A stretch of 64,000 nt of DNA from Longimicrobiales bacterium. Its GTDB lineage: Bacteria; Gemmatimonadota; Gemmatimonadetes; Longimicrobiales; Gaopeijiaceae. Shown one piece after another: positions 1-64,000 of this stretch (positions are counted from its first letter, which is position 1; every line of letters starts with the position of its first letter). The notes below the pieces were generated by a model. That model was not told the DNA's origin. It was given only the letters and a program-made list of their open reading frames with translations, and made no database searches. Both the position numbers and the translations under genes were made by a program. Where the stretch lies: NCBI GenBank assembly GCA_965198065.1, contig CBDAON010000004.1, positions 1,920,001 to 1,984,000 of the forward strand, written 5' to 3'.

Positions 1-187
1 CGTGCTGGACGGCGGAAAGCCTCTCCGTGGAGACCGCCACGGCAAGAGCGCCGACCACCCGTCCGAGGCACGCGTTCAACTCGTCCACGGTGCCGTACGC
101 TTCCACCCTCGGATGATCCTTGGGCACGCGCTGCCCTCCGAATAGGGTAGTCTCGCCGCCGTCTCCCTTGCGCGTGTAGATCTTCAT
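1..187 (-). CDS. Cob(I)alamin adenosyltransferase, PduO type (N-terminal part; runs off the window)
   Basis: Manual translation from ATG at 187: [39 protein letters not shown], the PduO N-terminal signature. Confidence 0.9.
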
Positions 188-233
188 GGGCTGGGGCTCC
201 GCTGCGTGCTCATGGTGGCCGCCGTCCGACGCG

Positions 234-518
234 TCAGCGGAGCTTGGTGATCCTCCTCAAGGCCTGTGCCTTTTGAATGAGAGACGATCCTTCTTCCAGG
301 AGGGAGGTCGGCTCGCCGGGGTCCTGGGCGGTGGCCGGGGGGGACCGCTTCTCGAGGAGGTCCCGCATGTCCAGCAGGACCTCCAGGCCGATCTGGTCGC
401 GCTGAAACTGGAAGTCGAGGCGTGCCATCTCCTCCCGATCGTCGCTCTTCTTCGCTCCCTCGAAGGCCTCATGATAGGCGGATTCGAGGCTCGACAGGAT
501 GCGGTCTCGGGTGCGCAT
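234..518 (-). CDS. Hypothetical protein, 94 aa
   Basis: ORF with protein-like helical composition, in operon position between two minus-strand genes. Confidence 0.7.
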
Positions 519-557
519 GGGAGGCCTGTTCCGTCTGTGGGTCGATGCTTCCGGACG

Positions 558-1192
558 TCAACGGGCCGGGAACGCAGACGATCCCGGGCCGTGGCGGAAA
601 TACTCCCTGACCGCCGCCTGGAGTTCCTCGAATGGCCGTGGAAGTAGTGATCGGAATCGGCGATCCGAACCAGCGTGACGGAGCCCGGGATTCCATCGAC
701 GAGCTGCTGGACGTCGTCCCCGGACCCGTACTCGTCCTGCTCCCCCTGCACGACGAGGGTAGGCTTTGTGGTCCCGGACAGGAAAGAGAAGTCGTCCAGG
801 GACACTGGTATGCCGAGTCCCACGAGCCCCGCGACCCGCGGGTCGCGAAGGCCCACCCTGAGCCCGACTCGCGACCCGAAGGAGAACCCCCCCACCAGCG
901 CCGGAAGGCTGGGGTGCGCCTCCTGGATCCAGTCGAGCCCGACCCAGGCGTCCTCCTCCTCTCCCGTTCCACCCCCGTAGGTGCCGGTGCTTGCGCCCAC
1001 GCCCCGGAAGTTGAAGCGAAGCACGTGAAAGCCGACGTCCGTGAGCGCCTGCGCGGCCCGGTATACGGCCTTCGTGTGCATCGTGCCGCCATGCTGAGGG
1101 TGAGCATGGCAGAGCACTGCGGCACCACGCACCGGGGGATCGGCGGGCCTCAGGTTCGCCTCCAGGTGACCGTGGCTCACTGGAATCAGCAC
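558..1192 (-). CDS. Alpha/beta hydrolase (frameshift near 631, probably one missing T)
   Basis: HAHPQHGGTM, RFNFRGVG, GFSFG nucleophile motif, QGEQD and DHYF. The C-terminus FEELQAAVREYF...PAR* continues in another frame. Start codon is approximate. Confidence 0.85.
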
Positions 1193-1251
1193 GACCCTAG
1201 CGTCCCGAGTCAGAGTCAGAGGGTCCGCTGGCAGTGATGCGCTTCGGGAGA

Positions 1252-2931
1252 CTAGCGTGTCAGCGGTTTGTACGGGATCCGGCGCGGCTGCGCCGCCCCC
1301 GCCCCAAGGCGTCGGACGCGGTCCTCCTCGTAGGCCTGATAGTTCCCCTCGAACCAACAAACGGTGCAGTCTCCCTCGAATGCCAGGATGTGGGTCGCGA
1401 TCCGATCCAGGAACCAGCGGTCGTGGGAGATCACCGCGGCGCATCCGGGGAAGGAGAGCAGGGCATCCTCGAGGGCTCGAAGCGTGTCCACGTCCAGATC
1501 GTTCGTGGGCTCGTCCAGGAGGAGCACGTTACCTCCGGACTTGAGGAGCTTGGCCAGGTGCAGGCGGTTCCTCTCTCCACCCGACAGCACGCCCATCTTC
1601 TTCTGCTGTTCCGCCCCGCGGAAGTTGAACCACGAGAGGTAGGCGCGCGAGTTCACCTCGGCCCACCCGAAGTCCACGACCTCGTGCCCGCCCGAGACCT
1701 CCTCCCAGACTGTATGGTCTGGGTGGAGGTCGGCGCGGGACTGATCCACGTGGGCGAGCTTCACGGTGGAGCCCACGGTCATCGTCCCCTCGTCCGGTGA
1801 TTCGGTTCCGACGATCATGCGGAAGGTTGTGGTTTTCCCGGCCCCGTTCGGCCCGATGATCCCCACGATCCCCCCCCGTGGCAGACGGAAGCTCACGTTC
1901 TCCATCAGCACGTTGTCGCCGAACGCCTTCGTCACGCCCTCGAAGATCACTACATCGTTTCCGAGACGCGGTGGGCGCGGGATCAGGATCTCGGCGCCCG
2001 CCACCTTTTCCTCCTCGCCCTGCGCCAGCATTTCCTCGTAGGCAGTGATCCGGGCCTTTCCTTTCGCCTGCCGAGCCCGAGGGCTCATGCGGATCCACTC
2101 GAGTTCCCGCTCGAGCGTCTTCCGGCGGGCGCTCGCCTGCTTCTCCTCCTGCGCTAGCCGAGCGCTCTTCTGCTCGAGCCAGGAAGAGTAGTTTCCGTGA
2201 TACGGGTGGCCCTCCCCGCGGTCCAGCTCCAGGATCCATTCGGCCACGTTGTCCAGGAAGTAGCGGTCGTGGGTGACGGCCACGATCGTTCCCTTGAAGT
2301 CCGCGAGATGACGCTCGAGCCAGGCGACTGACTCTGCGTCCAGGTGGTTCGTCGGCTCGTCGAGGAGGAGCAGGTCCGGCTCCTCGAGCAGGACCTTGCA
2401 GAGCGCGACTCGCCTTCGCTCTCCACCCGAAAGGGTCTCGATCTCGACGTCGGACGGGGGGAGGCGAAGCACGTCCATTGCGATCTCGATCTTCCGGTCC
2501 AGATCCCACGCGCCCGTGGCGTCGATTCGATCCTGGAGCCGGGCCTGCTCCTCGAGGAGGGCCTGCATCTCCTCGTCCGACGTGACCTCGCCGAACGCGA
2601 GGTTTACCTCATCGAATCGTGCGAGTAGCGCGCGGGTCTCCTTCACACCCTCTTCCACATTGCCGCGAACGTTCATGGAGGTGTCCAGCCGGGGCTCCTG
2701 CGGGAGGTAGCTCACGCGGGTGCCGCGAGCCGGCCAGGCCTCACCTTGGAAGTCCTGATCGACGCCGGCCATGATGCGGAGGAGGGTGCTCTTTCCGGCG
2801 CCGTTCGGTCCGACGACCCCGATCTTCGCGCCGGGAAAGAATGACAGCCAGATCCCCTTGAGGATCTCGCGCTTGGGCGGAACGACCTTCCGAAGATCTT
2901 TCATCACGTAGATGAACTGGGGCCCGCTCAT
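1252..2931 (-). CDS. ettA: Energy-dependent translational throttle protein EttA (ABC-F)
   Basis: Two ABC cassettes (GPNGAGKST, LSGGE, LDEPTN) and ELEWIRMSPRARQAK linker; 559 aa. Confidence 0.97.
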   Translation of the reverse strand: MSGPQFIYVMKDLRKVVPPKREILKGIWLSFFPGAKIGVVGPNGAGKSTLLRIMAGVDQDFQGEAWPARGTRVSYLPQEPRLDTSMNVRGNVEEGVKETRALLARFDEVNLAFGEVTSDEEMQALLEEQARLQDRIDATGAWDLDRKIEIAMDVLRLPPSDVEIETLSGGERRRVALCKVLLEEPDLLLLDEPTNHLDAESVAWLERHLADFKGTIVAVTHDRYFLDNVAEWILELDRGEGHPYHGNYSSWLEQKSARLAQEEKQASARRKTLERELEWIRMSPRARQAKGKARITAYEEMLAQGEEEKVAGAEILIPRPPRLGNDVVIFEGVTKAFGDNVLMENVSFRLPRGGIVGIIGPNGAGKTTTFRMIVGTESPDEGTMTVGSTVKLAHVDQSRADLHPDHTVWEEVSGGHEVVDFGWAEVNSRAYLSWFNFRGAEQQKKMGVLSGGERNRLHLAKLLKSGGNVLLLDEPTNDLDVDTLRALEDALLSFPGCAAVISHDRWFLDRIATHILAFEGDCTVCWFEGNYQAYEEDRVRRLGAGAAQPRRIPYKPLTR

Positions 2932-3746
2932 GCAGCGGCGCTCCTCCGGTCGGCGGACGAGCGGACGAGCATGACGACCAGCATCGTGGTGCCCAGGATG
3001 CCCATGAGCCCGGAAAAGATCTGCGAGAGGGTGAGCCCCCCCCAGACGATGTCTTCCTCCCGGAGGTACATGAGGCCGAAGCGGATCCAGCCGTAGAGGC
3101 CGATGAAGCTCCAGCTGATGACTCCGCGCGGCGGGCGGAGTCTTTCACGCACGAGGAGCAGGAAGCCGGCGAGCGCGAAGTTCTTCGCCGACTCGTACAG
3201 CTGCGTGGGGTGTCGGCAGCCTTCGGGCGGGCGAGCCATGAACTCGCTCTGGGAGTAGTCCACGCAGACGAGCCCCTCGTAAGGAGTGCCGTACATCTCC
3301 GCGTTCACGAAATTCGCGATCCGCCCGAGCGCCAGCGCGACGGCGACCGGAATCGCGATCCGGTCCAAGAGGTGGAAGAGCCGAATGCCGTAGCGGTGAG
3401 TGAACCATGCCGCGGTGATCAGCACGCCGGTCAGCCCTCCGTGAAACGCGAGGCCGCCCCGCCACACGGAGATCCAGGCCAGGGGATCGATGCCGTATCG
3501 ATCGAACTCGAACACGAAGACGTGGAAGAACCGCGCTCCGACGAGCGCGGCCAGGATCGCCGCCAGAACGAAGTTCTCGGCGGTCTCCTCGGAGAGGTTC
3601 GGGATGCGCTCCTGCCGAGCCGCCTTCCTCAGCGACAGGTACACGAAGAGCATGCCGAGCATGTAGGGAAGGGAATACCATCGCACCCCGAAATCCCCGC
3701 CAAACCGGATGATGAACGGATCGATGTTGTGGAGGATTCGAAGCAA
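2928..3746 (-). CDS. lgt: Prolipoprotein diacylglyceryl transferase
   Basis: VRWY, GARFFHV, GGLAFHGG, GRIANFVNAEMYG and RHPTQLYE motifs. Confidence 0.95.
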   Translation of the reverse strand: MLRILHNIDPFIIRFGGDFGVRWYSLPYMLGMLFVYLSLRKAARQERIPNLSEETAENFVLAAILAALVGARFFHVFVFEFDRYGIDPLAWISVWRGGLAFHGGLTGVLITAAWFTHRYGIRLFHLLDRIAIPVAVALALGRIANFVNAEMYGTPYEGLVCVDYSQSEFMARPPEGCRHPTQLYESAKNFALAGFLLLVRERLRPPRGVISWSFIGLYGWIRFGLMYLREEDIVWGGLTLSQIFSGLMGILGTTMLVVMLVRSSADRRSAAA

Positions 3747-3838
3747 CGAAGCGGCTCTCGAGTGAGGTCGGCGTCGCGCGGGAGTGACCCGCTAATCCTC
3801 CACGGGGACCCGCAGATGTCAACCGAACGTGCGGATCA

Positions 3839-4993
3839 TCAGCCCTCCGGCCGAACCGCCTGGAGAACGCACAGGATGAAATCGTCCCACGCCAGCATCT
3901 TGCTGACGACCGGGCGATCGACCCCCTGCTGTGGCACGGCACCCCCGGTGAAGAAAACGACCCGGTCGGCCAGCTCCGGAGCCTCCGCCCTCAAACCTCG
4001 GTAGATGTCGTTGGCCGAGAGATCCCTCAGGTTCAGGTCGAGGAGCACGACGTCCGGTGTTTCGGTCCGTATGCTGCCGACCGCTTGAGCGACGGACGAC
4101 CACCCGACCGGGTCCATCTCCAATGCCTCGGCACCGGAACGGCGAAGCAACCGGCCGAAGGTTCGCCGGACGGCGCTGTCATCGTCCACGATCGTCACGC
4201 AGAGGCCGGCCAGGGGGGAGCGGTCCCGGATCGGGGCCAGGTTCCCGGGCCCGCCTGGCGAGAGCCGTACCTGCCAACCATTGTGGAAAGCGGGAGGACG
4301 ACGCGGAACGTGGCTCCGCAGAGGATCGAGGGGTCCGGCTCGAACGTGAGCCCCCCCCAGCCGTTCGATGCCCCAGCGGGCGAACGAGAGGCCCAGACCG
4401 ACACCCAGGCCCGTTCCCGACACGAACGGGTCGAACAGGTGATCGGCGAGCTCGCGCGACATCCCATCGCCATCGTCTTCCACGCGAATCTCCACCTGCC
4501 CCCCGTCCGCAGTGAGCCTCACGGAGAGGCGGATCTCGGAGCGGGCGTGGCGGGCCGCGTTTCGGAGGAGGTTCCCGATCGCGCGGGAGAAGAAGCTCCG
4601 CGGCCCAGAGACCTGAACGTCCTTGCGGAGCGACGAATTCAGGGTGGTGGTCACGGCGGGGGCTCCCATGAGCCACCGATTCACCACCTCCTCGAGGGTC
4701 CCCTAGACGGGAAAGGTTAGCTCCATCGGTGTCCGGAAGCCCCGCAGCTCATCGAGGACCTCGACGACCATCCGCCGAATCTCCTCCGTGTCCGACTGGA
4801 TGCGGCTGAGCTCTTCCGACGGTGTGCGCCCGAGCGCGGCCTCTTCACGGGCAAGCGAGACGCGGCCCGCGAGAATCGAAAGGAGGCCCCCCAGGTCGTG
4901 GAGGAGCTCGCCCGTGACCCTTCCGAGCTGCCGGAGTCGCTCCTCGCGGTCCAGGGTACCATCCTCGCGCGAGCGCGTACGAGCCTCGGCCAT
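3839..4993 (-). pseudogene. Hybrid histidine kinase (HisKA-HATPase-REC) with no sensor domain, interrupted by an in-frame TAG (4703-4705) and frameshift(s) near 4350
   Basis: H-box LLHDLGG, N-box NLLRNAARH, G1 VEDDGDG, F-box LFDPF, G2 GLGVGLGL, and REC VTIVDDD...VVLLD...FFTG. ORFs 4703-4993 and 3839-4687 share a frame across the TAG. Confidence 0.8.
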
Positions 4994-4998
4994 CGGTC

Positions 4999-5817
4999 CT
5001 ACCTCTTGTCCGCCGCGTCGTCGCGGAACTCTTCGAGCTGACGCAGGAACGCGCTAGACACCGTGTCGAAGGCCCCCCTCTCTCTGAGACCCCGGGGAGT
5101 CTCGGGGATCACCGAGCGGATCGCGCGCCGAAGGGCCTGGTCTCCGGAGTAGCCGCACGCCAGGCCGACGCTGAACACGGTGTGCCCCGGGTCGTCGAGC
5201 AGGGCGGACGCGAACAACACGCGCAGCCAGAGGAGGAGCCGGCGGGGGTTCGGCAGTTGCGATCGGTGGCACCACCTAAGGAGAGTGGAAGGGGAGAACC
5301 CCAGCGATCGGGCCAGGTCCTTCGGATGGCCCCCGATCATGACGGTTTCGACGGCGGCATCCAAGAGCGTTCGTGCCCGGCCGGTCAGGGGAACGCCCGA
5401 ATCGTGCGAAAGGAGGCGTCTGAGCGGCTGCGCCCGAGCGCGGACCAGCCTTCGCGTGAGCGCCACCTGGCTGGAATCCTCGTCGTTCTGGAGGATCTCG
5501 GCTATACCCCACTCTCCGAGAGTCCAGATGTCTCGGTAGCGGGCCGGGGCCGTATCCAGAGCCACGATGACCGTAGACGAGGGAAAGGCGGTGAGGATCT
5601 CGTACAGTGCTGGAGAGGGACCCCCGCCGTTCGTCTGGCCGAGAAACGGATCCACGAGGACGACGGCGGCCGGCGGCGCCTCGCTCACGGCGACCCGCAG
5701 ATCCTCCCAACTGTCCACCATGGAGACTCGGAAGCGGGCGTGCGCAGCGCGCGACACCCTTTCACGGAGGCCCCCGTCCTGATGGAGGAGAAGGAGGGGG
5801 CGGGGGACGAACTTCAT
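4999..5817 (-). CDS. AraC-type HTH transcriptional regulator with a receiver-like N-terminal domain
   Basis: C-terminal PKDLARSLGFSPSTLLRW...TVFSVGLACGYSGDQALRRAIR double HTH; N-terminal LLLLHQD...VVLVD REC-like pattern; ATG at 5817. Confidence 0.8.
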   Translation of the reverse strand: MKFVPRPLLLLHQDGGLRERVSRAAHARFRVSMVDSWEDLRVAVSEAPPAAVVLVDPFLGQTNGGGPSPALYEILTAFPSSTVIVALDTAPARYRDIWTLGEWGIAEILQNDEDSSQVALTRRLVRARAQPLRRLLSHDSGVPLTGRARTLLDAAVETVMIGGHPKDLARSLGFSPSTLLRWCHRSQLPNPRRLLLWLRVLFASALLDDPGHTVFSVGLACGYSGDQALRRAIRSVIPETPRGLRERGAFDTVSSAFLRQLEEFRDDAADKR

Positions 5818-5975
5818 ATACTGACGTAATCCGTTATGGAACTGACGGGATCGGAGTGTGCTGCCCGGCACCGACCAACCCAAATTCGATCCCGTGTGTT
5901 CCCTCGTCGAACATGAACGACACCCTCAGGAAAAGGGGATTATATATCGGGGTTGACGGGCGGGGCTGCGCGCCG

Positions 5976-6164
5976 CTAAGCCTTGCTGCCCGTGTGACGG
6001 GCTGGCTTCTCGGGGCGGTATCTTAAGACCGCCTCAGCCACCTGCTTCGGTGTGGCGCCACCGTACGCGGCTTTCAACGGCTTCTTCTTCTTCTTCTCGG
6101 GTTTCCTCATGGTCATGGCTTCTTCACCTCGGTGGTGACAGATTCGGTTGATGCCTGGGAACAA
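5976..6164 (-). CDS. Small basic hypothetical protein inside the IS end
   Basis: 62-aa ORF (KPEKKKKKPLKAAYGGATPKQVAEAVLRY) lying within the IS boundaries. Confidence 0.4.
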   Translation of the reverse strand: MFPGINRICHHRGEEAMTMRKPEKKKKKPLKAAYGGATPKQVAEAVLRYRPEKPARHTGSKA

Positions 6165-6241
6165 GACAGCCTACTACGGATTTACCGGCATCATCGAGCC
6201 CAGATCCGCGACAAGAATAGCTAGTGCCTTCAATCGGGCCG

Positions 6242-6925
6242 TCAGTTCTCGGGGAACGGCTGGTAGGTCGCGTGCGGGTAGGTGCGCCTGCGGTAGGTAT
6301 CATTCATGGCAGGTGCCTGGGCTCGGCCGGACTCCAGGTAATCGATCAAGTCCCACGCCTCGTCAACTTGCTTGGTAGAGCGGTCCTTCATGCCCACGAC
6401 CGCCGTCTTGCCCACCGAGCCGCGGCCAGCACGGAGCCGCTTCGACGAGTGCTTGTTCTTCTCCCGGCCGCCGACGTAGGTTTCGTCCACTTCGACCGGT
6501 CCTTGGAAGACCATCGGCCCGATGTCGGCGAAGGCTTCCCGGATCCGCTGCTGCATGAACCACGCGGTTTTCTGCGTCACTGAGATGTCGCGGTGCAGCT
6601 TCATCGAGGACACGCCCTTGAGACTCGTGCAGTCCAGGTAGATCGCATAGGCCCACTTGCGAAGCGGAAGGGGCGAGCCCTCCATGACCGTGCCGGTCTT
6701 TGGGGAGAAGTACTTCCGGCAGTCGCGGCACCGATAGGGCATCGTCCGATGGGAGCACTCGTGCGTGTTCAGGCTTCCGCAACGCAGACAGGCCCGCTCC
6801 CCGTCCGGCCAAAGAATCGACTCGAACCACCGGCGGGCCTCGCCTTCGTCCGCGAAGCGGTCCGACAACTCCAACATCGAGATCCCCTTCCGATGAGACT
6901 TGCCGGGCGCCTTGGTGATAGCCAT
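6242..6925 (-). pseudogene. IS1595/ISXO2-like transposase, C-terminally truncated
   Basis: Zn ribbon CLRCG...YRCRDCRKYFS, KGVSSMKLHRDISVTQKTAWFM and VEVDETYVGG. Similarity appears to stop after STKQV, before the remaining DDE residues. Confidence 0.9.
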
Positions 6926-7027
6926 GTAACCTCCTGTCAGTACGCGTCTTACCGTACACTTGAAGGTAACAGTCTACGGCCCGTCTGTCAACCCTGAGAT
7001 ATAAGCCCCCAGGAAAAGGATTGGGTC

Positions 7028-7249
7028 ATACGCAAGCTCCGGCTCCTCGCGGCGGCTATCGCCCTCACCATGACGGCCGCCTGCGGTGACTTCGGCCCTA
7101 CGGCCCCCGAACCTAACGACGCCGAGAACGGGTTCCTCGGGTCGGGCGGTGGCGGCAACGGCTTCCTCGGCTCCGGTGGTGGTGGCAATGGCTTCCTCGG
7201 CTCCGGCGGCGGCGGCAACGGCTTCCTCGGCTCCGGCGGTGGAGGCTGA
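7028..7249 (+). CDS. Small lipoprotein-signal precursor peptide with 4x NGFLGSGGGG repeats (absent from the ORF track)
   Basis: Manual translation: (M/I)RKLRLLAAAIALTMTAAC-GDFGPTAPEPNDAE-(NGFLGSGGGG)4*. AAGGA lies 7 nt upstream of ATA at 7028 (alternative ATG at 7070). Repeat differences are all synonymous, and a terminator follows. Confidence 0.85.
   Translation: MRKLRLLAAAIALTMTAACGDFGPTAPEPNDAENGFLGSGGGGNGFLGSGGGGNGFLGSGGGGNGFLGSGGGG
7127..7246 (+). repeat. Four tandem 30-nt coding repeats
   Basis: aacgggttcctcgggtcgggcggtggcggc / aacggcttcctcggctccggtggtggtggc / aatggcttcctcggctccggcggcggcggc / aacggcttcctcggctccggcggtggaggc. Confidence 0.97.
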
Positions 7250-7270
7250 CGCAATCACCGCGCAGGGGTC

Positions 7271-7322
7271 GAAAGGGGGGAGGCAACGGTGGACTCGGAG
7301 CCTCCCCCCTTCCCTTCTTTGT
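7271..7322. terminator. Hairpin terminator between the convergent peptide and TPR genes
   Basis: gaaaggggggaggc...gcctccccccttc stem followed by ccttctttgtt. Confidence 0.65.
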
Positions 7323-7339
7323 TGCGATCTGCGCGGCAC

Positions 7340-8704
7340 TCACCGGTCGCTCGCGACCGACGCCTCTGCAACCGATGAGCCCTCGGGGGCTCCCGGCGCC
7401 TCTACGCCCACCTGAAGCGAGCGAAGCAGGTCGCGAGCCAGGCGGTCCGCTTCATCGGTCGACGCTGCTGGGGTCGCCGTGCGGAGTGCCCGCGCGGCCT
7501 TGACGTCAGCGTGGATCTCTTCCATGACGGACTCCGCGAGCAGCCGCACCCGCCCTTCCCGACGAGCGCGGGCGACGGACTCGGCCAGGTGAGCCGCTTC
7601 ACCGGCCTCGTCGTGGCGGCCCAGCATGAGGGCGCCCCGCGCCACCTCCACCCAGGACTCGGACACTCCCGGAGCGGGCTCGCACCGGCCGAGCTCGTTG
7701 CGCGCCCAGTCGAACGCGTCGGTGTCCCCGAGCCCCCCGGCCGCACGCGCGACGGAGCCGAGAACGGTCGGCCGCTCCACGGGCCCGACCCTCCCGAGGG
7801 TCTCGAGAAAGACCGGGAGGGCGTGCCGGCAGTCTCCGCTCTCGAGCCAGAAGTAGGCGATGTCGTGCGCGAGCCGCGGGAGACCCGAGTGGCCGCGACT
7901 GTGGGCCGCGACCGCCTCGCGGGCGTAGCTGAAGGCCCGGTCCGGGTTACCCGCCTGCCATTCCAGAGTAAAAAGGTCGTGCAGGGACCAGGCCTCGCCG
8001 TCACGGAGGCCCTGCCGCCTCGAGCGGCGAAGGGCCTTGAGAATGCTTCGACGCGCGGCCGGGATCACCCCACGGCGAAGCATCATGACGCCGTGCTGGA
8101 GGTACGCGCGGACATACGCCTCCCAGTCGCGCGCCTGGCGAGCGAGCCCGACGGCCCGATAGAGCCATGCCTCCGCGCGGCCGTATTGCGCCAGGTCCCT
8201 CGACGTGCGGCCAACGGCGAGGGCGAACGCCGGATCCGCCGGGCAAGAAAGAGCAGCGGCTTGGAGGAATTCGAGCTCGGTGCGGCGATGGCCGCGCCCC
8301 TCTGCCCAGGTCGCAATTCGCCGGCAGGCGACGGCGACGAACCCGGGGTCGGCACGTTCGGGCTCCGACAGGACCGGGATCAGGTCCTCGAGCGCTTCCG
8401 TGAGTGCGGGCTCGTCGGCCGGCGCCGTGGCGAGGATCTCCAGCTGCCGCCGATCGGCCGCACCATCATCGAACAGTTTCCAGCGGGAAGCGGCGCCCAC
8501 ATCGGCCCAAAGGATCACGGATCGGAGGGACTTCCAGAGGACGCACCCGAGCTCGCCTCCGATCTCTCCGAGGACAACGAGTCCCTCCGGACCGGGCCCG
8601 TCCCCGTCGTGGACCAGAGGAGGAGGAATCCTCCAGCGCCTCTTCGCGACGGTGGGGTTCGTTTCGCGCGTTGGCGCACCGCGTCCGAGCTCGGCTGCTC
8701 GCAT
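7340..8704 (-). CDS. Tetratricopeptide repeat (TPR) protein, about 454 aa, no DNA-binding or catalytic domain recognised
   Basis: Helical repeats such as LAQYGRAEAWLYRAVGLARQARDWEAYVRAYLQHG, AWSLHDLFTLEWQAGNPDRAFSYAREA and LAHDIAYFWLESGD. ATG at 8704 chosen because the ORF extension to 9229 overlaps another gene. Confidence 0.8.
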   Translation of the reverse strand: MRAAELGRGAPTRETNPTVAKRRWRIPPPLVHDGDGPGPEGLVVLGEIGGELGCVLWKSLRSVILWADVGAASRWKLFDDGAADRRQLEILATAPADEPALTEALEDLIPVLSEPERADPGFVAVACRRIATWAEGRGHRRTELEFLQAAALSCPADPAFALAVGRTSRDLAQYGRAEAWLYRAVGLARQARDWEAYVRAYLQHGVMMLRRGVIPAARRSILKALRRSRRQGLRDGEAWSLHDLFTLEWQAGNPDRAFSYAREAVAAHSRGHSGLPRLAHDIAYFWLESGDCRHALPVFLETLGRVGPVERPTVLGSVARAAGGLGDTDAFDWARNELGRCEPAPGVSESWVEVARGALMLGRHDEAGEAAHLAESVARARREGRVRLLAESVMEEIHADVKAARALRTATPAASTDEADRLARDLLRSLQVGVEAPGAPEGSSVAEASVASDR

Positions 8705-8913
8705 TCGGCCTCCGTGAGCGTGATCACTGTCTGGACCGTGCCGCTCATAGAGTTTCAAGCTAAAACCCCGAGAGGGCCCAGGTCCAGAGTGCCAAGACTC
8801 CTGCAGGGCGCCGGTCCAACAGCGCCCTCGTGGATCCAGTGGCTGGACGACGGGCCGAAACGATCCGTACGCCCCAGCCCGGGCTCCCGGGGTGTCAATC
8901 AGGCAGGCCGGGC

Positions 8914-9696
8914 CTACGGAGTCCCCACCGGAGCGCCTTCGAGAAGGGTTCGCACGGGAGGCGGCAGCTCCAGCTCGGCGGCGGTTACCCCGTTCAGCTC
9001 GACGCTCGTCACCGTGACCTCTTGGTCCTGGCCCATCACGCGCTGAATCATCCGCATGGGAATGAGCATGCCGCCGTGCTCGCGGTAATCGGAAAGGAGC
9101 GTTGTGACGGGGAGGGGCCCCATGGGCGTGAGCTCGACGTCCTCGGATGCGATGAGGAGCCCGCTGTCCGCCGAGAAGCAGTCGTGGCTTTCGCGCCCGG
9201 AGGCCCATTCGAGTCGCACCCTCCAGCACGCTTCCCCTTCGAACTCGGACAGCTCCACTGTCTCGCGTCCGGGCACGATCTCAGGATCGCGGAGGTCTCC
9301 CAGCACGTGCGCGCGCTCCCGGGCCTGCTCCAACTCGGCTCCCTCGAGGAGCATGGGGCCGAGCAGCGAGTTCATGCTCCAGCCCACGCGGCCGTCGTAG
9401 CCGAGCACCTGCTCTCCGATGCCAGGCAGAGTGGCCCGAAACACGCTCTGGTCCGGGAGAATCTGGATCACCTCGAACTCCCCCTCGATCCCAAGCCCGG
9501 CCATGGACACGGTTCCGGTGGTGCGAATGCTCAACGGTGCCAGATGCGCGTCGCTTCCCCCAATGGCTTCCACGTACCTCCTGATCAGGTCGTCCGCCGC
9601 GGGTAGCTCCTGGGCCCGGAGGGAAGGCGAGAGGAGAAGGAGGGCGAAGCCCAGGGCCGTATGAATCGAACGCTGTCTCATTATCGGTGTCTCCAT
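8914..9696 (-). CDS. Secreted beta-rich protein (DUF620/lipoprotein-sorting-like)
   Basis: Signal peptide ending LRA-QE; ADDLIRRYVEAIGG N-terminal motif; SDYREHGGMLIP C-terminal motif. Confidence 0.7.
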   Translation of the reverse strand: METPIMRQRSIHTALGFALLLLSPSLRAQELPAADDLIRRYVEAIGGSDAHLAPLSIRTTGTVSMAGLGIEGEFEVIQILPDQSVFRATLPGIGEQVLGYDGRVGWSMNSLLGPMLLEGAELEQARERAHVLGDLRDPEIVPGRETVELSEFEGEACWRVRLEWASGRESHDCFSADSGLLIASEDVELTPMGPLPVTTLLSDYREHGGMLIPMRMIQRVMGQDQEVTVTSVELNGVTAAELELPPPVRTLLEGAPVGTP

Positions 9697-9705
9697 ATGG
9701 CTCGG

Positions 9706-11097
9706 TCAGCGGGGGCCCGATACGGGGGCCGACGCACCCGGAAGCGAGCCCAGCCAGTCCAACGCAGCTGCGAGCGCGACGTCCCTCCCCGCGAGGAGGG
9801 ACTCACGGCTCGGTGCTCGCGGGACATCGGGCTGCACTCCCGACCCCTCGAGCCGCGATCCGTCCGGTGCCGTGAAGTCGGCGACCACGTGCATCATGCG
9901 GTCCCCATTGGGCAGTTCCACGACGACTGCCGGAAGCGCCTGACCGGCCGTGGGCTCCCCGAACAGCCGGGCGCGACCGAGCGCTTGGAGGCCCGCCGCG
10001 AAGAACTCCGAGGTGCTGGCGGTCAGCGGATCCACGAGGATGGCCACCGGTCCCGCGTAGGGCTCCACGCGGCGCCCGTCCGGAGCGACGCGCTGAGGGT
10101 TCACGACGAACTGGAGCTCCGTGTCCCGGGTACGCATCGCGCCGAGGCTGACGGGCTCGTCGAGGAAGTGCCCCCCGATCCCCATGGCGAGGGCGCCGAG
10201 CCTCCCGGGGTTCCCCCGGAGATCCAGCACGATGCCGTGGGCATCGCGCAGTTCGTCCACGGCCGCGGCGACGGCGGGCACGATCGCCGGGAACCAGGCT
10301 GACCAGCGGACGACTCCGACCCGCTGGCCGCCGGTCAGGATCTCCTCCCGGAAGTCGGCGTCCACGCGAAGCGGCGGGAGATTTCCGAAGCGCACCTCCT
10401 CCCCTGCCGGAGGAGCACGGTCGACGTCGAAAACGATGGGCGCACTGGAACCGTCCCGAAACCCAAGCCGGACCGGCGTTCCCTCTGGTCCGAGCAGCCG
10501 CCGCTCGACGGCTTCCGGGAGCCAGAGCGCGAACTCGCGTTCCTCCGTGCGATCGGGAACGGCCGCCCGGATCCGCTGGACCAGGCTGTCTACCGGAAGG
10601 CCTGCGATGGACTCGAGGATCCAGCCGGGTTGAATGCCTGCGACGGCCGCGGGGCTTTCCTCTCGGACTCGCGCGACCACGACCGCGCCGTCCAGCCAGC
10701 GGATGCCCAGGCCAGGGCTCGCGTTGCCCTGCGGCGGACCGACCGGATCCACGCCCAACAGCCCCACCGCCGAGCCGGGAATGATCGTGAAGTGCGACTC
10801 TCCGAGCCGCCCGAGCATCTCGGACAACACGCGCCGAAGCTCGCTCGGGCTCTCGGCCGCGACCGCACGCGGCCGGAGCTCCGCACGCACCGCATCCCAA
10901 TCCAGGCCGCGCATGCCGGGGTCGTAGTATGTGTCGCGTATCCGATTCCACACGAAGTCGAACGTGACCTGCGGGGAAGCCGTCCCCGGGGAGGAGGGAG
11001 GCTGACGGAGCGCGGCGGCGGCCGGCGGCGAAAGAACGGAAACGGCGACGCCTACCGCGAACAGGCCACGCCTGCCGTTCCTGGGTGAAGTCAACAC
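9706..11097 (-). CDS. S41-family peptidase with PDZ domain (secreted)
   Basis: Signal peptide; PDZ SPAAVAGIQPG; IVLDLRGNPG; TASTSEFFAAG catalytic Ser region; LEGSGVQPD. Confidence 0.9.
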   Translation of the reverse strand: MLTSPRNGRRGLFAVGVAVSVLSPPAAAALRQPPSSPGTASPQVTFDFVWNRIRDTYYDPGMRGLDWDAVRAELRPRAVAAESPSELRRVLSEMLGRLGESHFTIIPGSAVGLLGVDPVGPPQGNASPGLGIRWLDGAVVVARVREESPAAVAGIQPGWILESIAGLPVDSLVQRIRAAVPDRTEEREFALWLPEAVERRLLGPEGTPVRLGFRDGSSAPIVFDVDRAPPAGEEVRFGNLPPLRVDADFREEILTGGQRVGVVRWSAWFPAIVPAVAAAVDELRDAHGIVLDLRGNPGRLGALAMGIGGHFLDEPVSLGAMRTRDTELQFVVNPQRVAPDGRRVEPYAGPVAILVDPLTASTSEFFAAGLQALGRARLFGEPTAGQALPAVVVELPNGDRMMHVVADFTAPDGSRLEGSGVQPDVPRAPSRESLLAGRDVALAAALDWLGSLPGASAPVSGPR

Positions 11098-11206
11098 CGG
11101 TCTAGCGGCCCGAGCATGGTTGGCCGATCGAGAGTCCGGTCGGACGGGTCCCTTCTCAAGGCAACTCCCGTGCGAGGGGAAGGTAGCGCGCGCCCGCGGA
11201 TCTCGC

Positions 11207-11413
11207 TCAGGTGTCCAGGACCACGCTCCTTCGGCACCGTGGACAGGTCCACCATGCCCGTCGGCGTACGTAGCTCACCTCGGCGGAGGGCGTAATGTTC
11301 CGGGCGAGTGTGAGGCTCGACCCACACCGGGGGCACTCGAGGCGCCTCCGCGCGCGGTGCGCTCGCTTGAGGACTTCTACCTCTTGCCGCGAATAGACTC
11401 GAGTCGTGACCAC
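11207..11413 (-). CDS. Small zinc-ribbon protein
   Basis: 68 aa with CPRCG and CPRCR pairs. Confidence 0.55.
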   Translation of the reverse strand: MVTTRVYSRQEVEVLKRAHRARRRLECPRCGSSLTLARNITPSAEVSYVRRRAWWTCPRCRRSVVLDT

Positions 11414-11704
11414 GGGCTCCTCCGAAGAATTGCCTCATGCGGTCTTCCGATGTGCGCCAAACGTTTCCACGTCGATTGGCCGGAAGGCCAGTATTCAAGC
11501 GGCTTTTCCTGGTCTCCTTTCCCTTGACGCGTCTGTGGGCGCGGCTTACCGTTCACAAGGTTTCCGGGCGGGGGTCCCTCAGGTAGCCTTTCTTCCCGGG
11601 GATATGGACGGCATCGCTCGTGGCCTGTGGTGCTTGCGGGTCGGGACGCGCTAGGAGTCGCTGGCTCAGTTCACCTCACCATCTTGCTCCGAGGAGTGAC
11701 CCTG

Positions 11705-11989
11705 ATGAACAAATCCGAACTCGTGGACGCACTCGCGAATGCCACCGGCATGACGAAATCCGATGCGGGGCGGGCGATCGATGCGCTCTTCTCCACGGAT
11801 GGGGGAGTCATCGCGAAGGCGCTGAGAAAGGGGAATCGGGTTCAGATCACTGGTTTCGGCACGTTCGAGACCAAAAATCGGAAAGCGCGCACCGGAAGGA
11901 ATCCTCGCACCGGTGAGACGATTCGGATCGCGGCGACGAGGACTCCAGGGTTCCGCGCGGGGAAGGGGCTGAAGGACGCTGTCCGCTGA
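11705..11989 (+). CDS. hup: HU family DNA-binding protein
   Basis: MNKSELVDALA...VQITGFGTF...RTGRNPRTGE; GAGGAG RBS upstream. Confidence 0.97.
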   Translation: MNKSELVDALANATGMTKSDAGRAIDALFSTDGGVIAKALRKGNRVQITGFGTFETKNRKARTGRNPRTGETIRIAATRTPGFRAGKGLKDAVR

Positions 11990-12133
11990 TGGACTGAACA
12001 CGGCCCCGGGGCGGTTGCCGCCCGCGGGAGCTGACCGGGAGGCCGCGCTCTCGCCCCGAGGGCGCGGCCTCTCGCGTCTTCCGGGAAGCACCGCTTCGGG
12101 TCCGAAACGATCATGCCGGTCACGCATGCGGGC

Positions 12134-13036
12134 TCAGGAGGTAGCTGAATGAGGCTGACGCTGGGATACCACGGCCATTGCCACGCCTCCCAAGATCAGA
12201 ACGCTCGCCACGACCAACCTGAGCGAGACGAGCTCTCCGAGAAACACGACTCCGCCAAACGAGGCGAGCACGGGCACCAGGAGTTGTACGACGGCTGCGA
12301 GGGTGCGCGTGAGGCCCCGTAGCGCCCGGTACCAGACGACGTACCCGAGACCGGATGCAACTGCGCCCGACGCCGTGGCCAACAGTAGGCCCGTCCAGTC
12401 GACCGTAATGAAGGAGAACCCGACGACACTGGCGAGAAGGGCCAGCGGGAGTGCTCGGACGAAGCTTGTCGTGGTGGCGCGGACCGGAGCCTGGGCTCTT
12501 CTGCCAAACAGGGAATAAACTCCCCATGCGACACCGGCTGCCAGCATCAGTAGCGCACCGACTGGATCGGGAGCCGTGGCTCCTGGCACTGTCAGGTAAG
12601 CCATACCGCCGGCTGCCAGGACGAATCCCAGCCACTGCGCGGCTCGGAGGCGCTCGCCGGACCGGAGCCCCGCCCCAATCATCGTAGCCTGCACCGCCCC
12701 GAACAGGATGAGGGCACCCGTGCCAGTCTCCAGGGACACGTATGCCATCGAGAAGGTCGCCGCGTAGCCGAAGAGCGCTAGCGCCGATCGCCACGATCCC
12801 TCAGAGCCCCGTGAGGCACTCACCCTCCGGACACCGCTCAGATACCGCAGGGAGACCAGGACGAGAGTCCCGCTGAGCAACCTGACGGTCGTGAAGGAGA
12901 GAGGTCGATCAGCCCGGCGACCCAGGGCCATCCGGCAAAGAAGGGAGTTCGCGGCGAACGCCACCATGGCGAATGCCACGAGGGTCGCGGTAAGCCCGAC
13001 CGGCTCACCCGTTTCTCGAGCCGCGCTCACCTCCAA
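12134..13036 (-). CDS. DMT/EamA family transporter
   Basis: About 10 hydrophobic segments; AFAANSLLCR and FSMAYVSL motifs. Confidence 0.9.
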   Translation of the reverse strand: MEVSAARETGEPVGLTATLVAFAMVAFAANSLLCRMALGRRADRPLSFTTVRLLSGTLVLVSLRYLSGVRRVSASRGSEGSWRSALALFGYAATFSMAYVSLETGTGALILFGAVQATMIGAGLRSGERLRAAQWLGFVLAAGGMAYLTVPGATAPDPVGALLMLAAGVAWGVYSLFGRRAQAPVRATTTSFVRALPLALLASVVGFSFITVDWTGLLLATASGAVASGLGYVVWYRALRGLTRTLAAVVQLLVPVLASFGGVVFLGELVSLRLVVASVLILGGVAMAVVSQRQPHSATS

Positions 13037-13493
13037 GGGATACGGTGTAGCAGAGGGCCGTGCCTTCCAGGGCGACGGTGCTATCGTCGCGAGTCACCGT
13101 TGTCCTCAGCTTCGTGATGGGCTTGTCGGTGCGCACTTCGAGCACCTCTACCGAGCCCGTGATGGAATCGCCCGGCCGAACCGGAGCCTTGAAACTCCAA
13201 TCAACGTGGAGAAAAACGGTTCCCGGTCCCGGCAGCTGCTCGGCAACAACCGCGTTCAGGATAGCGCTGGTGACCCCGCCTTGAACGATGATCTCGCCGA
13301 AGGTCGTACCCCGAACAAGGTCTTCGTCGTAGTGAAGAGGGTTCCGATCCCCGGAGATGGCCGTGAACAATTCGATATCGCGCTCGGACACCTTGCGTGT
13401 CCGCTCCGCCCGCTGGCCCGTCCGGGGTGCGCCGGAGGGCCAGATGCTATCGAGTCCCACGGTGAAAATCTCCTTTGTGTTGGCCACTCTCAT
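13005..13493 (-). CDS. MaoC family dehydratase
   Basis: FTAISGDRNPLHYD and LPGPGTVFL...FKAPVRPGD. Confidence 0.92.
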   Translation of the reverse strand: MRVANTKEIFTVGLDSIWPSGAPRTGQRAERTRKVSERDIELFTAISGDRNPLHYDEDLVRGTTFGEIIVQGGVTSAILNAVVAEQLPGPGTVFLHVDWSFKAPVRPGDSITGSVEVLEVRTDKPITKLRTTVTRDDSTVALEGTALCYTVSLGGERGSRNG

Positions 13494-13502
13494 GACACTC
13501 GC

Positions 13503-15182
13503 TCATGCCTTCCGCCCACCTCCGCCCCCGGGCCCCTTTCCTGCTCCGGGGCGTCCACCCGGTGGTCGCGGCCGGCCGCTTCGCCTCTCCCCTGCATCGC
13601 CGGCGGGCGCGTGTCTCCTGGCGGCATCCGCACGCGCGTCCTTGCGATCGAAGTCTGCCCGCACGCTCCTTCCCCGGATAGTGGTTCCGTTCAGCGCGCG
13701 GATGACGCGATCCGCTACCTCCTCGTGCACCTCCACCTTGGAGAACGTGTCTCTTAGATCGATGCGTCCAACCTGCTCCCTTTCGACGCCGGCCTCCCCC
13801 AGGATGGCGCCTAGCAGGTCACCCGGGCCGACTCCGTCTCGATCGCCGACGCTCAGGAACAGACGGACCCACGCGGGCGGGCGCGCGCCCGCCGCCGCGG
13901 TGCCCCGGCCGACATCCAGACCCGCACCCGCCGCCGCGCGGCCCGCGGGTGGGACTGCTCGACGGAGGAGGAGCGCCAGCGCGGCGGCGACCTCGGCCGG
14001 GTCCCGGGCCCGGAACATCGGCTCGAGAAGGACGAGATGGGGCAGGAGGTCCTCCTCGTCGATCACCCGCGTCAGATCCTCGAGGAAGGTCGAGGCCGGG
14101 TCCCTCCCGGGGATCGCCCCGGGAGTCCAAGCCTCCAGCGAATACCCCGCCTCCCGGGCGGCCCGGCGGAGGTGAGGAAGCTCCCTCGGATGCGCGAGCA
14201 CAACGCCCCCTCCGGGCGAGCGACCGTGGCGCCGATCCAGCTCGTCCGCGTCGATCGGCACCTCGAGTGAGAGCGACACGACTCGGTCGCCGTCCACACC
14301 CGAAGCCTCGAGGGCGGCCCTGGCCTCGAGCGCATCCACACCCAGCCAGACCGGCGTCTCCCTGTCTCCGGGCGCGCCGCCAGCGAATCCCCGAAGCACG
14401 AGTAAGTCTCCCACGTCGGCGGCGCGGTCCTCGGACCTGGCGTAGGTCATCACGTGGGCGAACCCCTCGTCGAGAAGCGCCTCGACGACCGCGGCCAGAA
14501 GGTCGTCCTCGTCCCCCGTCCACGCATGAACGCGCACAGAGCCGCGTGGAACGCTCGGGGCCTGGACCGTATCCGATCCGGCTTCGGGCGGCAGGAAGAC
14601 CGCGCGCCGCGCATGGCGCTCCACGAGCTCGCGCACGCTCGAGTCGATCGGGTCGCTCACGACAATGAGCTGCAGATCCTGGCGCTCGATGGACGCGAGA
14701 AGGATGGGCAGGTGGGCGCCCGATCCATCCGCGAGCAGCGCGCCGGCCTGATCCAGCACGACAGCCCGCACCTCGTCGACCTTGACCGCGGCCGTTCTGA
14801 CGTATCGCTCCAGATCCTCCTGAGTGGCAAACAGGACGTCCGAACGCTCGGGAACCGCCCACGGGACTCCGAGGGCGCCGACCCGGTGTCCGCTGGTGAC
14901 GGCGAGTCTGGCGAGCGACGTGGCTAGCGACCCCGCCCGCTCCCGCCCGAGCGTGATCACGAGCGCCTGGGGGTAGGAGCCTGCCGGAGTGAGGCGCTCG
15001 AGGAGCGGGACGCCGTACGCGACGAGGATGCCGCTTCCGGGGCCGGCCCGCAGCACGGCGGAGTTCCCGCGCAGGAGGAGCGGGACGGCCTGTGCCTGGA
15101 GCGGCGTAGGGACCTCGATCCCCTCCGCTGCCAGCGCCTCCTCGAGCGGAGGGCTCACACCCAGCTCTTCGAATGACGGCAT
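13503..15182 (-). CDS. Degenerate DEAD-box helicase-like protein with a C-terminal DbpA RNA-binding domain
   Basis: Q motif FEELGV...PTPLQAQAVP is present; Walker A and DEAD motifs are degenerate; RBD RLFLSVGDRDGVGPGDLLGAI. Confidence 0.8.
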   Translation of the reverse strand: MPSFEELGVSPPLEEALAAEGIEVPTPLQAQAVPLLLRGNSAVLRAGPGSGILVAYGVPLLERLTPAGSYPQALVITLGRERAGSLATSLARLAVTSGHRVGALGVPWAVPERSDVLFATQEDLERYVRTAAVKVDEVRAVVLDQAGALLADGSGAHLPILLASIERQDLQLIVVSDPIDSSVRELVERHARRAVFLPPEAGSDTVQAPSVPRGSVRVHAWTGDEDDLLAAVVEALLDEGFAHVMTYARSEDRAADVGDLLVLRGFAGGAPGDRETPVWLGVDALEARAALEASGVDGDRVVSLSLEVPIDADELDRRHGRSPGGGVVLAHPRELPHLRRAAREAGYSLEAWTPGAIPGRDPASTFLEDLTRVIDEEDLLPHLVLLEPMFRARDPAEVAAALALLLRRAVPPAGRAAAGAGLDVGRGTAAAGARPPAWVRLFLSVGDRDGVGPGDLLGAILGEAGVEREQVGRIDLRDTFSKVEVHEEVADRVIRALNGTTIRGRSVRADFDRKDARADAARRHAPAGDAGERRSGRPRPPGGRPGAGKGPGGGGGRKA

Positions 15183-15199
15183 GAGGCGAGAGCTCCCCG

Positions 15200-15502
15200 T
15201 CACCCGGACAGCCCAGACCCGGGCCCGCCGGTGTCGCCGACTTCGTACGGAAGGCGGTTCAGGAAGCTCTGGATCTCGTAGTCCATGCGGGAGGTCCGAA
15301 GCCGGTCGGTTTGCGCCGTCACCTCGGTGTAGAGCGAGTGCCGGTGCGCCGCGATCGTGACCGTCCCTTCCTCGCCGATGTACGTCGCGCCGTGAGACGA
15401 GTCCCGCGACCTGGAAACGCCGATGCGCTCGGGCAGCACCTCGTCCGCGAGCCCGAGGACCTCCTTGGGCGTCGCCACGGTCTTACGCGAGTAGCCGGCC
15501 AT
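15200..15502 (-). CDS. Hypothetical protein, 100 aa
   Basis: MAGYSRKTVATPKEVL...; tightly packed between neighbours on the same strand. Confidence 0.7.
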   Translation of the reverse strand: MAGYSRKTVATPKEVLGLADEVLPERIGVSRSRDSSHGATYIGEEGTVTIAAHRHSLYTEVTAQTDRLRTSRMDYEIQSFLNRLPYEVGDTGGPGSGLSG

Positions 15503-15504
15503 AC

Positions 15505-16104
15505 CTAACCATCGTTGCCTCCTAACCGTTCGAGAAAGTCGAGGACGTCGGCGGCACGTGTGAACCCCTCCAGCCTGCGCCCCCCAGTCTCGAGCGTGGG
15601 CACGCCGCGAACCCCCGCCTCGAGCGCCTCGGCGCGGCCCCGCTCCACCGCGGGGGCGAACCGATCCACCCCCAGAACGGTGCGGGCCTCCGCTCCGGAA
15701 AGACCCTGTGCTTCCGCGAGGCTCACGAGCGTGTCCACGCGACCGATGTCGATCGCATGAACGAAGTGCGCCTCGAAGAGAGCCGTGTGGATGCGATCGA
15801 AGCGTCCCTTCTCCCTCGCGTGGAGAGCGAGCTCGTGCGCCTTCCGGGTCCAGGGCAACCCTTCGGGGCACACGAACGGGATCCCCTCATCGGATGCGAT
15901 CCGCTCCATCTCCGCTATGAGCGCCGACCACTCGGGGGCAGGGGGGTCTAGTTGGGACGCCGGGGGCGCGCGAAGCTCGAGCGCCACCCACCTCACGTGG
16001 ATCGGGTCGGGTCGGTCGGCCACCCAGCGAGCCAGCAAACGGTGCGCCAGGTACGAGCCCGGGTCCACGTAGTCGAATGTGAAGTCGATCCGGGTGTGTC
16101 CCAT
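15505..16104 (-). CDS. DsbA/FrnE-like thioredoxin-fold protein lacking CxxC
   Basis: IDFTFDYVDPGSY, TRKAHELALHAREKG and GVRGVPT (cis-Pro loop). Confidence 0.8.
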   Translation of the reverse strand: MGHTRIDFTFDYVDPGSYLAHRLLARWVADRPDPIHVRWVALELRAPPASQLDPPAPEWSALIAEMERIASDEGIPFVCPEGLPWTRKAHELALHAREKGRFDRIHTALFEAHFVHAIDIGRVDTLVSLAEAQGLSGAEARTVLGVDRFAPAVERGRAEALEAGVRGVPTLETGGRRLEGFTRAADVLDFLERLGGNDG

Positions 16105-16319
16105 CGGTTGCCGCCCATCTTCCCGCCGCCGCGACGACCCGGAACGGGTCCTCGACGCCCGCCGGGGGGGGCGGCTGGTAATCTGGTGGATTCGATCGAG
16201 ACAGATCAACCTCGCTCGGGTTGCTCCCCCTTTCGGGGGTCTCGATATTCCGGGCTCCGGCGCCCGGGCTGGCGCCGCGGACCCGGCCGGCTCCCTCTTC
16301 CACGCGATCCGCTCCGCCC

Positions 16320-17522
16320 ATGACCTACAGCGAGAACATCGCGCGGCTACAGCCGTCGGCAACCATGGCCGTGAGCGCCCTCGCGAAGAAGCTCGCCGCC
16401 GAGGGACGGGACATCATCGACTTGAGCGCGGGCGAGCCGGACTTCGACACGCCCGCGTGGATCTCTGAGGCGGCGATCGCGGGGATCCGGGGTGGTAAGA
16501 CGCGTTACACGCCGGCCTCGGGGCTCCCGGAGCTGCGCAAGGCCGTCGCCCAGAGCCTCGTGGCGCGATCGGCGCCGGGGTGGCAGTTGGCCGCGGAGAA
16601 CGTGGTGGTGAGCGCGGGGGCGAAGCAGGCGCTGTTCAACGCATGCTTCTCGGTGTTCGGACCGGGGGACGAGGTTCTCGTGGGGGTTCCGTACTGGACG
16701 AGCTACCCCGAGATGGTGTCACTCGCCCGTGCAGAGCCGGTGTTCGTCACTGGATCCGAGGCGAGGGGGTTCAGCCTCACGCCCGCGGAGCTGGACCGCG
16801 TCCGGACGCCGGTGACCCGAGGGCTGATTCTCTGCACTCCATCGAATCCTTCCGGGGCCGTCTATTCGCTCGATGAGCTTCGCGCGGTCGCGGGGTGGGC
16901 GAAGAAGTACGACATCTGGCTGATCAGCGACGAGATCTATCGATGGATCTACTTCTCCGACGAGAGTGGCGCGGCCCCGGGCCTACTCGACCTCGACCCG
17001 GGCGATGTGGGTCCGTTCGTCCTCGTGGACGGAGTGTCGAAGACATTCGCCATGACGGGATGGCGCGTCGGATACTCGGTCTCGGAGGCGGGGCTCGCCG
17101 GTCAGATCGGCGCCCTCCAGAGCCACACGACGTCGAACGCGGCCACCCCCTCACAGATTGCGGCTCTCGAGGCGCTCACCGAGGGCGATCGGGCGGAGAG
17201 CGTTATCGCGGAAATGGTCGCCGCCTTCCGGCGCCGCCGAGACCTGGTGGTGAGCCGCGTTCGCGAGCGACTCCCGCACCTGTCCTTCGTCGAGCCGCGA
17301 GGAGCGTTCTACCTGTTCCTCAAGGTGGAGGCGGAGTACGGGAGCGGCGTCCGCGGGTCTCAGGACTGGTGCGCTAAAGTGCTCGAGGAGACGGGGGTCG
17401 CCTGCGTGCCGGGCTCCGCGTTCGGAGACGATCGCTACGTTCGAATGAGCTACGCCACGTCGGACGAGCGCTTGGAGGAAGCGATTCGGCGACTGGCGAG
17501 TCGGCTCGTCACGCAGCCGTAA
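16320..17522 (+). CDS. PLP-dependent class I aminotransferase (aspartate aminotransferase-like)
   Basis: GEPDFDTP, TPSNPSG, SDEIY and SKTFAMTGWRVG. Confidence 0.95.
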   Translation: MTYSENIARLQPSATMAVSALAKKLAAEGRDIIDLSAGEPDFDTPAWISEAAIAGIRGGKTRYTPASGLPELRKAVAQSLVARSAPGWQLAAENVVVSAGAKQALFNACFSVFGPGDEVLVGVPYWTSYPEMVSLARAEPVFVTGSEARGFSLTPAELDRVRTPVTRGLILCTPSNPSGAVYSLDELRAVAGWAKKYDIWLISDEIYRWIYFSDESGAAPGLLDLDPGDVGPFVLVDGVSKTFAMTGWRVGYSVSEAGLAGQIGALQSHTTSNAATPSQIAALEALTEGDRAESVIAEMVAAFRRRRDLVVSRVRERLPHLSFVEPRGAFYLFLKVEAEYGSGVRGSQDWCAKVLEETGVACVPGSAFGDDRYVRMSYATSDERLEEAIRRLASRLVTQP

Positions 17523-17527
17523 CCGGC

Positions 17528-18208
17528 GTGGACCCTGTGGAACCTCTGACGGCCACGAGCGAAGCGCTGGGCCCGCTCGAGCGATACGTAGAGCGGTGGT
17601 TCGCCCGCGAGGACGCTCACCTCCGTGCCATCCGGGATGCTATGGGGCGCGAGGGGCTCCCGGCCATTCAGCTTCCGCCGGTCAGCGCCAGGCTACTTCA
17701 GATCCTCCTCCGGGCTGTCGGCGCCAGACGAGTCCTCGAGGTCGGAACGCTCGCCGGGTACTCTGCCCTCTGGATCGCCCGGTCCCTTCCTCCCGGGTTG
17801 AAGCGAGGAGAGGGCCTTCTCACGCTGGAGCGGGACGCGGAGCGCGCGCGGTTGGCCCGGGATCTCCTCGAGGGGGCCGGCGTCTCGGCGCTGGTCGAGG
17901 TCCGGGAGGGAGAGGCTGGAGCGGTCCTGCCGGAGATCGGGCCGGACGGCTCGTTCGACGCGGTCTTTCTGGATGCGGATAAGGAGTCCTTGACCCGGTA
18001 CGTGGCCGAAGCGAGGCGCCTCCTCCGTCCCGGCGGTCTCCTCATCGTGGACAATGCGCTCTGGAAGGGCCGGGTGATCGATCCGGCGGCCGACGATGCG
18101 GCCACTAGGGCGATCCGCCGCACGCACGAAGCGCTGGCCGCGGATCCCGACTTCGACACCACGATCGTCCCCGCGGGTGACGGGCTCCTGGTGGCGCTCA
18201 GACGGTAG
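17528..18208 (+). CDS. O-methyltransferase (caffeoyl-CoA OMT family)
   Basis: VLEVGTLAGYS, FDAVFLDADK and LIVDNALW. Confidence 0.93.
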   Translation: MDPVEPLTATSEALGPLERYVERWFAREDAHLRAIRDAMGREGLPAIQLPPVSARLLQILLRAVGARRVLEVGTLAGYSALWIARSLPPGLKRGEGLLTLERDAERARLARDLLEGAGVSALVEVREGEAGAVLPEIGPDGSFDAVFLDADKESLTRYVAEARRLLRPGGLLIVDNALWKGRVIDPAADDAATRAIRRTHEALAADPDFDTTIVPAGDGLLVALRR

Positions 18209-18238
18209 CGCGCGACCCGCGCCGGTAGGAGCGCGCGC

Positions 18239-19195
18239 TCATCCCATTTCCGCCAGGAGCCTCTCGACGCGTACCCGGACCCCGGCCACGTATCCTTCCC
18301 CAAACAGGTTCACGTGCACGAGGAGAGGGTAGAGCTGGTAGACGTCACTCCTGACGCTGGCGTATCCGGACCCGAGCGGTGCCCGCTCCCGGTAGGCCTC
18401 GAGCGCGGCGGTGGAGAACCCCCCGAAGAGCTCCATCATGGCAATGTCGACTTCCCGGTGACCCCTGTAGAGGGCCGGGTCGAGGAGAACCGGCTCTCCA
18501 GAGACGTCCACGAGGACGTTTCCGCTCCACAGATCTCCGTGGAGCATCGAGAGCCCGTCGTTTTCCCGACCACGGAGCGCGTCGTCCAGGCGGTCGAGGA
18601 GTCGATCCCACAGCCGCTTCGTCCGCGACTCGAACCGTCCGGAGGCAAGACGCCACTGGGGGAGGAGCCGAGCATCTCGCCAGAACGTCGGCCAGCTCGG
18701 CCCGACGCTCCCGGGCAGGCGATTCCGCTGGGGGAGCGAGCCGATCCATCCGTCCTCCTCCCATCCGGGCTCCGCTCCCGGAATGGGTCGATGGAGCCGG
18801 GCGAGCCCGTGCCCCAAGCGCTCGTCCGTAGTGGGTCCGATTCGTCCGGACTCGATGAGCTCGAGCGCGAGCCATCCGCGCTGGCCCGGCTCCCCCTGCG
18901 CGAAGCCGAGGACCTCAGGGACGCGAAGGGCGCGTCGCGACCGGAGGGCCTCGAGCCCCCTGGCTTCCACACCGAAGCCGGTGAGCCCCGGCTCTCGGGA
19001 CCACTTGAGGAACACCGGCGCTCCGTCGGGCACGTCCAGGTGGGCCGCCGGGCTGATGCACCCGCCCCCGATCCTCGTGGCAGTGAGGGCGACGGGGCGC
19101 GTGCCTGGGGCCACGACGGACGCCACGTCGCGGAGGACGTCAGAGGGGACCCCGCGCGAACGGTGGCCGCCGCTGGGGACGCGCCCGGAGGTCAC
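18239..19195 (-). CDS. Fructosamine kinase family protein
   Basis: IGGGCIS, LHGDLWSGN, DPALYRGHREVDIAM and YQLYPLLVHVNLFG. Confidence 0.93.
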   Translation of the reverse strand: MTSGRVPSGGHRSRGVPSDVLRDVASVVAPGTRPVALTATRIGGGCISPAAHLDVPDGAPVFLKWSREPGLTGFGVEARGLEALRSRRALRVPEVLGFAQGEPGQRGWLALELIESGRIGPTTDERLGHGLARLHRPIPGAEPGWEEDGWIGSLPQRNRLPGSVGPSWPTFWRDARLLPQWRLASGRFESRTKRLWDRLLDRLDDALRGRENDGLSMLHGDLWSGNVLVDVSGEPVLLDPALYRGHREVDIAMMELFGGFSTAALEAYRERAPLGSGYASVRSDVYQLYPLLVHVNLFGEGYVAGVRVRVERLLAEMG

Positions 19196-19698
19196 GGCGA
19201 CGCTCGCTCCTCCAGGAGGTCGAGGAGTCGGACGCAGGAGCGCCGGACCATCTCGAACACACGCTCGAATCCGTCCGGACCTCCGTAGTACGGGTCCGGC
19301 ACGTCCAGATCGCCGCCCGCCGCCGGGTCGTAGTCCCTGAGGAGCGCCAGCTCCGCTCCACCGAGGGCGTCCCCGCGGAGCTCCACAAGCGCCCGGAGGT
19401 TCTCCCCATCCATCGCGACGATGAGGTCGAACTCGCGGAAGTCCTCGCCCCGCACCTGGCGAGCGGATCCCCCGAGCCGGATACCGTGCCTCCGGGCCAC
19501 TACCGCCGACCGGGCGTCCGGAGGCTCTCCCACGTGCCAGCCGCCGGTTCCGGCCGAGTCGGCGCGATATCGCCCAGCGGCCCCTCGCTCCCCGGTGAGA
19601 TGCGCGAAGACGCCCTCCGCGAGGGGGGAGCGGCAGATGTTGCCGAGGCAGACGAAGAGCACGGAGATGGGGCGAGCCCCGGGATCCGATGGCGTCAT
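19192..19698 (-). CDS. Low-molecular-weight protein-tyrosine phosphatase
   Basis: VCLGNICRS P-loop and DVPDPYYG. Confidence 0.95.
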   Translation of the reverse strand: MTPSDPGARPISVLFVCLGNICRSPLAEGVFAHLTGERGAAGRYRADSAGTGGWHVGEPPDARSAVVARRHGIRLGGSARQVRGEDFREFDLIVAMDGENLRALVELRGDALGGAELALLRDYDPAAGGDLDVPDPYYGGPDGFERVFEMVRRSCVRLLDLLEERASP

Positions 19699-19867
19699 TA
19701 CGCTTCCGGTCGGGCGTGGGTGGAATCGACCTGCTAAACTATACGGAGCGGTTGGCCCGCCAGCAGTCCCACTCGCGGGGGAGCCGCCCCCACATCCGCC
19801 GCGAAGCAGCCACCTCAAACCGTCCGTGGGGCGACAACGTGTCCCCGCTCAGGGGGAGATCCCGGCC

Positions 19868-21121
19868 TTGGAAGAAGGGAAGAGCTTCGACGCCCTCGGG
19901 CTGTCGCCGGAGCGCCACGACGTGATTCACGGGCTCGGATGGGTCACGCCCACTCCGATCCAGTGGAAGGCAATTCCCGCGGCGCTGGAGGGGCGCGACA
20001 TCGTCGGCATCGCGCAGACCGGGACCGGGAAGACCGGCGCGTTCGTCCTTCCCTCCTTGGAGCGCATTCGACTGGAGGAGGGGCTTCAGGTCCTGGTCCT
20101 CTGCCCGACCCGCGAGCTGGCGTTACAGGTCGCCGAGGACGCGAGGGAGCTGGCTCGCGGGACTGGACTCAGAACAGGCGAGATCGTCGGTGGGGTGGGG
20201 TACGGGCCGCAGATCGAGGCGCTCCGGAAGGGTTACGAGATCCTCACGGCCACGCCGGGCCGCTTCAACGATCACCTGGATCGCGGCAACGTCGACCTCT
20301 CCCGGCTCCGGATCCTGGTTCTGGACGAAGCGGACCGCATGCTGGATATGGGGTTTCGTCCGCAGATCGAGAGCGTCCTGAAAAAGTCGCCGGCCGCCCG
20401 CCAAATCATGCTCTTTTCTGCCACCATGCCGCACGGCGTGCATGCGCTGGCGCTCCAGATTAGCAAGGATGCCGTTTGGGTGGAGGCGGCTCCGGCGGGC
20501 ACCACCGCCGAGGGGATCGAGGAGGCGGTCTACACCGTCCGCCCGGACAACAAGCCCGAGCTGCTCGCGCGCCTTCTTCGCGACCCCAGCTGGGATCAGG
20601 TGCTCGTCTTCACGCGCACCAAGGCGGGAGCCGAGGTGCTCCGCGGGAGGCTCCAAAGGGAGGCGATCCGCGTGGACAGCCTCCACGCGGACCGTCCCAT
20701 GCGCGAGCGCACGAGAGCCCTGGAGCGTTTCGCGGCGGGCGAGGTGACCGTGCTCGTCGCGACGGACGTCGCGCAGCGAGGGCTCGACGTGGAGGGCATC
20801 TCGCATGTGGTGAACTACGACATCCCGCTCGATCCGGAGGACTATGTGCATCGCATCGGTCGCACGGGCCGGGCGGGCGCGGTCGGTACGGCGATCACCT
20901 TCGTGACCGGTGCGGATCTGGGCCACCTCCGCTCGATCGAGCACAGGCTCGGGCGCTCCCTCGAGCGGCGGTCCGTGCCCGAGTTGGACTACGCGGGGGT
21001 GTCTGGAGATCGACAGGACAGGGATCGGAACCCACATTCCCGGTCCGGCCGGAGGATCGGCACCCGGTCGGCGAGCGACCTGACCGAGGAGGAGCTCGAC
21101 GCCCTCCTGAAGGGACGGTGA
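19868..21121 (+). CDS. DEAD-box RNA helicase (RhlE-like)
   Basis: AQTGTGKT, PTRELA, DEAD, SAT and HRIGRTGRAG all intact; TTG start inferred from an upstream RBS. Confidence 0.95.
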   Translation: MEEGKSFDALGLSPERHDVIHGLGWVTPTPIQWKAIPAALEGRDIVGIAQTGTGKTGAFVLPSLERIRLEEGLQVLVLCPTRELALQVAEDARELARGTGLRTGEIVGGVGYGPQIEALRKGYEILTATPGRFNDHLDRGNVDLSRLRILVLDEADRMLDMGFRPQIESVLKKSPAARQIMLFSATMPHGVHALALQISKDAVWVEAAPAGTTAEGIEEAVYTVRPDNKPELLARLLRDPSWDQVLVFTRTKAGAEVLRGRLQREAIRVDSLHADRPMRERTRALERFAAGEVTVLVATDVAQRGLDVEGISHVVNYDIPLDPEDYVHRIGRTGRAGAVGTAITFVTGADLGHLRSIEHRLGRSLERRSVPELDYAGVSGDRQDRDRNPHSRSGRRIGTRSASDLTEEELDALLKGR

Positions 21122-21137
21122 GACGGGGGGACAGCGC

Positions 21138-21551
21138 ATGCTCTTTCGGCGGTATGGTTCGTCCATCCACAGGGTGGATCCGGACTTCGACCCCAACGCC
21201 ATGAACGAGATATCGTTTCGACGCGACCGCGCCGCTTCGTTTCCGTCTGACGAGCTTACGGTGGGCTACGAGAAGCTCCGTGAGGTGGCCCTCAGGGGAG
21301 AAACGGACGGGCCGGTGCAGACCGAGGCGGAGGCCCGTCTCCTGGAGGACCTGCGAGCCCGGCTGGACGGACTCGTCGCCGACCTCGGCGAAGGCGAGAT
21401 CCTGCTCGTGGAGAACGAGCGGGGTTTGGACTACCCCAGGGTGAAGGATCACAAGCGGGGGATCATGAAGGAGGGGGAGAACCGCCTCCACTTCCACTGG
21501 ACGGTGGATCCGCCCCTCCGGATCGGCGTCTATCGCCGGCGGGGACCGTGA
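21138..21551 (+). CDS. Hypothetical protein
   Basis: 137-aa ORF with ATG and RBS, in operon position. Confidence 0.7.
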   Translation: MLFRRYGSSIHRVDPDFDPNAMNEISFRRDRAASFPSDELTVGYEKLREVALRGETDGPVQTEAEARLLEDLRARLDGLVADLGEGEILLVENERGLDYPRVKDHKRGIMKEGENRLHFHWTVDPPLRIGVYRRRGP

Positions 21552-22135
21552 GTCGAAGGAGAGGCGACCGCACTCGGGGACGAGACGCCGGCCGCGGCTC
21601 ACCGTCGAGAAGGTGGCTCGTCGGGGCCCTGGTGCTCTCCGGTGTCCTCGGGTGCACGTTCGAGAGAAGGGCGGAGCCAGAGCCCGAGGACGCGCCGGCG
21701 GAGGAAGAGGCTACCCGGCCCGCTCCGGAGGGCGCAGGCACGGAGATCGGAGCCGCGCCCCTCGAGACAGTCGAGTTGTTCAGGGAATCGGTGGCCGCAG
21801 GAGACCTGTCGCTCGCCCTGGCGCTGCTGGACCGTGAGGCCACCCTCGTGGACGAGCTCGTGGGCGAGGCCTCGGAGGCGCGGACCCGCGGGGAACTCCT
21901 GCTCGAGCTGCGAAGGCAGCACGCGGCCGGGCTGGTGTTCGACCCGCTTGGACCTCCGGCCACGATCATTTCGGGCGAGAGCGCGCTCGTCGTGAGCCGC
22001 TTCACCGTGCTCCGCGAGACCGAGGGCGGCGCGAGGGAGGAGCTGGGCCGGGTGCACGAGACGGTCTTTCTGCTCGCTTTGCCGGACGGGTGGAGAATCC
22101 GGCATCTGCACCGCTCGCTCGCGTCAGACGCTTGA
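21548..22135 (+). CDS. Putative lipoprotein with NTF2-like fold
   Basis: Lipobox VLGC; C-terminal ETVFLLALPDGWRIRHLHRS typical of NTF2/DUF4440 proteins. Confidence 0.7.
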   Translation: MSRRRGDRTRGRDAGRGSPSRRWLVGALVLSGVLGCTFERRAEPEPEDAPAEEEATRPAPEGAGTEIGAAPLETVELFRESVAAGDLSLALALLDREATLVDELVGEASEARTRGELLLELRRQHAAGLVFDPLGPPATIISGESALVVSRFTVLRETEGGAREELGRVHETVFLLALPDGWRIRHLHRSLASDA

Positions 22136-22192
22136 GGAAGGCGTTTCCGGGGGAGGCGCCTCGGCGAACGACGTGAAAGTTAGCGGCCTGCG

Positions 22193-23101
22193 TCAGCCGC
22201 TGGAGGGCGGCGGCTCGTCCGGAATCTCGGGGTCCGCGATGCAGTTCCGCCCCTGGTCTTTGGCCCGGAGGAGAGCCTGGTCGGCCAGGCGGTACAGGGA
22301 GTTGGGGTCCCGCCCATGATCCGGGCACGTCACATATCCGCCAGACACGGTGAGCTTCAGCTCCGACCCGACCGCGCGGGCCACCTCCGGCCCGGCCGCC
22401 GGAGCCAGGATCGCGAACTCCTCTCCCCCGACCCGGAACGGGGCGTCCGCCGCACGCGTGTGCTCGGTGAGGATCCTCCCGAGCCACTTCAGGACCTCGT
22501 CCCCCACGTCGTGGCCGAGCGAATCGTTCACCAGCTTGAACTGGTCGACGTCCATCAGGATAAGGGAGAACTGGTCCCCGTAGCGGCGCGCCCGGTCGCC
22601 CTCCTCGGCCAGGCGCTCGTGAAACGCCCGGCGATTCAGGAGTCCGGTGAGGGGGTCCTTCAGGGCCTGCTCGCTCAGGCCCCCCATTTGGGCGTCGGCG
22701 GACCGTATGCGACGCGACAGCACCTCCAGGAGTCGGAACGCGAGCCCGGACGACGACTGGACGACCTGCCGGAAGTCGTCCTTGGCCAGCATGAGGGTCG
22801 TGGTCGGCTCGAGGGTATGCACCGTTGCACTCCGGGGTTCGTCGTTCAGGAGCGCCATCTCTCCAAAGAAGTCGCCTGGTCCCAGTCGAGCCAGCTCGAA
22901 GTCCTGGTTCAGGCCCGGATAGAGGATCTGGACGCTGCCGCTCACGACGATGTAAAGGGAGTCCCCGGGCTCTCCAACCGTGACCACGTTGCGCCCTGCC
23001 GGAAAGCCCGCCTCCGTGGTGAGCCCCTGAAGGCGGTCCACCTCCTCCACGGTGAGCCCGGCAAAGAGCGGAATGCGGGTGAGCAGGCCGGCGTACGACA
23101 T
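22193..23101 (-). CDS. cNMP-binding domain diguanylate cyclase
   Basis: cNMP FFGEMALLNDEPRSATV; GGDEF domain DPLTGLLNRR, DVDQFKLVND, RAAD I-site and GGEEF. Confidence 0.92.
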   Translation of the reverse strand: MSYAGLLTRIPLFAGLTVEEVDRLQGLTTEAGFPAGRNVVTVGEPGDSLYIVVSGSVQILYPGLNQDFELARLGPGDFFGEMALLNDEPRSATVHTLEPTTTLMLAKDDFRQVVQSSSGLAFRLLEVLSRRIRSADAQMGGLSEQALKDPLTGLLNRRAFHERLAEEGDRARRYGDQFSLILMDVDQFKLVNDSLGHDVGDEVLKWLGRILTEHTRAADAPFRVGGEEFAILAPAAGPEVARAVGSELKLTVSGGYVTCPDHGRDPNSLYRLADQALLRAKDQGRNCIADPEIPDEPPPSSG

Positions 23102-23105
23102 CCCG

Positions 23106-23819
23106 CTACCGATCCTGGCTTCCGGTCACCCGGATCCGGGTGGCCAGCTCACAGCCGATCGTCTGGAGCGCCCCGGTCGAGCCGCCGACCCGGATCGTGA
23201 TGGGTCCGTTGAAGGGAGCCCTCGCGTCCACTGACAGGATCACGCCGGGGAGCAGACCCCGAGCCTCGAGGTAGCGGAGCCGGTCGGGATTGTCGTCGGC
23301 GACCGCGCGGATCTGCACCCGCTCCCCCGGGCTCGCGTCGGCCAGCGTCTGGTGATCCGTCGTCTCCACCCGCCCCTCCCTCGTCGGGATCGGGGCCCCG
23401 TGCGGGTCGTGGCGGGGGTCCTCCAGGGCGTGGGCCATTCGGTCGATGAGGTCGTCCGAGGCGGCGTGCTCGAGGCGCTCGGCCTCCTCGTGGACGTCGC
23501 CCCAGGAGTAGCCGAGGCGCTGACTCAGGTAGGTCTCGAGTATCCGATGCCTGCGGATTATGCGCAGGGCCTCACGCGTCCCCTCCAGGCTGAGGCGCAC
23601 CCCCCGGTAGGGGGCGTGCTCGACGTAGCCCTCCTCGGCCAGGCGCTTGATCATCCCGCTCACGGAGGCCGGCTGGACGTCCAGACTGACGGCGATCTGG
23701 CTCGTTGAGGCCGCTTCGCCCTTCTCGGAAAGGCCGTAGATCACCTTGAGGTAATCCTCGACTGAGCGCGAAAGTACGGGAAACTCGTCGGGCATGAAGC
23801 GCGGGGGTTGGGTGGCCAT
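23106..23819 (-). CDS. DtxR/MntR family metal-dependent regulator with FeoA domain
   Basis: SVEDYLKVIY, RRHRILETYL, EAERLEH and DPHGAPIP; start approximate. Confidence 0.93.
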   Translation of the reverse strand: MATQPPRFMPDEFPVLSRSVEDYLKVIYGLSEKGEAASTSQIAVSLDVQPASVSGMIKRLAEEGYVEHAPYRGVRLSLEGTREALRIIRRHRILETYLSQRLGYSWGDVHEEAERLEHAASDDLIDRMAHALEDPRHDPHGAPIPTREGRVETTDHQTLADASPGERVQIRAVADDNPDRLRYLEARGLLPGVILSVDARAPFNGPITIRVGGSTGALQTIGCELATRIRVTGSQDR

Positions 23820-23962
23820 CGGGACGGCGTCGAATGTACTCCGTGCGTAGAAGGTCGTCGAGTGGGGCCACGGCGTAATCATATGTTTACCGCACCTTCG
23901 TAATTGTAGTACATTTCGGGTCCTTGGGCTGACATGACCCCGCCCTGTGCACGGAGGTCGTC

Positions 23963-24199
23963 TTGAGCGATTCGGTGACGGTGGATACCAAGCGGATCCT
24001 TCTGCGCTATGGAGTCCCGATCCGCGTTCTGGACAAGATAGGGGAGAAACAGAGGATCGCCTTCGCCCGGGACGTGAGCCGCACCCCCGTGCCGGATCGG
24101 AGCCAGCGGCTCCGTGAGCTGCTCGTCGAGGGCGGCTATCTCAAGCCCGATCCCGAAGGGGATAAGAAGAGGAAGGGGAGGAGGAAGGCCAGGAAGTAA
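23963..24199 (+). CDS. Small hypothetical protein
   Basis: GGAGG RBS before TTG; 78 aa. Confidence 0.6.
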   Translation: MSDSVTVDTKRILLRYGVPIRVLDKIGEKQRIAFARDVSRTPVPDRSQRLRELLVEGGYLKPDPEGDKKRKGRRKARK

Positions 24200-24200
24200 C

Positions 24201-25457
24201 CTACCTCACCCGCGAATCGACGTCGGTCTCCCCTTCCGACCGGGCGATGATCGCGGCGCCGCACGAATCGCTGAAGACGTTCACGGCCGTCCGGTACATG
24301 TCGAGCGGACGGTCGATCGCGAGCATCGAGCCGACGATCAGGTTCACCTCCGGCCCTCGCAGGTTGATGGCTTCCAGTACGATGAAGATCACGACCAGTC
24401 CCGCGGACGGGATGGCCGCCGCCCCGATCGATGCCAAGAGCGCCGTGAGCACGACGATCCCCTGCTGGACGAAAGAGAGCTCGAATCCCATCACCTGCGC
24501 GATGAAGAGGGCGCCGACACACTCGAAGAGGGCCGTCCCGTCCATGTTCACCGTGGCCCCCATCGGGAGTACGAAAGAAGCTACCCGGTTCGAGACCCCG
24601 ACCTTCTCCTCGACGTGAGCCAGAGTGACCGGGAGCGTGGCCGCGGACGAGCTGGTCGAGAAGGCCACCAGGAGCGGGTCCCTCATGTTTGCGAAGTGGA
24701 TGCGGGGTGAGATCCTCCCCATTGCGATGAGGAGCAGGGGGAGCGTCACGAACAGGTGGATCGTCAGTCCCGAGGCGAGCGTCAGCATGTAAAGGGCGAG
24801 CGCCCGGAACCCTCCGAACCCCGTCGTGCCGACCATCGTCGTAATGAGGGCGAACACGCCGATCGGCAGGAACGCGATGATTCCGGTCGTGAGCTTCATC
24901 ATGGCGTGGAAGAGAGCGTTGAACAGCTCCGTGAGGCGGACCCGGCTCGGCTCGGGCAGCACGGTAATCGACGCCCCGAACACGATCGAAAAGAAGATGA
25001 TCGCGAGCATGTCCGCGCTCGCCGCCGCCTGGAGCACGTTCTCCGGCACGATCGCGACCAGCAGATCGATGGGAGAGCCGGGCGTTGCCAGCTCGGGGAG
25101 ATCCTGGGTCGCCGCCTGGGACAGGTTAGAGCCCGCACCGGGGCGGATGACGTTGACCACGGCGACAGCGATGAGGACCGCGAGCAGGCTGGACAGGACA
25201 TAATAGCCGAGCGTCTTGCTGAAGAGACGACCGATCGTGGCGCCCGCCCCCACCGAAGCCACGCCGGAGACGATCGACGCCACGACCAACGGCACGATCA
25301 CCATGCGGAGCAGCCGGATGAAGAGGTCGCCGACCCACCCGATCGCGTTGGCAGCCGGCTCGCCGAACACGGCCCCTGTGACGATCCCGAGCGCCATAGC
25401 CACTAGGACCTGCCAGTGGAGGCGACGGTACCACGGAGCGTTGGTCTCTAGGGACAT
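24201..25457 (-). CDS. Dicarboxylate/amino acid:cation symporter (DAACS)
   Basis: AFSTSSSAATLP, GATVNMDG and DMYRTAVNV. Confidence 0.95.
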   Translation of the reverse strand: MSLETNAPWYRRLHWQVLVAMALGIVTGAVFGEPAANAIGWVGDLFIRLLRMVIVPLVVASIVSGVASVGAGATIGRLFSKTLGYYVLSSLLAVLIAVAVVNVIRPGAGSNLSQAATQDLPELATPGSPIDLLVAIVPENVLQAAASADMLAIIFFSIVFGASITVLPEPSRVRLTELFNALFHAMMKLTTGIIAFLPIGVFALITTMVGTTGFGGFRALALYMLTLASGLTIHLFVTLPLLLIAMGRISPRIHFANMRDPLLVAFSTSSSAATLPVTLAHVEEKVGVSNRVASFVLPMGATVNMDGTALFECVGALFIAQVMGFELSFVQQGIVVLTALLASIGAAAIPSAGLVVIFIVLEAINLRGPEVNLIVGSMLAIDRPLDMYRTAVNVFSDSCGAAIIARSEGETDVDSRVR

Positions 25458-25522
25458 CGCTCGCTGGTTGAAGGTGGGGCCGGGCCAGGGGAGAGTAGGC
25501 GGCGCCGGGCCGCCCGGCAAAC

Positions 25523-26860
25523 TCACGGCGCCGCGAGGATCTCCATGTCTCGCCCGGGGTCAAGCGGAAACTGGCACCTCACCCGAGCTTGATCACCCTC
25601 CCGGGAGACATCGACTTGAGCAGGCTCACCCCCAATCCGGACCTCGCCCGGGCGAAACTGGGGAAGGAGGGGCTCGAAGACCAGGTTCAGCGGGACCCTG
25701 CCCTCGCTCTGGGACACGTGGACTCTCACGGAGTGCTCCGACCGGCTCCAGACGACGGAGACGGAGGCGTCGCCGACCCGGAGTCCGCGGACCTCCCCTG
25801 CACCCGACTCGGCGATCCGGGGCGCGAGGCGAAGGCGGCCGAACGGGCCGTCGGGAATCGCTCCAAGGCAGCCTTCGACCCAGTCGCGAACCACGGCCGC
25901 GGCAGCGGGGGTCCCTCCAGCCGGGGTCATGGAGGCACCCTCCGGCGTCCTTCGGGGCGGCAGCGCCTCCCGAAGTCCCGAGAGGTCCAGCGCGACCGGA
26001 ACCCCCGTGCTGGCCGCGACCCGCTCGAGCGCGGATCGTCGTGCACTCAGGGGACGGGCGTCACCCGTCCACGCTACCCAGTCTGCGGCCAGGTGGAGGA
26101 GGGGGAGCGGCGGAATCGCCCGGTGGTCCAGTGCGGTCTCCAGGATGGCCCGGGCGAGGGCTCGACGTCCGCTCTCGAGCGCTGCCGTCCCCAGCTCGGC
26201 GAGTTCGACGCCCTGGAGATACCAGGGCCGATCGGGTCGCGCTCCGGCGAGGAACGGCCCGAGCGGCTCCCCCTGGGCTCCCATCCCGAGCGGCGCGTCG
26301 TCGATGCTGAGGAGGGCCCGCTCGACGGACGGATCCGGGGAGCCGTCTACGAGCACGCTAAGCCCGGTCTTCCCGTGGGAAAGAGAGCGCCGGGCGCGCA
26401 TGCGTCGGCGCGCGTCCAGTGAGCGGAGGAGGTCCGTCGATCGATCCGGCGGGGCATCGCCCGGGAGGACGACCAGGGTCGCGGCCTCGCCGGGAGAGAG
26501 CGGGAGTGTCGCGGCTTCGGGGGGATCCCCATGGCCGATGTGGATGCGCACCAAGAGCCGGGAGCTGGGCGGCAAAGGGGGCGCTGATGGAGACCCCGCC
26601 GGCCGGGAGAGCCACTGGAGCACCATAGCCTGCGGAGCGTCGCACAAGAGCCCGGTCTCCAAGAGGGCTCCACCGTGCTCGAGGCGCACCGTCCTAGACC
26701 AGGCGCCCCTTCCCGCCCGCCCTCTCTCGGAGCCCCCGACCGGAACACCGTCGAGCGTCAGCGCGAGCTCCCCCGTGAGCCGATCCTCCCCACGGAAGAG
26801 GCCCCGGAGACCCAGCCCAGGGTGGACGAGGGCCACTAGTCCCCCGCCCGTTACGGGCAC
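25523..26860 (-). CDS. Hypothetical protein with remote glycogen-debranching/glycoside hydrolase-like segments
   Basis: LAADWVAWTGD and LGAIPDGPFGRLRLAPR...GLRVGD segments; start uncertain. Confidence 0.5.
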   Translation of the reverse strand: MPVTGGGLVALVHPGLGLRGLFRGEDRLTGELALTLDGVPVGGSERGRAGRGAWSRTVRLEHGGALLETGLLCDAPQAMVLQWLSRPAGSPSAPPLPPSSRLLVRIHIGHGDPPEAATLPLSPGEAATLVVLPGDAPPDRSTDLLRSLDARRRMRARRSLSHGKTGLSVLVDGSPDPSVERALLSIDDAPLGMGAQGEPLGPFLAGARPDRPWYLQGVELAELGTAALESGRRALARAILETALDHRAIPPLPLLHLAADWVAWTGDARPLSARRSALERVAASTGVPVALDLSGLREALPPRRTPEGASMTPAGGTPAAAAVVRDWVEGCLGAIPDGPFGRLRLAPRIAESGAGEVRGLRVGDASVSVVWSRSEHSVRVHVSQSEGRVPLNLVFEPLLPQFRPGEVRIGGEPAQVDVSREGDQARVRCQFPLDPGRDMEILAAP

Positions 26861-26946
26861 GACGTCCGACCCTTGGACCAGGGCCGGAACGGTCTCGTCA
26901 GGGCCTGTGCCGAACTCGGCCGACGGGAGCGGCCGGAGGAGGGGTC

Positions 26947-27474
26947 TCAGCCTCCCCAGTGAAAGCCCAGGTCGTCACCCTCGCGCTCCTCCGGCCTCCA
27001 CTGAAAGTGTCCACCCTCCTGACGCTCCCCCTCGGAGGAGGCCTCGGGGGTGGACGGAGGCTGCTCCCCCCAACGAAAGGATGGCGACCCGGCTTGTCCA
27101 GGTCCCCAGATGAAGCCCAAAGGGTCACCGGCGGAAGGGATCGGGTCCTGGGGGCGTCGCTTCGTCACCCCGCTTCCCCGACCCTCCACGCCCCACTCGA
27201 AGCTCGGCCGCGGCGGCTCCTCTTCCGACTCGAACGGAGGGTCGGTCGGGACGAGCCAACGCCGGCGTCGGCTGATGCCAGACCAGTGACAGCGTGCACA
27301 CCAGCGGCGCTCGATCCAGCGGCGGAGCAGCCCCATCCATGGGTCTTTCAGGGGGGAGGTGGCGTGATGGCAGTTCGGGCAGGCCCAACGAGCCGGCACC
27401 TTGCGCAGGGCCCAGAGCGCGATCGCCAGAGCAGCCCCGAAAGAGATCGCGAGCGGCGTCCAGAAGGAAAGCAA
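26947..27474 (-). CDS. Membrane-anchored zinc-ribbon protein with repeated FxWG motifs
   Basis: N-terminal TM helix; CPNC and CARC; FEWG, FIWG, FRWG, FQWR and FHWG in the tail. Confidence 0.65.
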   Translation of the reverse strand: MLSFWTPLAISFGAALAIALWALRKVPARWACPNCHHATSPLKDPWMGLLRRWIERRWCARCHWSGISRRRRWLVPTDPPFESEEEPPRPSFEWGVEGRGSGVTKRRPQDPIPSAGDPLGFIWGPGQAGSPSFRWGEQPPSTPEASSEGERQEGGHFQWRPEEREGDDLGFHWGG

Positions 27475-27709
27475 GGCAGTCTCCGGGCACCCAGCCGAGC
27501 CGAGAGGTCACGGACGAAGCAGGCCCGACGTGCTGGAGACGGGCCCGGCTCCGTTGCGTGCCCAGAATAACTTCGGGGTTCCCGCGGAAACAAGAACGAC
27601 TGGAAGGCCGGCGACCGACTCTCTACCTTACGCTCTTCGCGTCCAGGGGTCTTCGCGCGTGCTCTATCTCGGCGCGTTTGTCTCACGTTCGGGTCTGGGG
27701 AGACGCCGA

Positions 27710-28687
27710 ATGGGTTCGCTCCGATCCTTCATGGACACGCATTACCGCCACTTCAACGCGCGTGAGACCGTAGCGGCGGCGCGCGCCTACGAGGAGCACC
27801 TGGAGGCGGGCGGGAAGATGCTCGTGGCCATCGCGGGCGCGATGTCCACGGCCGAGCTCGGCGTCATCCTCTCGCGCATGATTCGGGCGGACAACGTGCA
27901 TGCGATCTCCTGTACCGGGGCAAACCTCGAGGAGGACGTGTTCAATCTGCTCGGTCACGACGAGTACGAGGTCATCCCAGACTGGCGCGCCCTTTCAGCC
28001 GAGGACGAGGTCGCGCTCTATCGGAAGGGCATGAACCGGGTGACGGATACGTGCATCCCGGAGGACATCATGCGCCACCTCGAAGAGCGGCTGACCGACC
28101 GGTGGCGGGAAGCGTGCGAAGGTGGAACACGCAAGCTGCCCTCCGAATTCCTATTCGACGTCCTGAGGGGTGGGGAGCTGGAGAGCGCGTATCAGCTCGA
28201 TCCGTCGGAATCCTGGTTTCTAGCGGCCATGGAGAAAGAGCTCCCGGTCTATTCGCCCGGGTGGGAGGACTCGACCACGGGGAACATGTTGGCGGCCAAC
28301 GTCTTGCTCGGAAAGGTACCACACCACCAGTGCGTCAAGACGGGAACGGAGCAGTTCGCGCACCTGATCGAGTGGTACCTCGCGAACAACGGGGCCGCGA
28401 ACGGCCTTCCGTCCGTGGGCTTCTTCCAGATAGGGGGGGGGATCGCTGGGGACTTCGCGATCTGTGCGGTCCCGTCCATCATTCAGGACATGAGGCGCGA
28501 GAGCCCGTTCTGGGGATACTTCTGTCAGATCTCGGACGCCGAGGTATCGTACGGAGGGTACTCGGGCGCGGTCCCCAACGAAAAGATCACGTGGGGGAAA
28601 CTGGCCGCCGACACCCCCAAGTTCGTGATCAAGTCCGACGCCACGATCGTGGCCCCCCTCGTGTTCGGCTACGTCCTGGGGGATTGA
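27710..28687 (+). CDS. Deoxyhypusine synthase family protein
   Basis: AGAMSTAELG, TGANLEED, IGGGIAGDF and YSGAVPNEKITWGK. Confidence 0.95.
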   Translation: MGSLRSFMDTHYRHFNARETVAAARAYEEHLEAGGKMLVAIAGAMSTAELGVILSRMIRADNVHAISCTGANLEEDVFNLLGHDEYEVIPDWRALSAEDEVALYRKGMNRVTDTCIPEDIMRHLEERLTDRWREACEGGTRKLPSEFLFDVLRGGELESAYQLDPSESWFLAAMEKELPVYSPGWEDSTTGNMLAANVLLGKVPHHQCVKTGTEQFAHLIEWYLANNGAANGLPSVGFFQIGGGIAGDFAICAVPSIIQDMRRESPFWGYFCQISDAEVSYGGYSGAVPNEKITWGKLAADTPKFVIKSDATIVAPLVFGYVLGD

Positions 28688-28721
28688 GCCCTCGCGGGGC
28701 GCCGAATCCCCGGCCGCCCCG

Positions 28722-29090
28722 TCACATCGCCACCTGGACGCTCCCGCTCATCATCAGGCCGTGGACTATGCAGAAGTAGGTGTACGTGCCGGGCGTCGTG
28801 GGCGTCGTGGGCATCGTGGACTGGAAGGCCCCGCTCGACTGAATCACCGAGTTGGCGAGCCCGGAGGTGTTGCTCCCCCTCCAGTTGACATCGTGCGGCT
28901 CCGACCCTGCCCAGGTCCACGTCACCATGGCTCCGGGCGAGACCCGGATGTCCTCTGGGCTGAAGAAGTTGTCCCGGACCGAGACCGACGTCGTCGCCAC
29001 CGGGCCGCCCCCACCGTCGGTCGGGGAGTCGCTGCCGCCGCACGCCGTGGCCAGCACGGCCAGGAGGGCCGTGCACAGGTAAATCGACCT
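28722..29090 (-). pseudogene. Cupredoxin (plastocyanin-like) lipoprotein, copy 2, lacking its start
   Basis: Lipobox ATAC; DNFFSP; Cu ligands H...YFCIVH...M; 5' end fused to copy 1. Confidence 0.75.
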
Positions 29091-29459
29091 AGGCGTACGT
29101 GCCGGTGGTCGCGGGCATGGTGGCCAGGAAGGCCCCACTCGACTGCGTCGCCGAGTCGGTCAGCCCGGAGGCGTTGCTCCCCGTCCACGTGACGCTGTGC
29201 TCCGCGCTTCCCGCCCAGGTCCACGTCACCGTCGCCTGGGGCGACACCTGGATGTCCTCCGGGCTGAAGAAGTTGTCCTGGACCGAGACCGAGGTCGTCA
29301 CCGTGGGGCCGCCTCCCCCCCCCCACCGCCTCCCCCGCCGTTCCCGCTCCCTCCATTCCCGCCGTCCGTCGGGGAGTCGCTGCCGCCGCAGGCTGTAGCC
29401 AACACGGCCAGAAGCGCGGTACACAGGTATGTCGACCTGCGCGAACTGAAGTGAATCAT
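29089..29459 (-). pseudogene. Cupredoxin lipoprotein, copy 1, truncated before the Cys/His/Met ligands and frameshifted in the Gly-linker homopolymer
   Basis: MIHFSSRRSTYLCTALLAVLATAC...DNFFSPEDIQV...GTYA*. Confidence 0.75.
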
Positions 29460-29610
29460 CGTGAATCTCCCGTTTGGTTTGCGAGACACCTCGCTGTGGT
29501 GGTGTCAGCGCCGAAGCATCGACGCCGATCCGACCCTTCCGACGCTGTATACGCGCGAGTCGGGGGGTCGAACTCTCAATTTGTTCATGAAACACCCTGA
29601 AAGGGAAGTG

Positions 29611-31101
29611 TCACGTGCGCCGATCAGGGGGGGAGCCGACCGCCGCGACCACGTCGGCGAGCCGAGCTGCCAGGGCCTTCGGGATCTCGTGGACGAGCCC
29701 CCTCCCCCCGAGGATCCCGCGGCCAAGCACCATGTGCTCCCACTCCAGGGCGTAGGGACCGGGCGACCGCCCGGGGACGGCGACCGGGCGGCCGTCCAGA
29801 AGCGTTCTCAGTTGAATCCGATCGAGCTGGATCCGGCGGGTCGGAGCCAGATGGCGCCCCCAGCGTGTGAGGAAGTGGTTCGATGGGGTCGGGGCGCCCC
29901 CGGCTCCCTTTCGGAGCGCACGGATTCCGAGGGATACGACGCGCCAGCCCCCGCCCCGCCCCGAGCGGGGCCACGACGGGACCGGCCACGATCCCAGGGT
30001 GTGCGCCCAGACGCTGTCACCCCGGACCATCCATTGGACTCCCGCCAGCTCGTCCGAATTAGCGAACCAGTGCTCTAGTTCTGTACCAGACGAGTATCGG
30101 AAAGTATTGTCGTAGCTTGCGGGATCGTCTCCGAAGATCTCGGGAACGCGGCTCCACCCATCCGCGGGCTGCCCTTCGGAGCCGAGCCCGGAGCGTCGGA
30201 GCTTGACCATGAAGAGGCCGCCCGAGTCCAGTTGGTGGGGATAGACCCGCCAGGCGTGGCGGAGGTCGGGGTGGTAGGTCTGATCCCGCCATCGGTCGAG
30301 CCCCGGCGAGTGCGGGAGCCGAAGGGAGATGGGCTCGACCTGGACCGGCGCGCCCTCCATGGCGCGGCTCACGACCCCCTCGTTCTCCTCAGGCGCGAAC
30401 GTGCACGTGGAGTAAACGATGGTCCCTCCCGGTCGGGTGAGATCTATGGCGCGGCGAAGGAGAGCCTCCTGCAGGGACGTCACGTACGACACGAAATTGG
30501 GGCTCCGGGGCGTCTCGCTTCTGCCCTTCCGGCGAATGGTTCCCTCGGCGGAGCAGGGGGCGTCCACAAGCACCCGGTCGAACAGCGCCGTGCCGGGAAC
30601 CGCCCGCCCGTCCATAGCAACCACGAGAACGTTTGTATGTCCAAGGCGGAACACGTTCGCGAGGAGGCCGCGGAGCCGCTTCTCCTTGGGGTCGACGGCG
30701 ACGAGGGAGCCACGATCCTCCATGAGCTGGGCGAGATGCGTCGTTTTGCCCCCGGGCGCCGCACAGAGGTCGAGGACCCGTTCTCCGGGGGTCGGTGCCA
30801 GGGCCAGCACGGGGAGCGTCATCACCGTCTGCTGAATGTGGAAAAGTCCCAGCCAGTGCTCGATGGTTTGGGCGATGGACCTCGGGCCAGCGACCAGCCG
30901 GTACTGAGACGCGAGCCCGGGGACCGGCTCGAGGGCGAAACCTTGGGCTCCGAGGTGCCGAAGAAGCTCCTCGGGGGTCGTAAGTCCAAGTCGGACGCGA
31001 ACGCCCACGGGCTCGGGCGTTGAGATGGCCGCCTGGAAGCCCGGCCAATCCGGCACGAACTCACGGTACCGAGCCAGGGATGGTGAACGGATTTCGTTCA
31101 T
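29611..31101 (-). CDS. RsmB/NOP (RsmF-like) RNA m5C methyltransferase
   Basis: VLDLCAAPGGKT, VLVDAPCSAEG and YSTCTFAPEENE. Confidence 0.93.
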   Translation of the reverse strand: MNEIRSPSLARYREFVPDWPGFQAAISTPEPVGVRVRLGLTTPEELLRHLGAQGFALEPVPGLASQYRLVAGPRSIAQTIEHWLGLFHIQQTVMTLPVLALAPTPGERVLDLCAAPGGKTTHLAQLMEDRGSLVAVDPKEKRLRGLLANVFRLGHTNVLVVAMDGRAVPGTALFDRVLVDAPCSAEGTIRRKGRSETPRSPNFVSYVTSLQEALLRRAIDLTRPGGTIVYSTCTFAPEENEGVVSRAMEGAPVQVEPISLRLPHSPGLDRWRDQTYHPDLRHAWRVYPHQLDSGGLFMVKLRRSGLGSEGQPADGWSRVPEIFGDDPASYDNTFRYSSGTELEHWFANSDELAGVQWMVRGDSVWAHTLGSWPVPSWPRSGRGGGWRVVSLGIRALRKGAGGAPTPSNHFLTRWGRHLAPTRRIQLDRIQLRTLLDGRPVAVPGRSPGPYALEWEHMVLGRGILGGRGLVHEIPKALAARLADVVAAVGSPPDRRT

Positions 31102-31116
31102 GGTAACATCGTATTC

Positions 31117-32439
31117 ATGACTTTCGACCCCTTCTCCGGTCACGCTGCCCCACGCGCTCGCACGGAGCTCCCAGACCCCGAGTCACACGCCTGGGGGCCG
31201 GAACCGGGAGACCCCGGGGGACCGGCTCCGTTCCCGGGCGCCCTCCCCCGCGCCATCACCCCCCGCTTCAGGTGGCTGCTCCAGGCCGCTCCCGTCGTGG
31301 TCATAACAGGACCTCACGGCGCGGGCGTGGAGACCCTCCTGTCGTCCGTTCCCGAGCTCCGCTCCTGGTCCGTAGGCTCCCTGGAGGACCTCGCCTTCCG
31401 CTTCCGCATCATACGCGACCCCGGCGGGCTCCTCGCGTCGGGCCGGTGGATCCTCCACGCCGTCCACCTCTGGCCCGAGCTCTGGACCCACGTGCGAGAG
31501 GCGGTGGACCTGCGGGAGCGCGCCCCCGGGCAGCTGGTGCTCACGTCCCCCCTTCAGCTCCAGGCCGATCTGGGCCGCGCCGAGCGCCTCGGGTCACGGG
31601 CGGTGTTCCTTCAGCTGGGTCCCCTCACCCGGCGCGAGCGCGCCGGGCAGGGGACGCCCGGCCCGTGGAGCGAGCTCTTCAAGACCCGCGACGAGAAGTG
31701 GGGGAGCGTCGTGGAGTGGGGAACGGGCGGGCGAGCCGACTGGGAGGCGGAGGTACGGGTGAGCGGGCTCACGGACGGGTTCTCGCCGTCCACGGATGGG
31801 CTCTCCCGGCTCCGTTCGGGCCGGACGTTCATCGAGGAGCTTTCCGCCATCACCGAGGTGGAGGCTCCCGAGAAGCTGCTGAGCCTCCTCGTGGCAGCCT
31901 CCCGGCACACCGGCAACCTGCTCAACCGGGCGGCGTTGGCGAGGGCGGCCGGGATCCCGCGTCCCACCGCCCACCGCCATCTGGACCTGCTCGAGCGGGC
32001 CTACGCTCTCCGATTCCTTCCGGCGTATGGAATCAAGAACGAGAAGCGTGGGCTCAGGACCGCGCGGCTTCACGTCGTCGAGCCCGCCCTGGCCATCCAG
32101 CTGGCGGGGGCCGATAGTCCGGAGAAGGGCCATCTGGAGGCCCTGATCATGAACGAGCTCGCGACGTGGCGGAACACCGACGCGTGGCCTCTGCAGCTCT
32201 ATCACTGAGGCACCCAAGGCGGTGCAGAGGTTCCCTTCGTGCTCGAGCGGAACGGCCGCTTCCTCCCGGTGGGAGTGACGCTCTCCGAGCGACCCCTCCG
32301 AGGAGACGCGCGGGCCCTGGCTTCATTCCTGGACAGGATGGGCCCGAACGCTCGCGGTGCCCTGCTCCTCCACACGGGAGAGGAGACGGCCCGGCTCACC
32401 CCCAGGGTCTGGGCTGTCCCCTGGTGGCGAATGGCATGA
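31117..32439 (+). pseudogene. Degenerate AAA_14/DUF4143-type protein with an in-frame TGA at 32206-32208
   Basis: VVVITGPHGAG, PGQLVLTS and LYH*GTQGGAEVPFVLE; ORF 32239-32439 is in frame with 31117-32208. Confidence 0.7.
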
Positions 32440-32484
32440 GGCTCCGCTATACATTAGCTTGAGCCAGCCGAGCTCAGGGTGATA

Positions 32485-32534
32485 GGGTGATTTGGAGCAT
32501 ATTGCGACCCGGGCAACCGAACCGCTAAAAAGCT
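32485..32534 (+). ncRNA. SAM-II-like riboswitch aptamer upstream of metH
   Basis: GGGU-GAUUU-ggAGCauaUUGC-GACCC...GCUAAaaaGCU matches the SAM-II pseudoknot pattern; located in the metH leader. Confidence 0.65.
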
Positions 32535-32537
32535 ACT

Positions 32538-32576
32538 CCCCTCGGCGCGTTCATGGTGGCGAGGGGCTTCGTTTTC
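32538..32576 (+). terminator. Putative attenuator hairpin after the aptamer
   Basis: cccctcg...cgagggg stem followed by cttcgttttc. Confidence 0.5.
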
Positions 32577-32670
32577 TCCCCCTCGCTCGAACGCCCCTCG
32601 CTGAGACGGCGACGGGTCGGATTCACCCGCGTCGGGGCGAGAGCCTCCCTCTCGGAGGGAAGGTCCCCCT

Positions 32671-35600
32671 ATGACCACGTTCGAATCCGGCGACTTCCTT
32701 CGCGGGTCCAGCCTGGACACCGTAGAGAAGCGACCCGAGCCCCTTCCGCGCTCGCTCGACGAGGTGGCCGGCGAGCGGATCCTCGTCCTCGACGGAGCGA
32801 TGGGGACGCTGATCCAGCAGCTCGGGCTCGATGGGGACGCCTACCGTGGGGAGCGCTTCCGGGACCACGGGAAGAGCCTCGAGGGGAATCACGACGTCCT
32901 CGTCCTGACCCAACCCGACGTGATCGAGGGCCTCCATCGGCAGTATCTGGAGGCGGGTGCCGACATCATCGAGACGAACACGTTCAGCTCCACCGGAATC
33001 GGGCAGCTCGAGTACGGGCTCGAGGGCGTCGTCGGGGAGCTGAACCGTGAAGCGGCCCGGATCGCACGACGGGCCGTGGAGGGCTTCCGGGCCATCGAGC
33101 CCGGGCCACCTCGCTTCGTGTGCGGGATCCTCGGACCCACGAACCGCACGGCCTCAATCTCGCCACGGGTGCAGGATCCCGCGTTCCGCAACGTCACGTT
33201 CCAGGATTTGGTCACGGTCTATGCCGAGGCCGTGCGGGGCCTCGTGGATGGCGGCTCGGACCTCCTCATGGTGGAGACCGTCTACGACACCCTGAACGCC
33301 AAGGCGGCCGTCTACGCGATCCAGCAGGTCTTCGAGGAGGTCGGGAGGGAGCTGCCTCTGATGATCTCGGGCACGATCACTGACCTGTCGGGCCGGACGC
33401 TGTCGGGACAGACGCCGGAAGCGTTCCTTAACTCGGTGCGCCACGCGCGTCCGTTTTCGGTCGGTCTCAACTGCGCGCTCGGGGCCCGCCAGCTCACGCC
33501 CTACCTGGAGGAGCTGTCCCGTGCGGCCGAGACCCGTACGAGCTGCCACCCGAACGCTGGGCTTCCGAACGAGTTCGGGGGATACGACCAGACCCCCGAG
33601 GAGATGGCGTCCATCATCGGGGACTTCGCGAAGCGCGGGCTCGTCAACGTCGTGGGAGGGTGCTGCGGCACGACGCCCAACCACGTCGCCGCGGTGGTGG
33701 AGGCCGTGTCCCCGCACCCGCCGCGGGAGGTCCCGAGGCCACCCAGGCTCTGCCGTCTCTCGGGGCTCGAGCCGCTGAACGTGGGACGCCAGCTCAACTT
33801 CGTGAACATCGGGGAGCGGACGAACGTCACGGGCTCGAAGCGGTTCCGGACCTTCATCCAGGAGGAGCGTTGGGACGAGGCGCTCGAAGTGGCGCGTGGG
33901 CAGGTTGAGGGGGGAGCGCAGATCCTGGACGTGAACATGGACGAGGGCCTGCTCGACTCGATGGAGGCCATGGTCCATTTCCTACGCCTGATCCAGTCCG
34001 AGCCGGACATCTCGCGGATTCCGGTCATGGTGGATTCGTCTCGCTGGGAGGTCATCGAGGCGGGCCTCAGGTGTCTTCAGGGGAAGGGGATCGTGAACTC
34101 CATTTCCCTGAAGGACGGGGAAGATGCGTTCCGGGAGCGGGCTCGCGCGGTTCTCCGATACGGGGCTGCGATCGTGGTCATGGCCTTCGACGAGGAAGGC
34201 CAGGCGGACACCCGCGAGCGCAAGGTCCAGATCTGCACGCGCGCGTACCGGATCCTCACGGAAGAGGTAGGCGTTCCGCGGGAGGACATCATCTTCGACC
34301 CGAACGTCTTCGCGGTCGCCACGGGCATCCCAGAGTACGATGGCTACGCGGTCGCGTTCATAGAGGCGGTGCGGGAGATCAAGGACTCGCTGCCCTACGC
34401 CCTCACGAGCGGCGGGATCTCCAACCTGTCCTTCTCGTTCCGGGGGAACCCGCTTCTCCGGGAAGCCATGCACACGATCTTCTTATACCACGCCATTCGG
34501 ACGGGGCTCGACATGGGGATCGTGAACGCGGGGGCCCTTCCCGTCTACGACGAGGTGCCCGCTGAGCTCCGCGAGGCCGTGGAGGACGTCCTCTTCCAGA
34601 GGCGGCCGGACGCGACGGAGCGGCTCACCGCGCTGGCCGAGCGGCTCCGTGGAGAGGGAACGCAGAGGGACGAGGACCTGTCCTGGAGGGACGTGTCTCC
34701 AGAGGAGCGGCTCGTCCATTCGCTGGTAAAGGGGATCGACCGCTGGATCGAGGAGGACACCGAGGAAGCAAGGGGGGGCGCCGCGCGGTCGCTCGACGTG
34801 ATTGAGGGGCCTCTCATGAAGGGGATGAACGTCGTGGGGGACCTCTTTGGCTCAGGGAAGATGTTTCTTCCTCAGGTCGTGAAGAGCGCGCGGGTCATGA
34901 AGAAGGCGGTGGCCTACCTGCTCCCGTTCATTGAGGCGGAGACGGTCGAGGGAGACGGTCCGTCCTCCAAGGGGCGCATCCTTCTCGCCACTGTAAAGGG
35001 GGACGTGCACGACATCGGGAAGAACATCGTCGGCGTCGTCCTCCAGTGTAACGGATACGAGGTGCTGGACCTCGGGGTTATGGTGCCGTCGGAGAAGATT
35101 CTGGAGACGGCTCGTGAGAAGGGCGTGGACATCATTGGGCTGTCGGGCCTCGTCACGCCGTCGCTGGACGAGATGGTGCATGTGGCGGAAGAGTTGGACC
35201 GGGAGGGGTTCCAGCTGCCCCTCCTGATCGGGGGTGCCACGACCTCCCGTGCGCACACGGCCATCAAGGTGGAGGAGCGCTACAAGGGCCCCACGGTCCA
35301 TGTGCTCGACGCGTCGAGGGCGGTGGGGGTCGTATCGAAGCTTCTGAACCCCAAGGAGCGAGTGGGATACCTGGCCCGAACCCGCGAGGAGTACGCGGAG
35401 TTGCGCGCGCGGCACCGCGGGCGGAGGGACCGCTCCCCGACGCTGCCCCTGGCCGAAGCGCGCGCGAACCGATTCCCCGTGGACTGGGAGGCGTACGTGC
35501 CGCCTCGGCCCCGGTCCACGTCTCTCCATACATTCACGGATCACCCGCTCGAGAAGCTCCTGGACTACATCGACTGGACCCCCTTCTTCCACGCGTGGGA

Positions 35601-36468
35601 GCTGAGGGGCAAGTATCCGGAGATCCTCACCCACCCGGACCGGGGGGAGGCGGCGACCCGGCTCTTCGAGGACGCGCGCGTCCTCCTGGACGAGATCGTC
35701 GGTGGGAAGCTCCTGCGAGCCGCGGGCGCCGCCCGCATCTGGCCGGCTCAGGCGGTCGGCGATGACGTCGAGCTGTACGAGTCGGAGGAGCGGGATCAGG
35801 CCGTCGCGCGGATCCACACGCTCCGCCAACAGTTCTCGAAGGGCGGAGAGCGAGCGAACCTTTCGCTCGCCGACTTCGTGGCCCCGAAGGGCAGCGGGCG
35901 GCCCGACTGGGCAGGGGCGTTCGTGGTGACAGCCGGGCTGGGGCTGGACAAACTCGTCGCCCGCTTCCGGGAGGCGCACGATGACTACCGCGCCATTCTC
36001 GCCCAGTCGCTGGCCGACCGGCTCGCGGAGGCCTTTGCCGAGTGGCTGCACGAGGAAGTGCGGCAGGAGATCTGGGGTTACGCCTCCGGTGAGAAGCTCT
36101 CGCACGAGGAGCGCATCCTGGAGCGGTACCGCGGGATCCGGCCGGCGCCCGGCTATCCGGCCTGTCCGGATCACGCGGAGAAGGGGACGCTTGCCCGACT
36201 CCTCGACGCAGAGACGATCGTCGGGGTGACGCTCACGGAAAGCTTCGCCATGCTGCCGACCGCGGCCGTAGCCGGCTGGTATCTCTCGCACCCGGATGGG
36301 TTCTACTTCGGGATTGGGCGCGTGGGCCGGGATCAGGTCGAGGACTACGCGAAGCGGAAAGGCTGGTCGGTCGAGGAAGCCGAACGGTGGCTCCGGCCCA
36401 ACCTGGAGTACGAGTCCGAAGAAGGCCCGAGCCGGTCCGAGCGGAAAGGAGAGGAGAGGAGCGCATGA
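32671..36468 (+). CDS. metH: Cobalamin-dependent methionine synthase
   Basis: [33 protein letters not shown] and [12 protein letters not shown]; 1265 aa. Confidence 0.98.
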
Positions 36469-38390
36469 AGACGCTCCGGGCGCTGATCGAGGACGGCGAG
36501 GTGCACATCCTGGACGGGGCGATGGGCACGCTCCTCTACGAGCGCGGCGTGTTCGTGAACGTGTGCTACGACGAGCTGAACCTCACGCGACCGGGACTCG
36601 TGGAAGAGATCCATCGGGAGTACGTCGCCGCGGGGGCCGAGATCATCGAGACCAATACGTTCGGCGCGAACCCCGTGAAGCTCTCCGGCTTCGGGCTCGA
36701 GGAAAAGACGGAGGAAATCAACCGGGCGGCGGCCGAGCTCACGCGCCGGGCTGCGGGGAACCGGGCTCTGGTGGTGGGCGCGATTGGCCCGCTGGGACTC
36801 CGGATCGAGCCGTGGGGGCCGACCTCCGAGGAGGAGGCAGAGGGATACTTCCGACGTCAGGCCCAGGGGCTCGTCGAAGGAGACGTAGACGGCTTCCTCC
36901 TGGAGACGTTCTCCGACCTGAGCGAGCTCCACCAGGCGATCCTCGCGGTGCGATCGGTGAGCGACCGCACTCTCTTCGCTCAAGTCACCATCGACGAGGG
37001 CGGCGCCACCTCCTATGGCACCGACGCGGAGGACGTTGCGCGCGCGCTCGATGAGTGGGGCGCCGACGTAATTGGCGTGAACTGCTCGGTAGGACCCGCG
37101 GAGATCCTCGACGCCGCGGAGCGGATGGTCCGGGTCACCGACCGGCCCCTTTCCGCCCTGCCGAACGCCGGGCTGCCTCGCCTGGTCGGTGATCGGAAGA
37201 TCTACCTCGCGAGCCCCGCCTACATGGCTCGGTACGCAGCCCGCATGGTGGAGGCCGGCGTGCGCTTCGTCGGAGGGTGCTGCGGCACGACCCCGCAGCA
37301 CATCCGGGAGATCAGGACTGCCGTGGAACGGCTTCGCGGGAAGACGTCCGATCCCTCGGCGCCCGGACGCCCGGTCGCAGTCATGAGCGGGGAGGGCCGA
37401 TCAGAGATCGAAGTGGCGGGCCGCGGCTCCGGGGGAGCGTCCTCGGGCGAGGCCATCCCCCTGACCGAGCGCTCGGAGCTCGGGCGACGACTCGCATCGG
37501 GTGAGTTCGTGACCTCGATCGAGCTCCTCCCCCCGAGGGGGTGGGAGCCCTCGGCGCTCCTCGAGGACGCTCGGAGGGCGCGCGACGCCGGCGTGGATTT
37601 TGTGAGCTTGGCGGACACCGCGCGGGGCCCTGGCCGGATGGGTGCAATCTCGGCCGCGACGCTCCTCCTCCACCAGCTCGACACGGAGGCGATCGTCCAG
37701 TACACGTGCCGAGACCGCACGATGCACCGCATGATCTCGGACCTCCTGGGCGCCGCGGCATCCGGAATCCGGAACGTCCTCGTGCTGAGCGGGGAGCCGC
37801 CCGTCACGGGTCCGTACCCGGAGCCCACGGCCCTCTTCGACATCGACTCGATCGGGCTCACAAACGTGCTCGGCCACCTCAATCGGGGCGTGGACCCCGG
37901 GGGACACGCCGTGGCGCCTCCCACGCAGTTTGTCGTGGGGGTGACGCTCCACGCGGGCGCGACCGACATGGATCGGGAGCTGGGCCGTTTCCGGTGGAAG
38001 CTCGACGCGGGGGCCGACTTCGTGGTGACACAGCCGGTGTTCGACGTCCAGGACCTACTTCCGTTTCTCCAGGGGCCGGGCATACGGCCGGTACCCATGC
38101 TCGCGGGAGTGTGGCCGCTCGCGTCGCTGCGGGATGCGGAATACCTGGCGCAGGAGGTTCCCGGAGTGCGCGTGCCCCAACAGATCCTGGCCCGGATGGA
38201 GAGGGCCGCAGTGGGGGGGCCGGCGGCGGCCGCGGCGGAGGGGGCGGAGATCGTGGGGGAGGCCCTCGACCGGATCCTTCCCCTCGTGCAGGGGATCCAC
38301 GTCCATGGACACGGCGGAGACGTGAATCTGGAGCTCGAGATCGCGCGTCTGGCTCGCGCCTGGAGCGGGGAGCCCGGCGGTGTCCGCTGA
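36465..38390 (+). CDS. yitJ: Bifunctional homocysteine S-methyltransferase / methylenetetrahydrofolate reductase (YitJ-like)
   Basis: HMT domain ([16 protein letters not shown]) plus MTHFR domain ([26 protein letters not shown]); ATGA overlap with metH. Confidence 0.9.
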
Positions 38391-39285
38391 GCCGCCTCGT
38401 TCCGGGGCCCTCAGAGCCCCCGATCCGGCACCCGGCCGCGTGGAATCGAGCCTCCTCGAGGCGCTCCGGGGTCCCGAAGCGCTGCGCGCAGTCGAGCTAC
38501 GGCCTCCGCGCGCCGGCATCCCGGGCGAGCGCTCCGTGGATGCCTGGATTGACCTGAATCGAACGATCCGGTCCCTCCTTCGGCAGGGTCGGTTCGTTCT
38601 CGTCACGGACGATGCTGTGGGTGATCGGGAAGAGGAGAGTCTCCAGCACCTCACGACGAACCTCGGACCGGAGGCCGACCTCTCGCGCGTGATTCCGTTC
38701 CTCACTCTGAAGCACAGCCTGGACTACTGCGTCCTCTTCGCTCGCCGTGCGTCGTCGCACGAGCTCGGCGCGTTGACCATCACCGGAGGAGACCGCGTCG
38801 TCGGTCCTCCGCGCTGCCTCCCCAGGTCCCGGTCGCTGAGAGAGCTCCTCCGCGAGCAGGCGCCGGAGCTGCCGCTCGGCGCCTGGGTGAGCCCGCACGG
38901 GGATCCCGAGCGGCAGGTGGGGCTCCTCCTGGACCCCGAGCACGAGGCCGACTACTTCCTGAGTCAGGTGGTGTCTCACCACGACCTCGCGGCCGTGGAT
39001 CGCTTTCTGGACGAAGCGGCGCGACGCGGGCTCCGGGTTCCGGGGATGTTTGGGGTGTTCTACTACCGGAGCGCGAACCCGAAGACGATGGACAAGCTCG
39101 AGCGGTTCATGCCGGTTCCGAGGGAGGCGCTCACAAAGGAGTTCGCCGGCGGGGCGCGCCCGGTCGAGATCTGCGCCCGCACGATCGAGGCGCTTGCCTC
39201 GAGGGGGGTGCGGAAGGTCTATGTGAGCAACCTGGCCTTGCGCGGGGCCGACGAGCGCCTCCGGGAGATCGAGTCGCTGGTCTGA
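38380..39285 (+). CDS. MTHFR-like TIM-barrel protein
   Basis: AVELRPP, VTDDAVG, ITGGD and YFLSQVV parallel the MTHFR motifs; overlaps the end of yitJ. Confidence 0.65.
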   Translation: MSAEPPRSGALRAPDPAPGRVESSLLEALRGPEALRAVELRPPRAGIPGERSVDAWIDLNRTIRSLLRQGRFVLVTDDAVGDREEESLQHLTTNLGPEADLSRVIPFLTLKHSLDYCVLFARRASSHELGALTITGGDRVVGPPRCLPRSRSLRELLREQAPELPLGAWVSPHGDPERQVGLLLDPEHEADYFLSQVVSHHDLAAVDRFLDEAARRGLRVPGMFGVFYYRSANPKTMDKLERFMPVPREALTKEFAGGARPVEICARTIEALASRGVRKVYVSNLALRGADERLREIESLV

Positions 39286-39297
39286 CGCGTGGTGCGA

Positions 39298-40137
39298 CTA
39301 ATGGAGGCTCCGCCTGAGCCCCGCTTCCTGCAGGACCGTCGTGGCGATCTCCTCCACCGAGTAGTGGGTCGTGTCCACGTAGGAGATTCGGTGCTTCCGA
39401 AACATCGCTTCGGCCTCCTTCACCTCGTAGTGGACCTGACGCGTTGACGCATACTGGCTGTCCGGCCGTCGCTCCTGACGGATCCCCTGGAGCCGCGAAG
39501 GCTCGATCGTGAGCCCGAAGAGCTTCTCTCGGTGGGGATCGAGCGTCGGGGAGAACCGGCCGTGCTCGAGGTCGTCTTCGGTGAGCGGGCAGTTCGCGGC
39601 GTTGATCCCGTAGTGCAGCGCGAGGTAGAGGCAGGTCGGGGTCTTTCCCGTCCGCGACACGCCGACCAGGATCACGTCCGCGTCGCCGTAATGCCTGGGA
39701 TTGACGCCGTCGTCGCTCGACAGGGCGAAGTTCATCGCGTCGATACGGCGGGTGTAGTTCTTGAGATCGTGGGCCCCGTGGGCACGGCCGGCCGCGTGGC
39801 TGGATGGCGTCTGGAGCTCCCGCTCGAGCGGGCCGATGAACGCGTCGAAGAAGTCCAGGCAGAGCCCCTCTGCCGTGTGGATGATGTTGCGGATCTCGTC
39901 GTCCACCAGGGTGCTGAACACCAGGGGCCGCACGCCGCTTCGTTGGGTCGCTTCGTTGATCCGATCCACCGCTTCCCTTGCCTTGTCCGGGGAGTCGATG
40001 AACGGCACCGTAATTCTCTGGAACTCGATTCCATTGAACTGGGTCAGCAAGCTGTGTCCCAGTGTCTCGGCGGTGATCCCGGTCCGGTCGGACAGGAGGA
40101 AGACGGTTCGCGCGAGCCGGTCTTTGTCGTCGGTCAT
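39298..40137 (-). CDS. ppsR: PEP synthase regulatory protein (DUF299)
   Basis: [18 protein letters not shown] and [18 protein letters not shown]. Confidence 0.93.
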
Positions 40138-40707
40138 GGGCGAGGCGGTGAGCTCATACGTGGTCGGTCTCGAGTCGCTCTCGATGGGCGATCTGGACAG
40201 GGTCGGCGGGAAGAACGCGTCGCTCGGAGAAATGATCGGACGGCTGGGGAACCTCGGGGTCCGAGTGCCGGGCGGCTTCGCGACCACCGCGCAGGCGTTC
40301 CGCTCGTCCGTGACGGCCGAGGACCTCCCGGAGGCCTCGTTCGCGGGTCAGCAGGAGACCTTCCTGAACGTCCAGGGGGCCGAGGCGGTCCTTCAGTCGG
40401 TGAAGAATGTGTCTTCCTCCCTCTTCACGGATCGGGCTATCTCGTACCGCGTGCACCACGGTTTCCGGCACGCCGAGGTCGCCGTCTCGGCCGGAGTCCA
40501 GCGGATGGTTCGCTCCGACCTGGGGGCGAGTGGCGTGATGTTCACCCTGGACACCGAGTCCGGGTTCCCGGACGTGGTCCTGATCACGGCCACGTACGGC
40601 CGCTGGTCGAGCAGGGAATCGACAGCGTTTCCCTGAACCCCGACACGGTGGTGGGGACCTGGCTGTACCTCGCGGGCCGGAGTCTCCCGGCCGAAAAAGC
40701 GAGTTGA
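40136..40707 (+). pseudogene. ppsA: Phosphoenolpyruvate synthase remnant with two large internal deletions
   Basis: [12 protein letters not shown], then [19 protein letters not shown]...[12 protein letters not shown], then the extreme C-terminus [16 protein letters not shown], all within about 570 nt. Confidence 0.9.
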
Positions 40708-40733
40708 CAAGCCGGCGGAATCGGTTGTAACCT
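40704..40733 (+). promoter_or_regulatory. Putative sigma70 promoter
   Basis: TTGACA-N18-TAACCT upstream of the cytochrome c gene. Confidence 0.4.
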
Positions 40734-40886
40734 CCGGCCGGTTCGGCTCACCCATCACATGGCCGTCGGCACGGGTTGCCGGCGGGCAGTAGGCGTTCCG
40801 GGGCGCCCGAGGCAGCAGCGCCACGTGTCGCACCCGGCGAGTCGAGGTGCGTTGAGCTCGAAGGATGGAAGGGGGGCCCGAGGTCC

Positions 40887-41393
40887 ATGAGAATCAGAAC
40901 GCACGGGATCGCGATGAAGCTTGCCACTGGAATTTTTTGGGTAGGGGTCTTCGCCACTGCGGGCTGCTCGACCACGCCGGGTGAGGCGCAAGCCCCGGCG
41001 GCGACTCCGGTCGCTGCGGTTGCGCCGGCACCTCCGGCACCTCCGGAACCTGTGGCTGCCACCACGATCTGGGACGGCGTGTACACCTCCGAGCAGGCGG
41101 ACCGCGGGGAGCTCGTAGCGCGCCAGGTGTGCTTCGCGTGCCACGGACAGCGGGACTGGGTCACGCCCGTCATGATTCCGATCTGGTCTGGGCGCCCGAT
41201 TCTGGATTTCTATGATAATCTCATGTTCACGATGCCCTACGACAATCCCGCGAGCCTGAGCCGGGAGCAATACGCGGACGTGCTCTCGTACATTCTCGAG
41301 CTGAACGGTGTGCCTGCGGGCTCGACGCCCCTTCCGGCCAACGCCAGGGGGTTGGGTGAGATCCAGGTGACCCGGGGCGACGAGCAGCCCTGA
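40887..41393 (+). CDS. Monoheme cytochrome c lipoprotein
   Basis: Lipobox TAGC; IWDGVYTSEQADRG; CFACH; TMPYDNP. Confidence 0.88.
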   Translation: MRIRTHGIAMKLATGIFWVGVFATAGCSTTPGEAQAPAATPVAAVAPAPPAPPEPVAATTIWDGVYTSEQADRGELVARQVCFACHGQRDWVTPVMIPIWSGRPILDFYDNLMFTMPYDNPASLSREQYADVLSYILELNGVPAGSTPLPANARGLGEIQVTRGDEQP

Positions 41394-41449
41394 CCCTTCG
41401 GGGGGGGGACGACTTCCGGACGCGACCCCGCATTTCTTCTCGCTCGAGA

Positions 41450-41487
41450 GAGGGCCCGGAGCCTGAGCTCCGGGCCCTCGGCCTTTT
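41450..41487 (+). terminator. Intrinsic terminator
   Basis: gagggcccggagc-ctga-gctccgggccctc stem followed by ggcctttt. Confidence 0.7.
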
Positions 41488-41665
41488 GTGCCAGCCAGCT
41501 CCGTCGTCCCCGCCGTAATCGGACCCGATTTCGGCAGTCATCCTCGCCAGGCTCCTCGGGTTTGTGGGGCGCTTCGGGGGGTTGCGCGAACCGTTCCTGA
41601 CATGAAGGATTGGTCCCTACCCGTTTGCCCGAGCCGTTCAGCATGACCATGAGGAGAGGAGGGGT

Positions 41666-43369
41666 ATGAATGCCATCGCGCTGGCCCTCATAGGCCTCGG
41701 AGCGTTCGGTCTCGGGTATGTGTTCTACTCCAGATTCATCGCGACCCGGCTGTTCAAGCTTGAGGCGGACTTCGTGACACCCGCGCACGAGCTGGAGGAC
41801 GGGGTCGACTTCGTGCCGACCAATCGCTTCGTCCTCTGGGGTCACCACTTCGCCGCGGTGGCGGGCGCCGCCCCCATCATCGGGCCCGCGATCGCGGTGA
41901 TTTGGGGATGGCTCCCGGCATTTATCTGGGTGGTGTTTGGAACCATCTTCTTCGCCGGAGTTCACGACTTCGGAGCCATATGGGCCAGTGTCAGGCACAA
42001 GGGCCAGTCGATCGGCTCCCTGACGGAAACGGTCGTGGGAGGGCGCGCCCGCAGCGTCTTCATGATCGTCATCTTCCTCCTTCTCCTCATGGTGAACGCG
42101 GTCTTCGGCATCGTCATCGGGAACCTCATGGTGGACGTGCCGGGCAGCGTGATCCCGACCTGGTCGGTCATCGGCCTGGCCATGGTGGCCGGGGTTCTGA
42201 TCTACAAGAAGGGTCTTTCCCTGTTCTGGGTCACGACGATTGGCGTGATCGCGCTCTACGGAACGATTTTCGTGGGTGACGCGATTCCGCTCACACTCCC
42301 CGATCAGGTACTCGGCCTCGCCCCCGCAGCCCAGTGGGTCCTCATCCTGTTCGCCTACGCCGCGGTCGCGTCGGTGCTTCCGGTGTGGCTATTGCTCCAG
42401 CCGCGGGACTACCTGAACGGCGTCCAGCTTTTGGTGGGGCTTGGGGTGCTCTATCTGGGCGTGATCGTTGGGAATCCCACGATCGTAGCCCCAGCGTTCA
42501 ATTCAAACCTGCCGGCGGGTGTGCCTCCCCTTGTACCGCTCCTGTTCGTGACGATCGCCTGCGGCGCGATCTCAGGCTTCCATGGACTGGTGGCGTCCGG
42601 GACCACGTCGAAGCAGCTGAACAAGGAAACCGACGCGCGCATGGTCGGCTATCTCGGCTCGGTCGGCGAGGGGGCGCTCGCGTTGGCCGCCATTATCGCG
42701 TGCACCGCGGGCTTCGCATCGACGGCCGAGTGGCAAGCGTTCTACTCGACGTTCGCTGCGCAGGGCACGAACGCGTGGGTCCAGGGCGGAGGCCAAATCG
42801 CCCAGAGCCTCGGACTGCCGCTGGGCTTCTCCCAGACCTTGCTGTCCGTGATGGCGATCCTCTTCGCGGCCACGACCATGGACGCCGGCGTGCGGCTTCA
42901 GCGCTACATCATCCAGGAGTGGGGAAACATCTACAAGCTGGATTTCCTGACCGGACGCTATCTTTCCACCGCGATCGCGGTGGTCTGCTGTGTGATCCTC
43001 GCGTTCGGGGCGGGTGAGGGTGGAGGAACCGGCGGGCTCATCATCTGGCCCCTCTTCGGAACCACGAACCAACTCCTGGGAGGGCTCACGCTCTCGGTCA
43101 TAACACTGTTCCTCCTGAAGCTGGGTCGCCCGATATGGTATACACTGCTCCCCCTCACGTTCCTCTTGCTCATGACCGTCTGGGCGCTCCTCGTCCAGCT
43201 GCGGCAGTTCTATAGTCAGGGGAACTACCTGCTGGTCGTCATGGATCTGGTGATCCTCGGGGCGGCGATCTGGGTGATTCTGGAAGCCATGGCGGCCCTG
43301 AACAGGGCAAGAAAGGAACGGACCGGTGCGCCCCCACCGTCGGTCGTAGCCGGAGGCACCAAGGCCTGA
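41666..43369 (+). CDS. cstA: Carbon starvation CstA family transporter
   Basis: TPAHELEDGVDFVPT, GHHFAAVAGAAPIIGP, ACGAISGFHGLV and WPLFGTTNQL. Confidence 0.95.
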   Translation: MNAIALALIGLGAFGLGYVFYSRFIATRLFKLEADFVTPAHELEDGVDFVPTNRFVLWGHHFAAVAGAAPIIGPAIAVIWGWLPAFIWVVFGTIFFAGVHDFGAIWASVRHKGQSIGSLTETVVGGRARSVFMIVIFLLLLMVNAVFGIVIGNLMVDVPGSVIPTWSVIGLAMVAGVLIYKKGLSLFWVTTIGVIALYGTIFVGDAIPLTLPDQVLGLAPAAQWVLILFAYAAVASVLPVWLLLQPRDYLNGVQLLVGLGVLYLGVIVGNPTIVAPAFNSNLPAGVPPLVPLLFVTIACGAISGFHGLVASGTTSKQLNKETDARMVGYLGSVGEGALALAAIIACTAGFASTAEWQAFYSTFAAQGTNAWVQGGGQIAQSLGLPLGFSQTLLSVMAILFAATTMDAGVRLQRYIIQEWGNIYKLDFLTGRYLSTAIAVVCCVILAFGAGEGGGTGGLIIWPLFGTTNQLLGGLTLSVITLFLLKLGRPIWYTLLPLTFLLLMTVWALLVQLRQFYSQGNYLLVVMDLVILGAAIWVILEAMAALNRARKERTGAPPPSVVAGGTKA

Positions 43370-43373
43370 CCCG

Positions 43374-43628
43374 ATGTCGAAGTGGAATGTGGCCGCCCGC
43401 CTGCTTCGAGAGTTCTACGTTGCCCCGTATCGGGGCACGCTGGCTCGCCTGGCCCGCGACGAGGATGACCTGTTCATGCTCCTCGTCTACTCGGAGATGA
43501 TGGGCGTTCCGAACCCGGCGACCTACCACATGCTGGAGATCCTTCCCCTCCTTCACGATCGCTTCCACGAGTGGCATCGGCGGATGGGCATGGAGCACTC
43601 GCCCCTGAGCCATATCAACTGCTGTTAA
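43374..43628 (+). CDS. Small CC-terminated protein (cory-CC-star-like)
   Basis: EDDLFMLLVYSEMMGVPNP...FHEWHRRMGMEHSP...CC*, located between cstA and an ArsA ATPase. Confidence 0.85.
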   Translation: MSKWNVAARLLREFYVAPYRGTLARLARDEDDLFMLLVYSEMMGVPNPATYHMLEILPLLHDRFHEWHRRMGMEHSPLSHINCC

Positions 43629-43636
43629 CCCCCACC

Positions 43637-44632
43637 ATGGTCCCAGTCCAGGACCAGCGGATCATCTTCGTCGGCGGTAAGGGTGGGGTGGGGAAGACGA
43701 CCACTGCCTCCGCTCTGGCGCTTCACTTAGCCGAGGCGGGCCAGACGGTTCTACTGGTCTCGACCGATCCGGCCCACTCCCTCGGAGATCTCTTCGATCG
43801 AACCATTGGGGACCAAGGTGTGGGGATCGCTCCCCGGGTCACGGCGCTGGAGATCGATCCGGATGGGGAGGTGGACAGCTATCTGCGAACCGTGAAGCGG
43901 AACCTCCGCGAGCTAGTGCGTCCGGAGATGTACGGAGACGTCGATGGCCAGATCGAGCTGGCTCGGATGTCGCCGGGAGTGCATGAGGCTGCCCTCCTTG
44001 AGCGGGTGAGCCGGATCATGCTCGAGGGGCCCGATAGCTACGACCGCGTTGTCTTCGACACGGCGCCCACCGGATCCACCCTTCGCCTTCTCGCGCTTCC
44101 CGAAGTGATGACGGCCTGGATGGAGGGTCTCCTGGAGCGGCGGGATAGAGCGGAGAGCTTCCGCGAGAGCCTCAGGGGTCTCTCGCCACCGGACGCCGGG
44201 GGCTCGCCTCGGGAGGATTCCAAGGAGGACCCCCGAGCGCGAAGGATCCGAGAGGTGCTCACGGATCGCCGCCGGCGTTTCACCGGTGCTCGCAGCCTGC
44301 TACGCGACCGGGACCAGTGCGCTTTTGTTCTCGTGGTTCTGGCCGAGAAGCTTCCGATACTCGAGGGTTATCGCGCCTACCAGGCGCTGGGAGAGGCCGG
44401 CGTGCCGGTCACGGCCGTCGTGGTCAACCGGGTCTTGCCCGAGATGGCGCTCGGGGAGTTCCTGGAGCACCGGAGGGAGCAGGAAGCGGCTTACCTCCGG
44501 GAGATCGACGAGCTCTTCGCTGCCATTCCGCGCGTCCGGGTGCCCCTGTTGGAGGAGGACGTGGGCGACATGGCCGGGGTGATCGCGGTGGGCCGCTATC
44601 TGTTCGGTCTAGCCCACCCCGCGACTGGGTAG
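43637..44632 (+). CDS. ArsA/GET3 family ATPase
   Basis: GGKGGVGKTT, STDPAHSL and FDTAPTG. Confidence 0.93.
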   Translation: MVPVQDQRIIFVGGKGGVGKTTTASALALHLAEAGQTVLLVSTDPAHSLGDLFDRTIGDQGVGIAPRVTALEIDPDGEVDSYLRTVKRNLRELVRPEMYGDVDGQIELARMSPGVHEAALLERVSRIMLEGPDSYDRVVFDTAPTGSTLRLLALPEVMTAWMEGLLERRDRAESFRESLRGLSPPDAGGSPREDSKEDPRARRIREVLTDRRRRFTGARSLLRDRDQCAFVLVVLAEKLPILEGYRAYQALGEAGVPVTAVVVNRVLPEMALGEFLEHRREQEAAYLREIDELFAAIPRVRVPLLEEDVGDMAGVIAVGRYLFGLAHPATG

Positions 44633-46306
44633 AGGTCGCGGGGACCCGTCATCATCCATCGAAGTCCGGATTCTGCCCGGGACGGAGCGGCTGAGGGCCA
44701 GAGTGCTGTGGCGGGGACGACCGCTCGAACGGCCCGGAAAGTCGTCGCGGAAATGGCTTCCCAGGCTCTCCTCTCGTGCGAGGGCAGCGTGGGCGATCAA
44801 ACGCGCCGTGAGAAGGACGTTCCGCGCGTGCGGAGCGGTCCTGGAGGCGAACGAGGTCTCGATGGCGTCCAGTTCCCGGACGGCGCCGGCGAGGTCCGCC
44901 CCGTTCCGCACGATTCCCACTCGCTCCCACATGAGGACCCGGATGCGCTGGATCACCTCCGGGGGAGGCGTGGCGTGGGCCGTATCGAACGCGGCCGGGG
45001 ACGATGGCACGGGGGAGCCCGACCCTGGCGCCCGTCGGGACGGAGCGTCCGAGCGCGCGGCGAGCGCGCTGGCAATCGAGCGCGCCGCCCGTGGGCCGAA
45101 CACGAGCCCCTCGAGCAGCGAGTTGCTCGCCAGGCGGTTCGCCCCGTGGACTCCCGAGGCCGCGACTTCACCGGCTGCCCAGAGCCCGGTGAGGGAGCTC
45201 CGGCCCTCGGCATCCACCGCGATGCCCCCCATGTGGTAGTGGGCGGCCGGTGTAACCGGGATCGGCTCTCGGACGGGGTCCACGCCATGTCTCAGACAGA
45301 GTGCGTACACGCCCGGGAAGTCTACCGGGATGGCTTCGCCGGGTGACTCGCGACAATCGAGAAACACCCTGCGGCCTTCACGAATACGGCGCCAGATAGC
45401 TCGCGCCCCCCGGTCCCGGACGGCCAGGTCTCCGCCGGCAGCCGAGTCGTGAATCGCGCGCCCCATCTCGTCCACGAGTCGCGCCCCCGCACCCCGGAGT
45501 GCCTCGGTGACGAGGGGCAGCGGGTCGGTGTCCACGTCGAGGGCCGTGGGGTGGAACTGTACGAACTCCAGATCGCGGAGCGTCGCGCCCGCCCTCGCGG
45601 CCATCGCGAGCCCGCCACCATCCAGTCCGGGCGGTGCAGTGGTCCGGAGGTACACGCGGCCCGGCCCCCCCGTGGTCAGCAGGGTCGCGGAGGCGTCAAA
45701 GATCCGGAGGTAGCCCTGGGAGTCGCGCGTGAGGACGCCTCTTACGACCTCTCCCTCGAGGTGGAGGTCGACCGCCTCCAGGTGCTCGAACACCTGGATT
45801 CTCGGTGAGGATAGAACGGCCTCCCTCAGGGCCCGCATGACCTCCGCGCCGGTGCGATCTCCTCGAGCGTGGAGGATCCGGCGCCGCGAATGCGCTCCCT
45901 CGAGCCCGAGGGACAGGCCTCCTGATTCACCACGGTCGAAGCGAGCGCCGAGCTCGGCGAGCTCCTGCACCCGGTCGGGACCGTCGCGCGTCAGGATCTC
46001 CACGAGCTCGGAGCGAGCGAGGCCGTCGGCGGCCATCTCCGTGTCATGGGCGTGGAGCTCGGGGGAGTCAGACGGGTCCAGGGCGGCCGCGACCCCGCCC
46101 TGAGCAAGAGGAGAGGCGCCGTGACTGCCGGTGCTTCCCCGGGTGAGGATGGCGATGTGATAGTCGGGAGTCAGGCGGCCGAGCTCGAGGGCCGCGGAGA
46201 GCCCGGCCACGCCGGAGCCGACCACGATCACGTCGAACGAGCGGGGGTGGTGTGGTGCCTCGAGCGGGTCGGCCAAAGAGCTGTCGGGGCTCTTCCCTCC
46301 GATCAT
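44609..46306 (-). CDS. nadB: L-aspartate oxidase
   Basis: [34 protein letters not shown] and [15 protein letters not shown]. Confidence 0.95.
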
Positions 46307-47340
46307 CCCCCGCTTCCCCGGCCCACGGCGAGCATGCGCTCGACCGCAGTCCTAGCCCGATCGGCCACGGCGGGATCGACCTCGATCCTGTGCTCGAGCC
46401 GCTCGAGGGAGCGCACGATCCCGGGGAGGGTGATCCGCTTCATGTGGGGGCAGAGATTGCAGGGCCGAATGAAGTTCACGTCCGGATTCTCTGCGGCGAC
46501 GTTGTCGCTCATCGAGCATTCCGTGATCATCGCGACGTTCTTCGGCTGGCGGTCGCGCACGTAGCCCGCCATGCCCGACGTGGATCCCACGTAATCGGCC
46601 TCGGCGAGCACCTCGGGTGGGCACTCGGGGTGGGCGAGCACAACGAGGTCTTCGGCCAGGGCACGGTACCGCCGCACTTCTTCGGTGGTGAACCGCTCGT
46701 GGACCTCGCAGCGTCCCTTCCAGCTGACGATCTCGACCGGCGTCTGGGTCGCGACGTAGCTGGCCAGGTATTCGTCCGGCAGGAAAATGACCCGGTCCAC
46801 GCCGAGGGACTCGATGACCTGAACGGCGTTCGACGAGGTGCAGCAGATGTCGCTTTCCGCCTTCACGTCCGCCGACGTGTTTACGTACGTGACCACTGGA
46901 ACGCCGGGATGCTGCTCTCGGAGCGCGCGGACGTCCGCGCCCGTGATGGATTCCGCGAGGGAGCACCCGGCCCGGAGATCGGGAATGAGCACGGTCTTCT
47001 GGGGACTGATGATCTTCGCGGTCTCGGCCATGAAGTGGACGCCGCAGAAAACGATGATCTCGGCGTCGGTCACGGCCGCCTCCCGAGCCAGGCCGAGGGA
47101 GTCGCCCCGGATGTCTGCGATCCCGTGGAAGATCTCGGGGGTCTGGTAGTTGTGCGCGAGGATGACGGCCTTTCGCTCCTCCTTCAGCTCCTGGATGCGA
47201 ACCAGGTAGGGCGCGTGAACCGGCCACTCGACCTCCGGGACCGCACCCCGGAGCCGCTCGAAAATGGGAGCCGCCTCCCGCGCGACCTGGGGCGTGTACT
47301 CGAGAGTCTCGGTTTCCTGGACAGCCGTGCGGGGTGCCAT
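46303..47340 (-). CDS. nadA: Quinolinate synthase
   Basis: [26 protein letters not shown] and CPHMK. Confidence 0.97.
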
Positions 47341-47351
47341 CGAGGTACCTG

Positions 47352-47372
47352 TTATGCTCACTCTGAGTATAT
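47352..47372. promoter_or_regulatory. Probable NrtR operator palindrome
   Basis: TTATGCTCA-CTC-TGAGTATAT, an AT-rich palindrome 12 nt upstream of the nadA start and next to the nrtR gene. Confidence 0.75.
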
Positions 47373-47486
47373 GAGGGTGAAAAAAAAGCGCCAAAAGGGC
47401 TCGATGGAAGAACGCTAAGGGTGGTGATGTCGCGAAGTCAACCGCGATTGGCCATTAGCGTCATGTCCTGGACGCTATCCGGTCGC

Positions 47487-48455
47487 TCACCTGGACCCGG
47501 GAAGCCCGACCCCGGGAGCTCGCCTCTCCCGAAGGACCTCCCGGCGAAACCGGAATAGCTCCGCGGGGCGCCCGCCTGTGCTGGGATCCAGCCGGCCCGT
47601 TCCCTCGACGAGCCCCCCCCGCTCGACGAGCCGTCGGAAGTTTTGCTTGTGAAGCCTAAGACCCACCAGGGCCTCGACGACCCGCTGAAGGTTGAGAAGC
47701 GTAAAGGTCTCGGAGAGGAGCTCGAAGGCCACCGGACGGTAGCGCAGCTTCCCTCGGATCCTTCCCAGTCCGGTGGCGAGGATTCGCCGGTGATCCATAC
47801 CCATCGCGCGGCCGAGCCGGGAAGCCGGTGAGGCAGTCGGAACCGGGCGCGCACGGTCCCGCAGCGCCTCGTCCACCAACTTCACCTCGTAGAGGATCTC
47901 GTACCGGTCGAGCACCCGGTCCGCGTCCCAGCCAGCGCCCTCGAGGCCGAAGGCGATTCCCGCCCGCTCACGCCGCTCCTCTCTCAGGGGCCCTCGCGGA
48001 GCCTCTGCCGTCCAGGCCGAGAGCGCCGGAGCGATGGCTTCCCGGATGACCTCCGGAGGACCCTCTCTCCAGTCCTCCCAAGGGAAGAACGTGTACCAGT
48101 CCCTCCAGCGCGGCTCGGCCGGCCCGGTGGGCCGGTCCTCCCGAACCAGGGCAAGGTAGGCCACCGAGATAACTCGGGGACCGCTCGGGGTGGGTCGCGC
48201 CGCGCGATCGGCATCACCGAACGTGTAGAGCTGCTCCACGTAGCCGAGGTCGAGCCCCGTCCGCTCGCGAACCCAGCTGCGGAGCGTGAGCTCGAGCGTC
48301 CGATCCGCCTCGGGGTCGAGGGGCCCGTATGGGAGCACGTCGCCCTCGGTGTCGGTCCGCTCGGGAGCGGCAATCGTGAGGATGCGCGGGCTCTCCCTGG
48401 TCACCGCCACGATGACGGCGCTGAGCCCCACGACAACGGGTGGTTCCGGTGACAA
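47487..48455 (-). CDS. nrtR: Nudix-related transcriptional regulator of NAD metabolism
   Basis: YVEQLYTFGD, DHRRILAT and LHKQNFRR...GGRPAELFRF; upstream of nadAB. Confidence 0.9.
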   Translation of the reverse strand: MSPEPPVVVGLSAVIVAVTRESPRILTIAAPERTDTEGDVLPYGPLDPEADRTLELTLRSWVRERTGLDLGYVEQLYTFGDADRAARPTPSGPRVISVAYLALVREDRPTGPAEPRWRDWYTFFPWEDWREGPPEVIREAIAPALSAWTAEAPRGPLREERRERAGIAFGLEGAGWDADRVLDRYEILYEVKLVDEALRDRARPVPTASPASRLGRAMGMDHRRILATGLGRIRGKLRYRPVAFELLSETFTLLNLQRVVEALVGLRLHKQNFRRLVERGGLVEGTGRLDPSTGGRPAELFRFRREVLRERRAPGVGLPGSR

Positions 48456-48516
48456 TTTGGTCGTATTTTCTCGGCAGCTACGGAAGTGGCGGCGTCCCTA
48501 TTTACAGGAGCCATTT

Positions 48517-50730
48517 ATGTCCACGAGGCCTGGTGTACGGTTCAACTTATCACGCAGGAGCTGCTCCGCGGGGGTGTCGGCGGCGCTCGTGAGCTTCGGT
48601 TTGGTAGGGGCGGCCCCGTCGGGAGTTGCCGCGGCGGTACAGCAGCCGCAGGCGGCGGACGTGCTGCTTGCTCCCGTCGAGGTCACGGTTCTTCGGACTC
48701 CGTTCTTGAGCGACCAGGCACCCTTTGCTGTTGCGGTGCTAACGCAAGAAGACCTCCGGCGAGGTAGGAGCGGTGTGTTCATCGAAGAGGCGCTCCAGCG
48801 GATGCCCGGCGTTCAGGTGCAAAACCGGTTCAATCCCGCTGTCGGCGAGCGAGTGATGATCCGCGGCTTCGGGGCTCGATCCCAGTTCGGCCTTCGTGGC
48901 TTCCGGGTGGTGGTAGACGGGATTCCGGCTACGCTCCCCGACGGTCAGACAACGCTCGACCACCTCGACATTGGGTCGCTCGGGAGGGTGGAGGTGATGC
49001 GGGGCCCGTCATCGGCGCTCTTCGGTAATGCGGGAGGCGGTGTATTGTCGTTCAGCACGCGGGCGCCTGCCGCCGGCCCGTTCGAGGTCGAAGTCGAAGG
49101 GGTGGGCGGGAGCCATGGTCTCTTTCGGGGCCAGGCCACTGCCTCGGGGACGGTGAACGGAACCGGATATCTCTTCTCCGCCTACAGGCTCCAGGCGGAT
49201 GGGTACCGGGAGGTGCCGGAGACCTCGTTCTTCTTCCGTGACTTTCCGGAGTACGGTGAGTACGAGCGAGTCGGATTCAACGCCAGGGTCACGCGGCCGC
49301 TCGCCGGGGGCGAGCTCTCCCTGACCGCGAACGTGCTGGATCTCCAGGCCGATAACCCCGGGTCCGTTGCGGCGGGCGCGCCGTTCGGCACTCGGGTGAT
49401 CGGCGCCGATCCTCTGGACAACGATCCCTTCCGAGGGGTCTGGAACACCTACCTCGTCTTTGTCACGAGGAAAGAAGTCGACCAGCAGCAGGGAGGGGCC
49501 CGGTGGACGGGTGCGATCGGGGGCTTCGAGGGGGACTTCTCCGTCTACGCGGTCCATCGAGCGGTTTGGAACCCGATCCCCGTCGACCTCATCGATCTTG
49601 ATAGAAACGGGGGAGGGGCTCGAGCCGCCCTGTCTCGCTCCTACTCCACCGGCGCGGGGGAGTTGGAGTGGCGTGCGGGAGTGGACCTCGACCTTCAGAG
49701 CGATGATCGCAAGGAGTGGGGGAACGACGATGGGGCGCCTCCTCCGGGCGAGCCTGCACTCCAGGACCAGGAAGAAAAGGTGCGCGGTCTGGGAGTCTTC
49801 CTTCAGGTGAACCTCGAGCTGCCGGGCGGTGCCGACGCCCTCGGGGGGCTCCGGTACGATAGTCACCGCTTCGAGGCCGTCGACCGGCTCTCCGGGGGCG
49901 TGGACGACTCCGGGTCCCGGACGATGACCGCGTTCAGCCCTTCGATCGGAGTGAACGTTCCGGTTGGCGGCGCGCTGAATCTCTTCGGCTCGTTCAGCAG
50001 CCTGTTCGAGACGCCCACGACGACCGAGCTGGCTAACCAACCGAGTGCGGCGGGTGGCTTCAACCCGAATCTGGATCCGATGGACGGCAAGGCGTACGAG
50101 CTTGGCGTGAGAGGGGATCTGGGGTCGAGCGCTGCCGTCGAGGTGACGATCTACCAGACCGACCTGAATAACGAGATCATCCCCTTCGAGGTGGCGGGCT
50201 CGCCGGGGAAGACGTTCTCCCGGAACGCGGGGACATCGCAGCACCGGGGCTTCGAGGGGACGTTCTCGGTCGCGGACCCGACGGGGCTCTTCCGCGGCGA
50301 CGTCACGTTTACGCACACGAACGCGGAGTTCGAGGACTACGACGTGGACGGCGAGGATCTCGGCGGAAACAAGATCCCCGGGGTTTCGCCGAATCGTCTT
50401 CAGGCGCTGGCGAGGTTGAGCCCCCAGCAGCTGTTCGGTGGAGCGTTCGCGGAGGTCGTCGCAACATACATGGACGAGGTTCCGGTCAACGACGAGAACG
50501 ACGCGGGCACAGCTGCGCCCTCATACACCATTTTCGATCTCCGGGCGGGCCTCGACGGCGTGTCGGTTGGAGGCGCCGTGCTGACACCGTGGGTGGCGGT
50601 GACGAACCTCCTCGACGAGGAGTACATTGGCTCCGTGGCGGTGAACGCCTTTGGGGGCCGGTTCTACGAGCCGGGTCCTCCGAGGTCCTTCCAGGTCGGG
50701 CTCCGGGCAACGCTCGGCGGCGGCGACTGA
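48517..50730 (+). CDS. TonB-dependent receptor (YncD-like)
   Basis: Plug IRGFGARSQFGLRG...DGIPATLPDGQ, VEVMRGPSSALFG; C-terminal NLLDEEY...FYEPGPPRSF. Confidence 0.93.
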   Translation: MSTRPGVRFNLSRRSCSAGVSAALVSFGLVGAAPSGVAAAVQQPQAADVLLAPVEVTVLRTPFLSDQAPFAVAVLTQEDLRRGRSGVFIEEALQRMPGVQVQNRFNPAVGERVMIRGFGARSQFGLRGFRVVVDGIPATLPDGQTTLDHLDIGSLGRVEVMRGPSSALFGNAGGGVLSFSTRAPAAGPFEVEVEGVGGSHGLFRGQATASGTVNGTGYLFSAYRLQADGYREVPETSFFFRDFPEYGEYERVGFNARVTRPLAGGELSLTANVLDLQADNPGSVAAGAPFGTRVIGADPLDNDPFRGVWNTYLVFVTRKEVDQQQGGARWTGAIGGFEGDFSVYAVHRAVWNPIPVDLIDLDRNGGGARAALSRSYSTGAGELEWRAGVDLDLQSDDRKEWGNDDGAPPPGEPALQDQEEKVRGLGVFLQVNLELPGGADALGGLRYDSHRFEAVDRLSGGVDDSGSRTMTAFSPSIGVNVPVGGALNLFGSFSSLFETPTTTELANQPSAAGGFNPNLDPMDGKAYELGVRGDLGSSAAVEVTIYQTDLNNEIIPFEVAGSPGKTFSRNAGTSQHRGFEGTFSVADPTGLFRGDVTFTHTNAEFEDYDVDGEDLGGNKIPGVSPNRLQALARLSPQQLFGGAFAEVVATYMDEVPVNDENDAGTAAPSYTIFDLRAGLDGVSVGGAVLTPWVAVTNLLDEEYIGSVAVNAFGGRFYEPGPPRSFQVGLRATLGGGD

Positions 50731-50787
50731 CGGGCTCGGCCGCCTCTTCCGGTCTCCTCGCGTCAGGTAAGCGGCCGACGCGAGGCG

Positions 50788-51915
50788 TCAGCGGAGGGGG
50801 CGGCGGCCGAGCCCGGTGAGGTTCGTTCCCAACACCAGCGTCGTCTCCACCTGGTGCGTATCCGCGTCGATCACGACGAGAGACGCCGCGGCCCGGGCGA
50901 CCACGCCGGGGTCGTCCATGGCCTGAGCGATCGCGTTGTTGTTCGTGACGAACACGCGCGTACCGTCGGGTGAGAAGGTCAGCGCATGGGGCTGGACGAT
51001 TCCCTCCCCGGTTATGCGGTCCGTCACGCTCCAGCTCCGAGCGCTCACGACCACAACCTCGTTCGATCCCTTCACGGGAACCCATACGGTTTCACCGTCC
51101 GGGGCGAAGAGGGGGTCGAAGGGCTGGGTGCCCACGGCCACGGACACGAGCACCCGCGGGTGGACCGGATCCTCCAGGCTGAACACGACGAGCTCGCCCG
51201 AGACCTCGCCCGAGCCGACCATCGTGCGCCCGTCGGGTGAGACCGCGAGCTGGACCAGCGCGTGCACCGGCCCCGGCACGTCGGTGAGCTCCACCCGCCC
51301 CGACTCGAGATCCACGGTCGCCATGCGGTTCTGCGCGATGCTCGCCGTGTAGGCGTACCGACCGTCGCGCCCGACCGTGATTCCGTGCGGCCGTGGAAGA
51401 AAGACGTCGAGCTCCTCCACCTCCCAGGGGAGCCCGCTCGCAAGGCCGATCCGGGGCGGTGGGCTCACCGCGCTCATCGACCGCGTAGCGAGCAGCAGGC
51501 CGCCACTCCCAGGACTAACCTCGACCATACCTGGGGTCTCCATCGTGACCGTCCCGACCAGCTGGCTTCGATCGTCGAAGCGGAGAACCCGGTTCTCGCC
51601 GACGAGCGAGACGTACCAGTGGGAGCCGTCCGGATCCACGGCGATGTCGTGCGGCCTGGCTCCGGCACCGAAGCCCAGCTCGACGAGGGAGATCGTCTGC
51701 GTCACTTCCAGCTCGACCATGTCCACGATCGCGACACGGGCATCGTCCTGCACACACACGAAGAGGAAGGAGTACGGGATCCGCTCCGCTCCGCGCCCGG
51801 CCGACACCGGGCCGCCCGCGGCGCATCCCTGAGCCGACAGCGCCGCGGCTAGGATGCCCGCCAGGATCGCCGGGTGGCCGCGTCCTGAGGTGCTGCTCTG
51901 GAGCTTCTGGGCCAT
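50788..51915 (-). CDS. YncE-family beta-propeller lipoprotein
   Basis: Lipobox AQGC; repeats PHDIAVDPDG, PHGITVGRDG and PHALTFSPDG. The ORF extension to 53073 is antisense to typA. Confidence 0.85.
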   Translation of the reverse strand: MAQKLQSSTSGRGHPAILAGILAAALSAQGCAAGGPVSAGRGAERIPYSFLFVCVQDDARVAIVDMVELEVTQTISLVELGFGAGARPHDIAVDPDGSHWYVSLVGENRVLRFDDRSQLVGTVTMETPGMVEVSPGSGGLLLATRSMSAVSPPPRIGLASGLPWEVEELDVFLPRPHGITVGRDGRYAYTASIAQNRMATVDLESGRVELTDVPGPVHALVQLAVSPDGRTMVGSGEVSGELVVFSLEDPVHPRVLVSVAVGTQPFDPLFAPDGETVWVPVKGSNEVVVVSARSWSVTDRITGEGIVQPHALTFSPDGTRVFVTNNNAIAQAMDDPGVVARAAASLVVIDADTHQVETTLVLGTNLTGLGRRPLR

Positions 51916-52179
51916 CGACGGGACGGAGCGTGGAGAGAGCGAGCGTGTACCGGAAGTCGGCGCCCCGAATATGCCGCGAGCGGGCTCGAGCGGCCAGGAG
52001 GGCGGCCGACCGCCTGCCGGGCCGGCGGACCCACCGGGGGGTCCGGTCCGCTCGACGAGCTCCGATCCAGGACTAGCCCCGATCCTGCCCCCCCAGCGCC
52101 GTTCCGTTAAGATTCTCCGGCTACCGATCGGGCCCCGTCCGCCCGGTCCCGAGGCGCCGTCGCTCGCTCGCAGGCCACC

Positions 52180-54024
52180 ATGTCCATCCGGAACGTCGCC
52201 ATCATCGCCCACGTCGATCACGGAAAGACGACGCTGGTCGATCACATGCTCCGCCAGGCCGGGGTGTTCCGCGCCAACCAGGACATGCCGGAGCGCGTGA
52301 TGGACTCGAACCCGCTCGAGCGGGAGAGGGGAATCACGATTCTGGCGAAGAACGCCTCCATGCTGTGGAGAGGCGTCAAGATCAACATCGTTGACACCCC
52401 CGGCCACGCCGATTTCGGAGGCGAGGTCGAGCGCATCCTCCGCATGGTGGACGGCGTTCTCCTGCTCGTGGACGCGGTAGAGGGCCCGATGCCCCAGACC
52501 CGGTTCGTCACCAGCAAGGCGCTCGGGCTCGGCCACATGCCGGTCGTGGTCATCAGCAAGGTGGATCGGAGCGCGGCCCGCCCCGCTCAGGTCCACGACG
52601 AGGTGCTCGGGCTCTTCATGGAGCTCGAGGCGTCGGACCGTCAGCTGGACGCGCCGTTCGTCTACGCGTCGGGGCTGCGGGGCTGGGCCAAGGTCCGCCT
52701 GCGCGACGAGGCGAAGGACCTGTCCCCGCTGTTCGAGGCCATCCTCGCCCGGGTGCCCGCTCCTTCCGGGGATCCGGACGGACCGTTTCAGATGCTGGTG
52801 TCCACCATTGACCATTCGGCCTATCTGGGGAGGATCGCGATCGGGCGGATCGAGCGCGGCGTCGTTCGCAAGGGCGACGTGGTCGCCCTCCTCCCCTTCG
52901 GGGAGCCCGGGCCGGTTCCCGAGCTCGAAGCGGTGACCTCCAAGGTCCTGAAGATCTTCTCCTTCCGGGGGATCGAGCGGGTGGCGGTGCCCGAGGCCAC
53001 GGCGGGAGACATCGTCGCGCTGGCCGGGCTGGAAGCAGTTGAGATCGGGAAGACCCTCACCGATCCCGAGCACCGGGAGCGCCTGAGCGGGATCGAGGTG
53101 GAAGAGCCCACCCTAGCAGTGGACTTCTCGGTGAACGACTCTCCTTTCGCCGGGCTCTCCGGGAAGTTCGTGACGAGCCGACAGGTCCGCGAGCGCCTCT
53201 TCCGTGAGCTAGAGAAAAACGTGGCGCTCCGGATCGAGGAGACGAGCCAGACCGATGTGCTTCAAGTGTCCGGCCGGGGCGAGCTCCACCTCACGATCCT
53301 CATGGAGACCATGAGACGGGAACGTTACGAGTTCCAGGTCTCGAGGCCCCGGGTCCTCACCCGCAAGGACGCGCGCGGGAACCTCCTCGAACCGTACGAG
53401 GAAGTGCTGATCGAGATCCCCGACGGGATGGTCGGCGTCGTCATGGAAAAGATGGGGCCCAGGCGGGGAGAGATGCTGGACATGAGGCCGTCGGGAGAGG
53501 GGACCACGCGCCTCCGCTTCCGTACCCCGGCGCGCGGGCTCTTCGGGTACCGCTCCGACTTCCTCACCGACACCCGTGGGATGGGGCAGCTCCATCACCG
53601 CTTCTTCGAGTACGGCCCGTGGGCGGGATCGATCTCGGGGCGCCGCCGGGGAGTCCTCATCGCCGACCGGGAGGGGGAGGTAGTCCCCTACGCCATGTTC
53701 AACCTGCAGGACCGGTCGACCTTGTTCATCCGTCCCGGCGACCCCGTCTACGCCGGAATGATCGTGGGTGAGCACGTTCGCCCGGGGGACCTTGACGTGA
53801 ACGTCTGCCGCGAGAAGAAGCTCACCAACATGCGAGCCGCGGGAGCGGACGAGGCTGTCCGGCTCGAGCCGCCCCGCGAGCTGACCCTCGAGCTGGCGCT
53901 CGAGTTCATCGAGGGCGACGAGCTGATCGAGGTGACGCCGTCGGCTCTCCGGCTCCGGAAGCGGGAGCTCGATCCGAACGCTCGGAGGAAGACCCAGAGG
54001 GCGCTCGCGTCCCAGAGCTCGTGA
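52180..54024 (+). CDS. typA: Translational GTPase TypA/BipA
   Basis: AHVDHGKTT, DTPGHADFGGEVER and KKLTNMRA. Confidence 0.97.
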   Translation: MSIRNVAIIAHVDHGKTTLVDHMLRQAGVFRANQDMPERVMDSNPLERERGITILAKNASMLWRGVKINIVDTPGHADFGGEVERILRMVDGVLLLVDAVEGPMPQTRFVTSKALGLGHMPVVVISKVDRSAARPAQVHDEVLGLFMELEASDRQLDAPFVYASGLRGWAKVRLRDEAKDLSPLFEAILARVPAPSGDPDGPFQMLVSTIDHSAYLGRIAIGRIERGVVRKGDVVALLPFGEPGPVPELEAVTSKVLKIFSFRGIERVAVPEATAGDIVALAGLEAVEIGKTLTDPEHRERLSGIEVEEPTLAVDFSVNDSPFAGLSGKFVTSRQVRERLFRELEKNVALRIEETSQTDVLQVSGRGELHLTILMETMRRERYEFQVSRPRVLTRKDARGNLLEPYEEVLIEIPDGMVGVVMEKMGPRRGEMLDMRPSGEGTTRLRFRTPARGLFGYRSDFLTDTRGMGQLHHRFFEYGPWAGSISGRRRGVLIADREGEVVPYAMFNLQDRSTLFIRPGDPVYAGMIVGEHVRPGDLDVNVCREKKLTNMRAAGADEAVRLEPPRELTLELALEFIEGDELIEVTPSALRLRKRELDPNARRKTQRALASQSS

Positions 54025-54033
54025 TCTTGATCG

Positions 54034-54612
54034 ATGCCGCTCCTCTTCAAGGACCTCATTCCCGAGAACACGCACCCGCTGAACGTCGTCGAGATGGTGG
54101 ACGAGGCCGCCCTGGCGGCCTACGAGCTCGACCGGCCGCCGCTCTTCGAGGGTTACATGAGGATGGCGGAGGAGCTGGCCAAGCGAAGCACGTGCCGGCG
54201 TCTCGCGGTGGGAACCGTCATCACCGACCCTTCGCTTGAGAACGTCGTGGCGATTGGATACAACGGCAACGCGCGGGGCTTTCCGAATCGGTGCGACGCG
54301 CCGACACCGGGGGCGTGCGGGTGCATCCACTCCGAGATGAACGCGCTCGTCAAGGCGCCCGGACATCTCAGGGACAAGGTGATCTTCGTGACGGACTCGC
54401 CGTGCGTCATGTGCGCCAAGCTCATGGTGCAGGCTCAGGTGAGCCACTTGTACTACCGGCGGGCGTACCGCGAACCGGCGGGCCTCGACGTGCTCGCGCA
54501 GGGCGGGATCCTGGCGGTCCCGTACGCTCGATGGCAGAACGACTGGAAAGGGGAAGATGCGGCCGGGGCTCCGCACGCCGGTGCGGGCCGGAGGGGTAGG
54601 GCTAGCCCCTGA
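54034..54612 (+). CDS. dCMP deaminase family protein
   Basis: RSTCRRLAVG, GYNG, HSEMNAL and PCVMC. Confidence 0.9.
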   Translation: MPLLFKDLIPENTHPLNVVEMVDEAALAAYELDRPPLFEGYMRMAEELAKRSTCRRLAVGTVITDPSLENVVAIGYNGNARGFPNRCDAPTPGACGCIHSEMNALVKAPGHLRDKVIFVTDSPCVMCAKLMVQAQVSHLYYRRAYREPAGLDVLAQGGILAVPYARWQNDWKGEDAAGAPHAGAGRRGRASP

Positions 54613-55513
54613 CCGTGTCGATCAGCATCAATCCGAGCAGGAGCGGCTGGTAGGCCAGGGAAGCGAGAAAGACGCGCCGCACGGCCGCACGTTCCATTGC
54701 CCGGCTCGCCGCGATGGACCACCAGAGGAACCCTCCCCCGAGCACCGTCGCCCCGACGAGGTAGATCCCACCAGTGAGCCCGAGGGGCGTGGGAAGTAAA
54801 CTCACGGGCAGCAGGGCCGCTGTGTAGAGGACCATGTGCCCCCCGATTAAGCGACCCTCCGGATCCGCGGGCGGCATCATCAGAAACCCCGCGCGGGCGT
54901 AGTCCTCCCGGAGGAGCCAGGCGAGAGAGAGCACGTGCGGGATCTGCCAGAGGAAGGCGATCCCGAAGAGCACGAGCGAGCCGACGTCGACCCCGCCCGT
55001 GGCGGCGCTCCACCCGATGAGAGCAGGCATCGCCCCCGGGACTGCGCCGGCGAAGGTCGCGGCGTGCGACCGGGGCTTGAGGGGCGTGTAGACCAGGTTG
55101 TACGCCGCCACCGAGAGCAGGGTCAGGAGCGCCGGGAGCTGGCCCACGGTAGCCCAGAGGTGAGCGACGCCCCCCACGACCAGGAGGAGCCCGAAGAGCA
55201 GCGCGTCCCGCGGCCGGAGCCGGCCGGACGGGAGCGGGCGGGCTCGAGTGCGCTGCATAAGAGCATCGGCCTCGCGTTCCAGGTACTGATTGAGCGCCAG
55301 GGCCCCGGCGGTGGCGAGGACCGTGCCCAGGAGGGTATGGGAGACCGGAACGATGCCCGCATTCCCGGCGGAGGCGACGTAGTACGCGACCCCCGCGTTA
55401 ATCATGGCGAAGCCGGCGATCCCCGGCTTCGTCAGCTCGTAGTAGGCGCGGGCCCGGGATGGGGCGCGCTCCCGGACGGACGGCTCCCGACTGATTGAAG
55501 GGGGTAGACTCAC
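54602..55513 (-). CDS. cyoE: Protoheme IX farnesyltransferase (heme o synthase)
   Basis: YELTKP, DALMQRTRARPLPSG, YTPLK and WQIPH; start approximate. Confidence 0.93.
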   Translation of the reverse strand: MSLPPSISREPSVRERAPSRARAYYELTKPGIAGFAMINAGVAYYVASAGNAGIVPVSHTLLGTVLATAGALALNQYLEREADALMQRTRARPLPSGRLRPRDALLFGLLLVVGGVAHLWATVGQLPALLTLLSVAAYNLVYTPLKPRSHAATFAGAVPGAMPALIGWSAATGGVDVGSLVLFGIAFLWQIPHVLSLAWLLREDYARAGFLMMPPADPEGRLIGGHMVLYTAALLPVSLLPTPLGLTGGIYLVGATVLGGGFLWWSIAASRAMERAAVRRVFLASLAYQPLLLGLMLIDTVRG

Positions 55514-55713
55514 CGACTCGAGCGGCTGGCCGGGGGGGGGATGTGGTGGAGTATCGTCTCCGGGGGAGAGGAACTTGCTCCCACCCCGGGGTTGGCGCAA
55601 GCTCGGCCAGGTGGGTCGGGGACCCCCACCTCGTTCCGTGAAGTACAAGGGAGGGCGTGCTCCCGGTTCACCGCCGCTAGCCGCTCCCGCGACCCAAGGG
55701 AGCTCCAGACGCG

Positions 55714-56442
55714 ATGCCCAAGTCTACGAAGCCGCTGGAGACGTCTCAGACCGATGCGCAGCGTCTGGGCGTGAGGGCTCGGCGCTCCAGGGAGCGCCCT
55801 GTCTGGCGAGCCGGCTTTCTCGCGTCGCTCGTCGTCCACGCGCTGGTGTGGGTGTTCTTTCCCGCCGGAGAGGTCCTCTTGGTGGTGGCCGCGGGCGCGA
55901 ACGAGGGAGACTTAGCGGCTTCCCGGGGCATCAGCGAGCTTCTGCAGCTGACGTCCGCGCCTCCCGAGGCGGCCATACCTCTCGTGCCCGACATCGTCGT
56001 CGTGGAATTCGAGCCGGAGGTCTTCACGCCCGTACCGGTGCCCGACATCGATCTGACCCTTCCGGTGATAGAGACCCCGGGGTTTGGGAGCACCTTCGGT
56101 GTGGACGCCCAAGACCTCGGGCTCGCCGGGATCGTCGATGGGTTGGGCCTGGGGGCGGCCGGAACCGCTCCGATCGGAACAACCGGAAGGACCCCCCCGT
56201 CCCCCCGAGGGATGATCATGCCCCCGGCGAACCGGGATCTACGGGGACGCGAGGTCGAAGTGTGGGTGTTCGTGGACGAGGCGGGCCGTGTCGTCCCGGA
56301 CTCGACCCGGCTCGTTCCCCCCACCCCGGACCGCGGGTTCAACGAGCAGCTCCAGCAAGACGCCGCGCAGTGGGTCTTCGAGCCAGCTCGGGAGAACGGG
56401 CAGCCGGTCGCGGCCTGGTTTCCCTACACGATCGGGCTGTAA
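55714..56442 (+). CDS. TonB-like energy transducer
   Basis: TM segment SLVVH, Pro-rich linker and C-terminal VFVDEAGRV...WVFEPARENGQPV. Confidence 0.75.
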   Translation: MPKSTKPLETSQTDAQRLGVRARRSRERPVWRAGFLASLVVHALVWVFFPAGEVLLVVAAGANEGDLAASRGISELLQLTSAPPEAAIPLVPDIVVVEFEPEVFTPVPVPDIDLTLPVIETPGFGSTFGVDAQDLGLAGIVDGLGLGAAGTAPIGTTGRTPPSPRGMIMPPANRDLRGREVEVWVFVDEAGRVVPDSTRLVPPTPDRGFNEQLQQDAAQWVFEPARENGQPVAAWFPYTIGL

Positions 56443-56487
56443 TGAACCGCAGGTGGGTCCGGCCCTCCCGCTGCAGACGCGGCGGGA

Positions 56488-56902
56488 TCAGCCTGGCGCG
56501 GCTGGCTCGGCCGGCTGCTTCGTCGCCGTAAAGGTCCCGCCGGCCAGGCCGCCGATGTCCATCGTTCCACGCATCGAGGTCGCCGACTCGACGGTGCCCC
56601 CGGTAGGTGACGTTCAAGGGGGTGCCGAGGGCATCGATCGAGAAGGTGAAGGCGATCTTATCCCCCTGGACGGTCCCCCGGAGGTCCGCCTCTCCGAGGT
56701 TCGCCGACGAATAGTGGCCGGAGATCGAGTCGCCGACCTGCTCGAGCGTGACGGTCGGTGTTCCCGTGCCCACGTCCGTCGTCACGTCGAAGATCCATCT
56801 CCCGGACACGTTCACCGCTTGCGCTCCGAGCTCCCCTCCCCCCGAGGCGAGTCCGGCAGCCAGCGCCACCGCGACCGCCCATCTTGCGTATGTCTTTCGC
56901 AA
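56488..56902 (-). CDS. Small secreted beta-sheet protein (frameshift in a G-run near 56600)
   Basis: Signal peptide, NVSGRWIF; the C-terminus GTVESATSMRGTMDIGGLAGGTFTATK...* is in the shifted frame. Confidence 0.7.
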
Positions 56903-57066
56903 GCTCCACTCCCGACTCGTGCGGGTCGGGTGGGCGACATGCCCCGTCCCCCGAGCCCTCGGTCTCCTTTTACAGCCGAATGTCCTTTACGGCCAAACAT
57001 AAGGCGGCGCTCGATCTGCGACCACGTTCGCTCGAGTGCGCCTCCGGCACGGCCGGACCCCCTCCT

Positions 57067-57846
57067 TCAGCGACCTGCCAGGCCCCTAGCCAGGGCCTCT
57101 CGCTCCTTGGGAGCGAGGGGCCGTCCGCTCGAGCGCTCCCATGCCGCGAGGGAGTGGAGCAAACGGTAGCGCATCCACCGCTCGGCCCCCGGGCCCCAGC
57201 GGGTGAGCGCGCACCGATCTAGGTCGAGAACGTGGACCCCGGGCGGACTTGCTTCTACGTCCACGAGGATGTTCTTCGTGTTCAGGTCGCCGTGACGAAC
57301 GCCCGCTTTGGCGAGGGATCGAACGAGGCTTCCCGCCGCCTCGAGGGCGCCGGCCCGGAGCTCGGGCGAGGACGGCCCCGGGCCCTCGGCGAAGAGGAGC
57401 TCCCCCAGGTCCCGGGTACCCGGCAGCCGCTCGATCGCGAGGTCTCCGCGATAGAGCAGGCGCCCCCAGTAGACCACGGCGGCCACGACGCTCGGGGTCG
57501 CAATGGCCCGCTCGCGCAGCCACTCGCTCGCCGCCACCTCGACGAAAGGGCGGGGGCGGCGCGAGGCGAGGTAGCGATCTCCCAGGAGGGAGGCGACGGC
57601 GCCGCCCCTAACGTAATGCTTCACGACCCAGGAGCCGGCGCCGGTCGGAACCTCGAACAGCGCGGCGCGCCCGTGGAGCGTGGACCGCCCGCCCGCTGCC
57701 GCTCTGGCCTCCGAGTAGAGGGAGCCCGACCGATCTAGCACGCTCCGGACCCACTTTCGCGCGGGGGGCCTGACCCAGGCCACGGCCGACCCGATCTCGA
57801 TCGACTCGAATCCCTCAGGAGGCCGGGTCACCACCAGCCCAGTCAC
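57067..57846 (-). CDS. Kdo/lipopolysaccharide kinase (KdkA-like)
   Basis: VVKHYVRGG, HGDLNTKNIL and VLDLDR. Confidence 0.85.
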   Translation of the reverse strand: MTGLVVTRPPEGFESIEIGSAVAWVRPPARKWVRSVLDRSGSLYSEARAAAGGRSTLHGRAALFEVPTGAGSWVVKHYVRGGAVASLLGDRYLASRRPRPFVEVAASEWLRERAIATPSVVAAVVYWGRLLYRGDLAIERLPGTRDLGELLFAEGPGPSSPELRAGALEAAGSLVRSLAKAGVRHGDLNTKNILVDVEASPPGVHVLDLDRCALTRWGPGAERWMRYRLLHSLAAWERSSGRPLAPKEREALARGLAGR

Positions 57847-57937
57847 GACCCGACCCCGGCGCGCGTGCGGTCCCGACGTCCCGACCCTCCCGGCGGCGAG
57901 GATTGCCTTGGCCCGGCCGACCCCTCCGAGATACTTT

Positions 57938-58215
57938 TAGCACGTCGCTGAAGGAGCACGGGGGATCTCGCGCAAGGGGCTTGCCCGGCGCGGACAAGGA
58001 AGAGCGACGATGACGATGTCCCAGCATCGGAGAGCGGTTCTAACGACGTCTCTGCCCGCAACTCCCTCGCGCCCTGTGGGTTACGGTGCCACGGGGTCGT
58101 CTCCGTCGTTGGTGCTCCTCGACGTAGCCCATGGCTATGCTTTCGGAGCGCCGGCTCGGAGCCGACCCCGTGGCGCACGTAATGCGGCCCCTCGTGCTCC
58201 TTCAGCGACGCGCTA
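57938..58215. mobile_element. MITE-like element with about 28-bp terminal inverted repeats and internal hairpins
   Basis: tagcacgtcgctgaaggagcacggggg (from 57938) pairs with cccctcgtgctccttcagcgacgcgcta (to 58215); no credible ORF inside. Confidence 0.6.
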
Positions 58216-58221
58216 GCCCCC

Positions 58222-59796
58222 ATGGTCTTCACACGCACGTCCAAGCGCATTCTCTGGGTCGACGACGAGATCGAGCTTCTCCGTCCACACTGTTTGTTCC
58301 TCCAGCAAAAGGGGTACCACGTGGACGCGATCGCCAACGGAGACGACGCGCTCACGCTTCTCCGGGAGGAGCCGTACGATCTCGTTCTTCTCGACGAGCA
58401 GATGCCGGGGCGGCGCGGGCTCGAGGTGCTGGAGGTGCTCCGTCGGGAGGATCCCCATGCGCGCGTCGTAATGGTGACGAAGTCGGAGGACGATCGCACG
58501 ATGACTGAGGCGATCGGACGGCGCGTGGACGACTATCTGGTGAAGCCGACGAGCCCCCGACAGGTCCTTTCCGTTGTCACGCGCGTCCTCGAGGGCTCCT
58601 CGATCCGCCAGCAGCAGGTGGCGCAGGACTTCGCCGCCCGCTTCGCTCGCCTGAGCTCGCTCCGGGAGACGGCCGGGACCGCGTCCGAGTTTGCCGCGCT
58701 GTTCAGCGAGCTCACGGACTGGCACATCCGCCTCGCGGCTGCGGGGGAGCTGGGGCTTCTCGACTCGGTCAGCGCCCAGATGGACGATCTCCGAAAGGAT
58801 TTCGGTCAGTGGATCAAGGCAATCTACCCTCGCTGGATGCGTGGGGAAGGTGAGCCTCCGGTCCTCTCCACGGACCTCGTGGAGCGCTACGTGGTTCCCC
58901 TGCTCGGCGAGGATCCGGTCGTACTGGTCGTCCTGGACTGCATGCGGCTTGACCAGTGGCGGGTGATCCTTCCGCTTTTGAGCCCCCTCTTCGAGATCGC
59001 TGAGGAGACCCACTACTCGATCCTTCCCACGGCCACCCCGTACGCGCGCAACGCGATCTTCTCTGGCTGGTTCCCCGACAGGATTTCGAGGGACTATCCG
59101 AGCTGGTGGGGCGGACGTGAGGAAGAGGGAGGCATGAACGACTTCGAGGACGAACTCCTGGCCGCTCAGCTCGAGCGCCTCACGGGACGCAAGGTCCCCG
59201 TCCACTACGAGAAGGTATTCTCCGATCGGGAAGCCGAACGGTTGAGGACGCGGGTCAACTCCGCCTTGAAGACCGAGGGAGCGGTCATCGCCCTCGTCTT
59301 CAACTTCATGGACCTCCTGATCCATACGAGAAGCGAGTCTCCGGTCTTCCTGGAGATGGCGAGGGACGAGATCTCGCTCCGCGACCTGACGCGGTCATGG
59401 ATGGAGAGGTCGTCCCTGTATCAGCTGTTCGGCGAGGTCGCTCGGCAAGGTTACAGGGTCGTCGTCACGACGGACCACGGATCGATCCACTGCAATCGGC
59501 CGACCACCATTTATGCGCGGCGGGACGCGTCCTCCAACCTGCGTTACAAGTTCGGTCAGGATCTCCAGCCACAGGAGCTGGACTGCGTCTTCGCGACCGC
59601 GGATCCGGCCGACGTCCGCTTTCCGCCTGGACGCATGGGCACGAAGTACGTGCTCGCGCTCGAGGACTTCTTCCTCGTCTATCCCACCAAGCTGCGCGAG
59701 TACCAGAGTCGCTATCGGGGCGAGTTCCTGCACGGCGGAGTCTCGCCGGAGGAGATGATCGTGCCCGTGGCCACGCTCACCCCACGCCCGCGTTGA
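58222..59796 (+). CDS. PorX-like response regulator with PglZ (alkaline phosphatase superfamily) domain
   Basis: REC ILWVDDE...LLDEQMPG; PglZ VLDCMRLDQW, SILPTATPYARNAIFSG, TTDHG and HGGVSPEEM. Confidence 0.92.
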   Translation: MVFTRTSKRILWVDDEIELLRPHCLFLQQKGYHVDAIANGDDALTLLREEPYDLVLLDEQMPGRRGLEVLEVLRREDPHARVVMVTKSEDDRTMTEAIGRRVDDYLVKPTSPRQVLSVVTRVLEGSSIRQQQVAQDFAARFARLSSLRETAGTASEFAALFSELTDWHIRLAAAGELGLLDSVSAQMDDLRKDFGQWIKAIYPRWMRGEGEPPVLSTDLVERYVVPLLGEDPVVLVVLDCMRLDQWRVILPLLSPLFEIAEETHYSILPTATPYARNAIFSGWFPDRISRDYPSWWGGREEEGGMNDFEDELLAAQLERLTGRKVPVHYEKVFSDREAERLRTRVNSALKTEGAVIALVFNFMDLLIHTRSESPVFLEMARDEISLRDLTRSWMERSSLYQLFGEVARQGYRVVVTTDHGSIHCNRPTTIYARRDASSNLRYKFGQDLQPQELDCVFATADPADVRFPPGRMGTKYVLALEDFFLVYPTKLREYQSRYRGEFLHGGVSPEEMIVPVATLTPRPR

Positions 59797-61649
59797 GCCT
59801 CTACCTCCGCATACTCGGGTACCTCGGGCCGTACCGTTGGGTCTTTCTGCTCTCGGTCCTCGCCACCTCGATTTACGCGGCGCTGGATGCCTTTTCGCTG
59901 GCGCTGCTAATTCCCTTCCTCCAGACGCTCTTCGCCGACGACGGTCCTGCGGCGGCCGGGACGACGGGCGCCGGTGCGTTCGACCTGGACCGACTCATGG
60001 AGATCACGCTCGGTCGATTCGTCGACCTGGCGGCCCCCCCGGACCAGGCGATGCGGGGGATCATCGTCTTTCTCCTCGTCGTGTTCCTGGTGAAGAACGT
60101 CTTCGACTACGTGCGGATCTACCTCGTCGCGTACACCGAGCAGGGCGTTACGAAGGACATCCGAAACGGCGTGTACGGCCACTTGGTCGAGCTGGACCTC
60201 ATCTTCTTCGGGCGGACACGGGTGGGTCAGATCGTGTCCCGCCTAACGCACGACGTCGAGCAGGTGCGGACCCTGGTCACGAAGGAGCTCGCGAGGATCA
60301 TCTCCTCGTTCTTCGAGATGGCTTGGGTGATCGCGTTCATGGTCGTGATCTCGTGGAAGCTCACACTCGTGGCGTTCGTCGTGCTTCCGGGCGTCGCCAT
60401 CATCTGGGGCCCCCTCCTCAGGCGCGTCAGGCGCGGCGACCGACGGGTGCTGGACCTCGCTGGGGACGTGAATAGCCACGTCCAGGAAACGATGGCGGGG
60501 ATTCGCCTGGTCAAGGCGTCGAGCGCCGAGGAGCACGAGCGGGGCCGATTCCGTCGCCTGACGCAGGACTACTTCAAGTCATTCGTCCGGACGGAGCGGT
60601 TCCGGGCTCTCTCGTCCCCGATCACAGAGTCCGTGGCCGCTCTGGGGACGGTGATCGTCCTCTGGTACGGGACCGGGCTGGTCCTTTCCGGTGGCGAGAT
60701 CTCGGGCGCGGAGTTCGTGGGCTTTCTCGGCCTCTCGATGAAGCTCTACGCGCCCGTGAAGTACCTGGGCAAGCTTCCCGCGATCATCCTGCCCGGCATC
60801 GTCGCCGCCGAGCGGGCATTCGAGTTCCTGGACGCGCCGGTGGAAGTCCGCGATCAGCCCGGGGCCCAGCCGTTCCCAGGCCTGGAGAGGGAGATCGTCT
60901 ACGACCGGGTGAGCTTCGAGTACCGCCCGGGGGAACGCGTGCTGTCGGACGTCAGCTTTCGGGCGCCGGCCGGGTCGGTCACCGCCCTGGTCGGGCCGTC
61001 GGGGGCTGGAAAGTCCACGCTCGTGGACCTCCTCGGCCGCTTCTACGACGTGACGGAGGGGCGGATTCTCGCGGACGGGAACGACATCAGGTGCTTCACG
61101 ATCCAATCGCTTCGTGCGTGCCTAGGAATGGTCTCGCAGGAGACCGTCCTGTTCCACGATACGGTTCGGGCCAACATCGCGTACGGCATGGAAGGCGTGC
61201 GTGAGGAGGCGATCGAAGCCGCGGCTCGCGCGGCGCATGCGGACCAGTTCATCTCCCGGCTTCCAAGCGGGTACGACACGATCGTGGGGGAGCGGGGCAC
61301 ACATCTCTCGGGGGGCCAGCGCCAGAGGATTGCCATCGCCCGCGCGATCCTGACGGACCCCCCGATCCTCATCTTGGACGAGGCCACGTCCGCGCTGGAC
61401 TCGGAGTCCGAGCGGCTGGTCCAGGCGGCCATGGAGCGCCTCTTCGAGGGGCGGAGCGTGTTCGTCATCGCGCATCGGCTCTCCACGGTGCAGCGGGCTC
61501 ACCAGATCCTGGTGATGGACGAGGGGCGGATCGTCCAGGCCGGCTCGCACGAATCGCTACTGGCCGAGGGCGGGCTGTACGGGCGCCTCCACCGCCTGCA
61601 GTTCCAGGGGGAGGGGGAGGTGACCGAGCCGGCCACCCGTAGAGTGTGA
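59793..61649 (+). CDS. MsbA-like ABC exporter
   Basis: Six TM helices plus GPSGAGKST, LSGGQRQR and LDEATSALD; LPS gene context. Confidence 0.9.
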   Translation: MSLYLRILGYLGPYRWVFLLSVLATSIYAALDAFSLALLIPFLQTLFADDGPAAAGTTGAGAFDLDRLMEITLGRFVDLAAPPDQAMRGIIVFLLVVFLVKNVFDYVRIYLVAYTEQGVTKDIRNGVYGHLVELDLIFFGRTRVGQIVSRLTHDVEQVRTLVTKELARIISSFFEMAWVIAFMVVISWKLTLVAFVVLPGVAIIWGPLLRRVRRGDRRVLDLAGDVNSHVQETMAGIRLVKASSAEEHERGRFRRLTQDYFKSFVRTERFRALSSPITESVAALGTVIVLWYGTGLVLSGGEISGAEFVGFLGLSMKLYAPVKYLGKLPAIILPGIVAAERAFEFLDAPVEVRDQPGAQPFPGLEREIVYDRVSFEYRPGERVLSDVSFRAPAGSVTALVGPSGAGKSTLVDLLGRFYDVTEGRILADGNDIRCFTIQSLRACLGMVSQETVLFHDTVRANIAYGMEGVREEAIEAAARAAHADQFISRLPSGYDTIVGERGTHLSGGQRQRIAIARAILTDPPILILDEATSALDSESERLVQAAMERLFEGRSVFVIAHRLSTVQRAHQILVMDEGRIVQAGSHESLLAEGGLYGRLHRLQFQGEGEVTEPATRRV

Positions 61650-62539
61650 CGCGACCCACCCTCGGACATCGGCTCGAGTACCTCCTCTTTACCGTGGTGA
61701 CGGTCGTCCTTCAGCGGCTACCGGAGCGGGCCGCGCTCGGGGTCGGGGCGCTCGTGGGGTGGATCGCCGGGTCGGTCCTCAGGATCCGCCGTTCGGTCGT
61801 GCTCGAGAATCTGACGCGGGCGTTTCCGGAGGAGAGCGCGAGCTGGCGGAGGCGGGTCGCGACGGATACGTACCGCCACTTTGGGCGCGAGGGTGCTACC
61901 CTCTTCCGAATGCGACGCCTCGGCCCCGCCCAGATCCTGGAGCGGTGCGAGGTCGGTGGTCTGGACCTCCTCCGTCGCGCGATCGAGGAGGGCCGGGGCG
62001 TCGTGGCCCTCACCGGGCACCTCGGAAACTGGGAGATGGCAGGCGCGGCCACGGCGGCGAGCGGCTTCCCCGTGGACGTGGTGGCGAAGCGACAAGCGAA
62101 TCTTCTGTTCGACGCGTACGTGCGCGAAACCCGGGAACGGCTCGGGATGCGGGTCATTTACCAGACCGAAGCGCCCCACTCGGTGCTGCACGCCCTTCGG
62201 GAGCGACGTGTGGTCGCCCTCGTCGCGGACCAGAACGTCCTGACAGGAGGGTTGTTCGTCGAGTTCTTCGGTGAGGAGGCCTCGACGGCGCGGGGCCCCG
62301 CGGTGCTCGCGGCACGCGGCGGCGCGGAGGTGGCGATGATGATAAGCCGTCGCCTCCCCGGTCCCGCAGCGAGGTACTCCATGCGCTGGGTCCCTGTGAG
62401 CTACGAGCGGACGAGCGACCCGGACGAGAATGCGCGGCGTCTGCTGCGCGCGTATCATGCCTTACTGGAGGACGGGATCCGCGCCGCCCCCGAGCAGTAC
62501 TTCTGGCTTCACAAACGGTGGAAGACGCGGCCGAGCTGA
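61646..62539 (+). CDS. Lipid A acyltransferase (LpxL/HtrB family)
   Basis: GHLGNWE, VADQ and PEQYFWLHKRWK. Confidence 0.92.
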   Translation: MTRPTLGHRLEYLLFTVVTVVLQRLPERAALGVGALVGWIAGSVLRIRRSVVLENLTRAFPEESASWRRRVATDTYRHFGREGATLFRMRRLGPAQILERCEVGGLDLLRRAIEEGRGVVALTGHLGNWEMAGAATAASGFPVDVVAKRQANLLFDAYVRETRERLGMRVIYQTEAPHSVLHALRERRVVALVADQNVLTGGLFVEFFGEEASTARGPAVLAARGGAEVAMMISRRLPGPAARYSMRWVPVSYERTSDPDENARRLLRAYHALLEDGIRAAPEQYFWLHKRWKTRPS

Positions 62540-62554
62540 GATGGGAGCCCACAG

Positions 62555-63298
62555 GTGATCCACGTCGCCGTGCCAGTCCACAACGAAGACCGCACGCTGG
62601 GGGTCCTTCTGTGGAAGATCCGGAAGGTGATGAGGGGTTTCGGTCGAGATTATCAGGTGGTGGTCGTCGATGACGCGTCTGGCGATCGGACACCGGCCGT
62701 GCTGAAGCGGTACAGAGCGTTCCTCCCCCTACGGGTTCTCCGGACTGAGGCCCGCATGGGCTATGGGGTGGCGCTGGAGCGGGTGATTCGGGACGTGGTG
62801 GAGCGAAGTCGCTACCCGAAGCGGGACGTGGTGGTCACGATCCAGGGGGATCTGACGGAGGATCCCGAAGACATGGTCGCCATGGTCAAGATGATCGAGG
62901 GCGGGGCCGACCTCGTTGCCGGGGCGATGGAGGAGGGAGACCGCGTGCTCCCGCGACCGATACGCCTGGCTCGGCGCCTCGCCCGCCTCGTGGCCGGGGC
63001 GGTGCGACGCGCTCCCGTGAGCGATCCCCTCTCGGGCTTCCGCGCCTATCGCCTCATCGTGCTGAAGAGGGCGCTTCGGGACCGGGAGGAAGGCCGGCCC
63101 CTGTTCCAGTCGGACGGATGGGGCGCGAACGTGGAGCTCCTCGCGCTTGCCGCACCCCACGCGCGGCGCATCGAGGAGAGCCCGTTCCGCGTCTGGGTGG
63201 CCCGCCGCACCCGGCCTTCCCGTTTTCGTCCTGTGCAGAGCCTCGGCGCGCTCTTTCGCCTGCGCCGGACGTCCTGGCCGGGCCCCGCGGTGACCTGA
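62555..63298 (+). CDS. Glycosyltransferase family 2
   Basis: VPVHNE, VVDDASGDRT and DPLSGFRAY. Confidence 0.9.
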   Translation: MIHVAVPVHNEDRTLGVLLWKIRKVMRGFGRDYQVVVVDDASGDRTPAVLKRYRAFLPLRVLRTEARMGYGVALERVIRDVVERSRYPKRDVVVTIQGDLTEDPEDMVAMVKMIEGGADLVAGAMEEGDRVLPRPIRLARRLARLVAGAVRRAPVSDPLSGFRAYRLIVLKRALRDREEGRPLFQSDGWGANVELLALAAPHARRIEESPFRVWVARRTRPSRFRPVQSLGALFRLRRTSWPGPAVT

Positions 63299-64000
63299 GG
63301 CGTCGCTCCAGGGGGCTCGCGGCGTCGCTCGACGGCTCGTAGCGCAGCGTCGGTCACCGGGCCCCTACGAAGCACAGGCGCCAGGAGGTTCGCGGCCGCG
63401 ACCGCGTCCTGGATTGCGAGGTTCACGCCCACGCCCCCGATCGGTGACATCGCGTGTGCCGCGTCTCCGATCAGGAGCAGCCCGGGGCGATGCCAGGTGC
63501 GGGCGCGATCCACGCGTACCGTTAGCAGGTGCACGTCCTCCCAGCCCGCCAGCCCGGCGGCACGGTCCCCGAAGAAGGGAGCGATTCGTAGCAGGTCTTC
63601 GCGGAACGCGTGGATCCCGCGCTCCCTCAGACGAGGGAAGGACCCCTTCGGGATCAGGTACGCGCATTGCCAGTAGTCGCCCCGGTCGATCATGACGAGA
63701 ACCTGGCCAGCGGCGACGAGGCCGTCCATCCGTTCGGGATCTCTCTCCGACTTGGGAATCCGGATCCAAAGCAGATCCATGGGTGCCCCCAGCTCCCGGA
63801 CCGGGACCCGTGCCTCTCTTCGAACGAGAGACCCACGTCCGTCGGCGCCGACGACGAGCCGGCTCCGAGCTTCGAGCCACCCGCGCGGCGTGCGGGCGCG
63901 CACACCCACCACGCGGTCGTCCTCGAAGAGGAGCTCTCTCGCTTCGGTCTCCATCAGGAGGTGGAACCCGGGGTGGAGTCGCCCCTGGCGCGAGAGGAAC
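63046..64000 (-). CDS. FAD-dependent monooxygenase (starts outside the window; C-terminus looks truncated)
   Basis: VVGADGRGS and LIGDAAHAMSPIGGVGVNLAIQDA; the last about 250 nt of the ORF overlap the GT2 gene. Confidence 0.85.
   Translation of the reverse strand, partial: FLSRQGRLHPGFHLLMETEARELLFEDDRVVGVRARTPRGWLEARSRLVVGADGRGSLVRREARVPVRELGAPMDLLWIRIPKSERDPERMDGLVAAGQVLVMIDRGDYWQCAYLIPKGSFPRLRERGIHAFREDLLRIAPFFGDRAAGLAGWEDVHLLTVRVDRARTWHRPGLLLIGDAAHAMSPIGGVGVNLAIQDAVAAANLLAPVLRRGPVTDAALRAVERRREPPGATPQVTAGPGQDVRRRRKSAPRLCTGRKREGRVRRATQTRNGLSSMRRAWGAASARSSTFAPHPSDWNRGRPSSRSRSALFSTMRR

Follow-up and report, generated by a model that had tools for sequence, protein, structure and literature searches.

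Does a bacterium with two membranes possess the kind of peptide circuit in which a cytoplasmic TPR protein responds to a small exported peptide encoded beside it? In the available text of PMC10075063, the intracellular TPR receptors described for peptides come from Bacillota and mobile elements of that phylum, and an RRNPP pair is characterized by a propeptide of 10–100 aa, Sec export, a TPR receptor of 250–500 aa and adjacency of the two genes. The host studied here, a Longimicrobiales bacterium of the phylum Gemmatimonadota, lies outside that described range. The original prediction, drawn from a window of 64,000 nucleotides (the whole stretch of DNA analysed, in which all positions below are numbered), had proposed a Rap-Phr-like system of four genes in an LPS-bearing lineage. 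LpxC is encoded in this genome, and the host is therefore LPS-bearing as claimed.

Gene order and state of the locus

The four genes and their strands were confirmed: a hybrid kinase (4993–3839, minus), an AraC-type regulator (5817–4999, minus), a small lipoprotein (7028–7249, plus) and a TPR protein (8704–7340, minus). The regulator and the peptide gene are separated by an IS1595-family element (5935–7009, minus) with an ISXO2-like DDE domain (DDE_Tnp_IS1595), a zinc ribbon (Zn_ribbon_IS1595), terminal inverted repeats and an 8-bp duplication; its transposase (6925–6242, minus) is truncated, having 227 aa compared with 312 aa for a paralogue in the genome. Elements of this family duplicate 8 bp of their target. 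The left copy occupies 5927–5934, and the right copy (7010–7017) overlaps the purine-rich leader of the peptide gene. Contigs of the same species from runs X3 and X7 (two studies) carry the empty site and join 5926 to 7010; hence the IS-free arrangement exists, and the contiguity predicted for the four genes was borne out. The peptide and TPR genes are 91 bp apart and converge, as had been described, on a shared hairpin (stem about 7273–7311; z = −3.1 and −5.4 for the two strands). This hairpin, which was not listed by a simple terminator scan, is likely to be a terminator common to both genes.

The kinase is not intact as originally described. It has an in-frame TAG at 4703–4705, and the last part of its ATPase domain is garbled over some 30 codons by a −2/+2 indel pair (at roughly 4350 and 4260). 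The start codon of the peptide gene is ATA (7028–7030), and the IS insertion parts this gene from a conserved tandem box (see below). With these three fresh lesions, the window's strain probably has its circuit switched off. The reading frames of the TPR and AraC genes remain open, and intact alleles exist for the genes that are damaged here: kinase allele P0263 is intact (384 aa), allele differences being seen in runs X3, X7 and X8, and the IS-free peptide allele P0295 starts with Met, while ATG is found in 7/7 aligned orthologous loci. The peptide alleles on record are P0293–P0295, with P0296 from a relative. Because it is decaying, the window's copy is a poor test object. The decay of this copy had been overlooked in the earlier reading.

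A three-gene unit recurs in Gemmatimonadota

The conserved unit consists of three genes, encoding the TPR protein, a convergent small lipoprotein and a divergent pseudo-receiver AraC regulator. The enrichment expected for small lipobox ORFs near TPR homologues was observed. Of 140 distinct TPR loci, 103 had a convergent small lipoprotein gene by a detector of our own that demands a lipobox and so leaves plain signal peptides out of the count; among control ORFs the figures were 12 of 841 for the remaining long ORFs of these loci and 22 of 3,120 for the window's genome. At 37 TPR loci the detector found none. The partner carried a loose G-x-G motif at 79 of the 140 loci and hydrophobic-GSG at 49. 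The AraC gene follows on the TPR strand at 62 of the 120 loci with enough flank and is not beside the TPR gene at 58. Of 61 relatives, 24 had members of the TPR family, one genome giving as many as 24 matches, and in the phylum Gemmatimonadota 37 out of 251 genomes had them. The family comprises 1,069 clusters at 50% identity (E up to 1e-30), and the named relatives of the cassette are Gemmatimonadota/Longimicrobiaceae. The window's genome has a single copy of the TPR gene.

Gly-rich repeats and an ORF without a standard start in the window could also mean that the genes are unrelated neighbours by chance, or that the ORF is spurious and of low complexity. This reading is contradicted by the linkage counts (103/140 vs 12/841 and 22/3,120), by the Met-initiated alleles and by the co-variation described below, and the confinement of repeat differences to third positions also speaks against it. 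We consider it extremely improbable.

A predicted Rap-like fold, tied with LGN and MalT, for the TPR protein

The TPR gene (7340–8704, minus) encodes a predicted cytoplasmic, all-helical protein of 454 aa, within the RRNPP receptor range; most relatives have 400–460 aa. Its TPR_12 match (E 1e-6, 29.3 bits) is just under the cut-off of 30.1. No signal or membrane segment was found in the protein, nor any HTH (Pfam gave TPR only, and the model is all-helical). The structure model (pLDDT 91) matched RapH (Z 20.6, rmsd 3.9, 284 aligned), Rap pLS20 (Z 20.1, rmsd 7.4, 314 aligned; model residues 51–384, 13% identity), RapI (Z 19.8) and NprR-NprX (Z 16.1). Outside the Rap proteins, the best match was LGN (Z 21.2), with further LGN/MalT matches at 20.4 and 19.5, the latter for MalT domain III. 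No Rap/RRNPP entry was among the matches listed by Foldseek or by a PDB sequence-profile search. As modelled, the fold is thus Rap-like among ties with LGN and MalT. LGN binds extended peptides in its groove, according to PDB entry titles, but the likeness to LGN/Pins and MalT is one of general fold, with 13–15% identity and no common gene context. The protein is likely to be a peptide receptor.

The lipoprotein and its C-terminal core

The peptide (7028–7249, plus) has 73 aa and no Pfam family. A signal peptide with a basic n-region and a hydrophobic h-region leads to a lipobox Cys (7082–7084), a short linker and four head-to-tail 30-bp units encoding NGFLGSGGGG (7127–7246, plus). The units vary at the DNA level at third codon positions only (seven variable columns). 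Other strains have two units: X3 lacks 7130–7189, and P0294 and P0295 carry two. Our own pattern assigns the N terminus to Sec/SPII, an export signal that fits the relaxed but not the strict (SPI) RRNPP level in the available text of PMC10075063. The length is within the propeptide range, and the mature parts of 58 relatives have 23–85 aa. Among these 58, the core is repeated in nine and lies at the very C terminus in 40. At least two extra Cys are present in 14 of the 58, a hint that these mature outside the cytoplasm. Close relatives differ in their cores and in the number of repeats.

Peptide and TPR protein co-vary at single residues

Co-variation was analysed for 71 peptide–TPR pairs (58 after 80% dereplication) over 404 TPR columns. 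The original prediction had called for this test, and co-variation was seen at the level of single residues: core positions +2, +3 and +4 ranked columns 243, 242 and 239 first of 404 (p 1e-6, 2e-6 and 3e-4), one data set having served both to pick these columns and to test them. Phe at core position 0 ranked column 278 first; positions −1 and −2 gave no clear TPR column. A core Ser went with D243 in 53/55 cases, a non-Ser residue with D243 in 3/16, and Thr with E243 in 5/6. For position +2, ten phylogenetically independent pairs gave 6.2 in the same direction and 0 opposite (median p 0.031). The corresponding tests for +3 (2:0) and +4 (4.5:0.5, p 0.125) were not significant, and the whole-protein Mantel correlation was weak (rho 0.175). 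D243 is kept in 14/35 TPR proteins without a neighbouring peptide vs 56/71 with one, and D281 in 28/35 vs 71/71. Residues 239, 242 and 243 lie on one predicted helix (234–250). That three consecutive core positions lead to residues on one helix argues for direct binding, and we hold it quite probable that the core peptide binds the TPR protein.

The AraC regulator and its tandem box

The regulator (4999–5817, minus; 272 aa) has an open frame, an HTH_18 domain (E 1e-11) and a degenerate receiver-like N-terminal domain. This domain had been called a REC, but Pfam recognises no receiver in it (no Response_reg match). With receiver-type positions assigned by hand, D56 is kept in 34 of the 43 family members; 34 have His in the acidic pocket, 36 have Ala in place of Thr/Ser, and no Lys is conserved. 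Judged by this alignment, the domain is without the residues of a working receiver, the Asp alone of the canonical set being kept (34/43).

A tandem 9-bp box with a period of 21 bp (5822–5851, plus) lies 5 bp upstream of the AraC start, and is present at the same place and spacing in seven orthologous loci. A matrix made from those seven loci only ranked the window's box first in the 3.05-Mb genome (24.6 vs 20.6 for the next). It fits just 6 of 70 peptide–AraC intergenic regions, all in this subclade. The box is a likely operator.

We propose the following switch. The lipoprotein would be exported, and its C-terminal core of 7–8 residues (here G-F-L-G-S-G-G) cut off to re-enter cells; the lipid anchor would have to be cut before the peptide could diffuse. 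The core is predicted to bind the TPR groove, upon which the AraC protein would be freed to act at the tandem box and switch the peptide gene on. Processing and re-import of the core as a between-cell signal appear reasonably likely. That the AraC protein is the target of the TPR protein, with this sign of control, is slightly favoured, the two being tied by gene linkage. For the full mechanism of a Rap-Phr-like switch in Gemmatimonadota, our confidence likewise falls a little on the positive side.

The kinase is an accessory of one subclade

The sensor-less hybrid histidine kinase (3839–4993, minus; HisKA-HATPase-REC, broken) matched HisKA (weak, E 0.014), HATPase_c and Response_reg in Pfam. 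The complete set of His, N, G1, F, G2 and receiver boxes is lacking in the window's copy; P0263 and 5/6 orthologues have it. It could be argued that the TPR protein, with the peptide for its ligand, supplies the sensor that this kinase lacks or dephosphorylates the kinase's receiver in the manner of Rap. The kinase type is directly behind the AraC gene in all 8 of the 61 related genomes that hold it. No hydrophobic segment above 1.6 exists in it or its orthologues, the aligned orthologues keep the His in 5/6 and the receiver Asp, Thr and Lys in 6/6, and RapH-Spo0F is among the top fold matches. However, the kinase is beside only 5 of 76 TPR loci with 3 kb flank (absent at 71), and absent at 29/34 of those with AraC. 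In the close relatives L133, L136 and L082, lgt occupies its would-be place, and orthologue L135 is without the His. In the window the kinase decayed while the TPR and AraC frames stayed open, and the AraC domain offers no working-receiver residues. We therefore rate this explanation as rather unlikely. Given its presence at 5/76 loci and in 8/61 genomes and its breakage in the window, the kinase is an accessory of one subclade, unlikely to be the main TPR target; it is more likely an output co-transcribed behind AraC. Of the proposed four-gene system, then, the TPR–peptide pairing and the AraC linkage stood, and the co-occurrence expected of AraC was found; that of the kinase was not.

Export, delivery and neighbouring genes

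The genome's only copy of lgt (prolipoprotein diacylglyceryl transferase; 2928–3746, minus) lies directly behind the cassette, an arrangement seen in 7/9 genomes with this lgt type; it is a conserved clade neighbour and at most a candidate member. This linkage would suit an export checkpoint within one cell, where the TPR protein binds the tail of the unexported or unlipidated precursor and reports Sec/Lgt traffic, with no processing or import. In the relatives' neighbourhoods, neither a protease nor an importer accompanies the cassette; the S41 peptidase that adjoins the TPR gene in the window was not seen there, and nothing ties the genome's two SBP_bac_5 peptide-binding proteins (Opp/Dpp-type) to the cassette. 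The C-terminal core in 40/58 peptides also agrees with a checkpoint, and the co-variation fits it equally well. A single housekeeping checkpoint hardly accounts for genomes with as many as 24 TPR matches and differing cores, or for the repeated cores in 9/58; the lgt linkage is confined to one clade, and the extra Cys in 14/58 peptides suggest maturation outside the cytoplasm. A checkpoint is thus possible, though unlikely.

Alternatively, the anchored lipoprotein may move by outer-membrane vesicles or membrane exchange and be clipped only once in the receiving cell, serving kin recognition rather than density sensing. All 103 detected partners carry a lipobox, though the detector required it, and cores and repeat numbers vary between close relatives. 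No transfer machinery was linked to the cassette in the neighbourhoods compared, and nothing in the present data separates such delivery from free diffusion. We assign it a slim probability.

Relation to known peptide systems

The nearest counterpart of the proposed switch is Rap-Phr (RRNPP/RRNPPA) of Bacillus, plasmids and phages. Shared features are a cytoplasmic TPR protein of 250–500 aa without a DNA-binding domain, an adjacent small exported propeptide with a short, sometimes repeated C-terminal core, many paralogues and orphans per genome, and the fold (Z 19–20.6 to RapH, Rap pLS20, RapI and Rap phi105). The available text of PMC11343458 reports repeated cores in some Phr propeptides. 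Unlike Rap-Phr, the present cassette has a diderm host, a lipoprotein propeptide, convergent genes and a putative target, the pseudo-receiver AraC, inside the cassette and divergent from the peptide; identity to Rap chains is 10–13%, with no Rap among the matches listed by the PDB profile search. According to the accessible portion of PMC3601957, RapF acts on a separate transcription factor and uses Asn227 and Asp194 as anchors for its peptide, whereas the conserved groove candidates here are His-Asp pairs (242–243, 280–281). RapF-PhrF-ComA and Rap pLS20 serve as anti-activator and anti-repressor models for this cassette. The one-component RRNPP regulators NprR, PlcR, Rgg, PrgX, AimR and ComR are also TPR receptors beside a small propeptide, but DNA binding here resides in the separate AraC protein, with no HTH found in the TPR protein. 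Enterococcal sex pheromones, too, reach an RRNPP-type receptor from a lipoprotein precursor. They are cut from its signal peptide, however, so that the signal sequence itself acts as the pheromone, whereas co-variation in the present cassette falls on the C-terminal tail of the mature protein.

The original prediction knew of no such system in LPS-bearing lineages. For TPR receptors this agreed with the literature searched, in which no paper describing this cassette was found, but for peptide signalling it did not: the PatX-PatP-HetR system of filamentous cyanobacteria, as far as the available texts go (PMC12756182; PMC7761841), processes an exported peptide that acts on a cytoplasmic regulator. 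PatX is also a small exported precursor in a diderm, and its HRGTGR peptide has a G-S/T-G core (PMC12756182, same proviso). Its receptor, as described there, is the transcription factor HetR, not a TPR protein, and no cassette with AraC appears. The shared G-S/T-G core is probably a coincidence.

It is likely that the cassette is an RRNPP-like variant in diderms, a peptide-signalling circuit like the Gram-positive ones that recurs across a two-membrane phylum. More tentatively, with somewhat less than even confidence, Gemmatimonadota may use a many-channel, cell-to-cell peptide language of Rap-Phr type across two membranes, with up to two dozen channels per genome, one subclade feeding the signal into a sensor-less phosphorelay, and both live and dead alleles among strains of one species. 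Short cores released from the lipoprotein precursors would be read on one TPR helix by a simple residue code, as suggested by the alignments: Ser-Asp243, Thr-Glu243, Asp-Gln242 and Asn-Glu239. An exact swap follows from the co-variation, D243E together with Ser to Thr in the peptide; the tandem box is a ready reporter; and a natural knock-out series is formed by conspecific alleles that differ in having the IS, the stop codon and the start codon. If true, TPR-peptide signalling would reach across an outer membrane, with a counterpart throughout a diderm phylum that is abundant but little cultured, and one would have to ask by what route a precursor anchored in lipid turns into a ligand in the cytoplasm.

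Gene arrangement at the locus

The leftmost gene of the locus is lgt (3746–2928, minus strand), next to genes for a hybrid kinase (4993–3839, minus) and an AraC-type regulator (5817–4999, minus; frame open). Two 9-bp boxes, 21 bp apart, lie at 5822–5851, 5 bases before the AraC start. They are followed by an IS1595-family element (5935–7009) with inverted ends and an 8-bp duplication, a small ORF on the plus strand (7028–7249) and the TPR gene (8704–7340, minus; frame open). The small ORF, referred to simply as the peptide gene, encodes a basic start, a hydrophobic stretch and a lipobox (Cys at 7082–7084), and carries four NGFLGSGGGG units; DNA differences between the units are restricted to third codon positions. 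The TPR, peptide and AraC genes are called the cassette below. An in-frame ATG within the signal peptide could yield a 59-aa product (7070–7249) lacking the export signal, a putative cytoplasmic ligand.

The original prediction was that, without the IS, kinase, AraC, peptide and TPR genes form one contiguous, Rap-Phr-like group in an LPS-bearing host. In same-species contigs of two sequencing runs from two studies (X3 and X7), position 5926 is joined straight to 7010; the four genes are therefore contiguous in nature. The hairpin proposed between the converging peptide and TPR stops was also recovered (z −3.1 and −5.4), and LpxC is present in the genome. A sigma-70 promoter scan of 5700–9000 found none. 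None of the 17 runs listed as containing the locus was of RNA, which speaks neither for nor against its expression. The IS encodes a truncated transposase. Over a dozen related IS1595-type transposase matches occur in the genome (36–64% identity), none of them near-identical.

Conservation of the three-gene unit

The TPR protein was matched in 24 of 61 relatives. By family, matches occurred in 11/36 genomes of its own family, 12/12 of a second (up to 24 matches per genome) and 0/12 of a third. Among 251 genomes drawn from the phylum, with 7 candidates scored per genome, 37 had matches. At 50% identity, 1,069 clusters reach E 1e-30 against the protein, and its named relatives are Gemmatimonadota, many of them Longimicrobiaceae, from which the taxonomic order of the host was deduced. 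One further genome of the genus was searched (1.6 Mb, 92% complete): lgt is present, and these queries gave no TPR, AraC or kinase match.

Linkage was counted over loci L001–L210, which hold 140 distinct complete TPR genes with at least 700 nt downstream, near-identical strains being left unmerged. A convergent small lipoprotein gene lies beside 103 of the 140, with a loose G-x-G motif in 79 and a hydrophobic-GSG motif in 49. Two of the 103 are more than 150 nt from the TPR gene, and one of these (L086) looks false. The same detector scored 12/841 other long ORFs of those loci and 22/3,120 ORFs in the window's genome, so that small lipobox ORFs are enriched near TPR homologues, as had been anticipated. 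When the window and an unpublished genome (source of L033 only, on which no conclusion depends) were left out, the count was 101/138. That these genes are neighbours by mere chance is considered highly improbable.

At 62 of the 120 loci whose flank was long enough, an AraC gene follows in the TPR orientation and diverges from the peptide gene. At 25 distant loci (L108–L132), of which 23 passed the filters, the lipoprotein was present in 23/23 and AraC in 22/23. The peptides there have other tails, and GSG is therefore the motif of one branch. Examples of those tails are endings in KPWG, NSNTC-like endings and repeated DYVNPL-type units.

Downstream of other cassettes (89 ORFs, 34 loci) we found phosphopantetheinyl transferases, HAD hydrolases, aldo-keto reductases or an NRPS-like gene. 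In a multi-copy branch (L083, L140, L146, L150, L154, L155, L161, L163), several cassettes adjoin a phosphopantetheinyl transferase or NRPS-like gene; such neighbours hint at control of secondary metabolism. At least two extra Cys occur in the mature part of 14 of 58 peptides (e.g., L026, L042, L149), often one directly before the core, and could possibly form a disulfide loop.

Fold of the TPR protein and co-variation with the peptide core

The model of the TPR protein is all-helical (pLDDT 91, pTM 0.83). When it was compared with 48,161 chains, the best match was LGN (Z 21.2, rmsd 4.9, 288 aligned), followed by RapH (Z 20.6, rmsd 3.9, 284 aligned), Pins (Z 20.4), Rap pLS20 (Z 20.1, rmsd 7.4, 314 aligned, extending into the N-terminal part), RapI (19.8), MalT domain III (19.5) and Rap phi105 (19.1); NprR scored 16.1. 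These top matches are near-ties at 9–15% identity; in fold, the modelled protein looks like a Rap. For Foldseek and a PDB sequence profile, the matches listed were general TPR proteins with no Rap entry among them, an absence that carries no weight against the likeness.

The core, a C-terminal stretch of 7–8 peptide residues (GFLGSGG here, with its Ser at +2), was compared position by position with all 404 TPR columns. We used 71 peptide–TPR pairs (58 after 80% dereplication) with a TPR score of at least 150 bits, stops at most 150 nt apart and an anchorable core; L032 was re-anchored. Ser at +2 occurs with D243 in 53/55 pairs, compared with 3/16 for other residues, and Thr at +2 with E243 in 5/6. 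Q242 accompanies Asp or Pro at +3 (4/4), and the remainder have His242 (67/67). Asn at +4 is accompanied by Asp/Glu239 in 11/17 pairs, and Gly in 1/25. Column 243 came out on top for +2, 242 for +3 and 239 for +4, and column 278 did so for Phe at 0; one data set served both to find and to test these columns. Positions −1 and −2, and Ile/Leu/Met at 0, gave no clear column among the 404. In the structure model, residues 239, 242 and 243 lie on a predicted helix (234–250) with i, i+3, i+4 spacing.

Phylogenetic independence was assessed on a FastTree tree built without columns 232–252 and 318–328, which gave one long-branch warning. For +2, 6.2 of the 10 independent pairs agreed in direction and 0 ran in the opposite one (median p 0.031); for +3 (2:0) and +4 (4.5:0.5) the result was not significant. 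Peptide/TPR co-variation, which the original prediction had implied, is seen at the level of residues 243, 242 and 239. Over the whole protein the correlation is weak (rho 0.175; 24 of 2,000 permutations).

In the 35 TPR proteins without an adjoining peptide (e.g., in L063–L102), D243 is found in 14. Gly243 is found in 15. These orphans are often arranged in tandem arrays and may be ligand-blind or share peptides.

The kinase and the AraC domain

The kinase had been taken as a fixed part of the system. This did not hold: where 3 kb of flank was available, it adjoins 5/76 TPR loci (5/34 of those with AraC), and its type occurs in 8/61 genomes at E 1e-45, with at most 32 candidates scored per genome, in all of them immediately behind the AraC gene. 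It belongs to one subclade, as an accessory. Its orthologues share the HisKA-HATPase-REC architecture and lack a membrane segment; in a search limited to 155–494 aa, 28 of 30 relatives measure 380–414 aa. The phospho-His is kept in 5/6 aligned orthologues and lost in L135. The L135 protein (4354–5529) has also lost part of the ATP lid and kept its receiver, a pseudokinase form. Action of the TPR protein on this kinase is accordingly given little credence.

The other predicted target of the TPR protein was a REC-like/AraC regulator. Its AraC type stands; a working receiver is improbable. Only the Asp of the receiver residues is kept (34/43) in the N-terminal domain, which Pfam does not recognize, and this domain is therefore probably no phosphorylation target, judging from its sequence.

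A probable tandem operator

The tandem boxes (5822–5851) recur at an equivalent position in 7 orthologous loci. With a matrix from those 7 loci alone, the window site ranks first in the genome at 24.6; the next scores 20.6, and the 14 next-best sites listed do not exceed that value. The matrix fits 6 of 70 peptide–AraC regions, all of this subclade. AraC sites typically have a 21-bp period. We infer that the AraC protein would bind the tandem box and activate the peptide gene, with possible autorepression.

Live and dead alleles

As predicted, the window has the four genes in the stated order; its copy is not intact. The IS inserts 1,083 bp between the peptide gene and the conserved tandem box. 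The kinase frame has a TAG at 4703–4705 and about 30 codons whose family-like sequence sits in another frame. The peptide start codon is ATA, where ATG stands in 7/7 aligned orthologous loci; 99 of the 103 detected peptides are Met-initiated, and the protein record of an IS-free allele (P0295) has Met at the corresponding internal position.

Alleles were compared in one contig from each of four runs, at depths of 2–9. The X1 contig has the same alleles as the window. In X8, the window's stop, IS junctions and indel near 4350 recur, and the indel at 4260 is absent. X3 has a sense codon in place of the stop and both indels reversed. X7 also has a sense codon; its kinase shows a net shift of one base, which may be an error, at a depth of 2.2. 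One protein record (P0263) is a full-length kinase of 384 aa that reads Glu at the TAG position; another (P0265) is a 162-aa piece with one frameshift. An assembly error or recoded codon was rejected as the source of the TAG, because X1 matches the window, X8 has the stop, and X3, X7 and P0263 encode Glu.

The window has four repeat units, X3, P0294 and P0295 two. Contig collapse is unlikely to explain the two-unit allele, since exact repeats in the block reach 26 nt at most and two protein records show two units. These lesions suggest that the signalling circuit is being lost in the window's strain. An alpha/beta-hydrolase-like gene (about 540–1200, minus) has an apparent frame shift near 633, seen by eye and close to the 3′ end, which may be another young lesion.

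Proposed mechanism

In the scheme that we favour, by a modest preference, as the most likely, the precursor would be exported and lipidated, its C-terminal core released and re-imported, and the core would bind the TPR groove and so release AraC; freed AraC would then exert positive feedback on the peptide gene. The putative role of the TPR protein as an anti-activator of AraC is modelled on RapF-ComA, for which PMC3601957 gives the RapF anchor residues and the action on ComA.

The lipidation step could instead be what is sensed, as an export or lipidation checkpoint inside one cell. In 7/9 genomes with this lgt type, the cassette is immediately followed by the sole lgt; of the other two, one has lgt 2.3 kb away and one has no cassette. 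In the window and at L077, L079, L080, L082, L133 and L136, lgt is on the AraC strand, with or without an intervening kinase, and is possibly co-transcribed with the cassette. We consider such a checkpoint unlikely, though the best placed of the alternatives. A dedicated extra copy of lgt was rejected (single copy in 5/5 genomes).

The genome encodes two SBP_bac_5 proteins, which might serve in re-import. Delivery by vesicles or contact is judged improbable, marginally more so than TPR action on the kinase. Upstream of the TPR gene (8914–11097) are an S41 peptidase with PDZ and Tricorn_C1 (9706–11097) and a 260-aa exported protein without a Pfam match. As dedicated processing genes they were discarded, being beside no relative among the loci compared.

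Comparison with known systems

Of the five computational RRNPP criteria in PMC10075063, the cassette shows four. As to the fifth, its export signal is that of a lipoprotein, a type accepted by that tool at the relaxed level only. Its host lies outside the described RRNPP range. The cassette is therefore regarded as Rap-Phr-like in its presumed working, and is not classed as a member. Rap-Phr propeptides that hold several pheromone copies are on record (PMC11343458), and in a diderm PatX-PatP-HetR sets a precedent for a peptide that is exported, processed and directed at a cytoplasmic target (PMC12756182). In a term search, 'Gram-negative' did not occur in the main text of PMC9765709 or PMC12700828. 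No description of this cassette was found in the literature searched, most subscription papers being outside its reach. To the cassette, the window adds a sensor-less kinase that is an accessory of one subclade, a putative peptide/TPR code at residue level with an independent-pair test, a probable tandem operator, and live and dead alleles inside one species.

Follow-up and report, generated by a model that had tools for sequence, protein, structure and literature searches.

Among the peptide signalling systems with TPR receptors, the RapC/RapF-Phr-ComA circuits, within the HTH-less branch of RRNPP, offer the closest mechanistic comparison for the locus described here, and NprR and PlcR carry an HTH of their own. 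TPR-receptor peptide signalling is described for Bacillota in the available text of two sources (PMC10075063, PMC9765709). In the available part of the latter, RRNPPA systems include repeated mature peptides, orphan receptors and, in 211 of 2,734 cases, SPII-type propeptides; NprR and AimR often have multi-copy propeptides (PMC9765709).

The locus lies in a window of 64,000 nucleotides (the whole stretch of DNA that was analysed) from contig CBDAON010000004.1 of a Longimicrobiales bacterium of the phylum Gemmatimonadota. We consider it reasonably probable that its open reading frame at 7028-7249 belongs, as the lipopeptide gene, to a conserved Gemmatimonadota TPR-lipopeptide-AraC cassette, likely a Rap/Phr-like circuit, and that the window's copy of this gene, with an ATA start and an upstream IS1595 element, is probably silenced. 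As in the Rap-Phr pairs of Bacillus, to the extent that the available text of PMC10075063 and PMC9765709 covers them, the gene of a propeptide predicted to be exported stands beside that of an HTH-less cytoplasmic TPR protein of 250-500 aa, the cores are C-terminal and sometimes repeated, and there are many paralogous pairs, orphan receptors and a partner of the response-regulator type. In contrast to those pairs, the host is a diderm outside Bacillota, the predicted SPII signal is the rule, compared with 211 of 2,734 cases there (PMC9765709, available part), and the peptide gene converges with the receptor gene and diverges from the receiver-AraC gene; moreover, sequence homology of the TPR protein to Rap was not found. 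NprR-NprX, PlcR-PapR and AimR-AimP likewise combine a TPR receptor with an adjacent propeptide, whereas DNA binding, which NprR and PlcR perform themselves, is assigned here to a separate AraC protein. A MAIN-domain system (10.64898/2026.05.12.724683) was set aside as a match, being a different system in the available part of its description.

The precursor, at 73 aa, falls within the 10-100 aa range used to screen for RRNPP/RRNPPA propeptides, the cytoplasmic TPR protein, at 454 aa, falls within 250-500 aa, and the two genes are adjacent in 21/21 scorable relatives. The locus agrees with four of the five screening criteria in the available text of PMC10075063, and the fifth, Sec export, is present by n-region, h-region and lipobox pattern only. 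Among the Pfam and NCBIfam matches of the cassette there was no RRNPP model, no RRNPP receptor appeared among 60 of the 61 PDB sequence matches listed for the TPR protein, and Foldseek ranked LGN and consensus TPRs first, with Rap chains at ranks 48 and 50 (9-10% identity). Because no homology to RRNPP receptors was found and the host does not belong to Bacillota, membership of RRNPP/RRNPPA is not claimed.

The lipopeptide precursor gene

The frame at 7028..7249 (+) is a real small lipoprotein-type gene encoding a lipopeptide precursor of 73 aa, identified from its translation, near-identical proteins and contigs of public runs; its start codon is an ATG that has mutated to ATA in the window. 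The translation reads IRKLRLLAAAIALTMTAAC-GDFGPTAPEPNDAE-(NGFLGSGGGG)x4-stop. A basic n-region and an h-region (best 11-residue hydropathy 2.15) make up a predicted Sec/SPII signal peptide (7028..7084, +) that ends in the lipobox T-A-A-C, whose Cys19 (7082-7084) is present in 21/21 scorable relatives; these lipoprotein features are recognized by sequence pattern. A linker of 14 acidic/Pro-type residues leads from the lipobox to the four NGFLGSGGGG cores, which repeat in a 30-nt unit (7127..7246, +; TRF, 4.0 copies). An internal ATG at 7070 would yield 59 aa. A first-pass annotation, made from the letters of the DNA, had proposed a lipoprotein-type precursor with four identical cores running to the stop, and both the translation and TRF agree with it, as they do with its reading of the n-region, h-region, TAAC site, linker and internal start. 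An AGGA site resembling a ribosome-binding site (7017..7020, +) lies 7 nt ahead of the start codon, and AGGAG or GGAG occurs at the equivalent place in relatives.

The repeats themselves provide evidence for the reading frame. Seven repeat columns vary, all of them third codon positions, and the eight minor alleles are silent without exception (8/8), an outcome with a probability of about 5e-5 given that 29% of single changes are silent; the remaining five frames would have 2-7 of 9 residues changed across the repeats. The peptide frame also has the highest codon score of the six (0.137; the TPR and AraC genes score 0.111 and 0.108). The silent character of the repeat differences had been noticed in the first-pass annotation and attributed to purifying selection. 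The selection signal stands; however, considering that the native start is ATG, it records the history of the gene and is not proof that the ATA allele in the window is translated.

Database searches with the peptides returned little. The best score in an ESM Atlas search, 0.81, is a lead only, and Pfam and NCBIfam searches with 26 peptides gave weak matches of the signal-peptide type only; neither database contains a model for these peptides. A motif scan of the window's own genome revealed no second multi-copy peptide of the NGFLGSGGGG kind, and that genome holds a single TPR gene and a single AraC gene of the cassette type.

Neighbouring genes and a candidate operator

The candidate receptor is an intact, cytoplasmic TPR protein of 454 aa with an N-terminal RRWRxPPP motif (7340..8704, -), recognized by domain search and structure modelling. 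It reaches 29.6 bits against TPR_12 (cut-off 30.1), lacks a signal peptide, HTH or enzyme domain, and is modelled as an all-helical repeat fold (pLDDT 90.5); a hydrophobic N-terminus is absent from it and from 124/124 relatives. The four repeated tails of the precursor are likely peptide signals for this protein. The two genes are convergent, with 90 nt between their stop codons, and the interval contains a perfect 12-bp inverted repeat (7273..7311) that is terminator-like and failed the consensus scan; a scan for sigma-70 promoters and terminators found none in 5700-7500.

Divergent from the peptide gene is an intact gene for a receiver-like regulator with an AraC HTH_18 domain (4999..5817, -). 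It is followed by a gene for a HisKA-HATPase-receiver hybrid kinase (3839..4993, -), which domain search and strain comparison show to carry a premature TAG in the window strain, and then by the only lgt of the genome. A dedicated role of lgt in the cassette was ruled out, as it is the sole lgt in its own genome and in four relatives.

On the other side of the cassette, upstream of the TPR gene, positions 8914-11097 encode an S41/PDZ protease and an unannotated exported protein, the latter with homologs in 2/25 related loci. The protease (9706-11097) was rejected as a processing enzyme because it was not found in the flanks retrieved for relatives. In four clade relatives (L068-L070 and L079), an AbgT-family transporter gene, absent from the window, occupies the position upstream of the TPR gene. 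The own genome also has two SBP_bac_5 genes, at sites unlinked to the cassette.

Sites of AraC-family proteins are typically direct repeats two helical turns apart. Between the AraC and peptide genes, a direct repeat of the TGACGGAATC type with 21-bp spacing (5822..5852, +) represents a candidate AraC operator; it is kept in the window and in 9/9 aligned clade relatives, with both halves near-perfect in 6. Without the insertion sequence, some 92 nt separate the repeat from the peptide start; the insertion adds 1,083 bp. A repeat matrix built without the window ranked the window site first in its own genome, which is expected from orthology and therefore shows conservation only. A wider regulon was unconvincing, with 7 sites at 21-bp spacing (the cassette's own included) versus 3 at each of four control spacings, and in Longimicrobium-type loci the motif was not found at convincing scores.

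Distribution of the cassette and diversity of the cores

As judged from gene order and homology, the cassette comprises a TPR protein, an antisense lipopeptide and a divergent receiver-AraC regulator, with the kinase-receiver gene added in the window clade. The TPR family is present in 15/41 genomes of the order (the own genome and G025 counted), and each of five genomes of one genus (Longimicrobium-type) has 15-20 matches. Across a sample of the phylum, a TPR match (E up to 1e-20) was present in 16/301 genomes, scoring being limited to 6 candidates per genome. A profile search returned 1,137 clusters at 50% identity (E up to 1e-30); of the 20 rows behind the TPR profile and the structure model, one comes from G025.

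Searching GTDB contigs with patterns derived from five close sequences recovered 25 TPR loci, and 25/25 of the named loci belong, by record title, to Gemmatimonadota. Homologous small ORFs were found in relatives: an antisense lipobox ORF lies just downstream of the TPR gene in 21 of the 25 loci, 19 of them recognized by pattern and 2 by eye, and the other four loci stop at a contig edge. The background of such ORFs in the own genome is 0.16% per 300 nt; the pattern admitted AxA sites as well, and 19/19 matches had the lipobox Cys. The AraC gene is within 3.5 kb of the TPR gene in 9/25 loci and hence is not universal. Among nine distant TPRs from other families (E ~1e-22 to 1e-28), six had a lipobox ORF and eight an AraC homolog. 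In a 71-row TPR set, a peptide was recognized by pattern in 51; the other 20 comprise 3 at contig ends, 3 with a peptide missed by the pattern or search window, and ~14 that are apparently peptide-less. Linkage to lgt is limited to the window clade.

Several variants of the arrangement were observed. Tandem sets of 2-3 TPR genes with peptide and AraC genes interleaved occur at L098, L106, L107 and L108 (G039, G027), and six homologs of 707-884 aa (P0007, P0008, P0026, P0040, P0060, P0071) contain two matched TPR stretches. Among 10 long homologs, mostly TPR duplications or extensions, there was no TPR-AraC fusion that would have favoured an interaction of the two proteins. At L083:4786-6257 and L084:4829-6008, a kinase-receiver gene or a receiver-LuxR regulator follows the peptide and replaces AraC. 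Clades were taken from a quick-version tree; one clade of six TPRs is without its own peptide, and another (L080, L085-L087, L090, L091, L096) lies upstream of an acyl-CoA dehydrogenase gene, followed in several loci by a CoA-transferase gene. In most peptides of this dehydrogenase-linked clade, the core is internal and a Thr/Pro-rich tail follows.

Across the family, the cores retain a hydrophobic-G-S-G shape (xx-hydrophobic-GSG type) and the linker varies freely, with Cys pairs in some relatives; a conserved cleavage site is missing from the cores, some of which are internal. In each of two genomes, the paralogs differ in their cores, which often occur in 2-3 copies; examples are GWMGGGG, FGIGAGN, GAAGSGH, YVIGSGN and FGLGSGN. 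The option of a signal precursor, raised in the first-pass annotation, gains support from the cassette linkage and these paralog-specific cores. Cores are alike within TPR clades, a likeness among related TPRs that is expected from shared descent. Copy number varies at close range, with 2 cores in X7, P0004 and P0005 and 3 related copies in P0006; since the window's nearest relatives carry just one core each (e.g., GYIGSD, GYIGSG and GGMGSG), the four-copy state is a recent expansion.

Annotations of peptide homologs go no further than lipoprotein or hypothetical, and one homolog occurs in the cultured Longimicrobium terrae. No description of a TPR-lipopeptide-AraC cassette was found in the literature full text covered, a body from which most subscription journals and supplements are absent.

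A putative circuit and its main rival

Binding of the peptide by the TPR protein, in a manner analogous to Rap/Phr, appears to be the best reading of the cassette. What is established is the anatomy of the gene, its linkage, the diversification of the cores, the conserved repeat and the lesions described below; export is predicted. In a strain with an intact allele, the AraC regulator would bind the 21-bp-spaced repeat and turn on the divergent peptide gene. The lipobox predicts that Sec exports the precursor, that Cys19 is lipidated and that signal peptidase II cuts the precursor. Envelope proteases could then free as many as four GFLGSG(G) cores from each precursor, and a core might re-enter the cytoplasm and bind the groove of the HTH-less TPR protein. 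By analogy with RapC/RapF-ComA, the TPR protein would keep the receiver-AraC regulator inactive until the peptide binds, and release of AraC by the peptide would create positive feedback. Asn-backbone contacts are typical of RRNPP receptors, whereas conserved Asn columns in the TPR family are few (2 at 40% or more).

The step from envelope to cytoplasm is where the main rival explanation enters. A lipid anchor combined with two membranes would make release and re-import difficult, and the neighbours scanned included no protease or importer conserved beside the cassette. These observations would suit a cell-autonomous sensor of export or the envelope, in which the lipopeptide would monitor Sec/Lgt/Lsp function, precursor left behind in the cytoplasm would bind the TPR protein there, and no cell-to-cell signal would exist: the invariant lipobox would tether the peptide, passage back over two membranes would be unnecessary, and in the window clade the cassette stands just upstream of the sole lgt. 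However, that linkage is restricted to this clade, and the 15-20 TPR paralogs per Longimicrobium-type genome, with their paralog-specific cores, fit private channels better. We therefore regard an export sensor as rather unlikely and prefer the Rap/Phr-like reading.

Lesions in the window lineage

Four public runs from four studies (X1, X3, X4 and X7) were compared at the locus; contig depths are ~2-5 in X3, X4 and X7, and each allele state was seen in two studies. The contigs of X1, probably the source run of the window, and of X3, from another study, match the window at 7028-7030 (ATA) and also carry the insertion sequence and the kinase TAG. In X4 and X7, which represent the same species, the contigs jump from 5926 to 7010 and thus lack the insertion, the peptide starts with ATG, and GAG stands at the position of the kinase stop. 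X4 has four cores and X7 two. Met likewise occupies the start position in the near-identical proteins P0003 (four repeats), P0004 and P0005 (two repeats each), and the P0005 frame continues through DNA without the upstream insertion. An assembly error behind ATA was ruled out by its presence in both X1 and X3. The ATA start proposed in the first-pass annotation is thus present in the data but is a mutated ATG and not the normal state of the gene.

The insertion belongs to the IS1595 family (5935..7009, -). It has 30-nt terminal inverted repeats (83% complementary) and an 8-bp target duplication, CAGGAAAA, at 5927-5934 and 7010-7017, and its transposase (6925..6242) is of the Zn-ribbon plus DDE type, in agreement with the family criteria; the protein is truncated, with the C-terminal half of the DDE model missing. 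The element sits 10 bp upstream of the peptide gene, between this gene and the 21-bp-spaced repeat. The open frame from 6998, inside the element, offers no ATG, GTG or TTG as an alternative in-frame start. A short basic ORF is located near its left end (~5978-6112, minus strand), and the own genome contains ~17 more IS1595-type transposase matches, three of them alike.

The third lesion is the premature TAG at 4703-4705 of the kinase gene, which is a single open frame in 10/10 relatives. In the same gene, the stretch 4260-4350 is seemingly frameshifted relative to X7, which lacks 2 nt at 4260 and has 2 extra nt at 4350. The three lesions (ATG to ATA, IS1595 and the kinase TAG) travel together in the window lineage and indicate that the window copy of the peptide gene is probably silenced. 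Both the partner genes and the IS1595 element were absent from the first-pass annotation, and in their light inactivation of the window allele is the probable outcome. Strain differences, given as silent/replacing changes, number 7/6 in the TPR gene, 1/0 in the AraC gene and 4/8 in the kinase gene, too few to conclude from. Because changes at conserved TPR or kinase positions are also present in the IS-free strains, these strains may not be fully functional either.

AUA initiation in E. coli reaches 1-2% of AUG in the available part of one report (10.1101/063800), and the ribosome-binding site, frame and four cores are intact in the window, in an allele whose IS and ATA recur in two studies (X1 and X3). 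These facts would accord with an allele that is still active, in which ATA serves as a weak start, the insertion supplies or permits transcription, and four cores offset the lowered output. Such activity is nevertheless distinctly unlikely. Four cores also accompany ATG without the insertion (X4, P0003), so the expansion is not compensation for ATA or the IS; the lineage also carries the kinase stop; the 5700-7500 interval has no promoter-like site; and a congener is without the cassette at this locus. That congener, G001 (1.6 Mb, 92% complete), has kept lgt, ettA and HU, but of the cassette itself just a receiver remnant is left; the queries used found neither TPR nor AraC in it. At L114 (G001:C23), positions 5154-7907 hold the receiver remnant where the window has the cassette, the S41 protease and its lipoprotein.

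Probable silencing in the window lineage leaves the TPR and AraC genes intact, so that the strain would not produce the peptide but may still respond to it.

Other readings of the precursor

The same gene could encode a plain small surface lipoprotein with a Gly-rich tail, its linkage to TPR being historical and functionally meaningless. The annotation of homologs as lipoprotein or hypothetical would agree with this, as would the low-complexity GSG/GGG tracts, which expand easily (2 or 4 copies in the species); yet the tail-to-tail linkage persists across families and many duplications, and the core alone is conserved next to a freely varying linker, which makes this explanation improbable. 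Still less probable is a RiPP precursor with enzymatically modified cores and a TPR scaffold, an option of the first-pass annotation for which the leader-like N-terminus followed by multi-copy cores, linker Cys pairs in some relatives and one marginal NCBIfam RiPP match among 26 peptides (E 0.048) can be cited, but the 'leader' is a secretion signal with a lipobox, no maturase or RiPP recognition domain lies nearby, the window neighbours are regulatory or housekeeping genes, the TPR protein is without a catalytic domain, and 0/44 neighbouring proteins of related loci (from 75 candidate ORFs, with TPR, AraC, Lgt and near-duplicates excluded) match a RiPP-type maturase family.

Implications

Beyond the Rap/Phr-like reading of a single locus, a broader proposal can be put forward tentatively: Gemmatimonadota may run an independently evolved, many-channel peptide pheromone system whose signals are released from lipid-anchored precursors, read by HTH-less TPR receptors and relayed to receiver-AraC activators, and in which the window lineage would be a signal-mute receiver, a cheater or eavesdropper, beside producer strains of its own species. 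If true, it would have to be explained how a peptide passes two membranes. Being short, the cores are easily synthesised, and the locus constitutes a natural control, with intact and broken alleles and two or four cores in one species. Its main contributions are this allele series and the candidate operator, together with core copy variation, a kinase-receiver fourth gene and the loss in a congener. A working circuit in a diderm phylum would widen the range of TPR-receptor peptide signalling and extend it to lipid-anchored precursors and to genomes with up to 15-20 receptor paralogs.
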